Positions 1-64,000 of a stretch of DNA of 64,000 nt are shown here, piece by piece. Source of the stretch: Chitinophagales bacterium (lineage in GTDB: Bacteria > Bacteroidota > Bacteroidia > Chitinophagales > Chitinophagaceae); assembly GCA_038257335.1 (NCBI GenBank), contig JBBSJJ010000001.1, positions 2,589 to 66,588 on the forward strand, given 5' to 3'. A program made the position numbers and the translations under genes. The notes under the pieces were generated by a model. It had not been told where the DNA came from, ran no database searches, and saw only the letters and a program-made list of their open reading frames with translations. Within the stretch, counting starts at the first letter, position 1; every line of letters begins with the position of its first letter.

Positions 1-2
1 CC

Positions 3-434
3 GATGTGGATGGTATGCACATTCGCCTGCTATTGATGACTTTCTTCCTGCAATTTTTTCCTGACCTCGCTAAGAACGGACATGTTTATGTGCTGGAAAC
101 ACCGTTGTTTAGGGTTAGAAATAAGCAGGAAACTATTTACTGCTATGATGAAACGGAGAAGCAGGCTGCCATGAAAAAACTCGGTGCAAAGCCAGAGATC
201 ACCCGCTTTAAAGGTTTGGGTGAGATAAGCCCCAACGAATTTGCACGATTCATAAGTGTAGACATGAAGCTGCAACCATTGATCATGGAGCAGGGAGAGC
301 ACATTCAAAACCTGCTTGAATATTACATGGGAAAAAACACGCCGCAGCGCCAGGATTTTATTATAGAAAACCTCAAAGTAGAATTAGATTTGATAGAACA
401 ACCCCAAACCCCTGAAGGGGCCTTGGCTGAATGA
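3..434 (+). CDS. parE: DNA topoisomerase IV subunit B, C-terminal part (5' truncated by window edge)
   Basis: Toprim [11 protein letters not shown] motif and [12 protein letters not shown] motif of type IIA topoisomerase B subunits. The short C-terminus and nearby parC favour ParE over GyrB. Confidence 0.88.
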
Positions 435-539
435 TAATAGGAGATTGCTGAAAATACAGAAACAGAATATTGCTGCAAATAAATGATAAACCTTTAAAAA
501 ATAAAGACTTCAAAAGCCCCTTCAGGGGTTTGGGGTTGT
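398..539. repeat. 24-bp perfect inverted repeat pair (REP doublet/MITE-like) with a ~94-bp spacer
   Basis: ACAACCCCAAACCCCTGAAGGGGC (398-421) is the exact reverse complement of GCCCCTTCAGGGGTTTGGGGTTGT (516-539). Each arm contains a CCCC-TGAA-GGGG mini-hairpin. Confidence 0.85.
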
Positions 540-545
540 ATTTCG

Positions 546-1340
546 ATGTACGAGTTTCATACAGACTATAAAAAATATTTTGAGATACAGCTGGCCAATG
601 CCCGGCAATGGGTGTTGCCTTTTGTGGAGCAATCAAAAAAAATTGTGCCCGGCATGCACTTGTTAGAGATTGGCTGCGGGCAGGGTTCTTTGTTAAGGGC
701 TTTTAGCGAGGCTGGCTGCATTTGTACCGGTGTAGAAATGTACCCATTATGGTTAGAAAAAGCAAACGAATGGTTACAGCCGGAGTTGCAAGCCGGCAAG
801 GTAAAACTGATAGACAGCAATATTTATGATGTAGATGCAGAGAAAGACCTGGGAACAAAATTTGACATCATTGTTTTAAAAGATGTGATAGAGCACATTC
901 ACGACCAGGAAAAACTCATTGGCTGGATGAAAAATTTTTTAAAACCCGGCGGCATTATCTTCTTTGGTTTTCCGCCCTGGCACATGCCGTACGGCGGCCA
1001 CCAGCAAATGATGCAGGGCTGGCTGGGAAAAACACCTTACTGGCATTTGCTGCCCATGCCTTTGTTTAAAAGCCTCATGCGTGCCAACAAGCAATATTCC
1101 GAAGACCTGGTAGAGATCAAAGAAACAGGCATCACCATCGAACGCTTCGAAACTATTTTAAAGAAAACGGGTTACAAAATATTGCAGCAAAAACACTGGC
1201 TCATCAACCCGGTGTATGAATATAAATTTGGATGGAGGCCGAGGGTGCAGTTTCAATTGATAAAAGCCATTCCTTACATCCGTAATTTTTTTACCACAGC
1301 GGTGTATTACATCATTGCTGAAAACACACCAACAAAATAA
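546..1340 (+). CDS. Class I SAM-dependent methyltransferase (UbiG-like fold)
   Basis: LLEIGCGQG SAM-binding motif I and FDIIVLKDVIEHI...LKPGG motifs. Confidence 0.85.
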   Translation: MYEFHTDYKKYFEIQLANARQWVLPFVEQSKKIVPGMHLLEIGCGQGSLLRAFSEAGCICTGVEMYPLWLEKANEWLQPELQAGKVKLIDSNIYDVDAEKDLGTKFDIIVLKDVIEHIHDQEKLIGWMKNFLKPGGIIFFGFPPWHMPYGGHQQMMQGWLGKTPYWHLLPMPLFKSLMRANKQYSEDLVEIKETGITIERFETILKKTGYKILQQKHWLINPVYEYKFGWRPRVQFQLIKAIPYIRNFFTTAVYYIIAENTPTK

Positions 1341-1363
1341 TTAACCAACAACCAATAAAATAA

Positions 1364-2194
1364 ATGATTCATATAGTTTTTAATGAAGCCGATGTTAAGG
1401 TATTGCAAGAAGCCATTGCCATGGATGAAAGTTTAGCTGCCGGGGCAAGCCTCACAGGCGAAGTAATTCAAATAAAGGATGATTATGCAGTTGGTCCTTT
1501 GCATAATATTTACGTAGGAGAGGGCATCAATGCCCGCAAAGACTGGTGGAAAGAAGTGTTACAAGGCGGCGACTATGAAGGTAAAGTGGAGATTGGCGAA
1601 GTGGATGATACTAAGACTGCCGCCGAACTGGTGGGCACCATGCGCCGCAACGAAGAAGAACAGATTTGGATATGGGCAGCCCAAAATAAACACGATGTGA
1701 GCGGTTACTACTGGCTCCTGAATTATATGAAAGAATTCCAGGGACGGGTACACATTCTTTACCTGAACAATCTTCCCTTCTTCAATGACAAGGGGCATAT
1801 ATTTTACCCCAACTGGCTCAGTGAAATTCCGGCTAAAGAATTTTTAAAAGCCAAAAAACTGGCCAGGGAAATTACCCTGAGCGAATTTGAAGTAGACCCC
1901 GACGAGTGGACGAAAATCTGCAACGAGCACAAGGGCGTACGTTTCCTGGAAGGTGGCAAAAAGCTGGTGCAGCATGATTATGATTTTTATGACAGCGAAC
2001 TGAAGAAATTTATATCAGCCGATTGGCAAAGAGCATCTAAAATCATCAACCAGTTTTTGAGCAAAGCCAAAGAAACCACCGGGGATGCCTACATTTTGTG
2101 GAGATTGAAAACTATGATAGCGCAGGATATGTTTGATGTGCAGGGTAAAATAGAGAACATGAAAGATTTTGAAGTAAAATTAAAAAGCGCATGA
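1364..2194 (+). CDS. DUF1835-domain protein (probable C-terminal DUF3658-like region)
   Basis: N-terminal MIHIVFNE, DDYAVGPL and IWIWAAQNKHDVSGYYW patterns typical of DUF1835 proteins. Confidence 0.7.
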   Translation: MIHIVFNEADVKVLQEAIAMDESLAAGASLTGEVIQIKDDYAVGPLHNIYVGEGINARKDWWKEVLQGGDYEGKVEIGEVDDTKTAAELVGTMRRNEEEQIWIWAAQNKHDVSGYYWLLNYMKEFQGRVHILYLNNLPFFNDKGHIFYPNWLSEIPAKEFLKAKKLAREITLSEFEVDPDEWTKICNEHKGVRFLEGGKKLVQHDYDFYDSELKKFISADWQRASKIINQFLSKAKETTGDAYILWRLKTMIAQDMFDVQGKIENMKDFEVKLKSA

Positions 2195-2577
2195 AAATAA
2201 AAGGCATTCATCATGTGGCCATTTTAACCGACGACTATGAAACCAGTAAAACTTTTTATACCGGCGTCTTAGGTTTCAGTATTGTTAGAGAAACCTTTAG
2301 AGAAGATAGAAAATCTTACAAACTAGACATGGCCATCGATGGCTTGTACCAAATTGAATTGTTTTCGTTTCCCGAATATAAGGAGCGGGCTTCTTTTCCC
2401 GAGGCAAAGGGATTGCGGCATTTGGCTTTTGCGGTAGAGGACATTGAAGCGGCTGTAGATCACTTAATAGAAAAAGGGGTTGACGTGCAGGGTATAAGAG
2501 AGGATGAATTAACCAACAAAAAGTTCTGTTTTTTTTACGATCCTAACGGGCAACCGTTGGAATTGTATGAGGTATGA
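2191..2577 (+). CDS. VOC/glyoxalase family protein (YwkD-like)
   Basis: IHHVAI, GLRHLAFAVEDI and FFYDPNGQPLELYE metal-binding VOC motifs. The start overlaps the upstream stop (ATGA). Confidence 0.88.
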   Translation: MKIKGIHHVAILTDDYETSKTFYTGVLGFSIVRETFREDRKSYKLDMAIDGLYQIELFSFPEYKERASFPEAKGLRHLAFAVEDIEAAVDHLIEKGVDVQGIREDELTNKKFCFFYDPNGQPLELYEV

Positions 2578-2585
2578 GGCAGCGG

Positions 2586-3014
2586 TTCGGTTGCGCTCCT
2601 AAGGAGCGCTGGGATGTTCTCAACCTTTAATGCTACAAAGGTTTTGCCCCGATGGGGCAAGGTTCGAATGTCTAAAAGCCAATGGGTGATTTGTGCTGCT
2701 CCTTAGGAGCAGAACCTTTGTAGCATTGCGAATTTAGATTCCGCCGTGCTCCTTAGGAGCAGCACCTTTGTAGTTCGGTTGCGCTTCTAAGGAGCGCTGG
2801 GATATTCTCAACCTTTTGATGCTACAAAGGTTTTGCCCCGATGGGGCAATGTTTGAATGTCTCAAAGCCAATGGGTGATTTGTGCTGCTCCTTAGGATCA
2901 AAACCTTTGTAGCATTGCGAATTTAGATTCCGCCGTGCTCCTTAGGAGCAGCACCTTTGTAGGGGTAGAAAATTTAGATTGCGCCCTGCTCCTTAGGAGC
3001 AGAACCTTTGTAGC
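2586..3014. repeat. Array of REP-like palindromes, organised as a ~188-bp tandem duplication plus one extra unit
   Basis: Five forward units GCTCCTTAGGAGC-AG(A/C)ACCTTTGTAG at 2698, 2748, 2887 (degenerate), 2937 and 2988. Two reverse units GCTACAAAGGTTTTGCCCCGATGGGGC at 2632 and 2821. Two bare hairpins GCGCTCCTAAGGAGCGC at 2593 and 2781 (second degenerate). 2586-2773 is repeated as 2774-2962. Confidence 0.92.
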
Positions 3015-3064
3015 GTTTGTAGAAAATCGTATTTTGGATAATAAATTTTTTAAATTAATTCCAT

Positions 3065-3526
3065 ATGCCAAATACATATACCCAGCTGTTAGTACAGTTG
3101 GTATTTGCAGTAAAAGGCCGTGAAAGTTTAATAAAAGAACCAATCCGGGAGAGGGTTGAAAAATACATATGCGGTATTGCAACCCAGAAAAAGCATAAGC
3201 CACTGGCCATTTATTGCATGCCAGATCATTTACATTTTTTGATTGGTATGAATCCCAATCAGTCGATAGCTGATGTTGTAAAACAAATTAAAATCAGCTC
3301 CAATAGTGTTGTAAACGATAACCATTTAACCAAACATCCATTCTCCTGGCAGGAATCGTATGGCGCTTTTTCGTATTCAAAATCGGCCCTGGACAATGTG
3401 GTTAAATATATTTTAAATCAAAAAGAGCATCACACAAAGCCAACATTCAGGGAAGAATACCTGCAGTTTCTTAAAAAATTTGACATTGAATATGACGAAA
3501 AATACCTCTTTCAATTTTTAGACTAG
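3065..3526 (+). mobile_element. tnpA: HUH (Y1) transposase, IS200/IS605 TnpA family, probably REP-associated (RAYT/TnpA-REP-like); no TnpB
   Basis: 153 aa with LVFAVKGR, MPDHLH (HUH), WQESYGAFS and catalytic-Tyr YILNQKEHH motifs. Immediately preceded by the palindrome array. Confidence 0.88.
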
Positions 3527-3575
3527 CGCAACTAAGCAGCGATATTAGGAACATAAAGAATTATATCAACAACAC

Positions 3576-6092
3576 ATGGCAAAAAAACTAAAAGAAGAAT
3601 TCTCCCACAGCGATACCGGCATCAGTGGCCAATACAAAACCTGGTTTTTAGATTATGCCAGCTATGTAATATTAGAGCGGGCCGTGCCGGCTATTGAAGA
3701 TGGTATGAAACCCGTGCAACGGCGCATACTCCATGCCATGAAAGAAATGGATGATGGGCGATACAACAAAGTGGCCAACATCATTGGGCAAAGTATGCAG
3801 TACCATCCGCATGGCGATGCCAGCATTGGTGATGCCCTGGTAAACATGGGGCAAAAAGATTTGCTCATAGATACGCAGGGAAACTGGGGTGATGTGCGCA
3901 CCGGCGATGATGCAGCAGCACCCCGTTACATAGAAGCAAGGCTGAGCAAGTTTGCGTTGGATGTGGCCTTCAATGCCAAAACCACCAACTGGCAGTTGAG
4001 CTACGACGGTCGTAAAAATGAGCCCGTGACCTTGCCCATGAAATTTCCGATGTTGCTGGCGCAAGGTGCAGAGGGTATTGCCGTAGGACTCTCAACCAAA
4101 ATTTTGCCACATAATTTTTGTGAACTCATAGATGCTTCCATCAAATATTTAAAAGGAAAAAAGTTTGAAGTGTTGCCCGATTTTCAAACGGGTGGCACCA
4201 TGGATGCCAGCGCTTACAACGAAGGCAGGCGTGGCGGCAAAGTAAGGGTAAGAGCCATCATTGAAGAGCAGGATAAAAAAACACTCATCATCAAGAGTGT
4301 ACCCTTTGGCGTTACTACCACGCAACTCATGGAAAGTATTGTGAAGGCCAACGACCAGGGAAAAATAAAGGTTAAGAAAGTCACCGACCATACGGCCGCG
4401 GCTGTAGAAATATTTATAGAGCTGGCGCCGGGCATTTCGCCGGACATAACGATTGATGCCTTGTACGCATTTACCGATTGTGAAGTGAGCATTTCTCCAA
4501 ATGCCTGCGTAATTGTAAACAAGAAGCCGCAGTTTATGGGCGTGCCGGAGTTGCTCCGAAGTTCGGCAGACAATACCAAAGACCTCTTAAAGCAAGAGTT
4601 AGAGATAAAGCTGGCGGAGCTGCAGGAGAAATGGCATTACACTTCCCTGGAAAAAATATTCTTCGAAGAAAAGATTTACAAGGAGCTGGAGAAGAAGCAT
4701 GAGACATGGGATAAAGTACTTGCGGCCATAGACAAAGCTTTTGATCCGTTTAAAAAATTGCTCAAGAGAGACATCAGCAAAGAAGATATTGTAAAGCTTA
4801 CAGAAAAGCCGGTACGCAGAATTTACCGGCTGGATATAGACGAACTGAATGCTCAGATCAAAAACCTGGAAGCAGAGATTAAACAGGTGAAGCACGACCT
4901 TGCCAACCTCGTAGATTATGCAGTAAGCTATTATGAAAACCTGTTGAAAAAATATGGCAAGGGCAGGGAAAGAAAAACAGAAGTGAAGCAGTTTGATGTG
5001 ATCCAGGCCAAGAGCGTAGCCATTGCCAACATAAAAATCTATGTAAATTTTGCAGATGGATTTGTTGGCACCGGGTTGAAGAAAGATGAACTGATTACCG
5101 AAGTGTCGGAGCTCGATGACATCATTGCCTTTACCAAGGGCGGCGTGATGAAGGTTGTAAAAGTATCTGACAAAACTTTTATTGGCAAAGATATTTTGCA
5201 TGTGGCCGTGTTTCAAAAAAACGATGAACGTACTACTTACAACTTAGTATATGCCGATGGTAAAACGGGCGTGAGTTATGCCAAGCGTTTCAATGTAACC
5301 GGCATCACCCGGGATAAAGAGTACGACCTCACCAAAGGCTCCGACAAAAGCCGGGTGTTGTATTTTTCTGCCAACGCCAACGGCGAAGCGGAAGTGGTGA
5401 AGATCATCTTAAGCCCCAACTGCAGCGCCAAGAAAAAAGAACTGGAATTTTATTTCGAAGAACTCGAAATAAAAGGGCGGGGCAGTATTGGCAACCAGGT
5501 AACAAAATACCCCATCAAATCTGTAAAGTTCAAAGAAGCCGGCCGCAGTACACTGGATGCAAAAAAGCTATGGTTCGACAATAAGTTTGGCCGCCTGAAT
5601 GCAGATGAGAAAGGGGAGTACCTCGGTAAGTTTGATGCCGAAGATCGCCTGCTCGTAATTTATACCGATGGCAACTACGAAATCATAGACCAGGAATTGA
5701 CCCAGCGTTTTGATGTAGATAAAATACTCTTGCTGGAAAAATACATGGAGAACAAAGTGATCACTGCCGTGTATTTAGACAATGAAAAACTGCAGTTCAA
5801 CATCAAGCGTTTTAAAATAGAAACCACTACGCTCAACAGTAAATTTTTCTTCATCAAAGAAGGCAGGGAAAACCGCCTCGAAGCCGTAACCACCGACGAA
5901 ACGCCGGTGCTAAAAGTGCAGACCGGCCGTGGCGCACAATCGCACCAAACCAAATTTAAAGTAGCCAGCATGGTAGAAGTCATGGGCTGGAAGGCAGTAG
6001 GCGCCAAGCTTGTAGACTTTTCGAAATCCGTAGAAATGGAGTGGGAAAAACCAGCCGAAGATAATGGCGGGCAGGGAGAATTGTTTGGGTAG
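3576..6092 (+). CDS. parC: DNA topoisomerase IV subunit A
   Basis: DGMKPVQRRILH and YHPHGDASI motifs, plus AAPRYIEARL containing the catalytic Tyr. Confidence 0.92.
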   Translation: MAKKLKEEFSHSDTGISGQYKTWFLDYASYVILERAVPAIEDGMKPVQRRILHAMKEMDDGRYNKVANIIGQSMQYHPHGDASIGDALVNMGQKDLLIDTQGNWGDVRTGDDAAAPRYIEARLSKFALDVAFNAKTTNWQLSYDGRKNEPVTLPMKFPMLLAQGAEGIAVGLSTKILPHNFCELIDASIKYLKGKKFEVLPDFQTGGTMDASAYNEGRRGGKVRVRAIIEEQDKKTLIIKSVPFGVTTTQLMESIVKANDQGKIKVKKVTDHTAAAVEIFIELAPGISPDITIDALYAFTDCEVSISPNACVIVNKKPQFMGVPELLRSSADNTKDLLKQELEIKLAELQEKWHYTSLEKIFFEEKIYKELEKKHETWDKVLAAIDKAFDPFKKLLKRDISKEDIVKLTEKPVRRIYRLDIDELNAQIKNLEAEIKQVKHDLANLVDYAVSYYENLLKKYGKGRERKTEVKQFDVIQAKSVAIANIKIYVNFADGFVGTGLKKDELITEVSELDDIIAFTKGGVMKVVKVSDKTFIGKDILHVAVFQKNDERTTYNLVYADGKTGVSYAKRFNVTGITRDKEYDLTKGSDKSRVLYFSANANGEAEVVKIILSPNCSAKKKELEFYFEELEIKGRGSIGNQVTKYPIKSVKFKEAGRSTLDAKKLWFDNKFGRLNADEKGEYLGKFDAEDRLLVIYTDGNYEIIDQELTQRFDVDKILLLEKYMENKVITAVYLDNEKLQFNIKRFKIETTTLNSKFFFIKEGRENRLEAVTTDETPVLKVQTGRGAQSHQTKFKVASMVEVMGWKAVGAKLVDFSKSVEMEWEKPAEDNGGQGELFG

Positions 6093-6096
6093 GAAG

Positions 6097-6111
6097 AAAC
6101 CCGTCGGGTTT
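6097..6111. repeat. Short perfect palindrome AAACCCGTCGGGTTT (REP-like or terminator stem) just after parC
   Basis: Self-complementary 15-mer starting 5 nt after the parC stop. Confidence 0.5.
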
Positions 6112-6170
6112 GCAGCCCGGCTTGTAGTGAGGGGCAACCTTACGGTTTTTAATTTTTGTAAAGCTGCCCT

Positions 6171-6234
6171 GTTGGGCTGAGGCACGGAGCATCTTATTCA
6201 CCCGTATAGAAGATGCTTCGTGCCTGCCAATGAC
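6171..6234. repeat. Degenerate REP-like doublet
   Basis: AGGCACGGAGCATCT (6180-6194) and AGATGCTTCGTGCCT (6211-6225) are inverted with 14/15 identity. The right arm ends in ATGAC. Confidence 0.65.
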
Positions 6235-6336
6235 AGTAATAATTAGCGAAACTTATGAAGATGGAGAATTGCAACATCGGCACTAAAAAGTAGAAAAGCA
6301 AAGCACTTGCATTTAGGTCGGCAATCATGCTGCCAG

Positions 6337-6392
6337 CCAGCATCCGGTATTCAATATCCGCCATCCAATATCAAATGCCCGCCATCCCATCT
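6337..6392. repeat. Degenerate heptanucleotide tandem array
   Basis: ccagcat ccggtat tcaatat ccgccat ccaatat caaatgc ccgccat cccatct: 7-nt period. Confidence 0.6.
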
Positions 6393-6401
6393 CATCCCCA
6401 A

Positions 6402-7388
6402 TTACCTTATATCTTTTTCCACCACACCGTTGAACCCTACTACAGAGTCGGGTAGACTACCGGAATCAATTATTTGGTGGCCGACCGGGTTGTAGCTGCG
6501 GTAGCTAAACCTTTGCGCTTCCCCAGCCGGTATCTCTATAATGCTGTAGGCTTTTTTCGCCGGTTCTGAATGGCCGATGATGGGTCTTTCGCCATCGCCA
6601 ATGCAGCCTGCATTCAAAAGGCTGAGGCCATTCTTTTTGGCAGGATACCAGGCATGCTGGTGGCCGCTGATATAAAGATCTACGTTGTTGTTTTTAAAAA
6701 AGTTCAGGGCAATGTCTGCTGCCGCAATGACCTCACCTGGTTTATTTTTTGCGCCTACAATCGGGTACAAAGGCAGGTGTCCAAGCAATATTCTCAAGCG
6801 AGCCGCATGTGCAATTTTGCTGGCTAGTTGTCCTTTCATCCATTCATATACTTCCGTGGGCACTGAGGCGCCGGCAGCATCCCAGCTAAGGAAGAAAATA
6901 TTTTTGTGCAGGTAACTAAAGTAAAATGGGTAATGGCTGCTGTCAATAAAATGCAGGTTGGTCGCCTGTACATTTTCTGTCCAGAACTGTAATGCGAGAG
7001 AGCGGTCCATTGCAAACGAAGGCGAGGCATCATGGTTGCCGAGGGTAAATCCAAAAGGGATTTTTGTTTTACTCAGCGGCAGAAGTACGGTGCTTTTAAA
7101 CCCTTGCCACATCGCCCAAATATTTTCTTCACTAAGAGATTTTTTTTGGCCGGCAACCATGTCGCCTGCGCACAATATCACGTCTGGTTTGATGCGGGCA
7201 AGTTCCGCTACCACTTCAACTACTTCCTTGTTGTAAGTGACAGAACCATAACCAGAGTTCAAATCACTGATTACGGCGATTCGCAGCGGCTTACCGTTGT
7301 TGGAGATATCTGAGGTAGTTCGGGGAGCAACGCAGCCAGCCAGGATAAACAGCATTCCCAAACCAACCGCAGGTAAAATAAATTTCAT
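6402..7388 (-). CDS. Calcineurin-like metallophosphoesterase, lipoprotein
   Basis: Lipobox ILAGC. Motifs SDLN, AGDMV, LGNHD, GHLP and SGHQH. Confidence 0.85.
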   Translation of the reverse strand: MKFILPAVGLGMLFILAGCVAPRTTSDISNNGKPLRIAVISDLNSGYGSVTYNKEVVEVVAELARIKPDVILCAGDMVAGQKKSLSEENIWAMWQGFKSTVLLPLSKTKIPFGFTLGNHDASPSFAMDRSLALQFWTENVQATNLHFIDSSHYPFYFSYLHKNIFFLSWDAAGASVPTEVYEWMKGQLASKIAHAARLRILLGHLPLYPIVGAKNKPGEVIAAADIALNFFKNNNVDLYISGHQHAWYPAKKNGLSLLNAGCIGDGERPIIGHSEPAKKAYSIIEIPAGEAQRFSYRSYNPVGHQIIDSGSLPDSVVGFNGVVEKDIR

Positions 7389-7751
7389 ACATGCAATTTA
7401 CAGTTTCCCTTCCGTCGGCAAGGATGGAGCACCTTATAAAAAGGAAGCATTCTGGAGTTTGGCGGCAACGACCCCTTTTCACTTCAGCCTATAATAGATT
7501 TTATTCACAGGAACCTTGGCTAAAACCTGCAAGGGAAAATGGCAATATGGATCTTTCTTCGGATGAAATTTATTTGCCGGTATTTTCTCTTTGCTGCCTG
7601 TAGTCTGCCTATCGGCAGATAAATTTCCACCAGCAGCGCATATCGGACAGACTACCCTCACATCTTTCGCCTTCAGCAACTTGCTATTACCAGTTTTGAC
7701 AGAATCTGCCCCGGTGGATTTGCACCGAAGTTTCTTGTAACACGGCAATCC

Positions 7752-7830
7752 CAGCATCTACAAACAGATTCCTCGTTGCGCTCCGGAAAAAATCGGGACA
7801 GGCGGGAAGACAGCACAGGTTGATCATTTG
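7752..7830 (+). repeat. 79-bp direct repeat, copy 1 (composite REP-like element)
   Basis: Matches 9044-9122 at 69/79 positions by manual alignment. Confidence 0.85.
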
Positions 7831-7899
7831 GGCCGGAGAGCCGTGGGAGCCAAGCTGGCAGACTATTCTAAAACAGTAGATATGTCATTGTGGAAGGAA

Positions 7900-7940
7900 G
7901 TGGAAGACAACGATGGGCAGGGGCGGTCATTGTCTTCCAC
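7900..7940. repeat. Hairpin GTGGAAGACAAcG...CaTTGTCTTCCAC downstream of the orphan gene (terminator or REP remnant)
   Basis: 13-bp arms with one mismatch. Confidence 0.5.
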
Positions 7941-7952
7941 AGGTCTTATAAA

Positions 7953-8903
7953 TTATGTTTTAATTTTTTTGCCTCCATAATCTTTTACAAGTTGTTTCAA
8001 TAATTCTGTGACCTCTTTATATTTCTCGGGGTAACCAATATCTATCAACAACGGAAATTCTTTGATGGTAGTTCTGTTTTTGTAAATTTCATTTTCTTTA
8101 AATTTTGAGTACTCAAAAACATCAAATCCTTTTTTCTTTGCTGCTTTTAGTATGACGCAGTTAGGCCTGCTATTTTTATTGGTCCGATCGATGCTACCGA
8201 TAGCGTTAAGCGGTATTTCTATTAAACTAAATTTGGTATCATCACCATATTTTGTAACCGTTTCCTGTTTGTAAAAAAACCTTAGCACCCCGCCGTAAGC
8301 GTACATCTTATCTACCCGGTAAGTTATGGAAGTACCACCTTCTTTAGAAATCCAGAAATTTTTATAAATAGGTATCATTTGGGAAAGTTGCTCAATTGAC
8401 TGGATGGTTTTGGTAGAGTAGATATTTTTGAGATCCCAAAAAGCCTGTCTTACTCTTTCATCGTTGGCTTTATCAATTTTTAGGTAATTAAAATAAACCA
8501 GTTCCTCATAAATAACTTCAAGACCACTCGATTTTGATAACGAAGTTGATTTTTTGGTAGGATCCGTCAATGTTATTTTTACTTGCCCCACTGGAGATTT
8601 TTTGTCTACCTGCACTATTTCTACCAATTGAATATGGGCTGGATCAAATTCGCTGTTGATGGTAGCATCTTCTTTCCCTACAGAAGATAGCTTCACACGA
8701 ATATTTACACCCATGTCAGATTCTGAAAAGCCGCCATCTTCAATTACCGTCCTGGAATCAGCATTGAATATTCTTAGAGATCCGATGGCTTCTTTGGCTC
8801 TTGAATTGAGGAAAGCAATGGTTCCCATTTTAGAAAGGCTTTGGGAATAAATAGGTTGGCACACTGTTATGAAAAGAAAAAATAAACAAAATACAATTCG
8901 CAT
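7953..8903 (-). CDS. Secreted hypothetical protein (316 aa)
   Basis: Clean long ORF with a hydrophobic signal peptide (MRIVFCLFFLFITVCQPIYS). AT-rich by eye. No family recognised. Confidence 0.75.
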   Translation of the reverse strand: MRIVFCLFFLFITVCQPIYSQSLSKMGTIAFLNSRAKEAIGSLRIFNADSRTVIEDGGFSESDMGVNIRVKLSSVGKEDATINSEFDPAHIQLVEIVQVDKKSPVGQVKITLTDPTKKSTSLSKSSGLEVIYEELVYFNYLKIDKANDERVRQAFWDLKNIYSTKTIQSIEQLSQMIPIYKNFWISKEGGTSITYRVDKMYAYGGVLRFFYKQETVTKYGDDTKFSLIEIPLNAIGSIDRTNKNSRPNCVILKAAKKKGFDVFEYSKFKENEIYKNRTTIKEFPLLIDIGYPEKYKEVTELLKQLVKDYGGKKIKT

Positions 8904-9043
8904 GGTTTCGGGTTTATGGGTTTAAAAAAGTTACGAATATAACTACAATAATCCTCGCCGGATGTGCCGGAGTGATTTTTTATCTAATCTTCGCAAAGCT
9001 TGCCGCAATACCTTTAATCAAGGAAGAACTAAAACCCTAATCG

Positions 9044-9122
9044 CAGCATCTCCAAACAGATCCCTCGCTGCGCTCCCGAAAAAATCGGGACAGACGGCAA
9101 GACAGCAGAGCCTGGTCATTTG
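9044..9122 (+). repeat. 79-bp direct repeat, copy 2
   Basis: CAGCATCTCCAAACAGATCCCTCGCTGCGCTCCCGAAAAAATCGGGACAG..., containing a CCCGA-AAAAA-TCGGG hairpin. Confidence 0.85.
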
Positions 9123-9483
9123 TTCGCTTTGCATTATTTACAATAGTCAGTAAATATTTTAAATTGGCTGCTAATGTGTAAGCTTCCCGCATGAGGCGAA
9201 ACAGGTTCACGAGCCTTTATATGGAAACTACAGAATAGCTTTCACCTTTACATTGATGTCGGAAAACTATGCGGGCATTCAGAATATGCAATGTGGGCGA
9301 CTACATTTTACATTCCTGCTCGGAGTCACTACTGCTCCAAAGTATAATTGAATAGATCGTGCTTTTGTTCTGTGTGGCTCGTTCCAGCCGAGGCAAGTGG
9401 TGCCGACCAGAGCAAAAACGATAGGCTATTGGTTGTTGACGTAAGCCTTGCTAGTAGCGAGTTTTTTTTATCGGAATCTAAGT

Positions 9484-9681
9484 TCAATATGCCCAATAGA
9501 TGTTTTGTGGTGTGGTTTTATTTTTACCGGTAGACATTTGAAGCTTGATTGCCCCAGCTTTATGTAGTTGTAGTATATCCAGCCTTGTCGTTTGTTTCAT
9601 ATCATATAACAGCTCCGTTATTGATTTTAATTTTTGTTCTAACATTGTTTTCTGCGGTGCAATGTTTTCATCATTAACCAA
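9484..9681 (-). CDS. Small hypothetical protein (65 aa), possibly a remnant
   Basis: ORF with amphipathic-helix-like composition. No family recognised. Confidence 0.3.
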   Translation of the reverse strand: MVNDENIAPQKTMLEQKLKSITELLYDMKQTTRLDILQLHKAGAIKLQMSTGKNKTTPQNIYWAY

Positions 9682-9800
9682 GTCTGTGTAGATTAATTTA
9701 AAAATTCCGCTTCAACTGGGTTATATCCGAATGTGAGTGCAGAGAACATGCTGGATCATTTTGCCATACTAAAAGTAATAACGCAGAAGCGTACACGTAA

Positions 9801-10413
9801 AGATGTGGTAGAAGCCCAAAAACACGTATCGCCAATCCGCTGCTTCATGCCTCGGGCTGGTTTCTTGCCTATCGAAAAGGGCCCCTGGCGATGTACGTAT
9901 TAAATGAGTATGTAGAAAAGGAAAAAGTAATTAAAGCTTTACGAAAATTGCTTGAGGAGCATAAGCCTGGTACACAAACGTTGACAACTTCGGTTAACCT
10001 ATACCGTGAGTTGCAGACAATTACACCCGACTCACTTCAATACCTGCTTCATGATCTATTTGCAGCAAATACATTTTGGGATTTAAAGACTGATAGAGCC
10101 ACGGTTAAGCGCACGGCGGGAGATGCTATGGGAAGTTACTTTAGATGTGGAAGTCCATAAAGTTGTTATTGATAGTCTCGGGATTGAGCAGGAAATTAAG
10201 ATAAATGATTGGGTGGAAGTTGGCGTATTTGTTTCTACCGATCAGGGTGTTGAACGAAAGCAGCTTTACCTGCAGAAGCATCTTATCCAATCTGGAAAGC
10301 AGCGTATTACAATGACAGTCGCAAGTAAACCAACTTCTGCTGGCATTGATCCCAATTACTTCCTGATCGATCTAAATACGTATAACAATATAAAGAAGGT
10401 GAAGATTGAATAA
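9801..10413 (+). pseudogene. 3' remnant of an M1 aminopeptidase / ABC-permease-M1 fusion gene, frameshifted
   Basis: In-frame PLLHASGWFLAYRKGPLAMYVLNEY...LLHDLF, then a frameshift near 10125 into WEVTLDVEVHK...DWVEVGVF...AGIDPNYFLID, typical of that family's C-terminus. The HEXXH region and 5' part are absent. Confidence 0.75.
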
Positions 10414-10457
10414 GGCGAACTAATAAATGAGAAGCAGTCATGCTAAAGCGCTGGTAG

Positions 10458-10810
10458 ATCGTTGTATCATTATATGTCGGCCTTGGTGGCTTTGCTAGGT
10501 TAGGGTATGGCAAAACGATCATTAAAAATACTCAAAACACGGATAGGAGTGAATCAAAAGGATACAATATTGGTTTCTCCATTGAACCCAATATTACCTA
10601 CCAGATCACGTACAGATTTTTACTTACTGTTGGCCCCTCTGCCAATTTTTTAAATTTAAACTACAGCTATTCAAAAATATCTTATAAGCAGGCTGGTCAG
10701 CCTGGCTCTACCGGTAAATCACAAAAAATGTAAAACTCAATACCGGATTCTTTGGCTCGCCACTTTCTAATATTACTGTTGGCTTCAGGTATTTGCTCAA
10801 ACAAAAATAG
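10458..10810 (+). pseudogene. Remnant of an outer-membrane beta-barrel protein gene
   Basis: Manual translation gives SLYVGLGGFARLGYG...GYNIGFSIEPNITYQITYRFLLTVGP...*, then in another frame LNTGFFGSPLSNITVGFRYLLKQK*. These are alternating beta-strand patterns with no start codon and a frameshift. Confidence 0.55.
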
Positions 10811-10854
10811 ATCCTTGAGGCCTTGCTGGCGAAGCGTCTGTAGCAAGTAGCAAA

Positions 10855-11640
10855 TCACCCAATCTTAGCAAAGCTCGCTGCAATTCCCTTTATTAGCGAA
10901 GAACTAAAACCCTGGTGTTCCATCTCATTCAAGCCGGCAATGGTGCAACCCTTGGGGGTGGTTACTTTGTCTATTTCCTGTTCGGGATGTGTGTGTGTGG
11001 TGAGTAACAGTTCTGCAGCACCCTTTACCGTTTGTGCAGCTATGAGGCTTGCGGTGGCTGCATCAAAACCAATTTCAATGCCGCCTTGTATGTTTGCCCT
11101 GATGTAGCGCATGGCAAAGGCAGTGCCGCAGGCGCCCAATACGGTGGCGGCATTCATCAGTTTTTCATCAATAAGAGCAATCTTACCCAATTTTGAAAAC
11201 AGGATGTTTACATAGTTCTTCTGTTCTTCGCTGCTATTGATACTGCTAATGCAGGTAATGCTTTCTTGTATGGCAATGGCCGTGTTGGGCATGGCCCTGA
11301 AAAGTGGAATCACTTTTTGAATAACGGCATAAATATCTTGCAGGTCGATACCGGTTACAACAGAAATAACGGTGTGGTTTGTAGTGAGTGCAGGAGTGAT
11401 GGCTTGCAGCACTTCTTTAATTTGGAAAGGTTTTACGGCAAGTATAATAACTTCAGAATCTTTAACAGCCTGCAAATTGTCCGCCGATACTTTTACCCCT
11501 ACCGATTCGAGGCCTGCCAAAGTGAGCGTATTGCGTTTGGTAATTGTGATAGACTGAGCAGGCACGAATTCACTTTTGATAAGGCCAAGAGCCATGGCTG
11601 TTCCCAGATTACCGCCGCCTATAATTGCAATTTTTTTCAT
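10855..11640 (-). CDS. proC: Pyrroline-5-carboxylate reductase
   Basis: IIGGGNLG, AVKP, RAMPN and VTTPKGCTIAGL motifs. Confidence 0.95.
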   Translation of the reverse strand: MKKIAIIGGGNLGTAMALGLIKSEFVPAQSITITKRNTLTLAGLESVGVKVSADNLQAVKDSEVIILAVKPFQIKEVLQAITPALTTNHTVISVVTGIDLQDIYAVIQKVIPLFRAMPNTAIAIQESITCISSINSSEEQKNYVNILFSKLGKIALIDEKLMNAATVLGACGTAFAMRYIRANIQGGIEIGFDAATASLIAAQTVKGAAELLLTTHTHPEQEIDKVTTPKGCTIAGLNEMEHQGFSSSLIKGIAASFAKIG

Positions 11641-11672
11641 AATGAGGTCGAGTGTTTGGTAGTGAGTGTTGA

Positions 11673-11786
11673 GAATCAGGTATCAAGAATCAAGTATTGA
11701 GTATGAAGACCTAGCCGGGAATCATATCATATATCCAAAATCAGAAATCATAAATTAGAGATCATACATCAGACATCAAAAATTAC
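11673..11786. repeat. Two heptanucleotide tandem arrays between the ABC-F stop and the proC start
   Basis: gaatcag gtatcaa gaatcaa gtattga gtatgaa (11673-11707) and aaatcag aaatcat aaattag agatcat acatcag acatcaa aaattac (11738-11786). Confidence 0.7.
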
Positions 11787-13714
11787 CCCTCCATCTCCAT
11801 CATCTTCTCAAAAATCTTTTCATATTCCGCATTGGCATCCTGCAATTCTTTTGCAGCTTTGTTATAATCTGCTTCGGCTATCAAAAATTTAGATTTATCT
11901 CCGTAAATCGTTGGGTCAGCCAGGGCCGCTTCCAGCGTAGTTTTGTTTGTGTTTAGTTCCACCAATTTTGTTTCTAACTGGCCAAAGCGACTTTTTATTT
12001 TTTGCAGTTCTTTCTTTTCGTCATTGGTCACCACTTTTACTTTGGGCTGTTCCACCACCTTTAAATGAACTTTTGGCTCGGGCTTCTCCGCTTTTTTTGC
12101 ATCGGCTTCTGCTTTTAGCTTACGCTCTTTCCAATCTTCCCATTCGGCATAAGTGCCTTTAAACTCTCTTATTTTATGATCTTCTATTTCCCATATTTTA
12201 TTGGCCAGGCGACTGATGAAATAGCGGTCGTGACTTACCAGCACAATACTGCCTTCATATTTTATAAGCGATTGCACCAGCAGATCTACAGAATGAATAT
12301 CCAAATGATTCGTAGGTTCATCCAGCATTAAAAAATTGGCTTTGCTGGCAATGGTTTTTGCAAGCGCTACCCTGGCTTTTTCTCCACCGCTCAATACCTT
12401 GATCTTTTTTTCTACCGTTTCTCCACTAAATAAGAATGCGCCCAGTAAACTTCTGATCTCCAGATCGTTTTTTCCACTTCCTGCATCTTTTAATTCATCC
12501 AGGATATTATTGTTTTGATTTAAAGCTTCCAACTGGTGCTGGGCATAAAAAGATTCCTGTACGTTGTGGCCCCAGGTTCTTTCGCCTTCAAATGGTTCTG
12601 TATCTGCAATAATGCGCAACAGGGTAGATTTACCTTTACCATTGGCGCCTATTAATGCAATTTTATCTCCCCGTTCTATTTCTGCACCGGTGTTTTCTAC
12701 AATGTCAATGTCCTTAAAACTTTTGCTGATATTTTTTAAAGTAACAATCGTTCTTCCAGGTTGTTTTTCTACCGAAAAGTTAATTTTCATATTCGGCCTT
12801 TCAATTTCCACATCTTCTATGCGATCCAGTTTCTCCAGGCGCTTAACAATACTTTGCGCAGCTGCAGCTTTACTGGCTTTGGCTTTAAAACGTTCTACAA
12901 ATTTTTCATTCTGCCTTATATAATCCTGTTGGTTGTCAAAGGCTTTTTTCTGCATGTCAATTCTTATTTCCTTTTCCTGTTCGTAATAAGAATAATTGCC
13001 CGTGAAAAAATGCAATTTTTGCTGGTAGAGTTCCACCACTTTGGTTACCATCCTGTCTAAGAAGAAACGATCATGCGAAACAATTACAACAGCACCGGGG
13101 TAATGCAATAAATATTTTTCCAACCACTCAATACTTGGCAAATCCAGATGGTTCGTTGGTTCATCCATTAGCAAAACATCCGGATGCTGCAAAATCATTT
13201 TTGCCAGCAATACCCGCATGCGCCATCCGCCACTAAAATTTTTGTAAGGTTTGTGTATTTCGTCATTGCTAAAACCCAGGCCTTGCAATATTTCTTCTGT
13301 TCTGTGATGGATGCTGTAACCGTCCAGCACATCCATTTCGTGCAGTAGTTCGGCGTAGTCATTGGCAAGGTCTTCGTCGCCTGTTTTCTCCAATTCTTTA
13401 CCAACTATTTCCAGTTCTTTTTCCAGCTCTTTGATTCTTTCAAAAGCGCCCAGTGCTACTTCCAGGATAGAATCCTCTGTATCAAACCCCAGCAAATCCT
13501 GGTGCAGGAACCCGATCGTAGTTTCCTTTCCTTTTTCTACAGTGCCCTTTGCCGGGGCATATTGGCCGGTCAAAACCTTCAATAGGGTAGATTTCCCGGT
13601 TCCATTATATCCAATTAATCCTATGCGTTCATTTGGTTGAATATGCCAGGTAGCATCTTCTACAATCGTTCTTGCCCCAAACTCAAAAGTCACATTCTGT
13701 AATCCTAATAACAT
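11783..13714 (-). CDS. ABC-F family ATP-binding protein (ribosome-associated)
   Basis: Two ABC domains (GYNGTGKS / FSGGWRMR / LMDEPTNHLD and GANGKGKS / LSGGEKAR), no TM segments, C-terminal coiled coil. Confidence 0.93.
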   Translation of the reverse strand: MLLGLQNVTFEFGARTIVEDATWHIQPNERIGLIGYNGTGKSTLLKVLTGQYAPAKGTVEKGKETTIGFLHQDLLGFDTEDSILEVALGAFERIKELEKELEIVGKELEKTGDEDLANDYAELLHEMDVLDGYSIHHRTEEILQGLGFSNDEIHKPYKNFSGGWRMRVLLAKMILQHPDVLLMDEPTNHLDLPSIEWLEKYLLHYPGAVVIVSHDRFFLDRMVTKVVELYQQKLHFFTGNYSYYEQEKEIRIDMQKKAFDNQQDYIRQNEKFVERFKAKASKAAAAQSIVKRLEKLDRIEDVEIERPNMKINFSVEKQPGRTIVTLKNISKSFKDIDIVENTGAEIERGDKIALIGANGKGKSTLLRIIADTEPFEGERTWGHNVQESFYAQHQLEALNQNNNILDELKDAGSGKNDLEIRSLLGAFLFSGETVEKKIKVLSGGEKARVALAKTIASKANFLMLDEPTNHLDIHSVDLLVQSLIKYEGSIVLVSHDRYFISRLANKIWEIEDHKIREFKGTYAEWEDWKERKLKAEADAKKAEKPEPKVHLKVVEQPKVKVVTNDEKKELQKIKSRFGQLETKLVELNTNKTTLEAALADPTIYGDKSKFLIAEADYNKAAKELQDANAEYEKIFEKMMEMEG

Positions 13715-13915
13715 TTTTACTATTTTATTTTAATATGTTTTTGTGCAAATCTAACTTAAACGCAAAACTATTGAGAGGGTTTGTTGTTATATTTTAATTT
13801 TTGGGCAGTGGCGTTGGCCATGGGGGTCGTTCTGCATTTACAGGCGGTAACCGTTTATCAAAAGCAGGGCAGGTGCGGGCTATTCAAAAATTTGAATGAC
13901 TTAACTTCGCCCAAA

Positions 13916-14530
13916 ATGAACCATATGAAAAAAATTATTGCTTTCGTTGTGCTGCTACTTATTGGCTTTAGTATATACTGGTTCGTGTTGCGTACAAAAG
14001 ATTCAACACCTAAAGAAGCCAAACAAGAAGCCATTGCTGTAAAAAAACATTCTGCTGCCTTCAATACTTCTGTAGACAATGTGATGAACGCTTATTTTAA
14101 AATGAAGGATGCTTTTGTGGAGGGCGATGCAACCCTGGCTAAACAACATGCCAGTGCTTTCATCAATTTGCTGGATAGTATTCCTGTTGCAGAGCTAGAT
14201 AAAGATTCTTCTATGATCTCTGCAACCGCTAAGGCAAACATCGAAGACATAAAAGCAAATGCTAACTCTCTGTTACAACAAACTGACATCACAGAAATGC
14301 GGTTGGATTTTAGAACGGTTTCAGATATGCTCTATCCGGGCTTCTTTAAAATAATTAATTACGAAGGCCCAGCGCTGTACCTGCAAAATTGCCCCATGGC
14401 TTTTGATGGCGATAAAGACGCCAACTGGGTGAGCAACAGCAACGAAATTGTAAATCCTTACCTGGGAAAAACTCATCCAAAATACAAAGCTACTATGCTC
14501 AATTGTGGCGAAGTGAAAGACAGTTTGTAA
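13916..14530 (+). CDS. DUF3347-domain protein
   Basis: YFKMKDAFV and YLQNCPMAF...WVS...IVNPYLG...MLNCG motifs. The real start is probably MNHMKK rather than the TTG at 13781. Confidence 0.8.
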   Translation: MNHMKKIIAFVVLLLIGFSIYWFVLRTKDSTPKEAKQEAIAVKKHSAAFNTSVDNVMNAYFKMKDAFVEGDATLAKQHASAFINLLDSIPVAELDKDSSMISATAKANIEDIKANANSLLQQTDITEMRLDFRTVSDMLYPGFFKIINYEGPALYLQNCPMAFDGDKDANWVSNSNEIVNPYLGKTHPKYKATMLNCGEVKDSL

Positions 14531-14557
14531 TGTAAAAATATGGCCGGCTGGCTGGTT

Positions 14558-16915
14558 ATGAAAAAATCCGTTCTTTTATTAATCTTGTTTTTTGCGGGCA
14601 ATGCACTCTGGGCTCAACAAAAGTACACGCTCAGTGGGTACATAAAGGATGTTTCCACCGGCGAGACATTGATAGGTGCATCTGTGGCTTTAAAAGGTAA
14701 AACAAAAGGCATCAACAGCAACCAGTATGGTTTTTATTCTATCACCCTGCCAGCGGGAGAATATAGTTTAGCCATTTCTTTTGTAGGCTATCTTTCGCAG
14801 CAGGTGCAGATCAATCTTGATAAAGACAGTGTCATAAATTTTTCTTTGCTATCTGCGGCTAACCTAAGCGAAGAAGTGATTGTTACCGCCCGCCGAAGGG
14901 AAAGCAATATAAAGAATGCACAGATGGGCAAGGTTAACCTGCCAATTGAGCAAATCAAATCTATACCCGCATTTTTGGGCGAAGTTGACTTGCTCAAAGT
15001 AGTACAGCTGTTACCCGGCATTCGCAATGCAGGGGAGGGCAGCGCCGGTATCTATGTGAGAGGTGGTGGTCCAGATCAAAACCTCATTATGTTGGATGAT
15101 GCCGTGGTGTACAATACTGGCCATCTGTTTGGTTTCTTCTCCATATTTAATGCTGACGCTATTAAAAATGTCACGCTCATAAAGGGGGGGATGCCGGCCC
15201 AATATGGCGGCAGGCTCAGCAGTGTGCTGGATATTTCTATGAAAGAAGGAAATAACCAGGAGTATCAAGTGGAAGGTGGCATTGGTCTCATCGCTTCCCG
15301 TTTTTCTGTGCAAGGCCCCCTTAAAAAAGACAAAGCTTCTTTTATTGTTTCGGCCAGGCGCACTTATGTAGATGCCATTGCTAAGCCTTTTATCAACAAG
15401 AGCAGCCAGTTTTATGGCTCTGGTTATTATTTCTATGACCTCAATGCAAAACTCAATTATAAATTCAGCGAAAAAGATCGTGTTTACTTAAGTGGTTATT
15501 TTGGGCGGGATGTATTTGATTTTGTAAATGGCAGGCAAAGCTTAAATGTAAATATCCCCTGGGGCAATGCCACCGGTACCCTGCGCTGGAACCATGTTTT
15601 TAATAATAAATTGTTTGCCAACACAACGGCTGTTTACAACGATTACAATTTTTCATTTAGTGCTGCGCAAGATAATTTTGCGGTGAAACTTGCCAGCGGC
15701 ATACGGGATGTGAGCCTCAAACAAGACTTTGATTATTACCCATCCTCCCGCCACAAAATAAAATTCGGTTACAACTATACCTATCACCGCTTTACTCCCT
15801 CTGTAGTAAGCGGGCGGCAAGATTCTATTACTTTCAATCCTTTGAATGCACAAGTGAAATTTGCCCACGAAGCCGGAGTGTATCTGCAGGACGACTGGGA
15901 GCTCAACGACAAATGGAGCATCAACACAGGGTTGCGCTACAGCGGCTTTCAGCAGATAGGTGCTTACAAAATTTACAAGGAAGATCCTAATGGTAACCGC
16001 ACCGATAGTACTGTATTTAAAAAAGGGCAGAATGTAAAAACCTATGGTGGGCTGGAGCCGAGGCTTACCGTACGGTACAGTATAGACGATGCCACTTCTG
16101 TGAAGGCATCTGTTACCCGCAACCTGCAATATATTCATCTCGTAAGCAATGCAGGCACTACACTACCCACAGACCTTTGGGTGCCCAGCACGTATAAAGT
16201 GAGGCCCCAAACAAGTTGGCTCTATGCTGCCGGCCTTTTTAAAAATTTCAACAACAACAGTTTTGAAACATCACTGGAAGTTTATTTCAAGGACATGCAG
16301 AATCAAATTGAATACCGGGAAGGCTATACACCCAACACCATTGCCGATACAGAAGATGATTTTGTTTTTGGCAAAGGTTGGAGCTATGGCTCGGAGCTTT
16401 TTGTAAATAAGGTAAAAGGCAGACTCACTGGCTGGGTGGGTTATACTTTGAGCTGGACCTGGAGAAAATTTACTGACCTGAATTTTGGAGAAAAATATCC
16501 TGCCAAATATGACCGCAGGCACGACATGAGTGTAGTGGCTATGTATAAACTAAGCGATCGCTGGAAACTTGCCAGTACTTTCGTGTATGGCACCGGCAAC
16601 GCTGCTACTTTACCACAGCGCTTTTATATTGTAGGGGGTGTACTAACGCAAGAGTATAGCCGCATAAACCAGTACCGCCTGCCAGCTTACCACAGGGTTG
16701 ATTTTAGTGCAATTTTACAGGGAAAAAGAAACGACAGCCGAAAATTAAAAACAGAATGGGTATTTAGCGTGTATAATGCTTACAGCCGAAAAAATCCTTA
16801 CTTTATTTATTTCGATCAAACGGGTTCTCCCTTAGACGGCAGCCTGCAAGTGCAAGCAAAACAAGTATCTATTTTTCCTATTATACCTGCAGTAACCTGG
16901 AATTTTAAATTCTAA
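14558..16915 (+). CDS. TonB-dependent receptor (carboxypeptidase-like N-domain, plug, barrel)
   Basis: IYVRGGGPDQNL plug motif, YGGRLSSVLDI, and C-terminal aromatic WNFKF. Confidence 0.9.
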   Translation: MKKSVLLLILFFAGNALWAQQKYTLSGYIKDVSTGETLIGASVALKGKTKGINSNQYGFYSITLPAGEYSLAISFVGYLSQQVQINLDKDSVINFSLLSAANLSEEVIVTARRRESNIKNAQMGKVNLPIEQIKSIPAFLGEVDLLKVVQLLPGIRNAGEGSAGIYVRGGGPDQNLIMLDDAVVYNTGHLFGFFSIFNADAIKNVTLIKGGMPAQYGGRLSSVLDISMKEGNNQEYQVEGGIGLIASRFSVQGPLKKDKASFIVSARRTYVDAIAKPFINKSSQFYGSGYYFYDLNAKLNYKFSEKDRVYLSGYFGRDVFDFVNGRQSLNVNIPWGNATGTLRWNHVFNNKLFANTTAVYNDYNFSFSAAQDNFAVKLASGIRDVSLKQDFDYYPSSRHKIKFGYNYTYHRFTPSVVSGRQDSITFNPLNAQVKFAHEAGVYLQDDWELNDKWSINTGLRYSGFQQIGAYKIYKEDPNGNRTDSTVFKKGQNVKTYGGLEPRLTVRYSIDDATSVKASVTRNLQYIHLVSNAGTTLPTDLWVPSTYKVRPQTSWLYAAGLFKNFNNNSFETSLEVYFKDMQNQIEYREGYTPNTIADTEDDFVFGKGWSYGSELFVNKVKGRLTGWVGYTLSWTWRKFTDLNFGEKYPAKYDRRHDMSVVAMYKLSDRWKLASTFVYGTGNAATLPQRFYIVGGVLTQEYSRINQYRLPAYHRVDFSAILQGKRNDSRKLKTEWVFSVYNAYSRKNPYFIYFDQTGSPLDGSLQVQAKQVSIFPIIPAVTWNFKF

Positions 16916-17105
16916 ATCAGTTTTTGAAAATTGACTGCATCAACTACATAATACCAGATTTATTCTAAAAAAAAAACAAAAAAATTATACACATAATTTG
17001 TTATGTGACCGAGGGTCGTGTAATTTGCCAGTCATAACCTTTCCTGTAGGCATGAACAGTTTAGGTGCGATAAAAATACTTTTCAATATTTTTCAGAAAA
17101 TTTTA

Positions 17106-18452
17106 ATGATGAAATTAACTTTTTGCGGTATCCTCCTTTGTCTTTTTCTATTTCTAGAAAAAGCAGAAAGCCAGGTACATACGGCCAGACAAAACGTATC
17201 AATGACCACCAGTACCAATGGTTTTTACGAGTATCTTCCCCAGGGATATAATCCACAAGCCACAGAAACATACCCCTTGCTAATATTTGTTCATGGCATG
17301 GGTGAACTTGGAAATGGTACCACTCAATTGAGTACTGTGTTAAATAATGGTACACCCAAACAAATAAGAGATGGTATTTTTCCTGTTTCATTTACGGTAA
17401 ACGGTCAAACGCACAAGTTCATAGTAATATCTCCACAGTTCAATGTGTGGCCAAATTCTCAGGAGCTGGATAATGTGATTAGTTACGCCGTGAGTAATTA
17501 TAAAGTAAACATCAACAGGATTTACCTTACCGGCCTCAGTATGGGTGGAGGTGTTATATGGGAGTATTGTGGCAATAATTTAAATTATGCCAATCGCATT
17601 ACAGCTATTGTTCCTATTTGCGGAGCTTCTTACCCTGATTACTGGAGGGGAAGAACAATTGCAAATGGCAATATTGCGGTTTGGGCTACACACAACCAGG
17701 GTGATGGTACTTCACCTGTATCTCACACCAATGGATATGTAACCAATATAAACTCATCTCCTTTACCATTATCACCACAGTCTAATCCCCTGGCAAAAAA
17801 AACCATTTTTGATGTTGGCGGTCATGATGCATGGAGTGCAACTTATAATTTAAACTTTCGGGAGAATGGGAAGAACGTATATGAATGGATGCTGCAGTTT
17901 CAAAAAAATCTTAATATTCTTCCCGTAACAGGTTTGGAATTTAACGCAGCTAAACAAAATAACAATGCATTGCTACACTGGAAAACTTTTACAGAAACAA
18001 ATAATATTGGCTTTCAGATAGAGCGTAGTATAGATGCGGTACATTATGATTCTATTGGATTTGTGGCAGGCCGGGGAGTAAATGGAAACGGCGCCACGTA
18101 TAGCTTTTCCGATAATACTTCTTTAAATGGAACCAGCTATTACAGGCTTAAACAAAGAGATATTTCTGGTGCTTTCCATTATAGTATGGTAAAGTCGCTT
18201 GAGTTTGACAAGGCCGCTTCGTTTACAATTTATCCCAACCCGGTGCAAAATACATTGAACATTAAAAGCACGATCGGTTTAAGAAACACCACTATACGAA
18301 TTTTTGATGCTTCGGGGAAAATGATACAATCAATGGCACTAACGGGTACCGGAATTTTGCAGGTTCCTGTTCCTAATCTTGCAAGAGGGATATATTACGC
18401 AGAAATCACTGGCGATTCCTTTAAACAGCATATCCGATTTGTAAAGAACTAG
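17106..18452 (+). CDS. T9SS-secreted alpha/beta-hydrolase (esterase-like) with type A C-terminal sorting domain
   Basis: Signal peptide, HGMGE, GLSMGG nucleophile elbow, HNQGD, GGHDAW, and CTD IYPNPV...IFDASGK...LARGIYY. Confidence 0.82.
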   Translation: MMKLTFCGILLCLFLFLEKAESQVHTARQNVSMTTSTNGFYEYLPQGYNPQATETYPLLIFVHGMGELGNGTTQLSTVLNNGTPKQIRDGIFPVSFTVNGQTHKFIVISPQFNVWPNSQELDNVISYAVSNYKVNINRIYLTGLSMGGGVIWEYCGNNLNYANRITAIVPICGASYPDYWRGRTIANGNIAVWATHNQGDGTSPVSHTNGYVTNINSSPLPLSPQSNPLAKKTIFDVGGHDAWSATYNLNFRENGKNVYEWMLQFQKNLNILPVTGLEFNAAKQNNNALLHWKTFTETNNIGFQIERSIDAVHYDSIGFVAGRGVNGNGATYSFSDNTSLNGTSYYRLKQRDISGAFHYSMVKSLEFDKAASFTIYPNPVQNTLNIKSTIGLRNTTIRIFDASGKMIQSMALTGTGILQVPVPNLARGIYYAEITGDSFKQHIRFVKN

Positions 18453-18485
18453 TGCAATGTTATAAATAATATGACTGTTCTACTT

Positions 18486-18513
18486 GTCAATGGTGAATGG
18501 TCAATGGTGGATA
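18486..18513. repeat. Short heptanucleotide array
   Basis: gtcaatg gtgaatg gtcaatg gtggata. Confidence 0.5.
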
Positions 18514-18575
18514 TCGGCCTTTTTTCCATTGCCAATTCAAACTTAAGTTAAGACTAGTTTTGTAAATTATACCTC

Positions 18576-18613
18576 CAATAAAAAACCAGGCTTGACTGCC
18601 TGGTTTTTTATTG
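18576..18613. terminator. Bidirectional intrinsic terminator between convergent genes
   Basis: AATAAAAAACCAGGC-TTGACT-GCCTGGTTTTTTATT. Confidence 0.85.
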
Positions 18614-18658
18614 GAAGATGTTAGCCTATAGAAACTCGCCTTTAGTGAACATCAGTTG

Positions 18659-19729
18659 TTATTTCTTTTTGATAAATTTAATTGTTCCGCTTTTTTGCAA
18701 GTCAGATGTAATGCGTACTTCATATCTTTTTGTGCCATCTGTAACTACCATTAAGGCTGTGTTCGGCGGAATGGTACCAAGATTTTCTGCATACATAACC
18801 AACTCATTTTCCTCCTCCAATTCTTCTATGGGCAAGCGAATGGTTATAGCAGCCGTAGTTAGTTTTTTTCTTGAAAGCAATAATTTTCCGTTTAGGAAAA
18901 GAGAAATGCTATCGCCGTCTATCTCCCCGTTGTCGTACAAATCTATTTTTACACTGTTGCTCTCAACTTCAATTGTTTTTAAAATACTGGTATTTCTTTT
19001 TTCGTACCTAAGGCCGGGTGCCAGCATGGTCTTGGGGGTCATTGTTACCAGGGCTTCGTCTTTATATTCCTTATGTTTTACGAATGTATCTCCCTTAGGT
19101 AGTGTAGCTGTGGCAGGGGGTGTCTTTGGTTTGGGTAAAGGCGCTTTGGCGATGGGAGCTGCAGCAGGTTTTTTGTTTTTGTCAGCCAGGTTTGGCAAAG
19201 GTTTGTTTCCTGCTTTTACCTGGGTATTATTTTGAGCGGCTGGATTTTTAAAGCCAGGGTAAGATTTGGTTAGTGAACGCCTGCTCAACGTGGTAACACC
19301 GTAGCCACAATTCCCTTTTTGATTGGGGGCAGGAATCCAATCTCCTTCAAGCGTTTCATCGCCACCGGTGGCTTTAAAAAAACTAAGTCTATGCACCTGG
19401 AAGCAGTTGTTTACTTCGGCGGGCACATTAGTCTTGGTGCGTTCTATTTCTGTAACCTCCACATATTTTTTCTTTTTGTCTATTACCCCCGTAAGCCTGC
19501 AAATGGTGTAATATCTTTTTCCCCCTTCGGTGAAATAAGTGTAAGAAAAGCCGCTAACCTTGTTTCCCTTTGTTTCCAGGTCCAGCACGTACTCGCATTT
19601 ATCGCCGCCCCAGCCCATATATTTGGTGCTTTTATCAAGGAAGTCTCCTTTCCATTGCCCATTAAAATCCTGGGCCAAAACAGTGGTGTAAGAAAAAATA
19701 GCGACTGCAAAAAGTAAAAATCGATTCAT
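18659..19729 (-). CDS. Secreted hypothetical protein: N-terminal beta domain, Pro/Lys/Ala linker, conserved C-terminal domain
   Basis: Signal peptide and C-terminal LYDNGEIDGDSIS...MYAENLGTIPPNTAL. Paralog of 45073-46152. Confidence 0.8.
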   Translation of the reverse strand: MNRFLLFAVAIFSYTTVLAQDFNGQWKGDFLDKSTKYMGWGGDKCEYVLDLETKGNKVSGFSYTYFTEGGKRYYTICRLTGVIDKKKKYVEVTEIERTKTNVPAEVNNCFQVHRLSFFKATGGDETLEGDWIPAPNQKGNCGYGVTTLSRRSLTKSYPGFKNPAAQNNTQVKAGNKPLPNLADKNKKPAAAPIAKAPLPKPKTPPATATLPKGDTFVKHKEYKDEALVTMTPKTMLAPGLRYEKRNTSILKTIEVESNSVKIDLYDNGEIDGDSISLFLNGKLLLSRKKLTTAAITIRLPIEELEEENELVMYAENLGTIPPNTALMVVTDGTKRYEVRITSDLQKSGTIKFIKKK

Positions 19730-19816
19730 GTGGAAAACGAATTTAGGGAAAAGCAAAATTATAGGTATTTCTATGCTTAATTGTTCATTTAACCATCACG
19801 TTCGCTAAGGATTAGT

Positions 19817-19824
19817 TAATTTTG
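19817..19824 (+). promoter_or_regulatory. Bacteroidota sigma-A -7 element upstream of thrS
   Basis: TAATTTTG matches TAnnTTTG, ~30 nt before the start. Confidence 0.65.
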
Positions 19825-19855
19825 CCACTCTTAATTAAGTCAGAATAAAAGAAAC

Positions 19856-21811
19856 ATGATAAAAATTACATTACCAGATGGATCGGTGAGAGAATACCAG
19901 GAAGGTACAACAGCGCTTGATATTGCAAAATCTATCAGTGAAGGACTGGCCCGCAAGGTGTTGGCGGCCAACATTGACAATGAAGTGTGGGATGCTACGA
20001 GGCCCATTGAAAAAGATGCTTCCCTGCAATTGCTTACCTGGGAAAATGAAAGTGCCAAATCAACTTTCTGGCATTCTTCTGCACACTTGATGGCCGAAGC
20101 TGTTGAAGCTACTTTTCCCGGTGTAAAATTTTGGGTAGGGCCTGCAATTGAAAAAGGCTTTTATTACGACATGGATCTTGGTGAGCAAAAGATAACGGAA
20201 GATGATTTGCAGATACTGGAAAAAAAGATGAACGAACTGGCAAAGCAGAACAATGGCTTTGTGAGAAAAGGCATTTCAAAATCAGAAGCCTTTGAATATT
20301 TCACTGGTAAGGGAGATGAATACAAATTAGACCTCCTGCAGAATTTAACCGATGGCGAAATTACTTTTTATACCCAGGGTCAATTCACTGACTTGTGCCG
20401 TGGCCCTCATATTCCCCATACAGGATTTATAAAAGCCATTAAGCTTACCAGTGTTGCTGGTGCTTACTGGAAAGGCGATGAGAAAAATAAACAGCTCACC
20501 CGTGTGTATGGCATTACTTTTCCTGCACAAAAAGAACTGGACGAATACCTGGCGATGTTGGAAGAAGCCAAAAAAAGGGATCACAGAAAATTGGGTAAGG
20601 AAATGGGCATTTTTACTATGGATGATGATGTAGGACCAGGCTTGCCACTGTGGATGCCCAACGGAACCATCATTATAGAAGAGCTGGAAAAGCTGGCGAA
20701 AGAAACAGAAAATGCCGGCGGATATAAAAGGGTGGTAACGCCACACATTGCTAAAGAAAGTATGTACCTCACCAGTGGGCATCTTCCTTACTATGCAGAC
20801 AGTATGTTTCCGCCAATGGAATTGGATGGTACCAAATATTACTTGAAAGCCATGAACTGTCCGCATCATCATAAAATATTTGATGCAGAGCAAAAAAGCT
20901 ATAAGGACCTGCCATACCGACTCGCAGAATACGGCACTTGTTACCGGTATGAACAAAGCGGCGAATTGTTTGGTTTAATGAGGGTACGCTGCCTGCACAT
21001 GAACGATGCACATATTTATTGTACCAAAGAGCAGTTTGCCGAAGAATTCAAAGCGGTAAATGACATGTATATCAAATATTTCAAAATATTTGGTGTAGAT
21101 AAATACCGCATGCGTTTGTCGCTGCACGATCCAGAAAAGCTGGGACAGAAATACGTGAATGAACCCGAGTTATGGCTGGAAACAGAAGAGTTGGTAAGAC
21201 AGGTGTTGATAGAAACCGGGGTGCCTTATGTAGAGGTAAAAGGAGAAGGCGCATTTTATGGCCCTAAGATAGATGTGCAGATTTGGAGTGCCATAGGCCG
21301 GGAGTTTACCCTTGCCACCAACCAGGTAGATTTTGCCCAGGGCCGCAGTTTTAAATTGAGCTTTACCAACAAAGACAATACGCCGGAGGTTCCACTAATC
21401 ATTCACAGGGCGCCATTGGGTACCCACGAAAGGTTCATCGGCTTCCTGCTTGAGCACTATGCCGGTAAGTTCCCAACCTGGCTGGCACCGCTACAGGTAA
21501 AGATTTTACCCATCAGCGATAAATTTATGGATTATGCAAATACAATTTTGAAAACGCTGAAAAATGCAGATATTCGTGCAGAGATAGATGACAGAAATGA
21601 GAAGATCGGCAAGAAGATCAGGGACACAGAATTGGCAAGGGTTCCTTACATGCTGGTAATAGGCGAAAAGGAAATGAATGAAGGGAAAGTTGCTGTGCGC
21701 CGCCAGGGCAAAGGCGATTTAGGTGTAAAAGATTTAGAACAATTTACCAGCGAATTGGTTTTAGAAATTAAAGAAAGAATAGATTCGGGTGTAGAAATAA
21801 GCCTGGCTTAA
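19856..21811 (+). CDS. thrS: Threonine--tRNA ligase
   Basis: TGS domain, DLCRGPH, RDHRKLG, LKAMNCP, YGPKID and IHRA motifs. Confidence 0.97.
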   Translation: MIKITLPDGSVREYQEGTTALDIAKSISEGLARKVLAANIDNEVWDATRPIEKDASLQLLTWENESAKSTFWHSSAHLMAEAVEATFPGVKFWVGPAIEKGFYYDMDLGEQKITEDDLQILEKKMNELAKQNNGFVRKGISKSEAFEYFTGKGDEYKLDLLQNLTDGEITFYTQGQFTDLCRGPHIPHTGFIKAIKLTSVAGAYWKGDEKNKQLTRVYGITFPAQKELDEYLAMLEEAKKRDHRKLGKEMGIFTMDDDVGPGLPLWMPNGTIIIEELEKLAKETENAGGYKRVVTPHIAKESMYLTSGHLPYYADSMFPPMELDGTKYYLKAMNCPHHHKIFDAEQKSYKDLPYRLAEYGTCYRYEQSGELFGLMRVRCLHMNDAHIYCTKEQFAEEFKAVNDMYIKYFKIFGVDKYRMRLSLHDPEKLGQKYVNEPELWLETEELVRQVLIETGVPYVEVKGEGAFYGPKIDVQIWSAIGREFTLATNQVDFAQGRSFKLSFTNKDNTPEVPLIIHRAPLGTHERFIGFLLEHYAGKFPTWLAPLQVKILPISDKFMDYANTILKTLKNADIRAEIDDRNEKIGKKIRDTELARVPYMLVIGEKEMNEGKVAVRRQGKGDLGVKDLEQFTSELVLEIKERIDSGVEISLA

Positions 21812-21918
21812 AATAAAGGCTTGATTTTTGAACCGCATCTAAGCATAAAATTGCGGCCTGCATGTTGCCCATGCAAAGTTTGCAAAACAACAACAATATT
21901 ATAAATCAAAAAAAGTAA

Positions 21919-22614
21919 ATGGCATTTCCACCCAGACAACCGAGGGGAACATTTAACCCTCGTTTTAAAAAAGAACAACAACAAGAACACCGTACCAACC
22001 ACATGATAAAAGTGCCGGAGGTACGATTGGTAGGCGAAAATCTTGAACCAGGTATTTTCTCCACGCTAGACGCACAAAAGCTGGCTCAAAGCCAGGGTCT
22101 GGACCTCGTAGAGATTTCTCCGGGAGCCACGCCGCCGGTGTGCAGGATAATAGATTACAATAAATTTTTGTACGAAGAGAAGAAGAAGAAAAAAGAAATG
22201 AAGGCGAAAGCCAAAACGAGTGAAGTAAAAGAAATTCGTTTTACACCCAATACGGATGATCATGACTTTGACTTTAAAGTAAAACATGCTGAAAAGTTTT
22301 TGAAAGAAGGCGATAAAGTGAAAGCCCATGTTCAGTTTAAGGGAAGGGCCATTATGTTCAAAGAAAGAGGCGAATTGCTTTTATTAAAATTTGCCGATAG
22401 TCTAAAAGACGTAGGCGCTTTGGAAGGGATGCCCAAAATGGAAGGAAAAAGGATGTTGGTAATGTTTGCACCAAGAACGCAGAAACCTAAAAAGGGATCT
22501 GAATTGGGAAGGCTGATCAAAGAGGACAAAGAGCCTAAAGAACAACCAGCTCCAGATGCTGCTCCTGCTTCAGATGCTTCAGCTCAAGCACCTACGGAGG
22601 CGAAAGAATCATAA
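21919..22614 (+). CDS. infC: Translation initiation factor IF-3
   Basis: EVRLVG, LDLVEI, PPVCRIIDY and KEIRF...HDFDFK motifs. Confidence 0.96.
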   Translation: MAFPPRQPRGTFNPRFKKEQQQEHRTNHMIKVPEVRLVGENLEPGIFSTLDAQKLAQSQGLDLVEISPGATPPVCRIIDYNKFLYEEKKKKKEMKAKAKTSEVKEIRFTPNTDDHDFDFKVKHAEKFLKEGDKVKAHVQFKGRAIMFKERGELLLLKFADSLKDVGALEGMPKMEGKRMLVMFAPRTQKPKKGSELGRLIKEDKEPKEQPAPDAAPASDASAQAPTEAKES

Positions 22615-22639
22615 ATGACGGCATGACCACGAGGATTAT

Positions 22640-22671
22640 AAAAAAACGGGAGACATTTGTCTCCCGTTTTT
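22640..22671. terminator. Bidirectional intrinsic terminator
   Basis: AAAAAAACGGGAGAC-ATTT-GTCTCCCGTTTTT between infC and the convergent OmpA gene. Confidence 0.85.
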
Positions 22672-22696
22672 ATTTTTGCCTGCAACCTACATTTAT

Positions 22697-24028
22697 TTAC
22701 TGTCGTAGAAACTCAACCCTGCGGTTATTTGCCTTGCCTTCGTCGGTAGTATTTTTTTCTATAGGTTGAGTTTCGCCCTTGCCATCTGTTTGTAACCGAT
22801 CGCTGTCAATATTAAATTCTTTAGAAATAAAAATCTTAACAGCTTGTGCCCGCTTTTTGGAAAGCTCGAGGTTGGCAGCAGGTTCGCCATCAGTATCTGT
22901 GTGGCCTACTATTAAAACCTTCAAGTTTGTATTTTCTGTAAGTACCTGCGCAATGTCTTTCAACGCTCCGTAGCTGCGGGGTTTAATCTGGTCGCTGTTT
23001 ACATCAAATAGAATTCCATGTGTCACAAATTTTCCTTCGGTCACCAGTTTATTCCTTGTGTCGGGAGCGCCTACGGCCAGGCGAATGTTGCCAAGGTAGT
23101 AAGCATCGTTGGTATTGTTGGCGGCGTTGTTTCTAAAATACAGGGCGTTAAGTTTAAGATCATCCGTTAACCCTCTGGGTATATCCCAGACCTTTTTTTC
23201 ATCCATGTAAACCCTTACCCTGTTTTTCTGGCGCCAGATAGAAATATGAGCCTGTGTTTTATCAGGTTCGCTCAGTTTATCCTGGTCAGCCTTGTTTTTA
23301 ATTATTTCTTTGTGATCAAATGTGGAGTGAAATGCTGTCATACCCACCTGCCCACCTGCATTCTGCGGATGAAAAGAAATCTCAAAGCCTCCGCCCTTAT
23401 CAAAGCGCCCTTCGGCAAAGCGGGCAAACCTGGTAAAGTCTTTCCCAATGTCTGTAGCGGATGTAAACCCCACTACAAAATGGCCGCTGTAAAAACTAAA
23501 TTCATCGGTGCACATCAGGTCAAACTCAAGCGTAAAATTATCGGGCAGGTTTTTTATTCCCTCCGGGTAAAAGATCACTTCCTTTTGTGTCATCAGGTAT
23601 TTGCCGGAGCTCTTGTTGGTAGTTACAATTTCGCCACTTCCATTGGTGTTCCAACCCGCCGGAAAATCTCCCGCAGCATCCTGCGAAAAATCTTCAGCAG
23701 CCACCAGCTTTTCTCCCGGTACGAAGTCAAATTTGCTGTAACTTTTAAGGCTGTTACCAGTATTTTTTTTGCCAGTGGAGTTGGCTTCTTCCCGGCTAGA
23801 TGCGCTTTCTGCACTGTTTTCGGTGCCATCCTGGTTGGTTTTTTTTGGTGCATTTTCAGCCTTGTCCAGCGATTTGTCAATGGCATTGTCCATTTTTTGA
23901 TCCACTCTTTGGTTCACTTTGCTTTTCGTTTTTTGCTTGGCTTTTTCTAAAAGATTTCCAAATTGAGCCTGTGCAACATGTAAGTTCAATAAGATGAACA
24001 TAGATAATATAATGCGTAGCATAATCAT
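22697..24028 (-). CDS. OmpA-family peptidoglycan-binding protein with an N-terminal beta-sandwich-like domain
   Basis: Signal peptide and C-terminal LFDVNSDQI...IVGHTD...NLELSKKRA...ANNRRVEF. Confidence 0.88.
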   Translation of the reverse strand: MIMLRIILSMFILLNLHVAQAQFGNLLEKAKQKTKSKVNQRVDQKMDNAIDKSLDKAENAPKKTNQDGTENSAESASSREEANSTGKKNTGNSLKSYSKFDFVPGEKLVAAEDFSQDAAGDFPAGWNTNGSGEIVTTNKSSGKYLMTQKEVIFYPEGIKNLPDNFTLEFDLMCTDEFSFYSGHFVVGFTSATDIGKDFTRFARFAEGRFDKGGGFEISFHPQNAGGQVGMTAFHSTFDHKEIIKNKADQDKLSEPDKTQAHISIWRQKNRVRVYMDEKKVWDIPRGLTDDLKLNALYFRNNAANNTNDAYYLGNIRLAVGAPDTRNKLVTEGKFVTHGILFDVNSDQIKPRSYGALKDIAQVLTENTNLKVLIVGHTDTDGEPAANLELSKKRAQAVKIFISKEFNIDSDRLQTDGKGETQPIEKNTTDEGKANNRRVEFLRQ

Positions 24029-24171
24029 TGAATTTAGGATGCTAATGTAAGGTTTGCAGCTTCAAAATGCAATACGCAAAAGCAGTAGGCCTGCCGGCAA
24101 TGGGCAATTGTTTAAAAATTTTGTATAGCAAGTCAAATAATTTGAGGTAATTCGCAACAACAAATAGTTAG

Positions 24172-24906
24172 ATGGATATAAGTTTAAACAAATACATTAG
24201 TGATAGTGGCTTTTGCAGCAGGCGGGAGGCAGATCGGTTTATAGAAGAATGCCGGGTAACCATCAATGACAAGGATGCGCAAAAAGGTAACCGGGTAGCA
24301 GAAAACGATGTGGTAAAAATAGATGGGGAGCCCATTAAAAAGAAAAAGAATGCGGTGTATCTATTGCTCAACAAACCCAAAGGAGTTACCTGCACAACAG
24401 ACCTAAAGGATAAAACCAACATTGTAGATTTTGTAAATTATAAAACCCGCATCTTTCCGATAGGCAGGCTGGACAAGCTTTCTGAAGGATTGATCTTTTT
24501 GACCAATGATGGAGACATCGTTAATAAAATTCTGAGGGCGGGCAATGGGCATGAGAAGGAATACATCGTTACCGTTGATAAACCCATCCACGGAGAATTT
24601 ATTCAAAAAATGCGGGCGGGTGTGAAGATCATGGGAGTGACTACGCAAAAGTGTTTCGTAAAACAGGAGGGCGACAATCGTTTTAGAATTGTTCTTACCC
24701 AGGGTTTGAACAGGCAGATACGGCGTATGGCCGAGGCTCTGGGTTATAAGGTAGTAGCCCTAAAGAGAATCCGCATCATGAATATCAACATCGCAGGGTT
24801 GCAACCAGGCAAGTGGCGTTATTTTACGCCCCAGGAAATAAATGCTATTAACGAGATGCTGGCAACAAGCAGCAAAACCGGCGATGGGGAAGGTATGGGC
24901 GAATGA
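24172..24906 (+). CDS. rluF: 23S rRNA pseudouridine synthase (RluF/RsuA family)
   Basis: S4 domain (SRREADRFI), NKPKG, IGRLDK catalytic Asp and QGLNRQIRRM. Confidence 0.85.
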   Translation: MDISLNKYISDSGFCSRREADRFIEECRVTINDKDAQKGNRVAENDVVKIDGEPIKKKKNAVYLLLNKPKGVTCTTDLKDKTNIVDFVNYKTRIFPIGRLDKLSEGLIFLTNDGDIVNKILRAGNGHEKEYIVTVDKPIHGEFIQKMRAGVKIMGVTTQKCFVKQEGDNRFRIVLTQGLNRQIRRMAEALGYKVVALKRIRIMNINIAGLQPGKWRYFTPQEINAINEMLATSSKTGDGEGMGE

Positions 24907-24946
24907 TGAGGATATCAAAAGCTGTTTCATCCTAAAACGTAGTGTT

Positions 24947-25468
24947 ATGAAAAATACAGGTATCACTCAGTTACTCACCGACGAAAACACCCACCTTGAA
25001 AAGTTGCAGCGCATTGTAAGTGAAGCCATCGATGCGGAGAAACTAATTGTAAAAAATCTGCTGCATCCACCCCATGAAACGTTGTCGGTTGGACAAAAAG
25101 TATCAGACAAGGTGGCCCGTTTTGGTGATAGCTGGAAATTTATTATTTTTTTTGGCATCGTACTTTTTGTATGGATCGTATTTAATGTAGTAGCCATAAA
25201 GGCCTGGCGATTTGATCCCTTTCCTTTTATTTTAATGAACCTGGTACTTTCTTGCATTGCAGCCATGCAGGCTCCCATTATTATGATAGACAGAACGAAA
25301 ATGACTACCTCATCAATTTGAAGGCAGAGATGCAAATTAGAAGCTTGCACCAAAAAATAGATTTACTGGAGCAGGAACAGATTAAAACTTTGTTTGAAAG
25401 CCAGCGTGAGCAATTCGAGGCTGCTTGATGAGATCAATCAAAAATTAGATGACTTGAAAAAGCAATGA
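24947..25468 (+). pseudogene. DUF1003 membrane protein, disrupted
   Basis: FDPFPFILMNLVLSCIAAMQAPIIM is followed by loss of the usual MSQNRQ segment and a frameshift. ENDYLINLKAEMQIRSLHQKIDLL continues in another frame, and a second shift precedes LLDEINQKLDDLKKQ*. Confidence 0.8.
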
Positions 25469-25547
25469 TTTGCAATATTGTGGGCGAGGGTTTTCTGTGG
25501 TTTGCTATACATTTGCAACCATTTACTTTTTATAATCAAATTTTCAG

Positions 25548-26336
25548 ATGGGCCTTATCAACAAGATTTTGTACAACAGCTTAAGCCAACGCAACTATTT
25601 AAAGTTTTTAAATACATCTTTTTTTTCCTTGTATAAAATGGGATTGTTGAAAAGCAATCCAAAATACCAATACCATTATTTTGCAAAGAACCTGGTGAGC
25701 CCCGGCGACACCGTGATTGATTTAGGGGCTAACCTTGGCTACTACGCTAATTTATTCCAGGACTGGGTAGGGGAGCATGGAAAATTGTATGCAGTAGAAC
25801 CGGTGATTCCTTTTAATGAAATTTTACAATGGAAGTTGAAGGATAAAAAGCAGGTTACCATTTTGCCTTATGCATTGGGAACAGATGAAAAAAAGATCAC
25901 GCTGGTTATCCCTAAAGATCTTGGGTATTTATCTACAGGCTTGCCCAACGTGTACGACCCCGCCACCCACGGAAGCCTAGAGGAGTACGGCTTTAAGTTT
26001 GATGCCACTATGAAGAAGGGCAGCGAATTGTTTAAAGATTTAACCAGACTCGATTTTGTAAAATGTGATATTGAAGGTTATGAAGAATTCGTTTTCCCGG
26101 AGATGAAGCCTGTGTTTGAAAAGCACAAACCCATCATACAGGTAGAAACCTGGGGCCCACATAAAAAAGTAGTGGAAGATTTTTTAACCAGTATCGGTTA
26201 CCAACAATATCACCTGGACAATGGAAAATTAAAACCCTCGGCCACCGGCCATGACGATACCGTAGTTGATTTCATTTTCATTCATCCGGATAACACAGCT
26301 GCTATTGCAAAAGCAAGGCCATTGATGACTTTGTAG
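25548..26336 (+). CDS. FkbM family methyltransferase
   Basis: VIDLGANLGYY, AVEP and FVKCDIEGYE motifs. TACATTTG promoter element at 25508-25515. Confidence 0.88.
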   Translation: MGLINKILYNSLSQRNYLKFLNTSFFSLYKMGLLKSNPKYQYHYFAKNLVSPGDTVIDLGANLGYYANLFQDWVGEHGKLYAVEPVIPFNEILQWKLKDKKQVTILPYALGTDEKKITLVIPKDLGYLSTGLPNVYDPATHGSLEEYGFKFDATMKKGSELFKDLTRLDFVKCDIEGYEEFVFPEMKPVFEKHKPIIQVETWGPHKKVVEDFLTSIGYQQYHLDNGKLKPSATGHDDTVVDFIFIHPDNTAAIAKARPLMTL

Positions 26337-26353
26337 ACTTTAAAAAAGCTGAA

Positions 26354-27733
26354 TTAATCTTCTACAAACGCAAGCGCCTTCTCATCATCAAATTCACCTT
26401 CCCAGCGGGCAATCACACAGCTAGCCAGGGTATTGCCAATTACATTTACCGATGTACGGGCCATATCCATCAACTCATCAATACCATAGATGGCCATGAT
26501 GGGCCATAAGGGAAACCCGAAGGTAGATGCAGTGGCAATCAATATTACCAGCGATGCTCTTGGTACTGCTGCCACACCTTTGCTTGTGAGCATCAGGGTC
26601 AATCCAATCATCATTTGCTGCCCAAAAGAGAGGTCCATGCCGGCCGCCTGTGCCACAAACACAGAAGCAAGTGACAGGTAAAGCGTAGTACCATCCAGGT
26701 TAAAAGTATAACCCGTAGGTATTACAAATGAAACAATTTTACGGGGCACACCAAACCTCTCCATATTCTCCAGCGCTTTGGGCAAAGCTGAATCTGAACT
26801 TGTGGTGGCAAAGGCAATAGACACGGGTTCTTTTATGGCCTTAATAAATTGCTTTATCGGTATTTTGGCAACAAACAGCGCTATGGGAAGTAGTACCACA
26901 AGTAGAAAGGAGATTAAAGCAACATATAAGGTAACCAGGAGTAACAACAGGTTCTTCAAAATATCAATGCCCAGGTGCCCAACCGTTACTGCAATGGCTG
27001 CACCCACACCAAACGGTGCAAAATACATGATGATGTTGGTGAATTTGAACATCGTTTCGGCAAGGCTTTCAGAAAACTCCAGCATGGGCCTTTTTTTGTG
27101 CTCGCTTAACAATGCCAGTGCGATTCCGAAAATAACGCTGAAAACAACGATAGGCAACACATTGCCTTCGTAAATTGATTTGATTATATTTTCTGGAAAT
27201 ATGTCAGTGATGTGATCCTGCCAGGTTTTTACTGCTGCAGTAGGCAATTCTTTTAACAATGTTTCTGGCACTTTAATTCCAACACCGGCACGGGTGAGAT
27301 TGATGAATGCCAAACCTATTACCAGGGCAATAGTGGTAACTACCTCAAAGTACAACAACGACTTCCAGCCCATGCGGCCTACCTGTTTGAGGTTAGAATG
27401 ACTGGCGATACCCACTACAAGAGTGGAGAATAACAAAGGCGCTACAATGGTTTTCACCAGGCGTAGGAAGATCTTGCTAAGGAATTGCAGATTTTGAGAA
27501 AAAGCAGGAAAATCCAGCCCGATCTCCACTCCAATCACCATGGCCACGAGTATCCAGGTGGTAAGTGATCTTTTTAAAATTGCAAACAAAACAGTGCTGG
27601 CTACAAATACCCAGCGCATGCTTAACAACAAAGGAGCTGGTAGAGAAATAATATCATACCCGTTTAATACTTGCAGCAGGGCGGTAATGGTGAAAAGGAT
27701 AAGGGCTAGTAAACCTGCTTGGCGCTGATTCAT
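26354..27733 (-). CDS. Dicarboxylate/amino acid:cation symporter (GltP family)
   Basis: FLRLVKTIVAPL, FATTSSDSALP and PTGYTFNLDGT...DMARTSVN motifs. Confidence 0.92.
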   Translation of the reverse strand: MNQRQAGLLALILFTITALLQVLNGYDIISLPAPLLLSMRWVFVASTVLFAILKRSLTTWILVAMVIGVEIGLDFPAFSQNLQFLSKIFLRLVKTIVAPLLFSTLVVGIASHSNLKQVGRMGWKSLLYFEVVTTIALVIGLAFINLTRAGVGIKVPETLLKELPTAAVKTWQDHITDIFPENIIKSIYEGNVLPIVVFSVIFGIALALLSEHKKRPMLEFSESLAETMFKFTNIIMYFAPFGVGAAIAVTVGHLGIDILKNLLLLLVTLYVALISFLLVVLLPIALFVAKIPIKQFIKAIKEPVSIAFATTSSDSALPKALENMERFGVPRKIVSFVIPTGYTFNLDGTTLYLSLASVFVAQAAGMDLSFGQQMMIGLTLMLTSKGVAAVPRASLVILIATASTFGFPLWPIMAIYGIDELMDMARTSVNVIGNTLASCVIARWEGEFDDEKALAFVED

Positions 27734-27944
27734 AAGTGCAATCGTTAATTTCAGTGAGTGCCAAAACTAAATCAACTGCGGGTATTTAAAAAAAATAATA
27801 GTTTGGGTAAATGCTGCTCTAAAATGGCCACCTATTAGGATGGAGGTTATCTAATAGCGGTTATTTTTGCATCCTGCCTATTAATGCTCTCCTGCCGTAA
27901 TGAATATTTTTCCCGTCAGTTAGCCATCAATCAAATAATTTCCT

Positions 27945-27952
27945 TACTTTTG
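27945..27952 (+). promoter_or_regulatory. -7 promoter element for rpmI-rplT, followed by a ~100-nt leader
   Basis: TACTTTTG matches TAnnTTTG. Confidence 0.65.
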
Positions 27953-28057
27953 CCGCCCGAAAAGAGCAATCTTTCGTTTTATTCATTTCCCACACGGCTC
28001 TACAAGTTCCCATCATTTTGGGACGCCAGCAGGGAGTAACTAGTAATAAGTTATATA

Positions 28058-28252
28058 ATGCCAAAGGTTAAAACCAACAGTAGCGCAAAGAAGCGCTTCA
28101 AAGTTACCGGTACAGGTAAAATTCTCCACCAGAAAGCGTTCAAACGCCACATTCTCACAAAAAAATCAACCAAGCGTAAGCGTGCTATGCGTATAGACGG
28201 CCAGATATCGCCTACGCACGTGCCTTTTGTGAAGCGTTTGTTGAACCTCTAA
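28058..28252 (+). CDS. rpmI: 50S ribosomal protein L35
   Basis: [21 protein letters not shown]...HILTKKS. Confidence 0.97.
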
Positions 28253-28299
28253 CAAATTGGAAAATTTTATCAACTATTAACTTTTTAAAAAATTAAGAT

Positions 28300-28644
28300 A
28301 TGCCACGTTCAGTAAATGCAGTAGCCAGCAGGGCCCGCCGCAAAAGAATATTAAAAGCTGCCAAAGGTTATTATGGTAAGCGCAAGAATGTATACACCGT
28401 TGCCAAAAACGTAATGGAAAAAGGTTTGACGTATAGCTACGTAGGCCGTAAATTAAAGAAGCGTGAATACCGCACTTTGTGGATTGCACGTATCAACGCT
28501 GCCGTAAGAGCAGAAGGAATTACTTACAGCGTTTTCATCAACAAGTTAGCTGAAAAGAAAATTGATCTTAATCGCAAGGTTTTGGCTGATTTAGCCATGA
28601 ACCAACCCGAGGCTTTCAAAGCTTTGGTAGCATCTGTAAAGTAA
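28300..28644 (+). CDS. rplT: 50S ribosomal protein L20
   Basis: AKGYYG...[19 protein letters not shown]...[10 protein letters not shown]. Confidence 0.97.
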
Positions 28645-28668
28645 TTTGCAATGCCATATTCTTACATG

Positions 28669-28698
28669 CCGCCCTGTTTTTTGCAGGGCGGTTTTTTT
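28669..28698 (+). terminator. Intrinsic terminator after rplT
   Basis: CCGCCCTG-loop-CAGGGCGG followed by T7. Confidence 0.85.
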
Positions 28699-28778
28699 AT
28701 GTTTGATTAGCCTGTTAAATAATATCTTTGCACCGCCATTTTATTAATAAACCACTTTAAAATAAGGATTTTACGCTG

Positions 28779-30209
28779 ATGAATAATACCTACAACAGCC
28801 TGGTACAGCAGACCTTTAATTTTCCCCAGGAAGGATTTAAACTGAAGGACGAATATTTGCAATATAATGAGGTTGACATAAAAGCCCTTATCGATAAACA
28901 TGGCACTCCTCTAAAACTTTCTTATCTGCCTAAAATTGGGATGCAGATAAACAAGGCCAAACAAATGTTTGCCAATGCATTTAAAAAACACAAGTACGAA
29001 GGCGAATACCTTTATTGCTATTGTACCAAAAGCTCTCACTTTAGTTTTATTGTAGAAGAAACTTTAAAACACAACATACAATTAGAAACTTCTTATGCTT
29101 ACGATATTGACATTATCAACTCGTTGTACAAGCGCAAAAAAATAACTAAAGACATACACATAGTATGCAACGGATTTAAGCAAAAAAATTATACCTCCCG
29201 CATTGCAAAATTGATCAATGACGGCTTTAAAAATGTGATTCCCATTTTGGATAACAAAGAAGAGCTGAACATGTACAAGCGAAATATTCGCACGGGCGAG
29301 CCTTTTAAACTGGGTATTCGCATAGCAGCTGAAGAGGAACCTACATTTCCATTTTACACTTCCAGGCTTGGCATGAAGGCAAAAGATGTGTTGGGTTTTT
29401 ATGTAGATGAAATTGAGGGTTATGAAGATAAGTTCCAGCTAAAGATGCTCCATATCTTTTTGAACAAGGGTATCAAAGATGATATTTATTACTGGAGTGA
29501 ATTGCAAAAAAGCATTACACTTTATTGCCAGCTAAAAAAGATTTGTCCTGAGTTAGATTCTATTAATATTGGTGGCGGTTTCCCTATTAAGCATTCGCTG
29601 GGTTTTGATTACGACTACCAGTTTATGATCAATGAAATTGTGGGCAATATTAAGAATGCATGCAAAAAGGCAAAGGTGCAAATGCCGAATATCTATACAG
29701 AATTTGGCAGTTTTACAGTAGGTGAGAGCATGGCGCATATCTACAGCGTGATCGGCGAAAAAGTTCAGAACGACCGGGAAACCTGGTACATGATAGATTC
29801 TTCGTTCATCACCACATTGCCCGATACCTGGGGCATTGGAGAAAAATTCCTGATGTTACCCATCAATAAATGGAAGAACGAATACCAGCGGGTAGTATTG
29901 GGAGGTATCACCTGCGATGGACATGATTATTACGATTCAGAAGAACATATCAACGAAGTGTTTCTGCCAAAGGTGAAAAGCACAGAACCCTCTGATGCGG
30001 AAAGCAACAAGGAGCCGCTCTACGTAGGCTTCTTTCATACGGGGGCTTATCAGGACCAGATAAGCGGTTATGGTGGTATTAAGCATTGCCTTATTCCTTC
30101 TCCTAAACATGTAATTATAGAGCGTGATAAGAATGGTAAGTTGGTAGAGTGGGTATATGCAAAAGAGCAGACATCGCAGAGTATGCTGAAGATCTTAGGA
30201 TACAAATAA
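28779..30209 (+). CDS. speA: Arginine decarboxylase (PLP fold type III, Bacteroidota type)
   Basis: YCYCTKSSH (PLP Lys), SRLG, NIGGGFPI, TEFGS and GITCDGHDYY...GAYQD motifs. TATCTTTG promoter at 28723-28730. Confidence 0.88.
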   Translation: MNNTYNSLVQQTFNFPQEGFKLKDEYLQYNEVDIKALIDKHGTPLKLSYLPKIGMQINKAKQMFANAFKKHKYEGEYLYCYCTKSSHFSFIVEETLKHNIQLETSYAYDIDIINSLYKRKKITKDIHIVCNGFKQKNYTSRIAKLINDGFKNVIPILDNKEELNMYKRNIRTGEPFKLGIRIAAEEEPTFPFYTSRLGMKAKDVLGFYVDEIEGYEDKFQLKMLHIFLNKGIKDDIYYWSELQKSITLYCQLKKICPELDSINIGGGFPIKHSLGFDYDYQFMINEIVGNIKNACKKAKVQMPNIYTEFGSFTVGESMAHIYSVIGEKVQNDRETWYMIDSSFITTLPDTWGIGEKFLMLPINKWKNEYQRVVLGGITCDGHDYYDSEEHINEVFLPKVKSTEPSDAESNKEPLYVGFFHTGAYQDQISGYGGIKHCLIPSPKHVIIERDKNGKLVEWVYAKEQTSQSMLKILGYK

Positions 30210-30275
30210 TTAAAAATTAAAAAGTCAAAAGTAAAAAAAGGCGGTCTATCTTTTTTACTTTTGACTTTTTACTTC
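30208..30275. repeat. Inverted heptamer arrays forming a probable bidirectional terminator
   Basis: aattaaa aattaaa aagtcaa aagtaaa ... tttactt ttgactt tttactt between convergent genes. Confidence 0.65.
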
Positions 30276-30593
30276 CTATTGGAACTCCGGCTTGTCAAAC
30301 ATCCCTTTGTAATACAAATAATATTTTCCATCCTTCTTACTGCGCCAATACCGCTTGCCCTCGAGGTCGTAATAATAACGGCCTTGTATTGTCTTGGTGG
30401 CGGCCTTGTCATTTACCACAATAGATTTGGGAACGGGCGTTTTTATTGGGGCTGGCCGCCTGGGCGCTGGCGTCGGTTCTACTTTTATGGCAACTTCTTC
30501 TTCCGCTGTTTTAGAGGGCGTTGTTTTCCTGCTGCAACTTTGCAGATAAAAGAATCCGGAAACAAGCACAAAACATACAACATATTTCTTCAT
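30276..30593 (-). CDS. Small lipoprotein with a Pro-rich linker and Tyr/Lys-rich C-terminus
   Basis: MKKYVVCFVLVSGFFYLQSC lipobox. Start reassigned from 30632. Confidence 0.7.
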   Translation of the reverse strand: MKKYVVCFVLVSGFFYLQSCSRKTTPSKTAEEEVAIKVEPTPAPRRPAPIKTPVPKSIVVNDKAATKTIQGRYYYDLEGKRYWRSKKDGKYYLYYKGMFDKPEFQ

Positions 30594-30649
30594 AGAATTG
30601 ATTTGCATTCTTGTATGCAATAACTTATCCAAAAAAAACTCCCTTGCTT

Positions 30650-31909
30650 TTATTGCTTTTTGGTTTTGGGCTTGTACTTTTTGTTAACCTTAGGATTGTT
30701 GAAATAGGAGTCTAGTTCCTGCTCATTTGCAAACTCATCTGTAAAAGGTATGTCTATTAACTGTATCTGCATTTGTTTTAATTCCTCTTTCAATTTCCTG
30801 GCCTTATTTAATATTTCCGGATCCCTTGTGCCCATGAGCTGGTTATCCTGCAACAGGTATTCCAGTCTTTTAATACTACTTCTAATGAGGGTGGCTGTAT
30901 TTTGTTCGTAAGTGCTGTTGGGAGCTGCGGCTTCTTTAACAGGTACCAGCGCAATGCCTACGCTTGGTAGAATCTTACCGGCCGTTTTTTGGCTCTCGCC
31001 TGGCAAAGACGACATGATGGTACCACTGAGGGTGGTAGTTGCAGAGCCAAGGTCAAAGCCTGTGCGGGTGCGTTTCACTTTTTTTATTTTTTTATCTACG
31101 AGCCTGAAACTGCTCTTGAGGGAAGTAACATATTTGCGGGTATCTTGTTGCAGGCGCTCAAACTCTATTACCTGTTGCGGATAATTAATGTTTTCCTTTA
31201 CAATGATCTCAATGCGGGCCGTATCATTAGTTTGAAATTTCGTGCTTCCAATAAAGTAGAGTTCCAACTTCTTGGTTTTTTCCTTATCGTTTTCTTTTAT
31301 AAAATCAAAGGGAGCATACCATGTAAAATCGTCGCCGCAACGTGTAACGGGTGTGCGGGATTTTACAGGGTAGTTGCTAATATAGGTCAACTCTTCAATG
31401 GGGAAACTTCCATTGTCGCATTGAATTTTGAAACTGATGGTGTCGCCTTCGTCAAGATATAAAGTTTTGGTTACTGTAGGTTTTACCTTAGAGGCGATGA
31501 TCTCCGTGCTGTAAAAAAGAAGGGTAAAAGAAGTGTCCACTTTTTCCTCAGGCATATCCAAATTTTGTACGCTTAAATTTACTTTGTATTCAAAATCATA
31601 TTTTAACCTACCCGAAAGAAAGTAAGATTTTTCTGCTTTGAAAGTGAGTAAGCCATTGTCTTTATGAATCTTTAACCCGACCGGAGAATTTTTTAGGAAC
31701 CAATAATAGTCAGATAATTTTTTGTTGATCTCCAACTGGTAGCGCAAGGTAGAATCTACATGAAGCGTAAAATAGGGGTTCAGGTTTTTTATCCTCAGCG
31801 TAGTATCCGTTGCTTTAATCACCGGCTCCAGTGTATCGCTTATCTGCGAAAAACCCTGCAGGAAAATGGCCACAATAAAATAAATAGAAATGATTATTTT
31901 TCTTGTCAT
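30650..31909 (-). CDS. Secreted hypothetical protein (beta-rich N-half, coiled-coil/hydrophobic C-half)
   Basis: Signal peptide and a clean 419-aa ORF. No confident family. Confidence 0.75.
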   Translation of the reverse strand: MTRKIIISIYFIVAIFLQGFSQISDTLEPVIKATDTTLRIKNLNPYFTLHVDSTLRYQLEINKKLSDYYWFLKNSPVGLKIHKDNGLLTFKAEKSYFLSGRLKYDFEYKVNLSVQNLDMPEEKVDTSFTLLFYSTEIIASKVKPTVTKTLYLDEGDTISFKIQCDNGSFPIEELTYISNYPVKSRTPVTRCGDDFTWYAPFDFIKENDKEKTKKLELYFIGSTKFQTNDTARIEIIVKENINYPQQVIEFERLQQDTRKYVTSLKSSFRLVDKKIKKVKRTRTGFDLGSATTTLSGTIMSSLPGESQKTAGKILPSVGIALVPVKEAAAPNSTYEQNTATLIRSSIKRLEYLLQDNQLMGTRDPEILNKARKLKEELKQMQIQLIDIPFTDEFANEQELDSYFNNPKVNKKYKPKTKKQ

Positions 31910-32039
31910 CTTAAGGAGTTAAAAATTTCGGTGAAGGTAAATCATTCAATGCACAATGGCTTTAGGGCTACTACTTCCGTTCATGTATTTGCAAAAATTA
32001 TCAAAACAAGAAATACTATTTTTATAAGTATAAAATAAA

Positions 32040-32498
32040 ATGTGTATGAAATTTTTAACCATGGGACTTTTAATGCTTCTGCTACATGGCAAAGCTAAGA
32101 GCCAACAAACCGAAGATTCTGTAAAGGCTGTAGTGAACCTTTTGTTTAGCGCAATGAAAACCAGCGATGAGGCCTTGCTGCTTTCCTGCTTTGCAGACAG
32201 GGCTCTTTTACAAACACTATCAAAGAATAAAGAAGGGCACCTGTTTGTAAAAAATGAAAGCTTAAAGGAGTTTGCAGCATCTATCGGCTCGGCACCTAAG
32301 GGCGCCCTGGATGAACGCATCAGTTTTGATATGATAAAAATAGATAGCTCCCTTGCCTCTGTATGGACGCCTTATACTTTTTTTTACAATGGCAAGTTTA
32401 GTCATTGTGGTGTAAACTCGTTTCAAATTGTACGAACAGCCATTGGCTGGAAAATACAGTACATCATAGATACCCGCCGCAAGCAGGGATGCCTTTAA
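32040..32498 (+). CDS. NTF2-like / putative lumazine-binding secreted protein
   Basis: VWTPYTFFYNGKFSHCGVNSFQIV...WKIQYIIDTRR motif. Confidence 0.8.
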   Translation: MCMKFLTMGLLMLLLHGKAKSQQTEDSVKAVVNLLFSAMKTSDEALLLSCFADRALLQTLSKNKEGHLFVKNESLKEFAASIGSAPKGALDERISFDMIKIDSSLASVWTPYTFFYNGKFSHCGVNSFQIVRTAIGWKIQYIIDTRRKQGCL

Positions 32499-32501
32499 AT
32501 A

Positions 32502-32531
32502 ACAAGCCTCCCCGGGAACGGGGAGGCTTCA
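32502..32531. terminator. Bidirectional terminator stem
   Basis: AAGCCTCCCCG-GGAA-CGGGGAGGCTT between convergent genes. Confidence 0.75.
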
Positions 32532-32569
32532 TCTACTAAAAATTAATCAACCAACTCTATTTCTACTTT

Positions 32570-33013
32570 TTACAAAATGCTGATATCTTTTACAGCGGCT
32601 TTAGCTGGTTCCTTTTTAGGTAGTTCCAGTTTAAGCACACCGTTGTCATACTTTGCTACAATATTTTCAGCATCAATTTTTTCATCTATGGTAAAACTGC
32701 GTTTAAATGCCCGGTAAGAAAATTCCGTACGCAACAGTTTGCCTGTTTCTTCTTTTGATTCCTCTTTTTTCTTTGAACTGATGGTCAGAATATTGGCTTC
32801 CAGTTTTACGCTAAAGTCGGTCTTTTCAAAACCGGGTGCGGCCATCTCAACCGAAAATGAATCGGTTCTTTCGATAATATTCACCGGCGGAAAATTCAAT
32901 ACATCTTCTCTAAAACTTTTGGAAAGGGTAGTAGGAAATTCATTGAAAATGTCCTTCATCATGCCATCGAATGTTTTGCCAAGGTGGTTGTTGTTTGCTT
33001 TTACGAATGTCAT
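32570..33013 (-). CDS. Hsp20/alpha-crystallin small heat-shock protein
   Basis: PPVNI, APGFEK, EFSYRAFKRSF and AKYDNGVLKLELPK motifs. Confidence 0.93.
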   Translation of the reverse strand: MTFVKANNNHLGKTFDGMMKDIFNEFPTTLSKSFREDVLNFPPVNIIERTDSFSVEMAAPGFEKTDFSVKLEANILTISSKKKEESKEETGKLLRTEFSYRAFKRSFTIDEKIDAENIVAKYDNGVLKLELPKKEPAKAAVKDISIL

Positions 33014-33250
33014 TGTTTTATAGCTTTAAGTTTTATAATTTTTTCTTGTTGTAAGGGATTATTCAAAACCTGTTCCACTCAACAAACATGGACAAATTGT
33101 GCTAATTAGAGCTTATATATGCGCCTTAATGGCAAGAAATGGAAGATGTGCTGCCATTGTAACCGATTTGTAGCTAGTTTAACTTGAGATTTTTTAAATT
33201 GTTTTAAATGATTTGAGTGTAATTTTGCTGCTTAAATTAAAAACAGAGAT

Positions 33251-33667
33251 ATGTATCCAGCAGAAATAGTGATTCCAATGAAAGAGGAATTAACCGAAAA
33301 TGGTTTCAAAGAAATGCTTAGCGCATCAGATGTAGAAAATATACTCAGTCAAAAAGGAACTGCACTGGTTGTGATCAATTCAGTGTGCGGTTGCAGCGCA
33401 GGCACGGCACGCCCGGGAGTATTATTGGCAGTGCACAATAGTAGTAAAAAACCCGACCATATTACCACCAGCTTTGCAGGTTTTGATGTAGAAGCAGTGA
33501 ACGAAGTAAGAAAGCATTTAATGCCTTATCCACCATCTTCTCCGGCGATAGCCTTGTTTAAAGATGGCCAGCTAGTGCACATGATAGAAAGACACATGAT
33601 AGAAGGTAGAAGTGCTCAAATGATTGCTGACAATTTGATGGGCGCATTTGATACCCACTGTAATTAA
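33251..33667 (+). CDS. BrxA/BrxB family bacilliredoxin
   Basis: INSVCGCSAG (CGC) motif and PYPPSSPAIALFKDG. TAATTTTG promoter at 33220-33227. Confidence 0.9.
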   Translation: MYPAEIVIPMKEELTENGFKEMLSASDVENILSQKGTALVVINSVCGCSAGTARPGVLLAVHNSSKKPDHITTSFAGFDVEAVNEVRKHLMPYPPSSPAIALFKDGQLVHMIERHMIEGRSAQMIADNLMGAFDTHCN

Positions 33668-33805
33668 GTTAAAAAGTAAAAATTAAGAAATGGCAATATT
33701 CACATGTTGCCATTTTTTTTTGAACGCTCCTCATTCTTTTGAATTTTTATTTTTTATTTTTTACTTCTTTATATTGCATCACTTCTTTAAGATTAAAACA
33801 ACAGC

Positions 33806-35128
33806 ATGTATCCCAACTTATATTATGTTTTCAAAGATTGGTTTTCCGTAGAATGGCCTGCTCTTGCCTTTCTTAATACCTTCGGTTTATTTGTAGCACT
33901 CGCTTTTATAGTGGCAGCTATTGTACTATCATCGGAACTTAAGCGCAAAGAAAAGCTTGGTTTGCTTTTACCAAAAGAAGAAATGATTACTGTGGGCAAA
34001 CCAGCCAGCATGTTAGATCTTTTTTTAAATGGTATAACCGGTTTTATTTTTGGTTATAAATTATTTGGTCTTTTTTTGAACAAGCCCGTAGACGTAAATG
34101 CACAGGATTACATTTTTTCCGCACAGGGTAATTTTTTAGGTGGTCTTATAGCAGCGGCTGCATTGGTGGCTTTGAAATGGTGGGAGAGGAACAAACAAAA
34201 ATTAAAAACTCCCGAGCGTCGTGCCGTGCGCATCTGGCCACACGATAGAGTAGGCGACATCATTATTTTAGGGCTGATATTTGGAATATTGGGTGCCAAA
34301 CTATTTGACAATTTTGAGCATTGGGACGAGTTCATACAAGATCCTATTGGTAGAATATTTTCTCAAAGCGGTCTTACGTTTTATGGCGGTCTAATTTTAG
34401 CCGCTGCGGCTATCTGCTGGTATGCTTACAAAAAAGGAGTCAAAATAAAGCACCTGGTAGATGCTGCAGCACCTGCGCTTATGATTGCCTATGCGGTAGG
34501 CCGCATCGGTTGCCAGGTATCGGGCGATGGCGATTGGGGCGTGTACAACAGCGCTTATGTGAGTGATGAATCGGGCAAGGTTACAGCAGCAGCCCCCGGT
34601 GATTTTGAAAAGCAAATGCAAAAGAATGCGTCCTATTTTACCGAAGGAAAGGTACCTGACACTGCCGGCACTTCCATTTATGTAACAGACCGCATTTACC
34701 CTAGCCTGGGAGAAGTACCCCACAAGAGTTTTAAAGGACCGGAATTTTTGCCCAACTGGCTTTTTGCATACAGCTATCCGCAGAATGTAAACAAGGATGG
34801 TATATTAATGCCAGGCGTATCCGACGAGCATAACCGGGTATTACCTCAACCCGTATTTCCTACTCCATTATATGAGATCATCATATGTTCCCTTCTTTTT
34901 CTTTTTTTATGGGCTATTAGAAAACGTATTAAAACACCATTTGTTCTGTTCGGTATTTATCTTACAGTTAATGGTATAGAGCGCTTTTTGGTAGAGTCCA
35001 TCAGGGTAAACAAAACCTACACGGTGTTTGGCCTTCACCCATCACAGGCACAAATAATAGCTATTGTATTGGTTATTATTGGTTTAGTTACCATCTTGCT
35101 GGCTAAAAAGAACGCCCACCGTTTATAA
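33806..35128 (+). CDS. lgt: Prolipoprotein diacylglyceryl transferase
   Basis: GLTFYGG, GRIGC...GDGDWG, HPTP-like FPTPLYE and ERFLVESIR motifs. Confidence 0.9.
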   Translation: MYPNLYYVFKDWFSVEWPALAFLNTFGLFVALAFIVAAIVLSSELKRKEKLGLLLPKEEMITVGKPASMLDLFLNGITGFIFGYKLFGLFLNKPVDVNAQDYIFSAQGNFLGGLIAAAALVALKWWERNKQKLKTPERRAVRIWPHDRVGDIIILGLIFGILGAKLFDNFEHWDEFIQDPIGRIFSQSGLTFYGGLILAAAAICWYAYKKGVKIKHLVDAAAPALMIAYAVGRIGCQVSGDGDWGVYNSAYVSDESGKVTAAAPGDFEKQMQKNASYFTEGKVPDTAGTSIYVTDRIYPSLGEVPHKSFKGPEFLPNWLFAYSYPQNVNKDGILMPGVSDEHNRVLPQPVFPTPLYEIIICSLLFLFLWAIRKRIKTPFVLFGIYLTVNGIERFLVESIRVNKTYTVFGLHPSQAQIIAIVLVIIGLVTILLAKKNAHRL

Positions 35129-35149
35129 TTTCTTCTTGTAACTTATTGT

Positions 35150-35191
35150 AAAGGATAACCGTTAGACTTGTTTCTAACCGGTTATCCTTTT
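35150..35191 (+). terminator. Intrinsic terminator after lgt
   Basis: AAAGGATAACCG...CGGTTATCCTTTT. Confidence 0.7.
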
Positions 35192-35336
35192 ATTTTGCCA
35201 TTCCTTGATTAAACCATGTACTATGCAAAACAAAGTACTCACTTTTGTGAAGTAGTTAACAAAGTATATAACTACAGTTTTAAATTAATCACACTCTCAC
35301 CGCCAGCCACGGGAGGAGGATAAAAAAAGTATAGTC

Positions 35337-37781
35337 ATGAAAAAACTCTTTACAACACTGGTATTATCCAGTTGCGCACTTTTCAGTTTTGCCCAGAGCG
35401 GCGGAAAAATTTCAGGGATGATCAAAGACGGAGGCAATCAAAAGATTATTGATGCTGCTACGATTTCTTTGTTGAAATCGCAGGATTCGAGCCTGGTTAA
35501 AACCTCTCTGACAGACAAAGGCGGAAACTTTTCGTTTGAAAATTTGAAAGAAGGAAAATATTTGGTAATGGCCACTTCTTTTGGGCATGCTAAAGTGTAT
35601 AGCAAAACCATACAGATTGATGCCGCCGGCTTAGAAGCCAATACCGGTATTTTACAGTTGACACCCACTACAAAAGACTTGGGTGCAGTAACAGTTACTG
35701 CTAAAAAGCAGTTTGTAGAACGCAAGATTGATAAGACTATTATTAACCCTGATGCAATGATTAGCAACGCAGGTGCTACTGCCCTTGAGATGTTGGAGAA
35801 AGCACCTGGTGTTACCATCGATAAAGATGGCAACATCAGCCTTAAAGGAAAACAAGGGGTAGTTGTGATGCTGGATGGTAAGCCAAGTTTTATGAGTGGC
35901 CCCGACCTCGTAAATTATCTTACCAATTTGCCTGCGGGAAATATAGACCAGGTAGAAATAATGACCAATCCACCAGCAAAATATGATGCTGCCGGTAACT
36001 CAGGCATCATCAATATAAAAAGTAAAAAAAGTAAGCAAAAAGGTTTTAATGGTTCATTGAGCACATCGCAGGGCCATGGAGAAAATTTTCGCAGCGCAAA
36101 CAGTTTGAGTCTTAATTATCGCCAGGGCAAAATCAATACCTTCAGCACTTTTAATGTAAACTACAGGGAGAACCCGCAATGGCTGGACATAAACAGGGAA
36201 TATCTGCATAATGATAAAACCGTACAATCCATTTTTGAACAGGAGTCTTACCGCATGCGTATCTCTCGTTTTTATAATACCAGGGTGGGAATGGATTATT
36301 ACGCAAACAACAAAACTACTCTTGGCCTTGTGCTCACCGGGTACCTCAATCCATCTAACGAAAACAGCACCAATTTGTCTAAGTTCTATAGCCCCATCAA
36401 ACAGTTAGATTCTAGTTTGGTTTCAAAAGCAAAAATCGATGGCCAGGGAGATCACCAGGGCATTAACCTAAACATGCGTCACAAATTTGATTCAAGTGGC
36501 AGAGAGTTAACAGCTGATGTAGATTATCTTAGATATGACAACACCTCCACACAAAGCATGGTTAATACCGGTTTTGCGGCAAACGAATCTTCTAAATATC
36601 AATATATCAGAAGCGGCAATCTTCCGTCTTTACTAGATATTTTTTCTGTTAAGACAGATTATGTACAAACGATTGGCAAAAAGATAAAACTGGAAGCTGG
36701 TTTAAAAACTTCATTTGTAAAAACAGACAATAAAGCTAATTATTACTTAACCCAAGGTGCTGTTACCAAGGTTGATTACACCAGCACAAATTATTTTGAA
36801 TATAAGGAAAACCTAAATGCAGGGTATGTAAACTTTAGTACCGAAAGAAAAAAATGGGGTTTTCAAACGGGCTTAAGAATTGAAAATACCAACTACGAAG
36901 GGTTGCAGTATGGCAATCCCACCAGGCCGGACTCTTCTTTTACTAAAAGTTATACCAGTGCATTTCCTACCATGTATGTAAGTTACCAGATGGATAAAAA
37001 GAACCAATTTGGATTATCATACGGCCGCCGCATCAGCAGGCCCGATTATGAAGATCTAAATCCATTCTTTCACTACATAGATCCCTATACGTATGAAGTG
37101 GGTAACCCATTTTTAAAGCCAATGTTTGCCAATACAATTGAATTGACGCATGGTTTTAAAAATATATTGAATACCTCTTTCACCTACACACATACCAAAG
37201 ATTTATTTGGAGAATCTTTTGCACGGGAAGATTCAGCCATTGTGGTAAGAAACGCCAATTTTGGGGAGTCGCATAATTTCAATTTATCTATAGGGGCTCA
37301 GGTTTCCGTGGCAAAATGGTGGAAATCAAACATCAACACCCAAGCCAACAATAGCCAGCTAAAAGGAACACTAAATGGTAATGATGTAGATATTAATCTA
37401 AACATGTTCACCGTAAGCATCAACAACCAGTTCACCTTTAAAAAAGGCTGGAGTGCAGAGCTATCTGGCTTTTACCGATCCAAGGGTTCAGAAGGGCAGA
37501 TCATTATTAGAGAAATGCTACAACTCAATGCAGGGGTTCAGAAACAAATTTTAAAAAAGAAAGGCACTTTGAAGTTAGCTATCAGTGATATTTCAGGTCC
37601 CACCAGGGCAAGGGGTTATTTAGAAGATGTGGCTGCAGCAAAAGCTTCTTTTCAACAATACCGGGATAGCAGGGTAGCTACCCTCACCTTCAACTACCGT
37701 TTTGGCAAAATGTACAAAGCTGAGAAACGTAAGACAGGCGGAGCTGGAGAAGAGCAGAACAGAGCCGGCGGTGCTAACTAA
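35337..37781 (+). CDS. TonB-dependent-like outer-membrane beta-barrel protein (carboxypeptidase-like N-domain, plug, barrel)
   Basis: Signal peptide, LEMLEKAPGVTID...KGKQG, IEIMTNPPAKYDAAG-like plug motif, and C-terminal LTFNYRFG. Confidence 0.85.
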   Translation: MKKLFTTLVLSSCALFSFAQSGGKISGMIKDGGNQKIIDAATISLLKSQDSSLVKTSLTDKGGNFSFENLKEGKYLVMATSFGHAKVYSKTIQIDAAGLEANTGILQLTPTTKDLGAVTVTAKKQFVERKIDKTIINPDAMISNAGATALEMLEKAPGVTIDKDGNISLKGKQGVVVMLDGKPSFMSGPDLVNYLTNLPAGNIDQVEIMTNPPAKYDAAGNSGIINIKSKKSKQKGFNGSLSTSQGHGENFRSANSLSLNYRQGKINTFSTFNVNYRENPQWLDINREYLHNDKTVQSIFEQESYRMRISRFYNTRVGMDYYANNKTTLGLVLTGYLNPSNENSTNLSKFYSPIKQLDSSLVSKAKIDGQGDHQGINLNMRHKFDSSGRELTADVDYLRYDNTSTQSMVNTGFAANESSKYQYIRSGNLPSLLDIFSVKTDYVQTIGKKIKLEAGLKTSFVKTDNKANYYLTQGAVTKVDYTSTNYFEYKENLNAGYVNFSTERKKWGFQTGLRIENTNYEGLQYGNPTRPDSSFTKSYTSAFPTMYVSYQMDKKNQFGLSYGRRISRPDYEDLNPFFHYIDPYTYEVGNPFLKPMFANTIELTHGFKNILNTSFTYTHTKDLFGESFAREDSAIVVRNANFGESHNFNLSIGAQVSVAKWWKSNINTQANNSQLKGTLNGNDVDINLNMFTVSINNQFTFKKGWSAELSGFYRSKGSEGQIIIREMLQLNAGVQKQILKKKGTLKLAISDISGPTRARGYLEDVAAAKASFQQYRDSRVATLTFNYRFGKMYKAEKRKTGGAGEEQNRAGGAN

Positions 37782-37797
37782 TAGCAATGTTAAATGT

Positions 37798-37826
37798 AAA
37801 CGCAGCCGATAGGCTGCGTTTTTTTA
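37798..37826 (+). terminator. Intrinsic terminator
   Basis: AAACGCAGCC-GATA-GGCTGCGTTT followed by a T-tract. Confidence 0.8.
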
Positions 37827-37846
37827 TATTTGTAAAAAATACCATT

Positions 37847-38338
37847 ATGCCATCATTTGATTTAGTAAGCAAAGTTGACCTTCAAACCCTTGATAATGCC
37901 ATCAACGTCGTAAACAAAGAGGTTAGCAATCGTTTTGATTTTAAAGGCTCTCATGTTGTGATAGACCTCAACAAAAAAGATTTTAAATTAACGCTGGAGG
38001 CCGACAGTGAAATGAAGCTGCAGCAAATTATAGATGTGCTCATTAGCCGGAGCATGAAGCAAGGCCTTGCCGCAGAAGTGTACGACCTTAGCAAAGAACC
38101 CTACCCAAGCGGAAAAGTTACCAAGCAGGAAGTGTTGGTGAGAAACGGCATTAAGCAGGAAGATGCCAAAAAAATTGTGAAGCTTATAAAAGACAGTGGT
38201 ATTAAAGTGCAGGTAGCCATAATGGATGATATCATAAGGGTTACTGGCAAAAAGATAGACGATTTGCAGGAAGTGATACAGGCGAGCAAGACCTGGAACA
38301 TTGGATTGGCCCTGCAATTTGTAAATATGAAGAGTTAG
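37847..38338 (+). CDS. yajQ: YajQ family (cyclic di-GMP/nucleotide-binding) protein
   Basis: MPSFDLVSKVD...RFDFKGS...RVTGKKIDDLQ. Start reassigned from 37787. Confidence 0.93.
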   Translation: MPSFDLVSKVDLQTLDNAINVVNKEVSNRFDFKGSHVVIDLNKKDFKLTLEADSEMKLQQIIDVLISRSMKQGLAAEVYDLSKEPYPSGKVTKQEVLVRNGIKQEDAKKIVKLIKDSGIKVQVAIMDDIIRVTGKKIDDLQEVIQASKTWNIGLALQFVNMKS

Positions 38339-38420
38339 ACCCTTTTTTTGAAGCTAAATGCCTTACATTTGCGCTTTAATAACTGATGTACGGCAAAACC
38401 CGTACAGTAAACACACAAAA

Positions 38421-38678
38421 ATGAAGCAAGACATTCACCCAAAGAACTACAGGATGGTAGTTTTTAAAGACATGAGTAACGGTACCACTTTTTTGAGCCG
38501 TTCTACTGCAGATAGTAAAGAAGTGATCGTATTTGAGGAAGATGGCCAGGAATACCCGGTTATCAAATTGGAGATCTCTAACACTTCTCACCCGTTTTAT
38601 ACCGGTAAGAATGTACTGGTAGATACCGCAGGCCGTATCGATAAGTTTAAAAAACGTTACGAAAAGAAAGCTAAATAA
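38421..38678 (+). CDS. rpmE2: 50S ribosomal protein L31 type B (Zn-free)
   Basis: MKQDIHP...[12 protein letters not shown]...[10 protein letters not shown], with no Cys motifs. TACATTTG promoter at 38364-38371. Confidence 0.94.
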
Positions 38679-38731
38679 TTGGTATAGATATATTCTTTAT
38701 CCCAAGTTTGTTTTTCATGGCTATACTTTAA

Positions 38732-38762
38732 AGTCCCTCCGGTTTACCGGGGGGATTTTTTT
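38732..38762 (+). terminator. Intrinsic terminator after rpmE2
   Basis: TCCCTCCGG-TTTA-CCGGGGGGA followed by a T-tract. Confidence 0.75.
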
Positions 38763-38829
38763 GCCCCGGTTTTTATTATTTTAGATACAATCATCTTTTG
38801 AGCACAGCATTTTCATTATTTTTATCAGG

Positions 38830-39870
38830 ATGAATATATTTTTAGATGAGAGCAGAACCAGGGAGGGTTTGTTTCCTTTTACACTTACCCGGCATGTGGC
38901 CGATGTCCGTATCGGCATTTTAACTATCAGGCAAAAGTGGGAAATGCTTACCGGGCTGCCCATAATTACAGACCCGGCTTTACAAAACCCAGCTAGTATT
39001 GTGGTGCAGGCCAATATCATCCCCACCGCTATTTCCATTGATCAAATTTTAAAAGCAGCAAAAGACGAAACCCCGGTTTTAGAAAACGACGAATTGAGAA
39101 TGTTGCATTGGCCCTGGCAAATATTTCAATACAACGATTGGGCGCTGCGACACGATTTTGATAGTTTAACCAACGGTAAAATTTCGGCGTCCATCTCTCA
39201 CAGCAATCAATGCATCAACGAAAATCAAATTTTTGTGGAGGAGCACGCCGTAGTAGAGTATTGCACTTTGAATGCTGCAACCGGCCCAATTTACATTGGT
39301 AAAAATGCAGTGCTCATGGAGGGTACACAGATCCGTGGGCCTTTTAGTGCGGGCGAAGGATCGGTAGTAAAAATGGGTGCAAAAATTTATGGGGCCACTA
39401 CACTCGGACCATTTTGCGTGGCTGGGGGCGAAATCAAGAACAGTATATTATTTGGTTTCAGCAATAAGGCTCACGAGGGTTACCTGGGTGATAGCGTAAT
39501 TGGCGAATGGTGCAACCTGGGTGCAGGTACCAGCAACAGTAATGTAAAAAATACCGGTGGCCAGGTTACTTATTATCAATATAGCAATGCCCCTGGAAAG
39601 CAGGCGGGCAGCAAGGCGGGGCTAATCATGGGCGACTATAGCCGCTGCGCCATCAACACAGCTTTCAACACAGGTACTGTTGTAGGCGTTAGTTGCAATA
39701 TCTTTGGCCAGCGTCCACCCAGGTATGTTCCGGATTTTTCGTGGGGAGCCGATAGGTACATATTTGAAAAAGTAATTCAGGATATTGCCAATTGGAAAAA
39801 AATGAAGGGCAGGGATGTATTGCCCGCCGAAATAGAAATGCTCAAACAATTATATTCACACACACCATAA
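38830..39870 (+). CDS. GlmU-like putative sugar nucleotidyltransferase with hexapeptide repeats
   Basis: LFPFTLTRHVADVRIGILTIRQKW N-terminus and GGEIKNS...NKAHEGYLGDSVIGEWCNLGAGT. Confidence 0.85.
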   Translation: MNIFLDESRTREGLFPFTLTRHVADVRIGILTIRQKWEMLTGLPIITDPALQNPASIVVQANIIPTAISIDQILKAAKDETPVLENDELRMLHWPWQIFQYNDWALRHDFDSLTNGKISASISHSNQCINENQIFVEEHAVVEYCTLNAATGPIYIGKNAVLMEGTQIRGPFSAGEGSVVKMGAKIYGATTLGPFCVAGGEIKNSILFGFSNKAHEGYLGDSVIGEWCNLGAGTSNSNVKNTGGQVTYYQYSNAPGKQAGSKAGLIMGDYSRCAINTAFNTGTVVGVSCNIFGQRPPRYVPDFSWGADRYIFEKVIQDIANWKKMKGRDVLPAEIEMLKQLYSHTP

Positions 39871-39879
39871 CCTCACAAC

Positions 39880-40641
39880 ATGCGTAAACAAATAGCCGCT
39901 GCAAACTGGAAAATGAACCTTAGTCTTCAGCAGGCAGAAGAACTCATCAAGGCCCTCGTAGCAAGCAATATCTCTTTGGGAGAAAACCAACTGGCACTCT
40001 TTGGGGTACCATTCCCTTATATTTTGCCCATCAAACAATTATTAGATGGTAAGCAAAACCTTTTTGTGACAGCACAAAATTGTTCAGCCAACGCCAACGG
40101 TGCTTTCACCGGAGAAGTAAGTGCAGAGATGCTGCAAAGCATCGGCCTGAAGTACGTTATCATCGGCCATAGCGAACGCAGGGAATATAATTACGAAACC
40201 AATGCCGGATTGGCTGAAAAAGTAAACATTGCCCTGGATCATAAGCTGCAGCCGGTTTTTTGCTGCGGCGAAGCTTTTGGCGTACGAGAAGCGGGCGAGC
40301 AAGATGAGTATGTAAAAGTACAATTAATGGAAAGCCTTTTTCACCTGGAGGCAGCGCAAATGAAAAACTTTATCATCGCTTATGAACCCATCTGGGCCAT
40401 AGGAACAGGCAAAACTGCCAGCAGCGAACAGGCGCAGGAAATGCATGCCCATATCCGCAGTGTAATGGCAAGCCAGTACGGCAAAGATATTGCAGATAGT
40501 ATTTCTATTCTCTACGGAGGCAGTGTGAAAGCAGCCAATGCGGCTGAGATTTTTGGTAAGCCAGATGTGGATGGTGGATTGGTTGGCGGGGCAAGCCTGG
40601 TAGCAACAGAATTTGCTGCCATAATAAAGGGCTTGAAATAA
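39880..40641 (+). CDS. tpiA: Triosephosphate isomerase
   Basis: AANWKMN, IGHSERR, AYEPIWAIGTG, YGGSV and LVGGASL motifs. Confidence 0.98.
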   Translation: MRKQIAAANWKMNLSLQQAEELIKALVASNISLGENQLALFGVPFPYILPIKQLLDGKQNLFVTAQNCSANANGAFTGEVSAEMLQSIGLKYVIIGHSERREYNYETNAGLAEKVNIALDHKLQPVFCCGEAFGVREAGEQDEYVKVQLMESLFHLEAAQMKNFIIAYEPIWAIGTGKTASSEQAQEMHAHIRSVMASQYGKDIADSISILYGGSVKAANAAEIFGKPDVDGGLVGGASLVATEFAAIIKGLK

Positions 40642-40654
40642 GACCAAGCAATTG

Positions 40655-42079
40655 TCAAAGTGTTTTACGGCTTTTAAAATATTTGTAAAGAGCTGGCGCT
40701 ATAATAATGGTAGTTATGCCTAGCATGGATAGTAAAAAAAATAGGGGAGATACATTTCCCTTGAGGGATAAACTTACAAGGAAATAAAATGAACCGAGTG
40801 CCCCAAATAAGACAGTTAAATAACGTAGAGGAATTAACTGCCAGAGCGTAGTGTCCATTATTTTAGCCGACAGAATAAGGTAATATAATACTTGCAGGTA
40901 GGTAGAAATTACCAAAGCCAAAACAATTCCCCTGGTTCCCAACCACGGATATAAAACTACCATTAATGAAAGCGATAAGCAGATGTCCATTGCAGAACCC
41001 AAAGCTAATTTCCCTGCCTGGCCATAGGACTGAAGCAAAACTCCATAATGACTAATACGCAAAGGGATAATAAAAATGCTTATCAGGAATATGGGTATTG
41101 ATTCATTGTACTTATTGTTAAAAATAATAGAGTAGGCTTCCTGGTGACTAAATAACAGGAAGAAGAATATTGGAAAGGAAATCAGCGATAATATTTTAAA
41201 ACTTTCCCGGAAAATATTCCTGGAAAGTTTTTTATTGCCCGGGTTCTCAGCAATGTTTGTAAGCATCACATTTTCCATAGCACTTATCATTATTGCAAAT
41301 ATTGGTATTTCAAATGAGCCATTAAAAAAGATGGCAAATTCCTTTGGTGATAAAAGATAAACCAGGAATATCTTATCAAGCCAGCGGGCAATAATACCGA
41401 GTACCTCATTTCCTCCGGTATACAACCAATTGCTGAAGAAGCCCGGAGACGCAGGGATTATCGTCTCGTTGACATCAGGCGCTCCTTTTGATGCCAGGAG
41501 AGCTATCGACTTAAGCATTGCAAGAATCATTATTGAGACCAACAATTGATTTAGAACGAAGTGGTTGAAATAAAAATAAAGGTGAATTCCAAAAAAAAGC
41601 ACAGAGTAGACAAAATTTATGAAGAGGTATGATTTAAGTTGGTTCTTTTTAATGAGGATGCTATCTGCAATAGTTGCACAGAATTGCATAATTATGAAGC
41701 CGGTTAATATCAGCTTCCCCGACAGGCCAATATTCCCTGCCGAGTAATAAAGAAATCCAAAGGCAATTATCCAACAAAAAATATAGAGAGTTGCTATTTT
41801 TTTTTTTTGAAGGTCAATATATTTTTTTAACCAACTTACGGGAGTCGCAAATATAATTGTCGGAAGTCCAAAGGCTATAATCGTGCATACAAGATTTGTG
41901 AAAATCCAGACGGTTTGGAACTGTCCGTAATCCTGGTAAGAAAGTTTGCGGGAATACAAGACTGTAATTATGAGAAAGAATGCAATAGGCAGTAGTTTGC
42001 CAATAAAAATAGAGGGTAGTTTTTGCTGCACTTTTAAATGCCAGCTATCCTCGTTATTTTGATCGGCTTGTGCACTCAC
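40655..42079 (-). CDS. Oligosaccharide flippase / polysaccharide export protein (Wzx/MOP family)
   Basis: ~12-14 hydrophobic segments with YGQFQ, WLDKIFLVYLLS..EFAIF and Y..SIPIF patterns. The exact start is uncertain. Confidence 0.78.
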   Translation of the reverse strand: MSAQADQNNEDSWHLKVQQKLPSIFIGKLLPIAFFLIITVLYSRKLSYQDYGQFQTVWIFTNLVCTIIAFGLPTIIFATPVSWLKKYIDLQKKKIATLYIFCWIIAFGFLYYSAGNIGLSGKLILTGFIIMQFCATIADSILIKKNQLKSYLFINFVYSVLFFGIHLYFYFNHFVLNQLLVSIMILAMLKSIALLASKGAPDVNETIIPASPGFFSNWLYTGGNEVLGIIARWLDKIFLVYLLSPKEFAIFFNGSFEIPIFAIMISAMENVMLTNIAENPGNKKLSRNIFRESFKILSLISFPIFFFLLFSHQEAYSIIFNNKYNESIPIFLISIFIIPLRISHYGVLLQSYGQAGKLALGSAMDICLSLSLMVVLYPWLGTRGIVLALVISTYLQVLYYLILSAKIMDTTLWQLIPLRYLTVLFGALGSFYFLVSLSLKGNVSPLFFLLSMLGITTIIIAPALYKYFKSRKTL

Positions 42080-42984
42080 TTTGACTTTGTTATTTCTATC
42101 TGGAATAAAAGAGGTTTCCTGAAAATGCTGTTAGAGACCTTATCAATAAAACGCCATGCACTAAAAGGAAGAAATGCCAGGACATTGTACAACCACAATT
42201 TTAATACATACTTATTACAAAATGCCTTAGTATTAACAGCTATGTCCTTTACTTTTATAAAATTCCGAATATTATTTTCATTTAAAGAATGAAGGTGTGC
42301 ATTTTTAGGCGTTAGTTTATTACAATGAATGCATAATGAATATTCGAGCTTTTCATTGTAAGGAGTTAACATAATAAACTTCCCGCCAGGTTTTATTTTT
42401 TCACAAACTCTACTTATGAACATTTCCGGGTCTACAACATGCTCCAGCACTTCGGAAGCAATCACTGCATCGAGCGAATTGTCTTGAAAGGGAAGGAAAA
42501 ACGCATCGGCAACAATGGCAGCATGATTGGGGTGAGGAAATTTTTCCAGTGCTTTCCTGGGGTTGGAAGATGAGATATCCATTGATATTACTTTCTTGCC
42601 TTTGGGAAGCAATTTTGAAGCGACCCAGGCACTTCCGCATCCAATATCTAAAATGGTTATGGCATCCGCAGGAACACTGTTTAGAATAGACTGTCTGGAC
42701 CTGGTTCGTTCCTGGTGAGTATAACCACTGTCTTTGTGATCAAAATAATCAAACTCCCTCGCATCATTTTCATAGTGAATTCGATAATCAAATGCTTCAG
42801 TGCCTTTCCTTTCTATTGATTGAATTAATACCTGCTGTTCCTTCAAAAAAATCGGTATTTTATCAACTACAGGGTAACGAATTCCTGTAACAGGATTTAC
42901 CAGGTAAGTTTCTCCGTCGTTTAGGAGAGATTGATTGTTTTCCGGATCTGCAATTATATTAAGTAGAAACTGGTTCATAGGCAT
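42076..42984 (-). CDS. SAM-dependent methyltransferase with Trm112-like N-terminal segment and a CxxC motif
   Basis: IIADPE...YPVVDKIPIF (Trm112-like), ILDIGCGS, ASEVLEHV...KPGG and CIHC. Confidence 0.8.
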   Translation of the reverse strand: MPMNQFLLNIIADPENNQSLLNDGETYLVNPVTGIRYPVVDKIPIFLKEQQVLIQSIERKGTEAFDYRIHYENDAREFDYFDHKDSGYTHQERTRSRQSILNSVPADAITILDIGCGSAWVASKLLPKGKKVISMDISSSNPRKALEKFPHPNHAAIVADAFFLPFQDNSLDAVIASEVLEHVVDPEMFISRVCEKIKPGGKFIMLTPYNEKLEYSLCIHCNKLTPKNAHLHSLNENNIRNFIKVKDIAVNTKAFCNKYVLKLWLYNVLAFLPFSAWRFIDKVSNSIFRKPLLFQIEITKSK

Positions 42985-43232
42985 CTATCGATGCAAAATA
43001 AATATTTATATTTAGATTGCAATTACTTTTAAGCCCTTCAAACAATTGCCCCATTTAGCAGTGAATTGGTGGAATTGAAGATACTATGCTTCTATAGCAC
43101 TTTATTCAATCGGGGGCTTAGTAATAATGATAAACCATTGAATCAGAAGATTCGGCCTCCTGAGATCCTTGTTTGCTTGAATATTGTGTTATTCTGTTTT
43201 CAGGATGCAGGTTTTTCAACCAAATAAAAAAA

Positions 43233-44099
43233 CTATTGTTTGTCGCTTCCTTCCCGGGTTTCTATCGCCTTGTTCTCTTGTTGTGTTTGAAAAGGACTTT
43301 TCATCAATGCAATAAAATCTTCATCTTTTTCATTCGGGTAGTACCGGTCAAGGCCATAGCGGATATCGGATGGGGCTAATTTTTTAAAGCTGCCAAACAA
43401 CCGATCCCAAATGGATAAGATGGCTCCATAATTACTGTCGGTAAAAGGCTGTTTCCAGTGATGATGCACTTTGTGCATGTTGGGTGATACAAGCACATAG
43501 CTAACGGCAGCATCCAGTCTTTTAGGTAAACTTATGTTGGCATGCGTAAACGCAGTAACCAGTATTAAAATGGTTTGAAAGATCATGACCGCATACATGG
43601 GTGCACCACTTAACAAAATACCCACGAAAAAGAAAAGGCCTCTTAACAGGCTTTCGCCGGGGTGGTGCCGCAAGCCCGTGGTCACGTCTACATTATTGTC
43701 TGCATGATGAATAACGTGAAAGCGCCACAAGAACGGAATCTTGTGTTCGGTAACATGCACCAGCCACCCACCCAAAAAATCAAGTGTAAGGAAGGATATC
43801 AAAATGGTTCCGGCAATTCCGGCATTGGTCCAGTACACCAACCCCACCTGGTGTAAACGGCACCAGTCACTCAACATCACAATGAGCACTGCCAGGAAAG
43901 TATGAATAACCAGGTGTATAATGGTGAATCCGAAATTTACACCCGCATGCCGGAGTTTGTTTTTTTTATAAGCCGGCTGCAATAAAGGAATGCTTCCCTC
44001 AATGATCCAGAAGAAAAGCAGACCGCCCACCAGGAAAGCCATTCTTTGCCCGGGGTGCCGATCCAGGGTTTCAAAATATTGCAGAATTTGTTCTAACAT
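43233..44099 (-). CDS. Sterol desaturase / fatty-acid hydroxylase family protein
   Basis: His boxes HVTEH, HVIHH, HAN and HKVHH, plus NYGAILSIWDRLFG. Confidence 0.9.
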   Translation of the reverse strand: MLEQILQYFETLDRHPGQRMAFLVGGLLFFWIIEGSIPLLQPAYKKNKLRHAGVNFGFTIIHLVIHTFLAVLIVMLSDWCRLHQVGLVYWTNAGIAGTILISFLTLDFLGGWLVHVTEHKIPFLWRFHVIHHADNNVDVTTGLRHHPGESLLRGLFFFVGILLSGAPMYAVMIFQTILILVTAFTHANISLPKRLDAAVSYVLVSPNMHKVHHHWKQPFTDSNYGAILSIWDRLFGSFKKLAPSDIRYGLDRYYPNEKDEDFIALMKSPFQTQQENKAIETREGSDKQ

Positions 44100-44341
44100 A
44101 AATCACTTTCAAAGGTATAAGGTACGAAATGCTATGCCACGCTCCGCAATAAGGGCAAACATGGTTTTGCTATTTTTTTCTATACGTAAAACTTTCCATA
44201 TAAAAAACAGGCTATTTCCTGTTTTTTTAATCAACTATTAGTCTTTCTTTTACATCGGTTTTTCATAGGATATTGGATTTTAAATCGGGGCTGGATTTCT
44301 ATCCTGGCCCTTTTTTTATTTTAACCACTTAGTTTTGTACT

Positions 44342-45001
44342 ATGAAAGTTTATTTCATTAGCGGCCTGGCTGCCGATTGCCGGGTTTTTAAACACATAAA
44401 GCTACCAACAGGTTTTGAAGCGGTTTACCTGGACTGGATTTCACCCCTCAAAAATGAAAGCCTGCAGTCATATGCTTTCAGGATGGCAGAGAAGATGGAT
44501 ACGAGCCAGCCGTTTGCTCTTGTGGGCCTATCTATGGGAGGAATGATTGCCACCGAAATTGCCAATAAATTCAACCAGGCAACTTGCATTTTATTATCCA
44601 GTGTGCCCACACATAAGCAAATGCCTGGCTATTTCAAATGGGCCTATCTTTTTAATCTTCACAAAATGGTACCCATCGGGTTACTACAAAAAATCTCAAT
44701 CCTAAAACGTGGTCTGGCGCCTGACAGCAACGAAGACAGAGCGCTTCTAAAGCAGGTAATTAAAGACAGTGATCCAGCTTTTATACGGTGGGCCATGCAC
44801 GCCATCTTAGGCTGGAAGAATGAAGCTATACCAGCCTCACTCTGGCAGATACAAGGGGATAAGGATGAGATTTTGCCGATCCGCTGGGCCCGTCCTACGC
44901 ACCGGGTGCAGGGCGGCAATCATTTAATGATCATGAGTAAGGCGCAGGAACTGAATGCATTCTTAAGGGAGGCTTTGTCACCCTTGCAGCCTCGGGCTTA
45001 A
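44342..45001 (+). CDS. Alpha/beta hydrolase
   Basis: ISGLAAD, GLSMGG, QGDKD and GGNH catalytic-triad pattern. Confidence 0.88.
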   Translation: MKVYFISGLAADCRVFKHIKLPTGFEAVYLDWISPLKNESLQSYAFRMAEKMDTSQPFALVGLSMGGMIATEIANKFNQATCILLSSVPTHKQMPGYFKWAYLFNLHKMVPIGLLQKISILKRGLAPDSNEDRALLKQVIKDSDPAFIRWAMHAILGWKNEAIPASLWQIQGDKDEILPIRWARPTHRVQGGNHLMIMSKAQELNAFLREALSPLQPRA

Positions 45002-45072
45002 TCCCAACTATAAGTTAAAGCAGCACCCTCGCTGTATCCTTAAAATGAATTTTTATTAAATTTAAGGCGGAT

Positions 45073-46152
45073 ATGAAATTTTCCATTCGTTATATCATGC
45101 TCTCCTTCCTGCTCGGCAGTGCTTCTATATTACCCGCACAAAAGATAACGGGTACATGGGAGGGCTTTATGGATCGGGAATTTATCCAGATTAACATTGA
45201 GCAAAAAGGCAATCAACTTTGTGGTTATACTTACGATCACGAGCTCATGAACAGGGCTAGCCATTGCATAGCAAGCTTTGATGGAAACTACGATCCGGAA
45301 AGCAAATTATTCTTCATCTCAGGCAAAAAAATTATTGAGAACAGTGGGAGCCATGTGCGCATGCGCATGATGTTAGCTTTTGCAAAAGAGGAGGGCAGAA
45401 CCATTCTGATAGGCCAGGTATCCACCGAACCGGCCGGGGGGTTTTTCCAGGGCAGGGTAGATATGAAACTAAGCAGGGTGTCGCCCCGAGCGCAACAGCT
45501 GCAGGGTATGATGGAGCCTTGTTTCCCCAATCCGCCCCGGCCGGCAGTAAAACAACCAGTTACAAGGGTGCCGGCTGTAAAGCCGCCTGCAGCCACAGCT
45601 AAACCAATACCTTCTAAGCCAAAGCCGGCTATCAATCAGCCAGTCTCTCCGCCAGTGGTTAAAAAGTTGCCACCCGGGCCGCTTCCTGCTCCAGGCAAGA
45701 AGCCAATTCCTATAGCAACCGACACTATCTTAACGACCATTGTCAAAAGGCCACAGGCCGGCACGGCGCTGCCCAACAGAGAAATTGTGCAGAGCATGAA
45801 GTTGAGAAAGAAGTCGGAACAGAACCGGCTGGAAGTGAACGTAAAAAAAATTAACCTTAAAGTGTACGATAATGGAGTAGTAGACAACGATACAGTTTCA
45901 ATTTTTTACAACGGCCAGTTGTTGCTGAGTCACCAGCGCCTTTCTGAAACTGCCCTGGAGTTTAATATAGAACTGAAGGATGGGTTTGAAAGGCATGAAA
46001 TAATTATGTATGCCGAAAACCTGGGAAGCATACCGCCCAACACCGCATTGATAGTAGTAACAGCCGGTGATAAAAGATACGAACTCCGCTCTAAGGCCAG
46101 CCTTGAAGAAAATGCTGTGCTAATTATTACCTACAAACCAAAACCGTTTTAG
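45073..46152 (+). CDS. Secreted hypothetical protein with a Pro-rich linker; paralog of 18659-19729
   Basis: Signal peptide and VYDNGVVDNDTVS...MYAENLGSIPPNTAL. Confidence 0.8.
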   Translation: MKFSIRYIMLSFLLGSASILPAQKITGTWEGFMDREFIQINIEQKGNQLCGYTYDHELMNRASHCIASFDGNYDPESKLFFISGKKIIENSGSHVRMRMMLAFAKEEGRTILIGQVSTEPAGGFFQGRVDMKLSRVSPRAQQLQGMMEPCFPNPPRPAVKQPVTRVPAVKPPAATAKPIPSKPKPAINQPVSPPVVKKLPPGPLPAPGKKPIPIATDTILTTIVKRPQAGTALPNREIVQSMKLRKKSEQNRLEVNVKKINLKVYDNGVVDNDTVSIFYNGQLLLSHQRLSETALEFNIELKDGFERHEIIMYAENLGSIPPNTALIVVTAGDKRYELRSKASLEENAVLIITYKPKPF

Positions 46153-46196
46153 AGATACAATTCTGCCTATATTTGGTATCTGAAACTAATTTACCA

Positions 46197-47063
46197 ATGA
46201 CTAAGAGCCGGGTGGGCTGTTTACTTGCCTGTATATTTTTACTGTTTGCCTTGCCTTGCTTTTCGCAAAAGCGTTTTTTTACAAGTTTTTTTGGCGGCAT
46301 TTCAAATTATAGGGGAGACCTTGGAGGTACCGCTTTGACTGTAAGTACCAGCAGACCCGCTGGCGGCATTGGAGCTGTGTTTGAATTAAACCACCGCATG
46401 CTCATTAGGGCAGAAATGAACTACGGAAACATAAATGGCTCTGATAGGTACGATCCGAAAACCAGTAGCAGAAACCTCAGTTTTAGTTCTAACATAACCG
46501 AGTTTTCACTACTATTCGAATACGTGCTTTTTGATTTGTATGAGTACAAGGTTTCTCCATATTTTTTTGCCGGCGTGGGCACATTTAAGTTCAGCCCCTT
46601 TACCACCAATAAGGCCGGTAACCGCATTTACCTTGCCGAGCAGAGCACGGAGGGGCAGGGCTTTTATAAAAACAGGAAGGATTATAAGTTAACGCAACTA
46701 GCCCTCCCTTTTGGCGGGGGTATGCAGTGGGCCCTGTCTGCCAATAAGCGTTTGGCTTTTGAAATTGGCATCCGAAAAACCTTTACCGACTACCTCGATG
46801 ATGTGAGTACAACTTACATTGATCCTGTGCTGCTGGCACAAAAAAGAGGCGGCACCGCCGTAACAATGGCCTACCGGGGAGCAGAGTTGCCAAATGCAGC
46901 ACCTTATCCCGCTGAGGGTAGCATTCGTGGCAACCCCAATAATAAAGATTACTATGTTTTTACGGGCCTTAGTTTCAGACTCAGTCTGCAATCAAAGGGA
47001 AGGAAGCGAGCATACAAATACAAACCAAAAACAGCCCCTACCAGTTGTCCCTCACTTTTTTAA
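46197..47063 (+). CDS. DUF6089/PorT-like outer-membrane beta-barrel protein
   Basis: GISNYRGDL, PFGGG and RKTFTDYLDDVS...GNPNNKDYY motifs. Confidence 0.78.
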   Translation: MTKSRVGCLLACIFLLFALPCFSQKRFFTSFFGGISNYRGDLGGTALTVSTSRPAGGIGAVFELNHRMLIRAEMNYGNINGSDRYDPKTSSRNLSFSSNITEFSLLFEYVLFDLYEYKVSPYFFAGVGTFKFSPFTTNKAGNRIYLAEQSTEGQGFYKNRKDYKLTQLALPFGGGMQWALSANKRLAFEIGIRKTFTDYLDDVSTTYIDPVLLAQKRGGTAVTMAYRGAELPNAAPYPAEGSIRGNPNNKDYYVFTGLSFRLSLQSKGRKRAYKYKPKTAPTSCPSLF

Positions 47064-47117
47064 AAGTGTACTTTCAGCGCCGCTGATAGCTTTGTAAGTT
47101 GCCATCTGCACACTGTT

Positions 47118-49001
47118 TTACTTTGCATCTATCTCAATATTGATCAACTCCGGTTTCTTTGCCAAATACTGTGCACTTTCCACGAGCCTGATAAATTCCC
47201 GGCGGTAGCCTTCTTTATCATAACTCAAAGCATTGCCCGCCGATCGCAAAACAGAAGCATAAGAAGCGCCCGCTTTGAAGGCTGAGTTGCGCAGCAGTAT
47301 TCCAAATTCTGCCACGGCCGCTGCAAAACGAAAGTTCTCCGAAGCTTGCCCAGATTTCTTTTGGCTGTAAAGCAAAGGATGCACCATCAGCATACTTTTT
47401 TCATCACCCGGCGTTTTATAACGGAACTTAATCGTCATCATTTCGTTGGCTAAGTCACTCACTGCAGCAGTTCCATTTTTCTGATATTTTAGGGGATCTA
47501 CGTTTTTAAGAAAGCTACTTTGTACTCCTATCGGTATGATCTCGTACAATGCTGTGACGGTATGCCCGCTGCCAAGATCGCCGGCATCTTTTTGATCGTC
47601 GTTAAAATCTTCTTTGTTCAGCATACGATTCTCGTAGCCCACCAGGCGATATCCTTGCACGTGGGCGGGGTTAAATTCTACCTGCAGTTTCACATCTTTG
47701 GCAATGGTAAATAAAGTGCCACCAAATTCGTTTATCAAAACTTTTTTAGCTTCACTCATGCCATCAATGTACGCATGGTTGCCATTGCCTTTATCGGCCA
47801 GTTTTTGCATTTTATTGTCTTTGTAATTGCCCATGCCGTAGCCCAGCACCGTTAAATAAATGCCCGAATTTCTTTCCTCTTCTATGAGTCTTTCCATAGC
47901 ATCGTCGCTGCTCATGCCTATGTTGAAATCGCCATCGCTGCATAGTATAACCCGGTTGTTGGCATTGGCCTTAAAATTTTCACGGGCTGTTTTATACGCC
48001 AGTTTAATGCCGGCGCCCCCGGCAGTAGAACCACCTGCACTTAATTTTTCCAGCGCATCTTTTATGGCTGTTTTATTTTGGCCACTCGTGGGCGGCAACA
48101 CAAGGCCGGCAGCCCCTGCATATACAACGATAGATACTTTGTCCTGTTCCCGCAACTGCTCTGTAAGCATTTTCAACGATGCCTTTACGAGGGGAAGTTT
48201 ACCCGCACTTGCCATAGAACCTGAGACATCTATCAGGAATACAAGGTTTGAAGCTGGCAGATCATCCACAGGTATTGTTTTACCCTGCATGCCTATGAGT
48301 ACCAATTTGTGTTGGCTGTTCCACGGGCAATCGTTCATTTCTGTAGTAAAAGAAAATGGTACATCTTGCTTTGGTTGAGGGTAGTCGTACTGAAAATAAT
48401 TAATCATTTCCTCTACCCGTACTGCACCGGCAGGTGGCACCTGGCCGGCATGCAACATGCGCCGCACATTGCTGTAGGAAGCCGCATCTACATCAATCGA
48501 AAAAGTAGAAAGCGGATTTTCTGCGGATGTACGGAAAATATTTTCATGGATATAATCGTAGCCCTCAGTATTGTATGGGTCCTGATAATAGTCTTGTTTA
48601 TTTTCGAAAGCAAGGATAGGCCTTCCCATGGCAGCCACGGCACTCGTTTGATGGGTTTTGCGTTTTTGGCCATAGCCTGTTATCACAACCTCATTCACTT
48701 TCGGCGAAGCAAGCTGTAGGGTTAGACTCAGGTTGGATCTTCCTTTTATTGGTTCCTCCCGGGCCTCATAGCCTGCAGCTTCAAAAACAAGTGTAGCATT
48801 TTGACTGGGCGCCGTTATTTTGTAATAGCCGTGTAAGTCTGCAGACACTGCTGTGCCGCCTTCCTTGACCTTGATGTTTACAAAGGGTACCACGTTGCCC
48901 TTGGCGTCTGTAATGGTTCCACTTACGATAAAATTATTTTTTTGAATAAAGCCCAGCATGGCAACAACCAGCGGCAGGAGCAGTAATAATATTTTTTTCA
49001 T
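47118..49001 (-). CDS. VWA-domain protein (YfbK-like, DUF3520 C-terminus) with a carboxypeptidase-regulatory-like N-domain
   Basis: STFSIDVDAASY, RVEEMINYF, FLIDVSGSM (MIDAS), SDGDFNIG, GYENRML and FAAAVAEFG. Confidence 0.9.
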   Translation of the reverse strand: MKKILLLLLPLVVAMLGFIQKNNFIVSGTITDAKGNVVPFVNIKVKEGGTAVSADLHGYYKITAPSQNATLVFEAAGYEAREEPIKGRSNLSLTLQLASPKVNEVVITGYGQKRKTHQTSAVAAMGRPILAFENKQDYYQDPYNTEGYDYIHENIFRTSAENPLSTFSIDVDAASYSNVRRMLHAGQVPPAGAVRVEEMINYFQYDYPQPKQDVPFSFTTEMNDCPWNSQHKLVLIGMQGKTIPVDDLPASNLVFLIDVSGSMASAGKLPLVKASLKMLTEQLREQDKVSIVVYAGAAGLVLPPTSGQNKTAIKDALEKLSAGGSTAGGAGIKLAYKTARENFKANANNRVILCSDGDFNIGMSSDDAMERLIEEERNSGIYLTVLGYGMGNYKDNKMQKLADKGNGNHAYIDGMSEAKKVLINEFGGTLFTIAKDVKLQVEFNPAHVQGYRLVGYENRMLNKEDFNDDQKDAGDLGSGHTVTALYEIIPIGVQSSFLKNVDPLKYQKNGTAAVSDLANEMMTIKFRYKTPGDEKSMLMVHPLLYSQKKSGQASENFRFAAAVAEFGILLRNSAFKAGASYASVLRSAGNALSYDKEGYRREFIRLVESAQYLAKKPELINIEIDAK

Positions 49002-49063
49002 AAACGTTATTTTTTAACCAGATGCGGCGCATTTGAACATTACACAAAGGGGCTGTTTTATTT

Positions 49064-49660
49064 TTGCATATTTTTGAAAAAGTGGCTTTTCTTACCAACA
49101 TACCTGCTCATAAGGACACAGATGATGTACTTGTTGCCCAATATAAGTCTGGCGGCAATTTACAGGTGCTATCTGACCTTTACCAGCGTTACATGGAACT
49201 GGTATATGGGGTATGCCTCAAGTATTTAAAAGATGATGAAGATGCGAAGGATGCCGTGCTGAACATTTACGAAGAGTTGATCTTAAAAGTTAGAAAGTAC
49301 GAGATCCAGCATTTTAAATCCTGGTTGTACCAGTTGGCAAAAAACCATTGCCTGATGCAGTTAAGGTCGGCTAAAAAATTTTCGAAGGCAACAGTAGATG
49401 TTTCACTTATGCAAAATGAAGAACCCGTGCATCTGAACGGTGTAATGGAAAAAGAAGAAAATTTTAAACACCTGGAATTTTGTTTGGCACAACTCGTGCC
49501 CGATCAAAAACAAGTAGTGTCATTATTTTACCTGGAGGGCAAATGCTACAATGAAATTGCAGACCTCACAGGAATTGAATGGAAGAAAGTGAGGAGCTTT
49601 ATACAGAATGGGCGAAGAAATCTAAAAATTTGTATGGATAAACAATTAGGTATATCCTGA
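49064..49660 (+). CDS. ECF-type RNA polymerase sigma-70 factor
   Basis: LYQRYMELVYGVCLKYL, DAKDAV, FKSWLY...NHCLM and CYNEIA...GRRNLK regions. Confidence 0.92.
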   Translation: MHIFEKVAFLTNIPAHKDTDDVLVAQYKSGGNLQVLSDLYQRYMELVYGVCLKYLKDDEDAKDAVLNIYEELILKVRKYEIQHFKSWLYQLAKNHCLMQLRSAKKFSKATVDVSLMQNEEPVHLNGVMEKEENFKHLEFCLAQLVPDQKQVVSLFYLEGKCYNEIADLTGIEWKKVRSFIQNGRRNLKICMDKQLGIS

Positions 49661-50910
49661 TGACAGAAGATCAATACCATAACAAGCAATGGGGCGTAGA
49701 CGACTTTGTACGCTATCACTCGCAGCAAATGACGAATGAGGAGCGGCATGCATTAGAGAAGGCCGCACTCGATGACCCCTTCCTGGAAGATGCCCTTGAA
49801 GGCTATGCCTTTGCCAGCACACCCGTAAAAAATATTGCAGAACTGAAGGAGAAATTACAACTCAAAAAAGAAAATACTAAGGTTGTGGTATTGCCTGCTC
49901 ACCGTAGTAACCAGTTTCTTAAAGTTGCTGCTATACTCCTGGTATTTGCAGGGCTTACCTGGCTGTTGTATCCCGGCAGCAAAAAGCCCTCAACCGAACT
50001 GGCAACTGTTACAAACCGTGCAACAGCTCCTAAATATAAGACTGACACTGCTGCGGACGCTGCAGCAATTTCACCAGCCGAACAGGCGGTGGCTGCAAAT
50101 GAAACAGGACCCTTAGGCAGTGGCGACAACCCTGCAAAGACTATTATTTCTGAAACGGAAAAGTCAACTAGTCGCACAGAAGTGAAAGAAAATAAAATTC
50201 GTAACATCGACCTTGCAACCAAAACTTCAGAAGATAAAGAAATGGTTTCAAGACAAGAAAAATCAGCACTGCCGGCTTTGAGTGAAACAAACATGAACAA
50301 AGCAGTGCCTTCAAATTTAATCAAAGGAAAGGTAGTAGACAACCAGGGCGCCCCCATACCATATGCAACGGTAACAGTGCCACAAAACAATACCAATGTT
50401 GCTTCAGACGTAAATGGGGTTTTCTTTTTAAGAAATAATCCGGAAACAAAAGTGCTGGCTCATGTAAATGCGCCTGGCTTTGAAACTGCCAACGCACCGT
50501 TAACTGCAGGAGCAGATGACAACAAAATTGTATTGCAGGAAAGCCCGCAGGCTCTGTCGGAAGTGGTGATTATTGGATACGGACAAACTAGAAAGAAATC
50601 AGTAACTACGGCTGGTACTCAAATAAAAGCGGATGATCTTAATAGACTCACGCTAAGCAATGTCCGCCCTTTGGGCCCGGATACAAACTTCATAGATGCT
50701 GTAAAGCAGCTCTCCGCAAATTTTAATACAGATACAACTGGCTATGTGCTGCTGAACTTTGATGTAGATGCATCTGGTAAAGCAAGGAACATTATGATCA
50801 GCAAATCTTTGTGTTCAAATTGCGATAAATTGGCTATTCAACTACTGCAACAAGTTCCAGCCCTTAGGCGTACCAACAAAAACAAACCTGTGGCACGCAT
50901 TTCTTTTTAA
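49660..50910 (+). CDS. Probable anti-sigma factor: N-terminal ASD, one TM, carboxypeptidase-like domain, TonB-C-like tail
   Basis: Overlaps the sigma stop. ERHALEKAALDDPFLEDALEGY N-domain, TM LKVAAILLVFAGLTWLL, and C-terminal VLLNFDVDASG...CDKLAIQLL. Confidence 0.75.
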   Translation: MTEDQYHNKQWGVDDFVRYHSQQMTNEERHALEKAALDDPFLEDALEGYAFASTPVKNIAELKEKLQLKKENTKVVVLPAHRSNQFLKVAAILLVFAGLTWLLYPGSKKPSTELATVTNRATAPKYKTDTAADAAAISPAEQAVAANETGPLGSGDNPAKTIISETEKSTSRTEVKENKIRNIDLATKTSEDKEMVSRQEKSALPALSETNMNKAVPSNLIKGKVVDNQGAPIPYATVTVPQNNTNVASDVNGVFFLRNNPETKVLAHVNAPGFETANAPLTAGADDNKIVLQESPQALSEVVIIGYGQTRKKSVTTAGTQIKADDLNRLTLSNVRPLGPDTNFIDAVKQLSANFNTDTTGYVLLNFDVDASGKARNIMISKSLCSNCDKLAIQLLQQVPALRRTNKNKPVARISF

Positions 50911-51095
50911 GTAGCCTATAATTTTTCTGTTTAACCATTTGTACTTCTCTTTTCATTTCCTTAACAGTTAATTTTAGGAGCTGCGTAAATCGCCTGTGAG
51001 CAAGGGTTTAGCGCCATTATTCTCTGAAATAATCCACGATATTTACGAATGGCACGGATATTGGTTAATTGCGTATAAATAAAAAATATTTAACT

Positions 51096-51752
51096 ATGAA
51101 AAAGATATTTCTTACTTGTGCAGTGGCAGCTTTAACCATATTTGCAACAGAGGCACAAACTAAAAAAAGCAAAAAAAGTAAAAAGGCTGTGGTTAGCACT
51201 GAGGCCAAACTAAACGCCGACATTGCTAAAATTAAAACAGAAAAACGAGTGGCTATGGAGCAGCAAAGGCTTGACCGTATGATGATAGATTCTACCCGTA
51301 GAGCTGACGAGGCCATGACAGAAATGTCTAAAGATTCTGCAAGGATAGCCTGGAAGGAACAAAAGTTGAGAGAAGTAGATAGCACCAACCAGGCCAACTG
51401 GAAGGATCAAATGGCGGACAAAGACCAGTGGTATGCTACGGAAAGAAGCCAGAAAGAAATAAATAAGGCTGCTAAATTAAGCGACAACCAGGGACGGCAG
51501 GTAAAAGCCATTAATGTTTCCTTTAATGCACAAGCAAAAGCCATAAAAGAAAATATGGAGTTGACGCAGGAACAACAAATGCAGCAGCTGGCGGCCTTAA
51601 ACGTTGAGAGAAGAGCTCAAATAAGGGCAGCAATTGGTAAGGGAGATGAAAGTAAATTGGAAAAAGAAAGAAAAAAATATATGACCACGCACACTGATGA
51701 TAAAGATTCTGCCTGGTTAAATGAAATTGCCGTAGTAGGTAACAAACAATAA
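51096..51752 (+). CDS. Secreted helical/coiled-coil hypothetical protein
   Basis: Signal peptide MKKIFLTCAVAALTIFATEA, highly charged helical composition. Confidence 0.75.
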   Translation: MKKIFLTCAVAALTIFATEAQTKKSKKSKKAVVSTEAKLNADIAKIKTEKRVAMEQQRLDRMMIDSTRRADEAMTEMSKDSARIAWKEQKLREVDSTNQANWKDQMADKDQWYATERSQKEINKAAKLSDNQGRQVKAINVSFNAQAKAIKENMELTQEQQMQQLAALNVERRAQIRAAIGKGDESKLEKERKKYMTTHTDDKDSAWLNEIAVVGNKQ

Positions 51753-51774
51753 AGGCCCTTTTGCAAACAAAAAT

Positions 51775-51808
51775 AGAGGCGGAATTGTACATGTACAATT
51801 CCGCCTCT
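51775..51808. terminator. 34-bp perfect palindrome between convergent genes (bidirectional terminator)
   Basis: AGAGGCGGAATTGTACA|TGTACAATTCCGCCTCT flanked by A and T runs. Confidence 0.8.
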
Positions 51809-51856
51809 TTATGTTTCAAATGAGCGGTTAAGCTCGTTTGATATTCGTTAAAATTT

Positions 51857-52642
51857 TTACTGATGCAAAACCAGGATTGGTAATTTGCTGTGGTACGTCA
51901 GCTTCTTAGTCCTGTTGTTAGAAAATAATTTGTCCATGAAACTATGGTCCTTCTGCACTGCAATGATGAGGTCAATCTGGCGATCATGCGCAAACAACTC
52001 GATTGCTTCGTCTGTATCAAATAAACGCATGAAGTAAAACTCCGGGTTGTACTCTGCCAACAACTCTTTTAAGTCCTGTTTTTCTTTTTCATACTTTTCG
52101 GTAAGGGAAATGTAATGATCCTTATCTACGTTTACAACGTGGAGTTTCGGATTATAAATGCTAAGGAATTTTTTGATGGGAACAGACGGGGTGGTGTTCA
52201 GCGTGTCTTTAAAATTGGAAGCCAACATTACGTTTTCCATTTTGGTAAAACTGGCATGCTCGGGAATGATAAGCACAGGGCAAGCTTTTGTTGCAGCCAT
52301 TTTTAGAGTATTGCTACCGAAAAGCACCTGGGCAATAGCGGCTTTACCCGTTATACCCATAATTACCAAATCTGCAGACCTGTGTCTCACTGCTCTTTCA
52401 AGGCCAGTCACAAAATCATCTTCTTTGTGGTTCAGTATCTCAATATCTAACGGATCTGTTTTTGTCAGATCCTGCTTCAAGGCTTCGAGGCGTTGAATGG
52501 TATTTTCGCCATCAGCATCTTTGGCATAGCTATGATAAATGATCATTTTCATGCCTGCTTCGCCTGACAAAAACCGGGCTGCATAAGCAGCTGCATTCAG
52601 GGATGTTTCTGAGAAATCGACCGGTACTATTACTGTTGTCAT
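51857..52642 (-). CDS. Universal stress protein (tandem USP domains)
   Basis: IVPVDFSETS, DLVIMGITG...LFGSNT...CPVLIIP and LPILVLH. Confidence 0.92.
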   Translation of the reverse strand: MTTVIVPVDFSETSLNAAAYAARFLSGEAGMKMIIYHSYAKDADGENTIQRLEALKQDLTKTDPLDIEILNHKEDDFVTGLERAVRHRSADLVIMGITGKAAIAQVLFGSNTLKMAATKACPVLIIPEHASFTKMENVMLASNFKDTLNTTPSVPIKKFLSIYNPKLHVVNVDKDHYISLTEKYEKEKQDLKELLAEYNPEFYFMRLFDTDEAIELFAHDRQIDLIIAVQKDHSFMDKLFSNNRTKKLTYHSKLPILVLHQ

Positions 52643-52858
52643 GTGTTACTAGTTTAAAATAATTGGTGTTTAAAAACTTTAACGACGCAAAGCCTTCGCC
52701 TGCATGTGAAAGTCTGCAAATATAAAGATTTTACAAAAAGTAAATTGCCTACCAGGCGAACATCCTCATATTAACCTTCCTATTGTTTGCAAAAACTAAA
52801 AATGCTCCAGGCCACATTAACACAATCTGGCCAAAGCAGTTAAGAATTAAAGAATCAT

Positions 52859-53053
52859 TTACTTGGTAGTATCTTTCAACTTTTCATCAAGCATTTTAGT
52901 ACTGTCTCTTATTTCTTTTTCACGCTGGTTTAATCCATCACTGGTGGAGTTTGCGTTTGTTTGATTGGTGGTTTTTTCTTCTTTTGTGCTGGTGGCTTCT
53001 GCGCACCCCACTGCTATAAAAGCAACCATGGCAATAGCAAGTAATTTTTTCAT
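52859..53053 (-). CDS. Small lipoprotein
   Basis: MKKLLAIAMVAFIAVGC lipobox. Confidence 0.7.
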   Translation of the reverse strand: MKKLLAIAMVAFIAVGCAEATSTKEEKTTNQTNANSTSDGLNQREKEIRDSTKMLDEKLKDTTK

Positions 53054-53104
53054 TTGTTTTTTTTTAAGGGTTTAATGTAGTTGGATGATAATAATGATTT
53101 TAAA

Positions 53105-53596
53105 TTAAAGCTTACCGCTGTTACATTCCACTTTAAGCAGTTCCGTGGATTGTGAAAAATCTACGGTTGCCGGATCTTCAAAAACCATCTTTCCGTTTTG
53201 ATCCTTCACGGGTCCGTATCCTTCTTTATAGCCCTGGGCTGTTTTTAAAAATATAACCTGTCTTAGAGACTCTACGCCTTCGCTCATAAAGGTATAGTCG
53301 GCAAGCAGCGTATCACCAGTCATTCTGCCAATGATAGCGCCAGTATTTTTATCCTTCGCTTCAGGCAAATAATTTAATGTTCCCTGCACTAAACCATCCT
53401 TTTCGGTAAGAGTCATTTCTACGATGCTATTTCCGGTTTTGCTCCTATAGCAGTTCTCGAGCGAGGCTGCCGGGGCTGTATTGGCAGAACTGTCCACCGA
53501 GTTCACTTTGCTTGTTTCATCAGTGGAAGTTTTTGGGTTAGTGCATGCCCCCATAAAAATCAATAATAAAGTACTTAAAATGTTTGAATTAATCAT
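53105..53596 (-). CDS. Lipoprotein of unknown function
   Basis: LLLIFMGAC lipobox and GDTLLADYTFMSEG motif. Start reassigned from 53665. Confidence 0.72.
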   Translation of the reverse strand: MINSNILSTLLLIFMGACTNPKTSTDETSKVNSVDSSANTAPAASLENCYRSKTGNSIVEMTLTEKDGLVQGTLNYLPEAKDKNTGAIIGRMTGDTLLADYTFMSEGVESLRQVIFLKTAQGYKEGYGPVKDQNGKMVFEDPATVDFSQSTELLKVECNSGKL

Positions 53597-53757
53597 AAAC
53601 AATATTTTCGTATAAAGGTTGATGAATTTGAGTAAGCTATGCAAGATATAGTCCGGTAGCTTCAAGACATTACCATTTCGAATTTAAAGATGCTTAAGCA
53701 AAAAGGCCGGCATAAATGCCAGCCTCCATGTTTATATCACAATACATTGCGAAGTTA

Positions 53758-54342
53758 TTAGTGTTTGTGTTTAAACAAATAGAAAACACCTACCTGGAAA
53801 CCCCTGTTTTTAATTTCATTGGCAGCAGATTCTGTAATATCTGTCAAACCAAGATTGTAACGGGCATCTACACCGAAACCAGAGGCAGGGTGTACATAGC
53901 TTAATCCTGCAGTAATGCCGAAGTCAACTGTTTTAAATTGATTCTTTACATCGATTTCAGTATTCCCGATTTCGGTTTTTGCATTCACTAAAAAACCAAC
54001 CTGTGGGCCTCCCTGAAGTCTAAAGCCGTTGTCAAACATGTACTGTAGCTGAACCGGTACGTTGATGTAACCCAACTTCAGATCAGAATCAACATTACCA
54101 GTTTTAAACTCTGCACCCTGGCCAGAGTACATAACCTCTGGCTGAAGGCTGAACTGCGGAGAAAGATGGATATGGCCCAAAAGACCACCGTTAAAATTCG
54201 TGCGGCTTTTGTAATTTTGATCTGGATCACTTTCCAGGTTAAATACGTTTAGACCTGCCTTGATTCCAAGATTCACGCTCTGTGCTGTTGCAGCTCCCGT
54301 CATCAATAGTGCTGCTAATGCAACGCTCAAATACTTTTTCAT
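53758..54342 (-). CDS. Porin-family outer-membrane beta-barrel protein
   Basis: GIKAGLN, LQPEVMYSGQG, YINVP, GGPQVGFLV and RYNLGL motifs. Confidence 0.88.
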   Translation of the reverse strand: MKKYLSVALAALLMTGAATAQSVNLGIKAGLNVFNLESDPDQNYKSRTNFNGGLLGHIHLSPQFSLQPEVMYSGQGAEFKTGNVDSDLKLGYINVPVQLQYMFDNGFRLQGGPQVGFLVNAKTEIGNTEIDVKNQFKTVDFGITAGLSYVHPASGFGVDARYNLGLTDITESAANEIKNRGFQVGVFYLFKHKH

Positions 54343-54592
54343 AGTAGTTTGTTTTAAATTTTTATATCAATTGAATGCCTTTTCTTTTTTTGCATTCTTT
54401 CACCGTTCTGCAAAAATGATTCCAATGTGCCAACATTGAAATATAAATGACGTAATGACTTCAAACCAAATTTTATGCGAAATAATTTACTCGGTTGGGT
54501 GGATGGCTACACACAACGGGCACTGTGTTCTAAGCATAAATAGCTGGAAAATTTTTCTTTGTCAGCATTGTAAAGCCCTGTCATATTAGGTA

Positions 54593-55099
54593 CTATACTG
54601 CTATCTCAAACAAACTTAAAAAAATTGCGCTGTAATGTTTGGGTAATTGCTTGCTGGCAGTGGGTGTAATGGTACCTAAAAAAGTAAAGCCGCATTTTGT
54701 ATAGTAATTGATGAGGGCTTCATTATCGCCCCAGGTATCCATTCTTATAAATTTTTTATTATTAGTTAATGCATGTTCTTTTGCCCATTCTATGATGTGC
54801 TTCACATATCCTTTGCCCCGGTACTGCGGATTGGTTACAATTCGGTGAATATAAATTGATGGTTCTTCATTTTTTTCTTTCCATATAAAAGGATCTTCAT
54901 ATGCTATGGCAAATATGCAAGCCACATCTTCGCCTTCTTTAATCTTCCATTGCCTGCCCTCGGCAATCTCCTGCTGCACCATTTCCCGGTCAAAGTCTAA
55001 CCAGTGCTTGTCAAATTTTGTTTTCTGAAAAGCCACAGCCTCGTCATATAATTTAAAAATAATTTCTATATCGTTGCATTCGCTATTGATGATTTTCAT
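54593..55099 (-). CDS. GNAT family N-acetyltransferase
   Basis: YIHRIVTNPQYRGKG and IRMDTWGDN..LINYY..CGF motifs. Confidence 0.88.
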   Translation of the reverse strand: MKIINSECNDIEIIFKLYDEAVAFQKTKFDKHWLDFDREMVQQEIAEGRQWKIKEGEDVACIFAIAYEDPFIWKEKNEEPSIYIHRIVTNPQYRGKGYVKHIIEWAKEHALTNNKKFIRMDTWGDNEALINYYTKCGFTFLGTITPTASKQLPKHYSAIFLSLFEIAV

Positions 55100-55326
55100 G
55101 GAGCGTTTTGTTGATGTTGTTTCCTGTTTTATTATAAATCTTTCGCAAGTTATACAATTACGCAACATTGTTTGAATGCTTCAAGCAGGTTTTCCTGCCT
55201 GAAGTATCGCTACTTTGCAGCAGCCTTGTAGCAAGCTGTTTAGAGCTTAAAGCAGTGCTTCAAACAAAAGCCTCATTTCAGCGCAAAATCCGTTATTTTT
55301 GCCGCCTAAAAGAAGATAAAGCGTAC

Positions 55327-57114
55327 ATGAAGAACATCCGCAATTTTTGTATAATAGCCCATATAGATCATGGCAAAAGTACCCTGGCCGACCGCCTTTT
55401 ACAAACTACAAACACCATCAGCGATAGGGATATGCAAGCCCAGGTATTGGATGATATGGATCTTGAAAGGGAAAAAGGTATTACAATTAAAAGTCATGCC
55501 ATCCAAATTAACTACCCTTATAAAGGGGAAGAATATATTTTAAATCTCATTGATACACCGGGCCACGTAGACTTTAGCTATGAAGTGAGCCGTGCCCTTG
55601 CAGCATGTGAAGGCGCCTTGCTTTTGGTAGATGCTACCCAGGGCATTCAGGCACAAACTATCAGTAACCTTTACCTTGCTTTGGGCAACGACCTGGAGAT
55701 TATTCCTGTGATTAACAAAGTAGACATGGATGGCGCCATGATACCCGAAGTTACAGACCAGATTGTCGAACTCATTGGCTGCAAGCCAGAAGATATATTG
55801 CTGGCCAGTGGCAAAAGCGGTATTGGTATCGAAGAAATTTTATCAGCCATTATAGAGCGCATACCTGCTCCCTCGGGCGATCCTGAAGCTCCTTTGCAGG
55901 CGCTTATATTTGACAGTGTTTTCAATAGCTTCCGGGGCATCATTGTTTATTTTCGCATTTTTAACGGCAGCCTCAAACAAGGCGATAAGGTAAAGTTTTT
56001 TAGTACCGACCAGGAATATTACGCCGACGAAGTAGGCATCCTTAAGTTGGGAATGGATAAGAAAAAATCCGTTCATTGCGGCGATGTCGGTTATATCATC
56101 ACCGGTATTAAAAACGCCAAAGAAGTGAAAGTGGGAGATACCCTCACCAATGTTATCAATCCTACACAGAGCCGCATAGATGGATTTGAAGAAGTAAAGC
56201 CAATGGTATTCGCAGGTATTTTTCCTGTAGAAACCGATGCATTTGAGGAGTTGCGGGATTGTATGGAGAAGTTGCAGCTCAATGATGCTTCTCTCACTTT
56301 TGAATTAGAAACCTCGCAAGCTTTGGGCTTTGGTTTTCGTTGCGGCTTCCTTGGTTTGTTGCACATGGAGATCATACAGGAAAGGTTGGAAAGAGAGTTC
56401 AACCAAACAGTTATTACAACCGTGCCCAACGTGAGCTTCATTGCCCACACCACCCGGGGTGAGGTTATTGATGTGCACAATCCATCTACATTACCAGATC
56501 CCAGCCGAACTGAGCGTATTGAAGAACCTTTTATAAAGGCGCAGATTATTACTCAAGCGGAGTACATCGGAAACATCATGACGCTGTGCATAGGCAAGCG
56601 TGGTATGCTCATACACCAGGGCTATCTTACACCTACCCGTGTAGAACTTACTTTCGAAATGCCACTAACCGAAATCGTTTTTGATTTTTATGATAAACTA
56701 AAATCCCAAACACGTGGGTATGCATCTTTCGACTACCATCCCATCGGTTTTAGAGACAGTGATATTGTACGTATGGACATTATGTTGAACGGTGAAAAAG
56801 TAGATGCCCTCAGTGCTTTGATTCACCGCAGCCGCAGCCATGAATTTGGTAAAAAACTTTGCGAAAAATTAAAAGAGTTGCTCACCCGTCAGCAGTTCCA
56901 GATAGCTATACAGGCCGCCATCGGTGCAAAAATCATTGCCAGGGAAAACATCAGTGCCATGCGCAAGGATGTTACTGCCAAATGTTATGGTGGTGATATC
57001 AGTCGTAAACGAAAACTGTTGGAAAAACAAAAAGAGGGTAAGAAGCGCATGCGCCAGATAGGTAATGTGGAAATTCCACAGGAAGCGTTTTTGGCAGTAT
57101 TGAAATTGGATTAA
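55327..57114 (+). CDS. lepA: Elongation factor 4
   Basis: [39 protein letters not shown] and [26 protein letters not shown] promoter at 55294-55301. Confidence 0.98.
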
Positions 57115-57123
57115 TGAAGAAGG

Positions 57124-57142
57124 CCCCTGTCCCCTGAAGGGG
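57124..57142 (+). repeat. Solo copy of the CCCC-N3-CCCCTGAAGGGG palindrome family
   Basis: CCCCTGTCCCCTGAAGGGG, with the same core and spacing as CCCCAAACCCCTGAAGGGG at 402-420. Confidence 0.7.
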
Positions 57143-57368
57143 AACTTCGGCAGCTGGTATTTTACATTCTTCTGATAGTTTTTTTGTGATGAATTTGGAT
57201 CTTTTGAGCTGGCATTTGCACTTTTTTTTTAACATTAGTGTGCTTGCCCAAAAAGACGCAGAGCTACGTAACCCGGAGTAATTCAGCTATAAGGCATCCT
57301 TCATCAGCTTTTAATACGGGGGTTGTAAAAACTCCAAAACCAAAGGTTGCTTCACTGGAAGAATAGCC

Positions 57369-57418
57369 TTGACCATTGACCTATTGACCATTGACTTTTG
57401 ACCATTGACTTTTAAATG
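57369..57418. repeat. Heptanucleotide array (TTGACCA/TTGACTT) abutting the mutS2 start
   Basis: ttgacca ttgacct a ttgacca ttgactt ttgacca ttgactt ttaaATG. Confidence 0.8.
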
Positions 57419-59521
57419 AAATTCTTCCCCGAATCCACCATACATCAATTAGAATTTGACAAGGTAAAAGAACTGTTGGCAGCGCATTGCAGAACTGACT
57501 TTGCCAAAGATCGTTCGCTGGATCTACGCATTCATACCAAAAAAGAATTTATAGAAAATGACCTGCAGCAGGCGCACGAGTTTAAGTTGCTCCTGCAAAG
57601 CGGACTTCATTTCCCCAACGATTTTACCCTAAATATCAGCAGAGATCTTAAGTTGTTGGGCATTCCCGGTGCGTCATTAAGCGGGGAGCAGTTTTTGCTT
57701 ATTCGACGCCTTGCAGAAAATACCAACAACATTTACCGCTGGTTTACCAACGAACTAAGAGATACTTATCCCGGCCTTTCCAACGTAATAAAAGATAGTT
57801 ATTACGAAAAGAATATCAGGCACCTGATAGATGTAGTGCTGGATGAAACAGGGCTTGTGAAAGACAGTGCCAGTGAAGAACTGCGGGACATTCGCATGAA
57901 GCTCTACCGCAAGCGCAATGAGCTGCGAAAACTGTTTGATCGTATTGTGAGCAAGATGAACAAGCAAGGCTACCTGGCCGATATTGAAGAAAGCTTCATG
58001 AACGGCAGGAGAGTGCTGGCCGTTTTTGCGGAGCAAAAGAGAACCGTAAAAGGCGTGTTGCACGGCGAAAGCGATAGTCGCCGCACCAGTTTTATAGAGC
58101 CCGAAGAAACCACCGAACTCAACAATGATATTTTTTCATTAGAATACGAAGAAACGAAAGAAGTGTACCGCATACTGCGGCAACTCACGCAGCAACTAAG
58201 CGTGTATGCGCCACTGTTAAAGAGCTATCACGACATGGCTGGCGAGTTCGATTTTATTCGTGCCAAGGCAAAGCTGGCCATAGATATTGGCGGGCATTAC
58301 CCTGTGCTTTTAGATAAAGGTCATATCAATTTGATAGATGCTTACCACCCGCTGTTGCTTTTATACAATCAAAAGCAAAACAAAAAAACGGTACCCATCA
58401 ATTTAAGACTAGATCAGCAGAATAGTATTTTGGTTATCAGCGGACCCAATGCCGGCGGTAAAACAGTTACCTTAAAAACTGTTGGTTTGCTACAGGTGAT
58501 GCTGCAGGCAGGCCTGCTCGTGTCGGTAAGTCCTGATACAGAGATGGGTATTTTTAAGCAGCTCATGATTCATATAGGCGACACGCAAAGTCTCGAATTT
58601 GAATTGAGCACTTACTCTTCGCACTTAAAAAACATGAAGCATTTTATTGAAAATGCCAATGGAAAAACGTTGTTCTTCATAGATGAATTGGGCAGTGGCA
58701 GCGATCCCAACCTTGGAGGCGCTTTTGCAGAAGTGATCATGGAAGAGCTGGCGTTTAAACATGCGTTTGGAATCGTCACTACGCATTACCTCAACCTTAA
58801 GGTGATGGCCAATAAAGTAAAAGGCATCATCAACGGCGCCATGCAATTTGATGAGGTGAACCTTTTGCCCTTGTACAAACTGCAGATTGGTAAGCCAGGC
58901 AGTTCCTACACGTTTAGCATTGCAGAAAGAATTGGTCTCGATAAAAGGCTCATCAATAAAGCCCGTACACTGGTAGATGAAGAACATTTTAGATTAGATA
59001 AATTATTGAATCGTACCGAGCAGGATCTGCAATTGATAGACAAAGAAAAAGGGAGCTTGCAAAAATTGCTGAAAGAAAATGAGCAACTAAAAAAGGAAAT
59101 GCAGGCGCTCATCAAAAAAGAAAAGCACCAGCAGGAGGTAGAAAAATTAAAACACCAGAACCAGGTGTCCGAAGAAAAACTGGCGTACCTGCGAGATATG
59201 GAGCGACGATTAAAAGCCATGGTAATAGAGTGGCGCCGGGCAGATGACAAAGATGCCGTGGTAAAAATGATTCACGCCCTGCTCTTTAACCAAAAAGAAA
59301 AAATGCAGGTAGAGAAACGAAGAAAAAAAATCAACGAAAAATTTGAAGAAGTAGGCGGCGAACTAAAACTCGGAGATAAGGTCATGATGAAGAACAATCG
59401 CACCGTTGGTATAGTAAAAGAAATCCGTGGTAAAAAAGCCATCCTGCAAGTAGGAGCCATCCCTATTACGGTAGACCTGCAAGACCTTGTGGTGGTAGTA
59501 GATAAAGAAGTAGGGGAGTAA
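57416..59521 (+). CDS. mutS2: MutS2-family ATPase (no recognisable C-terminal Smr domain)
   Basis: LEFDKV N-terminus, ISGPNAGGKT Walker A, IGDTQS...LSTYSSH, FIDELGSGSDP and PGSSYTF. Confidence 0.88.
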   Translation: MKFFPESTIHQLEFDKVKELLAAHCRTDFAKDRSLDLRIHTKKEFIENDLQQAHEFKLLLQSGLHFPNDFTLNISRDLKLLGIPGASLSGEQFLLIRRLAENTNNIYRWFTNELRDTYPGLSNVIKDSYYEKNIRHLIDVVLDETGLVKDSASEELRDIRMKLYRKRNELRKLFDRIVSKMNKQGYLADIEESFMNGRRVLAVFAEQKRTVKGVLHGESDSRRTSFIEPEETTELNNDIFSLEYEETKEVYRILRQLTQQLSVYAPLLKSYHDMAGEFDFIRAKAKLAIDIGGHYPVLLDKGHINLIDAYHPLLLLYNQKQNKKTVPINLRLDQQNSILVISGPNAGGKTVTLKTVGLLQVMLQAGLLVSVSPDTEMGIFKQLMIHIGDTQSLEFELSTYSSHLKNMKHFIENANGKTLFFIDELGSGSDPNLGGAFAEVIMEELAFKHAFGIVTTHYLNLKVMANKVKGIINGAMQFDEVNLLPLYKLQIGKPGSSYTFSIAERIGLDKRLINKARTLVDEEHFRLDKLLNRTEQDLQLIDKEKGSLQKLLKENEQLKKEMQALIKKEKHQQEVEKLKHQNQVSEEKLAYLRDMERRLKAMVIEWRRADDKDAVVKMIHALLFNQKEKMQVEKRRKKINEKFEEVGGELKLGDKVMMKNNRTVGIVKEIRGKKAILQVGAIPITVDLQDLVVVVDKEVGE

Positions 59522-59574
59522 CTATTTTAAATTAATAGCTTACCTATTGGGCAAGGCACATATCCCTAAAGTCT

Positions 59575-60348
59575 TTAGATCGTTTTGTTTTTACCAACTT
59601 TTAGCGGCCGTTTTAGCAACCTGGAATTGATAATGTATTTCGTATCATTTCCATAAATGAAAAGGCACGAACCATTTTTGATTTTATCGATAATGGGTTT
59701 GTACAATGCCGGCGAAAGTGCCGGGCAGCCGAGGCTGCGGCCAATATAGCCCTGGCTTTTTACAACGGCTTCACCCACATAATCTGCACCGTGCACCACT
59801 ATGTCTCTTTCTAAAGCATTGTTATTATAGCCAATTTCCTGTCCCTCCAGGCGCAGGGAGTAACCATGTTTGCCGGAGTAGGTGAGCGATGTAATGTAGA
59901 ATCCCACACTGCTCTTGAAACTCTCGGCTTCGTTGGAAAAATGAAGCGTTTTGTCAAGCCCGGAGTTTCTGCCATGAGCCACATAGGTCACAAACAATAG
60001 TTTGCTGTTTCTCATGTCAATTACAAAAAATCTCTTTCTGCCAGAAGCGGTCGTCATGTCTGCAATAGATAAAATGTGTTGATTGCTCAACTTTTTGTTG
60101 GCTTTCAAAATATTGTAACCAAGAATTGCATAATCGAAAGCACGTCGCCCGAGGCCAAGTTTGCCTAGTTGTAATTTATTGAACAGGGAATCATATTTAG
60201 TAAGTTTACTACTATCCTCTGCGAGTGGCGAAATACCTAAAGCATTTACTGGCAGCCGGGTAGTTGATGCGTACAAACTCTTGCAGGTAAATAAAATAAT
60301 AGCCAGGCCAAAAAGTACTAAGTGTAGGGGACGCATTATTTTAATCAT
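59575..60348 (-). CDS. L,D-transpeptidase catalytic-domain (YkuD_2-like) protein
   Basis: VAHGRNSG, FSNEAESFKSSVGFY and IVVHGADYV...GRSLGCPAL. Confidence 0.88.
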   Translation of the reverse strand: MIKIMRPLHLVLFGLAIILFTCKSLYASTTRLPVNALGISPLAEDSSKLTKYDSLFNKLQLGKLGLGRRAFDYAILGYNILKANKKLSNQHILSIADMTTASGRKRFFVIDMRNSKLLFVTYVAHGRNSGLDKTLHFSNEAESFKSSVGFYITSLTYSGKHGYSLRLEGQEIGYNNNALERDIVVHGADYVGEAVVKSQGYIGRSLGCPALSPALYKPIIDKIKNGSCLFIYGNDTKYIINSRLLKRPLKVGKNKTI

Positions 60349-60448
60349 GCTTGAAGGTAAGCTATTTGTGGGCGCCCGCTGTATGCTGCAACTCTAAAAA
60401 AATATCAAAAAAGAATCTATATTTTTTGTTCTACAGAATTTGAACCCT

Positions 60449-60456
60449 TACTTTTG
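60449..60456 (+). promoter_or_regulatory. -7 promoter element for tRNA-Ser
   Basis: TACTTTTG, 4 nt upstream of the tRNA. Confidence 0.7.
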
Positions 60457-60460
60457 CCGC

Positions 60461-60545
60461 GGAGAGCTGGCAGAGTGGTCGATTGCGGCAGTCTTGAAAA
60501 CTGTTGACTGTTACAGGTCCTGGGGTTCGAATCCCTAGCTCTCCG
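60461..60545 (+). tRNA. tRNA-Ser(TGA); CCA not fully encoded
   Basis: Acceptor GGAGAGC/GCTCTCC, D-loop GAGTGG, anticodon arm GCAGT-CTTGAAA-ACTGT, long variable arm, and T-loop GGTTCGAATCC. Confidence 0.95.
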
Positions 60546-60549
60546 CAGA

Positions 60550-60578
60550 AAAAACCCTGGAATTTCCAGGGTTTTTTT
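60550..60578 (+). terminator. Intrinsic terminator after tRNA-Ser
   Basis: AAAACCCTGG-AATTT-CCAGGGTTTT followed by a T-tract. Confidence 0.85.
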
Positions 60579-60653
60579 ATTTGGGCTTGTAGATATGTAA
60601 ACATAAGTTTATATCAGGAACTCATTTGCACAAAAACAAATCATGATGGCCTT

Positions 60654-61439
60654 ATGGAAATGTTGGGTTATATAGCATCCTTATTCATTGGCATATCCAT
60701 GGGAATGATAGGAGGTGGCGGTTCCATCTTAACCATTCCCATCCTTGTGTATTTGTTTGGTATTTCACCCACCATTGCAATTTCCTATTCGCTTTTTATT
60801 GTCGGTATCTCAAGCCTGGTAGGCGCTTTCAGAAACTACCTGGAAGGCCTTGTACATTTCAAAACAGTGTTGCTATTTGGCTCTGCTTCTATCACTACCG
60901 TCTTTATTGCCCGCAAGATTATTATCCCGCTGGTGCCAGATGTTTTTTTTAGGCTGGGAAATTTTACCGTTACGCATGCCCTCTTTGTAATGGTGGTTTT
61001 TGCCGTACTCATGTTGTTGGCGTCCTTTGCCATGATTAAAAGCAAAACAAAAAACACGGGCTTCTATGCTACTAAAAAACCTTACAAGTTATTGCTATAT
61101 GGCGTGTTGATCGGCCTCGTGACGGGCTTCCTTGGTGCGGGTGGTGGATTTCTGTTAATCCCCGCTCTCGTTATACTCATGCGCCTGCCCATGAAGGAAG
61201 CCATTGGCACTTCTCTGCTTATTATTGCCCTTAATTCGTTGGTGGGATTTTTAGGAGATCTTGGTCGGCATTACACAGACTGGCTCTTCCTGTTAACTAT
61301 AGCAGGCATAGCCATTGCAGGCATATTCATTGGTGGCTATTTCAATAAAAAAGTAGACAATGAAAAGTTGAAAAAGGGCTTTGGATGGTTCATATTGATT
61401 ACAGGCCTGTACATTCTGATCAGAGAAATATTTTTATAA
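60654..61439 (+). CDS. Sulfite exporter TauE/SafE family protein
   Basis: [13 protein letters not shown] and [15 protein letters not shown]...AIGTSL. Start reassigned because the 60504 start overlaps the tRNA. Confidence 0.9.
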
Positions 61440-61605
61440 TACTTATCCAAATTTTAAGCACCAGGTTTAACGCCCATTATAAATTATCCCGGCAAAACAA
61501 AAAACTAAAAAAACCGAAGTCTGTGTTTTTACAACCATCTTTGCAGGATGGTTGTAAGCTAATTGCATCCAACAAAACCTATTTATTAATAAAAAAAACA
61601 AGAGC

Positions 61606-62052
61606 ATGGAAAATACTCCACTTACACAAGGAAAAATTCATACCGCTAAGGGTGTACTAACTTTTGAATTGTACGATGATGCAGCGCCAATTGCTGCGGC
61701 CAACTTCAAAAAGCTGGTGCAAGACGGGTTTTACAATGGTCTTAAATTTCACCGGGTAATACCAAATTTTATGGTGCAAGGCGGTTGCCCCGACGGCACA
61801 GGCGCAGGAGGCCCGGGTTATACTATTCAATGCGAAACCAAGGGAGCAAAACAAACCCATGACCGTGGTGTGATGAGCATGGCACATCGTGGGCCTAACA
61901 CAGGTGGCTCACAGTTTTTCATTTGTCACAACAGGCAAGGGACGCAACATCTTGATGGCGTGCACACCTGCTTTGGAAGGATCACCGATGGACTTGATTT
62001 GGTAGATGAAATAAGAGGCGGTGATATCATGGACAAAGTAGAGATAATTTAA
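61606..62052 (+). CDS. Cyclophilin-type peptidyl-prolyl isomerase
   Basis: FYNGLKFHRVIPNFMVQGG and SMAHRGPNTGGSQFFI...HLDGVHTCFG. Confidence 0.94.
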   Translation: MENTPLTQGKIHTAKGVLTFELYDDAAPIAAANFKKLVQDGFYNGLKFHRVIPNFMVQGGCPDGTGAGGPGYTIQCETKGAKQTHDRGVMSMAHRGPNTGGSQFFICHNRQGTQHLDGVHTCFGRITDGLDLVDEIRGGDIMDKVEII

Positions 62053-62077
62053 TTTTCTCAACGGGGCCAGGAGAAGT

Positions 62078-62329
62078 TTAAATAGTAATGATAAACTTCT
62101 CCTGCACCTTTCCCATACTAAAGCGGTAAACTCCTGTTGCAAGGCCAACCATACACAATTTAAATTCTGCAATATGTTCGTTCACGGCCCCTTTTCGAAC
62201 AATGCGTCCCGTTTCATCCGAGATAATGTAGTCACGCTGTGGAAAGTTGGCGAAGCCAGATCGCACAGTGAGCGTTTCATTCACGGCAACTTTTGAAGGA
62301 CTTAGGGTTAGTTCTGGATGCTTTACCAT
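62078..62329 (-). CDS. Small hypothetical protein resembling a stand-alone T9SS C-terminal domain
   Basis: ISDETGRIVRKG and LATGVYRF...KFII patterns. No signal peptide. Confidence 0.6.
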   Translation of the reverse strand: MVKHPELTLSPSKVAVNETLTVRSGFANFPQRDYIISDETGRIVRKGAVNEHIAEFKLCMVGLATGVYRFSMGKVQEKFIITI

Positions 62330-62687
62330 TTGTCAACAATATTTATTTGATTTATCGAAGGGGTGACGGGTAGTACATGACCATCCGGAGCACCCGGTTT
62401 ACAATTTTAAATACTACCATTGTACACAAGCAAAAGCCTTATACATGGTAAAAAAAATGTCTTTATGGTTGGGAGTGTTAGGGAAAATTCCTGTGTAGAG
62501 TTTGGGCTAATCGGCTGTAATTATTATTAAACTGATATTGGTTAAAAAAATTGTTCTGAAAGAATAAATCAGGTAATTCTACGCAAAGATTGCTCTGTCT
62601 TAAGTTGGCTAGCAGTTACCAAACTATATGCCAGCAGCCAGAATTGTGTATATCTATTGCCTGCTTAGTAGAAAAAACTTTACACAT

Positions 62688-62719
62688 AAAAAAAAGCACT
62701 CATAAAGTGCTTTTTTTAT
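62688..62719. terminator. Intrinsic terminator downstream of the CDGSH gene
   Basis: AAAAAAGCACT-CATAA-AGTGCTTTTTT. Confidence 0.8.
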
Positions 62720-62731
62720 AAACCTGCAGGT

Positions 62732-62959
62732 CTAAACAGTTTTTTTGGGTGGTAATGCAAAAGCTTTGGCGTCGTGTTCAAAATGGCCTTTGTGAGCGCC
62801 ATCGCAAAAAGGTTTGTTTTGCGATAAACCACAGCGGCAAATAGAAATAATTTCTCTACCCGCAAGGTCATATACGTTTCCTTCTTTATCAGTTAGTTCA
62901 AAATCTCCTTCTACTTTTAACGAGCCATTGCTGTTTACTGTAATTTTTGTTGCTGCCAT
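62732..62959 (-). CDS. CDGSH iron-sulfur domain protein
   Basis: ICRCGLSQNKPFCDGAH. Confidence 0.93.
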   Translation of the reverse strand: MAATKITVNSNGSLKVEGDFELTDKEGNVYDLAGREIISICRCGLSQNKPFCDGAHKGHFEHDAKAFALPPKKTV

Positions 62960-63028
62960 AAATTTTTTTTCAAATCTAACAAATAATACCCGGGTGTCGT
63001 CGGGCTGTGTAACATTTTCAGGTTTACT

Positions 63029-63478
63029 TTAGGATACGGAAAGAATGCTGTAAACAGCGCCATTCACTTCTGCCATATTGCCTGCACGCAGGCCACGCAA
63101 TTTTTGCCCAAGCGGCGAAGTAGGAGACAAGGCATAAACAGTCAATGCGTCAAGGATAATTTTACCCAAGGCTACACTTATAAAAAAATAACCCTTATCG
63201 GTTTCCACCAGCGCTCCATTTAATATTTCTACAGATACATGTGCGGGGTCAATTTTATTAAAAGCCGCTTGCTGCACTTGGAGCTCTTTTAACTGTTTGC
63301 GTTTGTTCTCCTGCTCTATCTGCAACATGGCCAGGGCTGTTTCATGTTTGTCGCCCGCCGTGCTCTTGGTTTCGTTGGCAGCACTTTGGTGCAGCTCCTG
63401 CAAATTTTGCTGCAGGGCATTTATTTTTTCGAGTAAAATTTGCCGGCAGGCCTGGTGAATTTTTTCTTTGAGAAGCAT
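63029..63478 (-). CDS. GreA/GreB-like protein (Bacteroidota type)
   Basis: N-terminal coiled coil with TKSTAGDKHET at the turn. C-terminal GALVET and SPTSPLGQKL resemble GreA's C-domain. Confidence 0.65.
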   Translation of the reverse strand: MLLKEKIHQACRQILLEKINALQQNLQELHQSAANETKSTAGDKHETALAMLQIEQENKRKQLKELQVQQAAFNKIDPAHVSVEILNGALVETDKGYFFISVALGKIILDALTVYALSPTSPLGQKLRGLRAGNMAEVNGAVYSILSVS

Positions 63479-63489
63479 GCAATGAGTTG

Positions 63490-63999
63490 TTACATTTTTA
63501 ATTTTTCCATGTAGGCAATGATGGCCAGCCGAATATCAGACTTCAAATCCTTTACAGCTGTAGCTACGGGATAAACTTTTACTATTTGCGGATTGTCTTT
63601 GTTTAAGAACCCGAGATTGGCTTCGCCGCCGGTTAATAAAAAATCGGATAAGGCTACTCTATAAATAGCATCCTGCGTTATGGGTGCTTTTTTAAAAGTC
63701 CATTGCTGGTTGACAGCGTCATAAAATACATGAGCTGAATAATGGAGGAAGCCACCGATGCCTACATTCTTTCTGCCGGCTTCTAACACTTCTTTCAACA
63801 GGCTTCCTCTCATATCTACTTCTACAATGCTTCCGCCAAAAGGGAGCGTACGGATGATGTCGTATTGCGTAACCGGTGCTTGCAAAACATCATCGAGCCT
63901 GATAGAACCTGAATTGACGATGGCAACCTGTGATTGCGGTGCAGCTTGCTCCATAGCGTTTACAATGAGTTTAGAAAAGTTGGTGGTTGTTCTTCGGAT
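63490..63999 (-). CDS. 5'-nucleotidase C-terminal domain (gene truncated by window end)
   Basis: NSGSIRLD, DIIRTLPFGG and YRVALSDFLLTGG. The frame stays open to the window edge. Confidence 0.85.
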   Translation of the reverse strand: MRRTTTNFSKLIVNAMEQAAPQSQVAIVNSGSIRLDDVLQAPVTQYDIIRTLPFGGSIVEVDMRGSLLKEVLEAGRKNVGIGGFLHYSAHVFYDAVNQQWTFKKAPITQDAIYRVALSDFLLTGGEANLGFLNKDNPQIVKVYPVATAVKDLKSDIRLAIIAYMEKLKM

Positions 64000-64000
64000 A

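Follow-up and report, generated by a model that had tools for sequence, protein, structure and literature searches.

The repeat array and the gene beside it

The window, by which we mean the whole 64,000-nucleotide stretch of Chitinophagales DNA analysed here, contains an intact Y1 HUH gene (3065..3526, + strand) that encodes 153 amino acids and ends in the stop codon TAG. The sequence-only reading that we followed up had described a lone gene of this kind, and this holds: the protein matches the Pfam family Y1_Tnp (PF01797) with an E-value of 8e-26, and neither TnpB nor a second Y1 copy is present in the 64-kb window. An exact-protein lookup found none on record. Downstream lies parC (topoisomerase IV subunit A; 3576..6092, + strand), a conserved neighbour that we treat as context and not as part of the mechanism proposed below. 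With a gap of 49 nt between the two genes, and of 10 nt in the homologous locus L004, the Y1 gene is probably co-transcribed with parC.

Upstream of the Y1 gene, nine short palindromes occupy positions 2593-3002 (2593-2609, 2644-2660, 2696-2712, 2746-2762, 2781-2797, 2833-2849, 2884-2901, 2935-2951 and 2986-3002), of which that at 2884-2901 is degenerate, with a GGATCAA arm. The tail motif ACCTTTGTAG occurs exactly seven times, five times on the + strand and twice on the - strand, all within 2633-3013, which bears out the count of nine palindromes with seven tails given earlier; the 49-nt gap to parC is without any repeat copy, again as reported. Elsewhere in the 64 kb there is a single site with one mismatch to ACCTTTGTAG. 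Relatives of the hairpin core GCTCCTTAGGAGC give 14 strand-hits where 0.96 are expected, all of them within 2595-3000, a number reached in none of 100 shuffles, and no similar GC-rich hairpin family was found elsewhere in the 64 kb. The nine palindromes are not independent, because a tandem duplication of 189 bp (2585-2773 and 2774-2962, 96% identical) makes up part of the array. Folded as single-stranded DNA, the array reaches -104 kcal/mol, whereas shuffles give -58 ± 4 (z -10.6).

Specifically, from its distal end the array contains the palindrome GCGCTCCTAAGGAGCGC (2593..2609), which has no TTGTAG tail and is followed by AACCGAAC on the - strand, and then the distal unit proper, an inverted unit of TTGCCCCATCGGGGCAA, AACCTTTGTAG and CATT (2629..2660, - strand), which is conserved in L001, L004 and L013. 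Together with the direct unit CTGCTCCTTAGGAGCAG plus AACCTTTGTAG (2696..2723, + strand) it forms an inverted pair, a REPIN-like doublet 37 nt apart, the distance being measured between the extended 31-nt arms at 2629-2659 and 2697-2727. The direct unit GTGCTCCTTAGGAGCAGC plus ACCTTTGTAG (2746..2773, + strand) follows, and its GTAG is the end of the first duplication copy. In the second copy, the palindrome GCGCTTCTAAGGAGCGC (2781..2797, one mismatch) is the duplicate of 2593-2609, the inverted unit at 2818..2849 (- strand) that of 2629-2660, and the direct unit at 2935..2962 (+ strand) that of 2746-2773; between the latter two lies the degenerate direct unit GCTGCTCCTTAGGATCAA plus AACCTTTGTAG (2884..2912, + strand). 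A GTAG end is followed by the mini-module GGGTAG (2963..2968, + strand), after which the next spacer begins. The last direct unit (2986..3013, + strand), whose hairpin ends 62 nt before the ATG, occupies what is the canonical outer position in the family, and is followed by the mini-module CGTTTGTAG (3014..3022, + strand), which is a piece of tail lacking the hairpin. Among the seven tailed units, two have the inverted orientation and are built on a different hairpin, TTGCCCCATCGGGGCAA. As an example, one hairpin with its tail reads CCCTGCTCCTTAGGAGCAGAACCTTTGTAGCGTT. A CRISPR-like array was considered and rejected, since the would-be spacers are repeats in their own right and are related from strain to strain.

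The GTAG had been placed about 10 nt 3' of the hairpin. The side is correct and the distance can be refined, as GTAG begins 7-8 nt and ends 11-12 nt past the extended stem, its end lying 13 nt past the conserved 5-bp core stem. The accompanying suggestion of a guide geometry unlike that of classical REPs is upheld, in that the conserved tag follows the hairpin on the 3' side, at a constant distance, and does not stand at its 5' foot.

An IS200-like protein of subclass 1.2

The protein has the Y1 HUH fold, the HUH motif and the catalytic tyrosine that are found in RAYTs. Its motifs are DHLH (54-57), WQ (95-96) and YILNQ (115-119), the last continuing into KEHH (YILNQKEHH), and its key residues are H55, H57, W95, Q96, Y115, Q119, H122 and H123. 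In an alignment of homologs (A1), the catalytic residues H55, H57 and Y115 are invariant, as are F128, E131, Y132, L136, K138, F139, Y147, L148 and F149 in the C-terminus.

The identification of this protein as a RAYT or TnpA-REP has to be abandoned. It scores 68.7 bits against the NCBIfam profile transpos_IS200 (NF033573, cutoff 55), and is thus by profile an IS200-type TnpA, as in the IS200/IS605 family (subclass 1.1); against REP_Tyr_transpos (NF047646) it scores 32.8 bits, below the cutoff of 80, and it lacks the class-2 motif Y---NP. Its sequence matches in the PDB are ISDra2 TnpA (4.7e-8) and IS608 TnpA (7e-6), and phmmer found no match to the E. coli TnpA-REP (4ER8) at E<=1. A Foldseek search with an AlphaFold2 model (pLDDT 83) gave ISDra2 and IS608 TnpA as best matches (~1e-9), with 4ER8 in 30th place. 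IS608 and ISDra2 are therefore closest in both sequence and fold, and share the catalytic set of HUH, tyrosine and a glutamine four residues on.

By signature and published definition, we assign the protein to TnpA-Y1 subclass 1.2, which is IS200-like, and not to the class-2 RAYT/TnpA-REP proteins, because it carries Y---Q--HH in place of Y---NP (Quentin et al., 2018, BMC Genomics 19:475, PMC6006769). It shares with that subclass the length (~148 aa as published, 153 aa here), WQ, the conserved and specific C-terminal domain of ~30 aa, and DH[IV/L]H, where D54HLH57 has L for I/V. Members of subclass 1.2 are described as low-copy (1.7 copies, with 36% identity between copies), as occurring in Bacteroidetes and Cyanobacteria, and as lacking REP-like flanking sequences (Quentin et al., 2018, PMC6006769). 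Low copy number and occurrence in Bacteroidota are seen here also, the relatives of the protein being found in Chitinophagaceae, Bernardetia, Spirosoma and Persicobacter. These relatives are annotated as 'IS200/IS605 family transposase' by PGAP and, for some, as 'RayT' by JGI.

Hairpin-plus-tail units across homologous loci

A single unit is common to 84 homologous loci, consisting of a 5-bp stem, a 3-nt loop that is often GTA, and a tail ending in (G/A)TAG, with TAG ending exactly 13 nt past the stem. GC-rich hairpins lie within 250 nt of the gene in 82 of the 84 loci, TTGTAG is ~8-fold enriched on the + strand at -300..-1, and CTACAA shows enrichment up to +100 from the stop codon. Upstream of the gene, the ends of the hairpins are most frequent at distances of 10-19 and 60-69 nt, and downstream of it at 0-19 and 50-69 nt. 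When sites were chosen by the tail only, a perfect 5-bp stem was present in 38 of 57 at one fixed register and in 0-1 of 57 in shifted registers, so that about one third of tail-anchored sites are without a perfect stem. The stem pairs change in a compensatory manner (GC31/AT13, CG21/TA19/GC5 and CG36/TA7), and the arrays of L001, L004 and L008 have differing stems with the same ...TTTGTAG tail. With a strict detector, units were recovered at no more than 27 of 81 loci, many of the misses being explained by variant tails. The earlier reading had made itself dependent on homologs having similar flanking repeats; these are present, with co-varying stems. Judged from sequence, the hairpin-plus-tail repeats are cognate to the Y1 gene and co-evolve with it.

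The usual layout in the family is compact (~650 bp), with inverted two-hairpin modules on both sides of the gene and tails facing inward. In the sub-lineage formed by the window, L001 and L004 the downstream module has been lost; the window has in addition lost the inner upstream hairpin, and its outer upstream unit has expanded into the local array. The one-sidedness of the array, reported earlier as a feature of the system, is thus real in the window and a peculiarity of its sub-lineage, the family norm being two-sided and inverted. The bases that precede the hairpin foot contain no conserved guide tetranucleotide, the one recurrent feature being an A, present in 26 of 38 units, and for this reason pairing of the 4 nt 5' of the stem with the TAG tail, in the style of IS608, was rejected.

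Subclass 1.2 was described as being without REP-like or IS200-like terminal structures, whereas here a conserved hairpin with a 13-nt tail is common to the family and flanks the gene. The flanking units therefore depart from the published description of the subclass and not from its protein definition. In that study, the automatic search was for GT[AG]G at the foot of the hairpin on its 5' side (Quentin et al., 2018, PMC6006769).

Units multiplied only beside the gene

The array had been suggested as a possible source of genome-wide repeats, and this is not supported by the window, by sequencing depth, by the homologous loci or by a Bernardetia replicon. In the soil-metagenome run from which the genome derives, the array is covered at a unitig depth of 11-23 in most bins, compared with ~7.5 for the flanks, with two bins near zero and the last bin at flank level; depth over the array thus equals the local copy number, in data that consist of contigs and in which joints between diverged strains are ambiguous. 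None of the 84 homologous loci has cognate units beyond the immediate flanks of the gene, and the strict detector's few distant matches, where inspected, proved to be AT-rich hairpins with no relation to the cognate units. In the 601,782-bp Bernardetia replicon, the unit array was found by blastn at only three places, and the hairpin only at the gene within the 100 kb that were read directly; only one full-length Y1 relative was found in the replicon, as a second place indicated by tblastn could not be traced and no further relative was seen in the directly read 100 kb.

An 18-mer, GGAGCAGMACCTTTGTAG, gave 22 single matches in 185,579 GTDB species genomes, which is about chance (estimate roughly 35), in a set that excludes the source genome and so is no dispersal test for it. 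The only true look-alike among these matches is L013, a cluster in a Saprospiraceae MAG that lies at a contig end and is without a Y1 gene in the 8 kb covered.

Within the available sequence, then, units are multiplied only beside the gene and there is no sign of spread through the genome. A single-copy, vertically inherited gene whose repeats are all gene-adjacent is a local variant of the known transposase/repeat pairs, and not a genome-wide system. Of the RAYT/REP interpretation as a whole, what survives is the lone HUH gene with cognate repeats; membership of the RAYT family and genome-wide spread do not.

Array rearrangements and a proposed mechanism

The junctions of the rearrangements suggest cleavage and rejoining directly after TAG. 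In the window, the two copies of the 189-bp block (2585..2962, + strand) each end exactly at ...TTTGTAG. The loci L001, L002 and L003 encode an identical protein and have arrays that differ by modules, all ending in TAG, from which it follows that the arrays are still changing; some of these modules repeat the gene's initial 84 nt up to and including CCTGTTAG, and others are 16-17-nt pieces starting just past the loop GTAG of the hairpin. The evidence comes from a handful of rearrangements in repetitive DNA, where phase is ambiguous for periodic repeats, and comparable products could arise if replication slipped between hairpins. We infer that the enzyme, and not slippage, is the maker of these rearrangements.

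We hypothesise that a fixed, single-copy, IS200-like Y1 nuclease gene acts on its own cognate single-strand DNA sites and so reshapes a local array, a proposal that we consider somewhat probable on balance. The Y1 enzyme would bind the folded hairpin on single-stranded DNA and would cut 3' of TAG, and an exchange of partners between two such cut sites might then produce local duplications, deletions and truncated modules. The predicted outcome is a changing array beside the gene, and not copies scattered over the chromosome. By analogy, the putative cut site would share the geometry of the right end of IS608, where a subterminal hairpin is followed by a conserved short motif ~10 nt 3' of the stem and the cleavage site is 10 nt past the foot of the hairpin on the 3' side (PMC3201880). 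Since the tails face inward, cuts at both outer TAGs would free the gene without its hairpins. Neither the transposition scheme of IS608 nor any other that has been tested would accommodate such a release, which counts against the mechanism.

Alternative explanations

The strongest alternative is that this is an ordinary insertion sequence of the IS200 family, in which the inverted two-hairpin modules are the ends, the copy in the window is decaying and immobilised, and the array is functionless debris. The IS200 profile score, the PGAP naming of relatives and the compact unit with inverted modules on both sides would all agree with this, as would the variety of gene contexts, which include TerC/ABC in Bernardetia, a thiolase-like gene in L042, L047, L048 and L050, and parC in Chitinophagales. 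However, an IS200/IS605 element would be expected in several near-identical copies per genome, and here there is one per window or locus set, these being partial genomes; there is no TnpB, and the Bernardetia replicon has one full-length relative beside the unlocated tblastn place. Moreover, the locus has stayed fixed over long evolutionary time. The linkage parE...Y1-parC is found in the window, L001-6, L039, L041, L060, L067 and L069, down to a ParC identity of 55% (55-92% for ParC, 53-80% for Y1). The dN/dS of the Y1 gene is 0.05-0.10 in the five ortholog pairs that are closely related and free of saturation, and reaches 0.31 among saturated pairs; both the low ratio (0.05-0.1) and the invariant catalytic residues persist even where one end is missing. 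We conclude that the Y1 gene is under purifying selection at a fixed locus across deep divergence. Debris would also not be expected to keep its stems by compensatory change, or to go on changing between strains with identical protein. Finally, IS608 and ISDra2 have asymmetric LE and RE ends on one strand with the cleavage sites outside (PMC3201880 for IS608), unlike the symmetric, inverted ends with tails toward the gene and no conserved 5' guide tetranucleotide that characterise this family. We therefore think an ordinary insertion sequence unlikely.

A second alternative is that the hairpins are not nuclease substrates and act in RNA or transcription, as attenuators, mRNA stabilisers or promoter-associated elements for Y1-parC. 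The units do lie in the 5' leader, and in relatives right at start and stop codons, and the gene is probably co-transcribed with parC. In addition, TTTG in the tail resembles the Bacteroidota -33 promoter element, which counts against a nuclease-site reading. On the other hand, no terminator-like site (no T run) is found within 2100-3700, a promoter/terminator scan gave no terminators and promoter matches at chance level, and there is no Rfam match, only two sub-threshold miRNA-like chance matches. The inverted units downstream and at distal array ends have a symmetry at the DNA level that RNA from one transcript would not need, the units accompany the Y1 gene into unrelated gene contexts, and perfect palindromes at a strictly fixed 13 nt from TAG are as for HUH substrates. 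Taken together, these points make an RNA-level role decidedly improbable.

REPtrons, in which a RAYT/TnpA-REP is paired with REP, BIME or REPIN sequences, are known from E. coli, Pseudomonas and Stenotrophomonas (Corneloup, 2021, PMC8266576; further references are Nunvar, 2010; Bertels and Rainey, 2011; Ton-Hoang, 2012; Messing, 2012), and GTAG-type REPs were not reported in Bacteroidetes (Di Nocera, 2013). The TIRYT/TIRtron families (Di Nocera, 2013) were considered and rejected, since they correspond to proteins of class 2.1 and have long TIRs (Quentin et al., 2018, PMC6006769). That the locus is a true REP/RAYT-type system, with units copied to many intergenic sites and the gene-side array as a master cluster, is very improbable: like a REPtron it has a single-copy gene inherited vertically (one copy in the window, conserved parE...Y1-parC synteny), co-evolving palindromes that adjoin the gene in clusters and inverted doublets 37 nt apart, a GTAG-type tag, a 'RayT' label on some relatives and the look-alike cluster in the Saprospiraceae MAG, but the protein is class 1 and fails both RAYT profile and motif, the tag lies 13 nt 3' of the hairpin instead of being GT[AG]G at its 5' foot, and none of the searches described above, from the 64 kb and the array depth to the homologous flanks, the Bernardetia replicon and the 18-mer scan, detected dispersed copies.

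Implications

When subclass 1.2 was described in 2018 it had neither insertion sequence behaviour nor REP-like partners, and so no substrate was proposed for it. Our reading of a fixed nuclease gene with its own sites now gives a candidate, namely a 5-bp stem with a 3-nt loop and a 13-nt tail ending in TAG, with stem co-variation across the family and a predicted cut 3' of TAG, which can be tested with oligonucleotides. The locus also shows that a partnership between a transposase and its palindromes can last for a long time at one place without seeding the genome, a point of relevance to the origin of RAYT/REP systems from IS200-like elements. In practical terms the impact is modest, since this is one more variant in a well-studied superfamily.

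A more speculative possibility, which we regard as rather doubtful, is that subclass 1.2 is a third domesticated kind of HUH enzyme beside IS200/IS605 and RAYT/REP, in which modules at the enzyme's own locus would be cut and rejoined 3' of TAG to give heritable variation of the array. If this were true, the array would be a self-contained local DNA switch, working through variation in copy number and structure, and in Chitinophagales its position upstream of parC could allow it to tune the Y1-parC transcript or the local topology of the DNA.

Palindrome array upstream of the Y1 gene

A 153-aa Y1 ORF on the plus strand (3065-3526) is preceded by a 430-bp non-coding stretch full of short palindromes, which follows the stop codon of a glyoxalase-family gene (2191-2577). 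The 64-kb window contains seven exact copies of the decamer ACCTTTGTAG, five on the plus and two on the minus strand, all within 2633-3013, and the sole further match carries one mismatch. Relatives of the hairpin core GCTCCTTAGGAGC are found at seven sites, all within 2595-3000, against an expectation of 0.96 strand-hits and with none of 100 shuffles coming near, while the array folded as single-stranded DNA does far better than shuffles (z -10.6). On these grounds the array of tailed palindromes described by the sequence-only reading is real, but its nine palindromes are not independent, because the array contains a 189-bp tandem duplication (2585-2773 and 2774-2962, 96% identical). The hairpin of the two minus-strand units, TTGCCCCATCGGGGCAA, differs from that of the plus-strand units, the tail being shared. 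Through extended arms of 31 nt they pair with a plus-strand unit at a distance of 37 nt. From the end of the last unit to the Y1 ATG there are 51 nt.

A scan of the window for perfect GC-rich hairpins gave no array-related family outside the array, and no unit lies outside 2585-3022. Two long perfect GC-rich hairpins, at 32504-32529 (11-bp stem) and 37798-37821 (10-bp stem), have no relation to the array. Two ORFs of 101 aa (2898-3203, minus) and 62 aa (2935-3123, plus) run across the array and overlap the Y1 start; they are built of repeat sequence and are most likely spurious.

Protein family

The 153-aa protein has a Y1_Tnp domain (E 8e-26) and scores above the cutoff of the NCBI IS200 model (68.7 vs 55), but far below that of the REP-associated tyrosine transposase model (32.8 vs 80). 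Among solved structures, ISDra2 TnpA and a Deinococcus paralogue match its sequence best (~5e-8 to 7e-7), followed by IS608 TnpA (7e-6), with no match to E. coli TnpA-REP (4ER8) at E<=1. The fold ranking of an AlphaFold model (pLDDT 83) agrees, placing ISDra2 and IS608 at ~1e-9 and 4ER8 at rank 30. The protein is thus not the RAYT/TnpA-REP enzyme that had been proposed, an identity that fails the motif, profile and tag-position tests alike.

Instead, the DHLH, WQ and YILNQKEHH motifs, the 153-aa length and the conserved C-terminal domain match subclass 1.2 (Quentin et al. 2018, PMC6006769), of which the protein is a member; its catalytic residues are invariant in the alignment of Y1 homologues. 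This IS200-related group, which carries the signature Y---Q--HH and occurs in Bacteroidetes and Cyanobacteria, is low in copy number (1.7 copies per genome, 36% identical to each other) and was described as without IS properties and without REP-like sequences nearby (Quentin et al. 2018, PMC6006769). The flanking structures reported absent from the subclass are present here; the automatic search in that study sought hairpins with GT[AG]G at their 5' foot (PMC6006769) and so would miss the present units. We found no later paper on subclass 1.2.

Units in relatives

Public assemblies gave 3153 matches, mainly in Chitinophagaceae, Bernardetia and Spirosoma, and a metagenome scan gave 80 further loci at 48-63% identity; family statistics were taken over 84 non-redundant loci. 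Two homologous loci, L001 (an 80% identical orthologue) and L004 (65%), keep the window's gene neighbourhood and have arrays upstream only, both arrays having the same inverted unit, TTGCCCC...GGGGCAA, in first place. The direct-unit stems of the two differ (TTGCTCC/GGAGCAA and GAACTCC/GGAGTTC), while the tail ...CTTTGTAG is shared. An orthologue in Bernardetia (67% identity), set among other neighbours, has the hairpin CAGCTGCGTAGCTG and tail CGTAATATTTGTAG, with three units on the upstream side and two, inverted, on the downstream side.

Across the 84 loci, the 300 nt upstream of the gene show a ~8-fold excess of TTGTAG on the gene strand, and the first 100 nt downstream an excess of its complement. 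GC-rich hairpin ends cluster on both sides, at 10-19 and 60-69 nt ahead of the ATG and at 0-19 and 50-69 nt past the stop. The common upstream layout is an outer hairpin and tail, ~20 nt, an inner hairpin and tail, and the ATG; downstream it is the stop (often inside the tail of the inner unit), an inner hairpin, ~25 nt, and a CTACAA-tail with the outer hairpin. The family layout is therefore two inverted two-hairpin modules with tails toward the gene. Outer units follow the consensus (G/A)C(T/C)CC-GTA-GG(A/G)G(C/T) then G-A-(A/C)-(A/C)-T-(G/C)-T-T-T-(G/A)-T-A-G, with alternative tails ...TGTTAATAG or ...TGTTTATAG in some lineages. At least one GC-rich hairpin lies within 250 nt of the gene in 82/84 loci. 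Homologues carry the similar flanking repeats whose lack would have counted against the proposal.

In a non-circular test of the stem, sites were chosen by tail alone (T[TA][GA]TAG, 25-65 nt from the gene). A perfect 5-bp stem stood in one fixed register, with the TAG ending 13 nt past it, at 38 of 57 sites, compared with 0-1 of 57 when the register was shifted by 1-3 nt, and stem positions show compensatory pairs (GC 31/AT 13; CG 21/TA 19/GC 5; CG 36/TA 7). Judged by sequence comparison, register and pairs are the signature of a conserved structure co-evolving with the gene, and the predicted hairpin-tail units can be assigned to the Y1 gene.

A fixed locus with a derived array

The Y1 gene, present as one copy in the window, lies directly upstream of parC, with parE usually a few genes away on the upstream side. 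The arrangement is seen in the window and in homologous loci L001-6, L039, L041, L060, L067 and L069, over ParC identities from 92% down to 55% and Y1 identities from 80% down to 53%; a second clade (L042, L047, L048 and L050) has another fixed neighbourhood in common. In the window a methyltransferase, a DUF1835/DUF3658 protein, a glyoxalase-family protein and the Y1 gene separate the parE C-terminus (6-434) from parC (3576-6092), while L041 has nothing between parE and parC but the Y1 gene and its repeats. dN/dS is 0.05-0.10 in five unsaturated close pairs and reaches 0.31 at most in saturated pairs of greater divergence. The Y1 gene is fixed and under selection.

Past parC, a 37-aa relic (7813-7923, plus) is 54% identical to ParC residues 798-834 and lies 1.7 kb beyond the intact stop at 6092, with a metallophosphoesterase-like gene (6402-7388, minus) in between, a sign that the parC 3' end may have undergone a duplication or insertion long ago.

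The sequence-only reading correctly saw no repeat downstream of the gene, where the 49 nt from the Y1 stop codon to parC hold no hairpin. Its one-sided array stands for the window, L001 and L004 but not as the family geometry, whose norm is two inverted modules; it is a derived state, because this sub-lineage has lost the downstream module and the window also the inner upstream hairpin. At 3524-3545 the Y1 stop TAG is followed directly by CGCAAC, like the right arm and tail start of the tail-less palindrome (GGAGCGCAACC), and this may be the point where the downstream module was cut off at a TAG junction.

Junctions and a probable mechanism

IS608 TnpA binds subterminal hairpins on single-stranded DNA, and the IS608 right end is cut 3' of a tetranucleotide 10 nt 3' of the hairpin foot (PMC3201880). 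IS608 is the closest mechanistic precedent for the units, which share this right-end geometry, as fits a class-1 enzyme; the tag is thus not at the 5' foot, unlike that of E. coli-type REPs, but 3' of the hairpin. However, the inward-facing tails do not map onto the IS608 excision scheme.

Rearrangement junctions in the arrays point to TAG. Both copies of the 189-bp duplication end directly after ...TTTGTAG, and the orphan pieces GGGTAG and CGTTTGTAG in the window each sit directly behind a GTAG. In L001-3, three metagenomic strains with identical protein, the arrays differ by modules, all TAG-ended, including 16-17-nt pieces that start exactly past a loop-formed GTAG (CCGTAG/GCGCAA, the slash marking the junction). 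The gene's first 84 nt recur there as one or two extra copies in the upstream array, each ending at the tail-like CCTGTTAG and annotated as 47-49-aa ORFs (L001 2667-2748; L002 1461-1543 and 1705-1787; L003 190-272). Slippage in repetitive DNA is an alternative source of these rearrangements; under cleavage at TAG, two sites cut 3' of TAG and exchanging partners would give products like the observed modules.

Dispersal

The units had also been proposed as a source of genome-wide repeats, and this found no support in the window, where every unit lies in the array, or in the other material covered. In the source soil metagenome run, unitig depth is 11-23 over most array bins vs ~7.5 in the flanks, with two bins near zero and the last at flank level, as local two- to three-fold repetition predicts. 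A strict detector gave a handful of distant matches in the flanks of the 84 loci, and those inspected were AT-rich chance hairpins, not cognate units. A 601,782-bp Bernardetia replicon with housekeeping genes matches the Bernardetia unit array at no more than three places, and within the 100 kb read directly the hairpin occurs only at the gene. Low-copy dispersal in the source genome is possible.

Scanning one genome per species with GGAGCAGMACCTTTGTAG gave 22 single matches, about chance level, and one real look-alike cluster at a contig end of a Saprospiraceae MAG (L013, ~53-1072 of JALVEF010000018.1). It closely resembles the window array, with a tail-less GCTCC hairpin, an inverted CTACAAAGGTTTCGTCCCTACGGGACG unit and GCTCCGTAGGAGCAGCACCTTTGTAG; the 8 kb examined contain no Y1 gene, and it could be a dispersed copy or have its Y1 gene beyond the contig end.

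The Bernardetia replicon also encodes a 200-aa class-2 Y1 protein (NHVH ... YIHNNP; L113 44249-44851, NZ_CP147018.1 494249-494851, minus) resembling Quentin subclass 2.6. The palindromes that flank its gene, CACGCTTCTGAGGAAGCGTG and GTTCAGTTCTGAGGAACTGAAC, differ from those of the subclass 1.2 gene, so that one replicon holds two unrelated Y1/palindrome pairs.

Meaning for the subclass

In pairing a Y1 nuclease with co-evolving hairpins the system resembles a REPtron or an IS200 end, but it is unlike an IS in being single copy, at a fixed locus and with symmetric ends. The main value of the finding is that it gives an orphan HUH subclass a concrete, testable predicted substrate and cut site.
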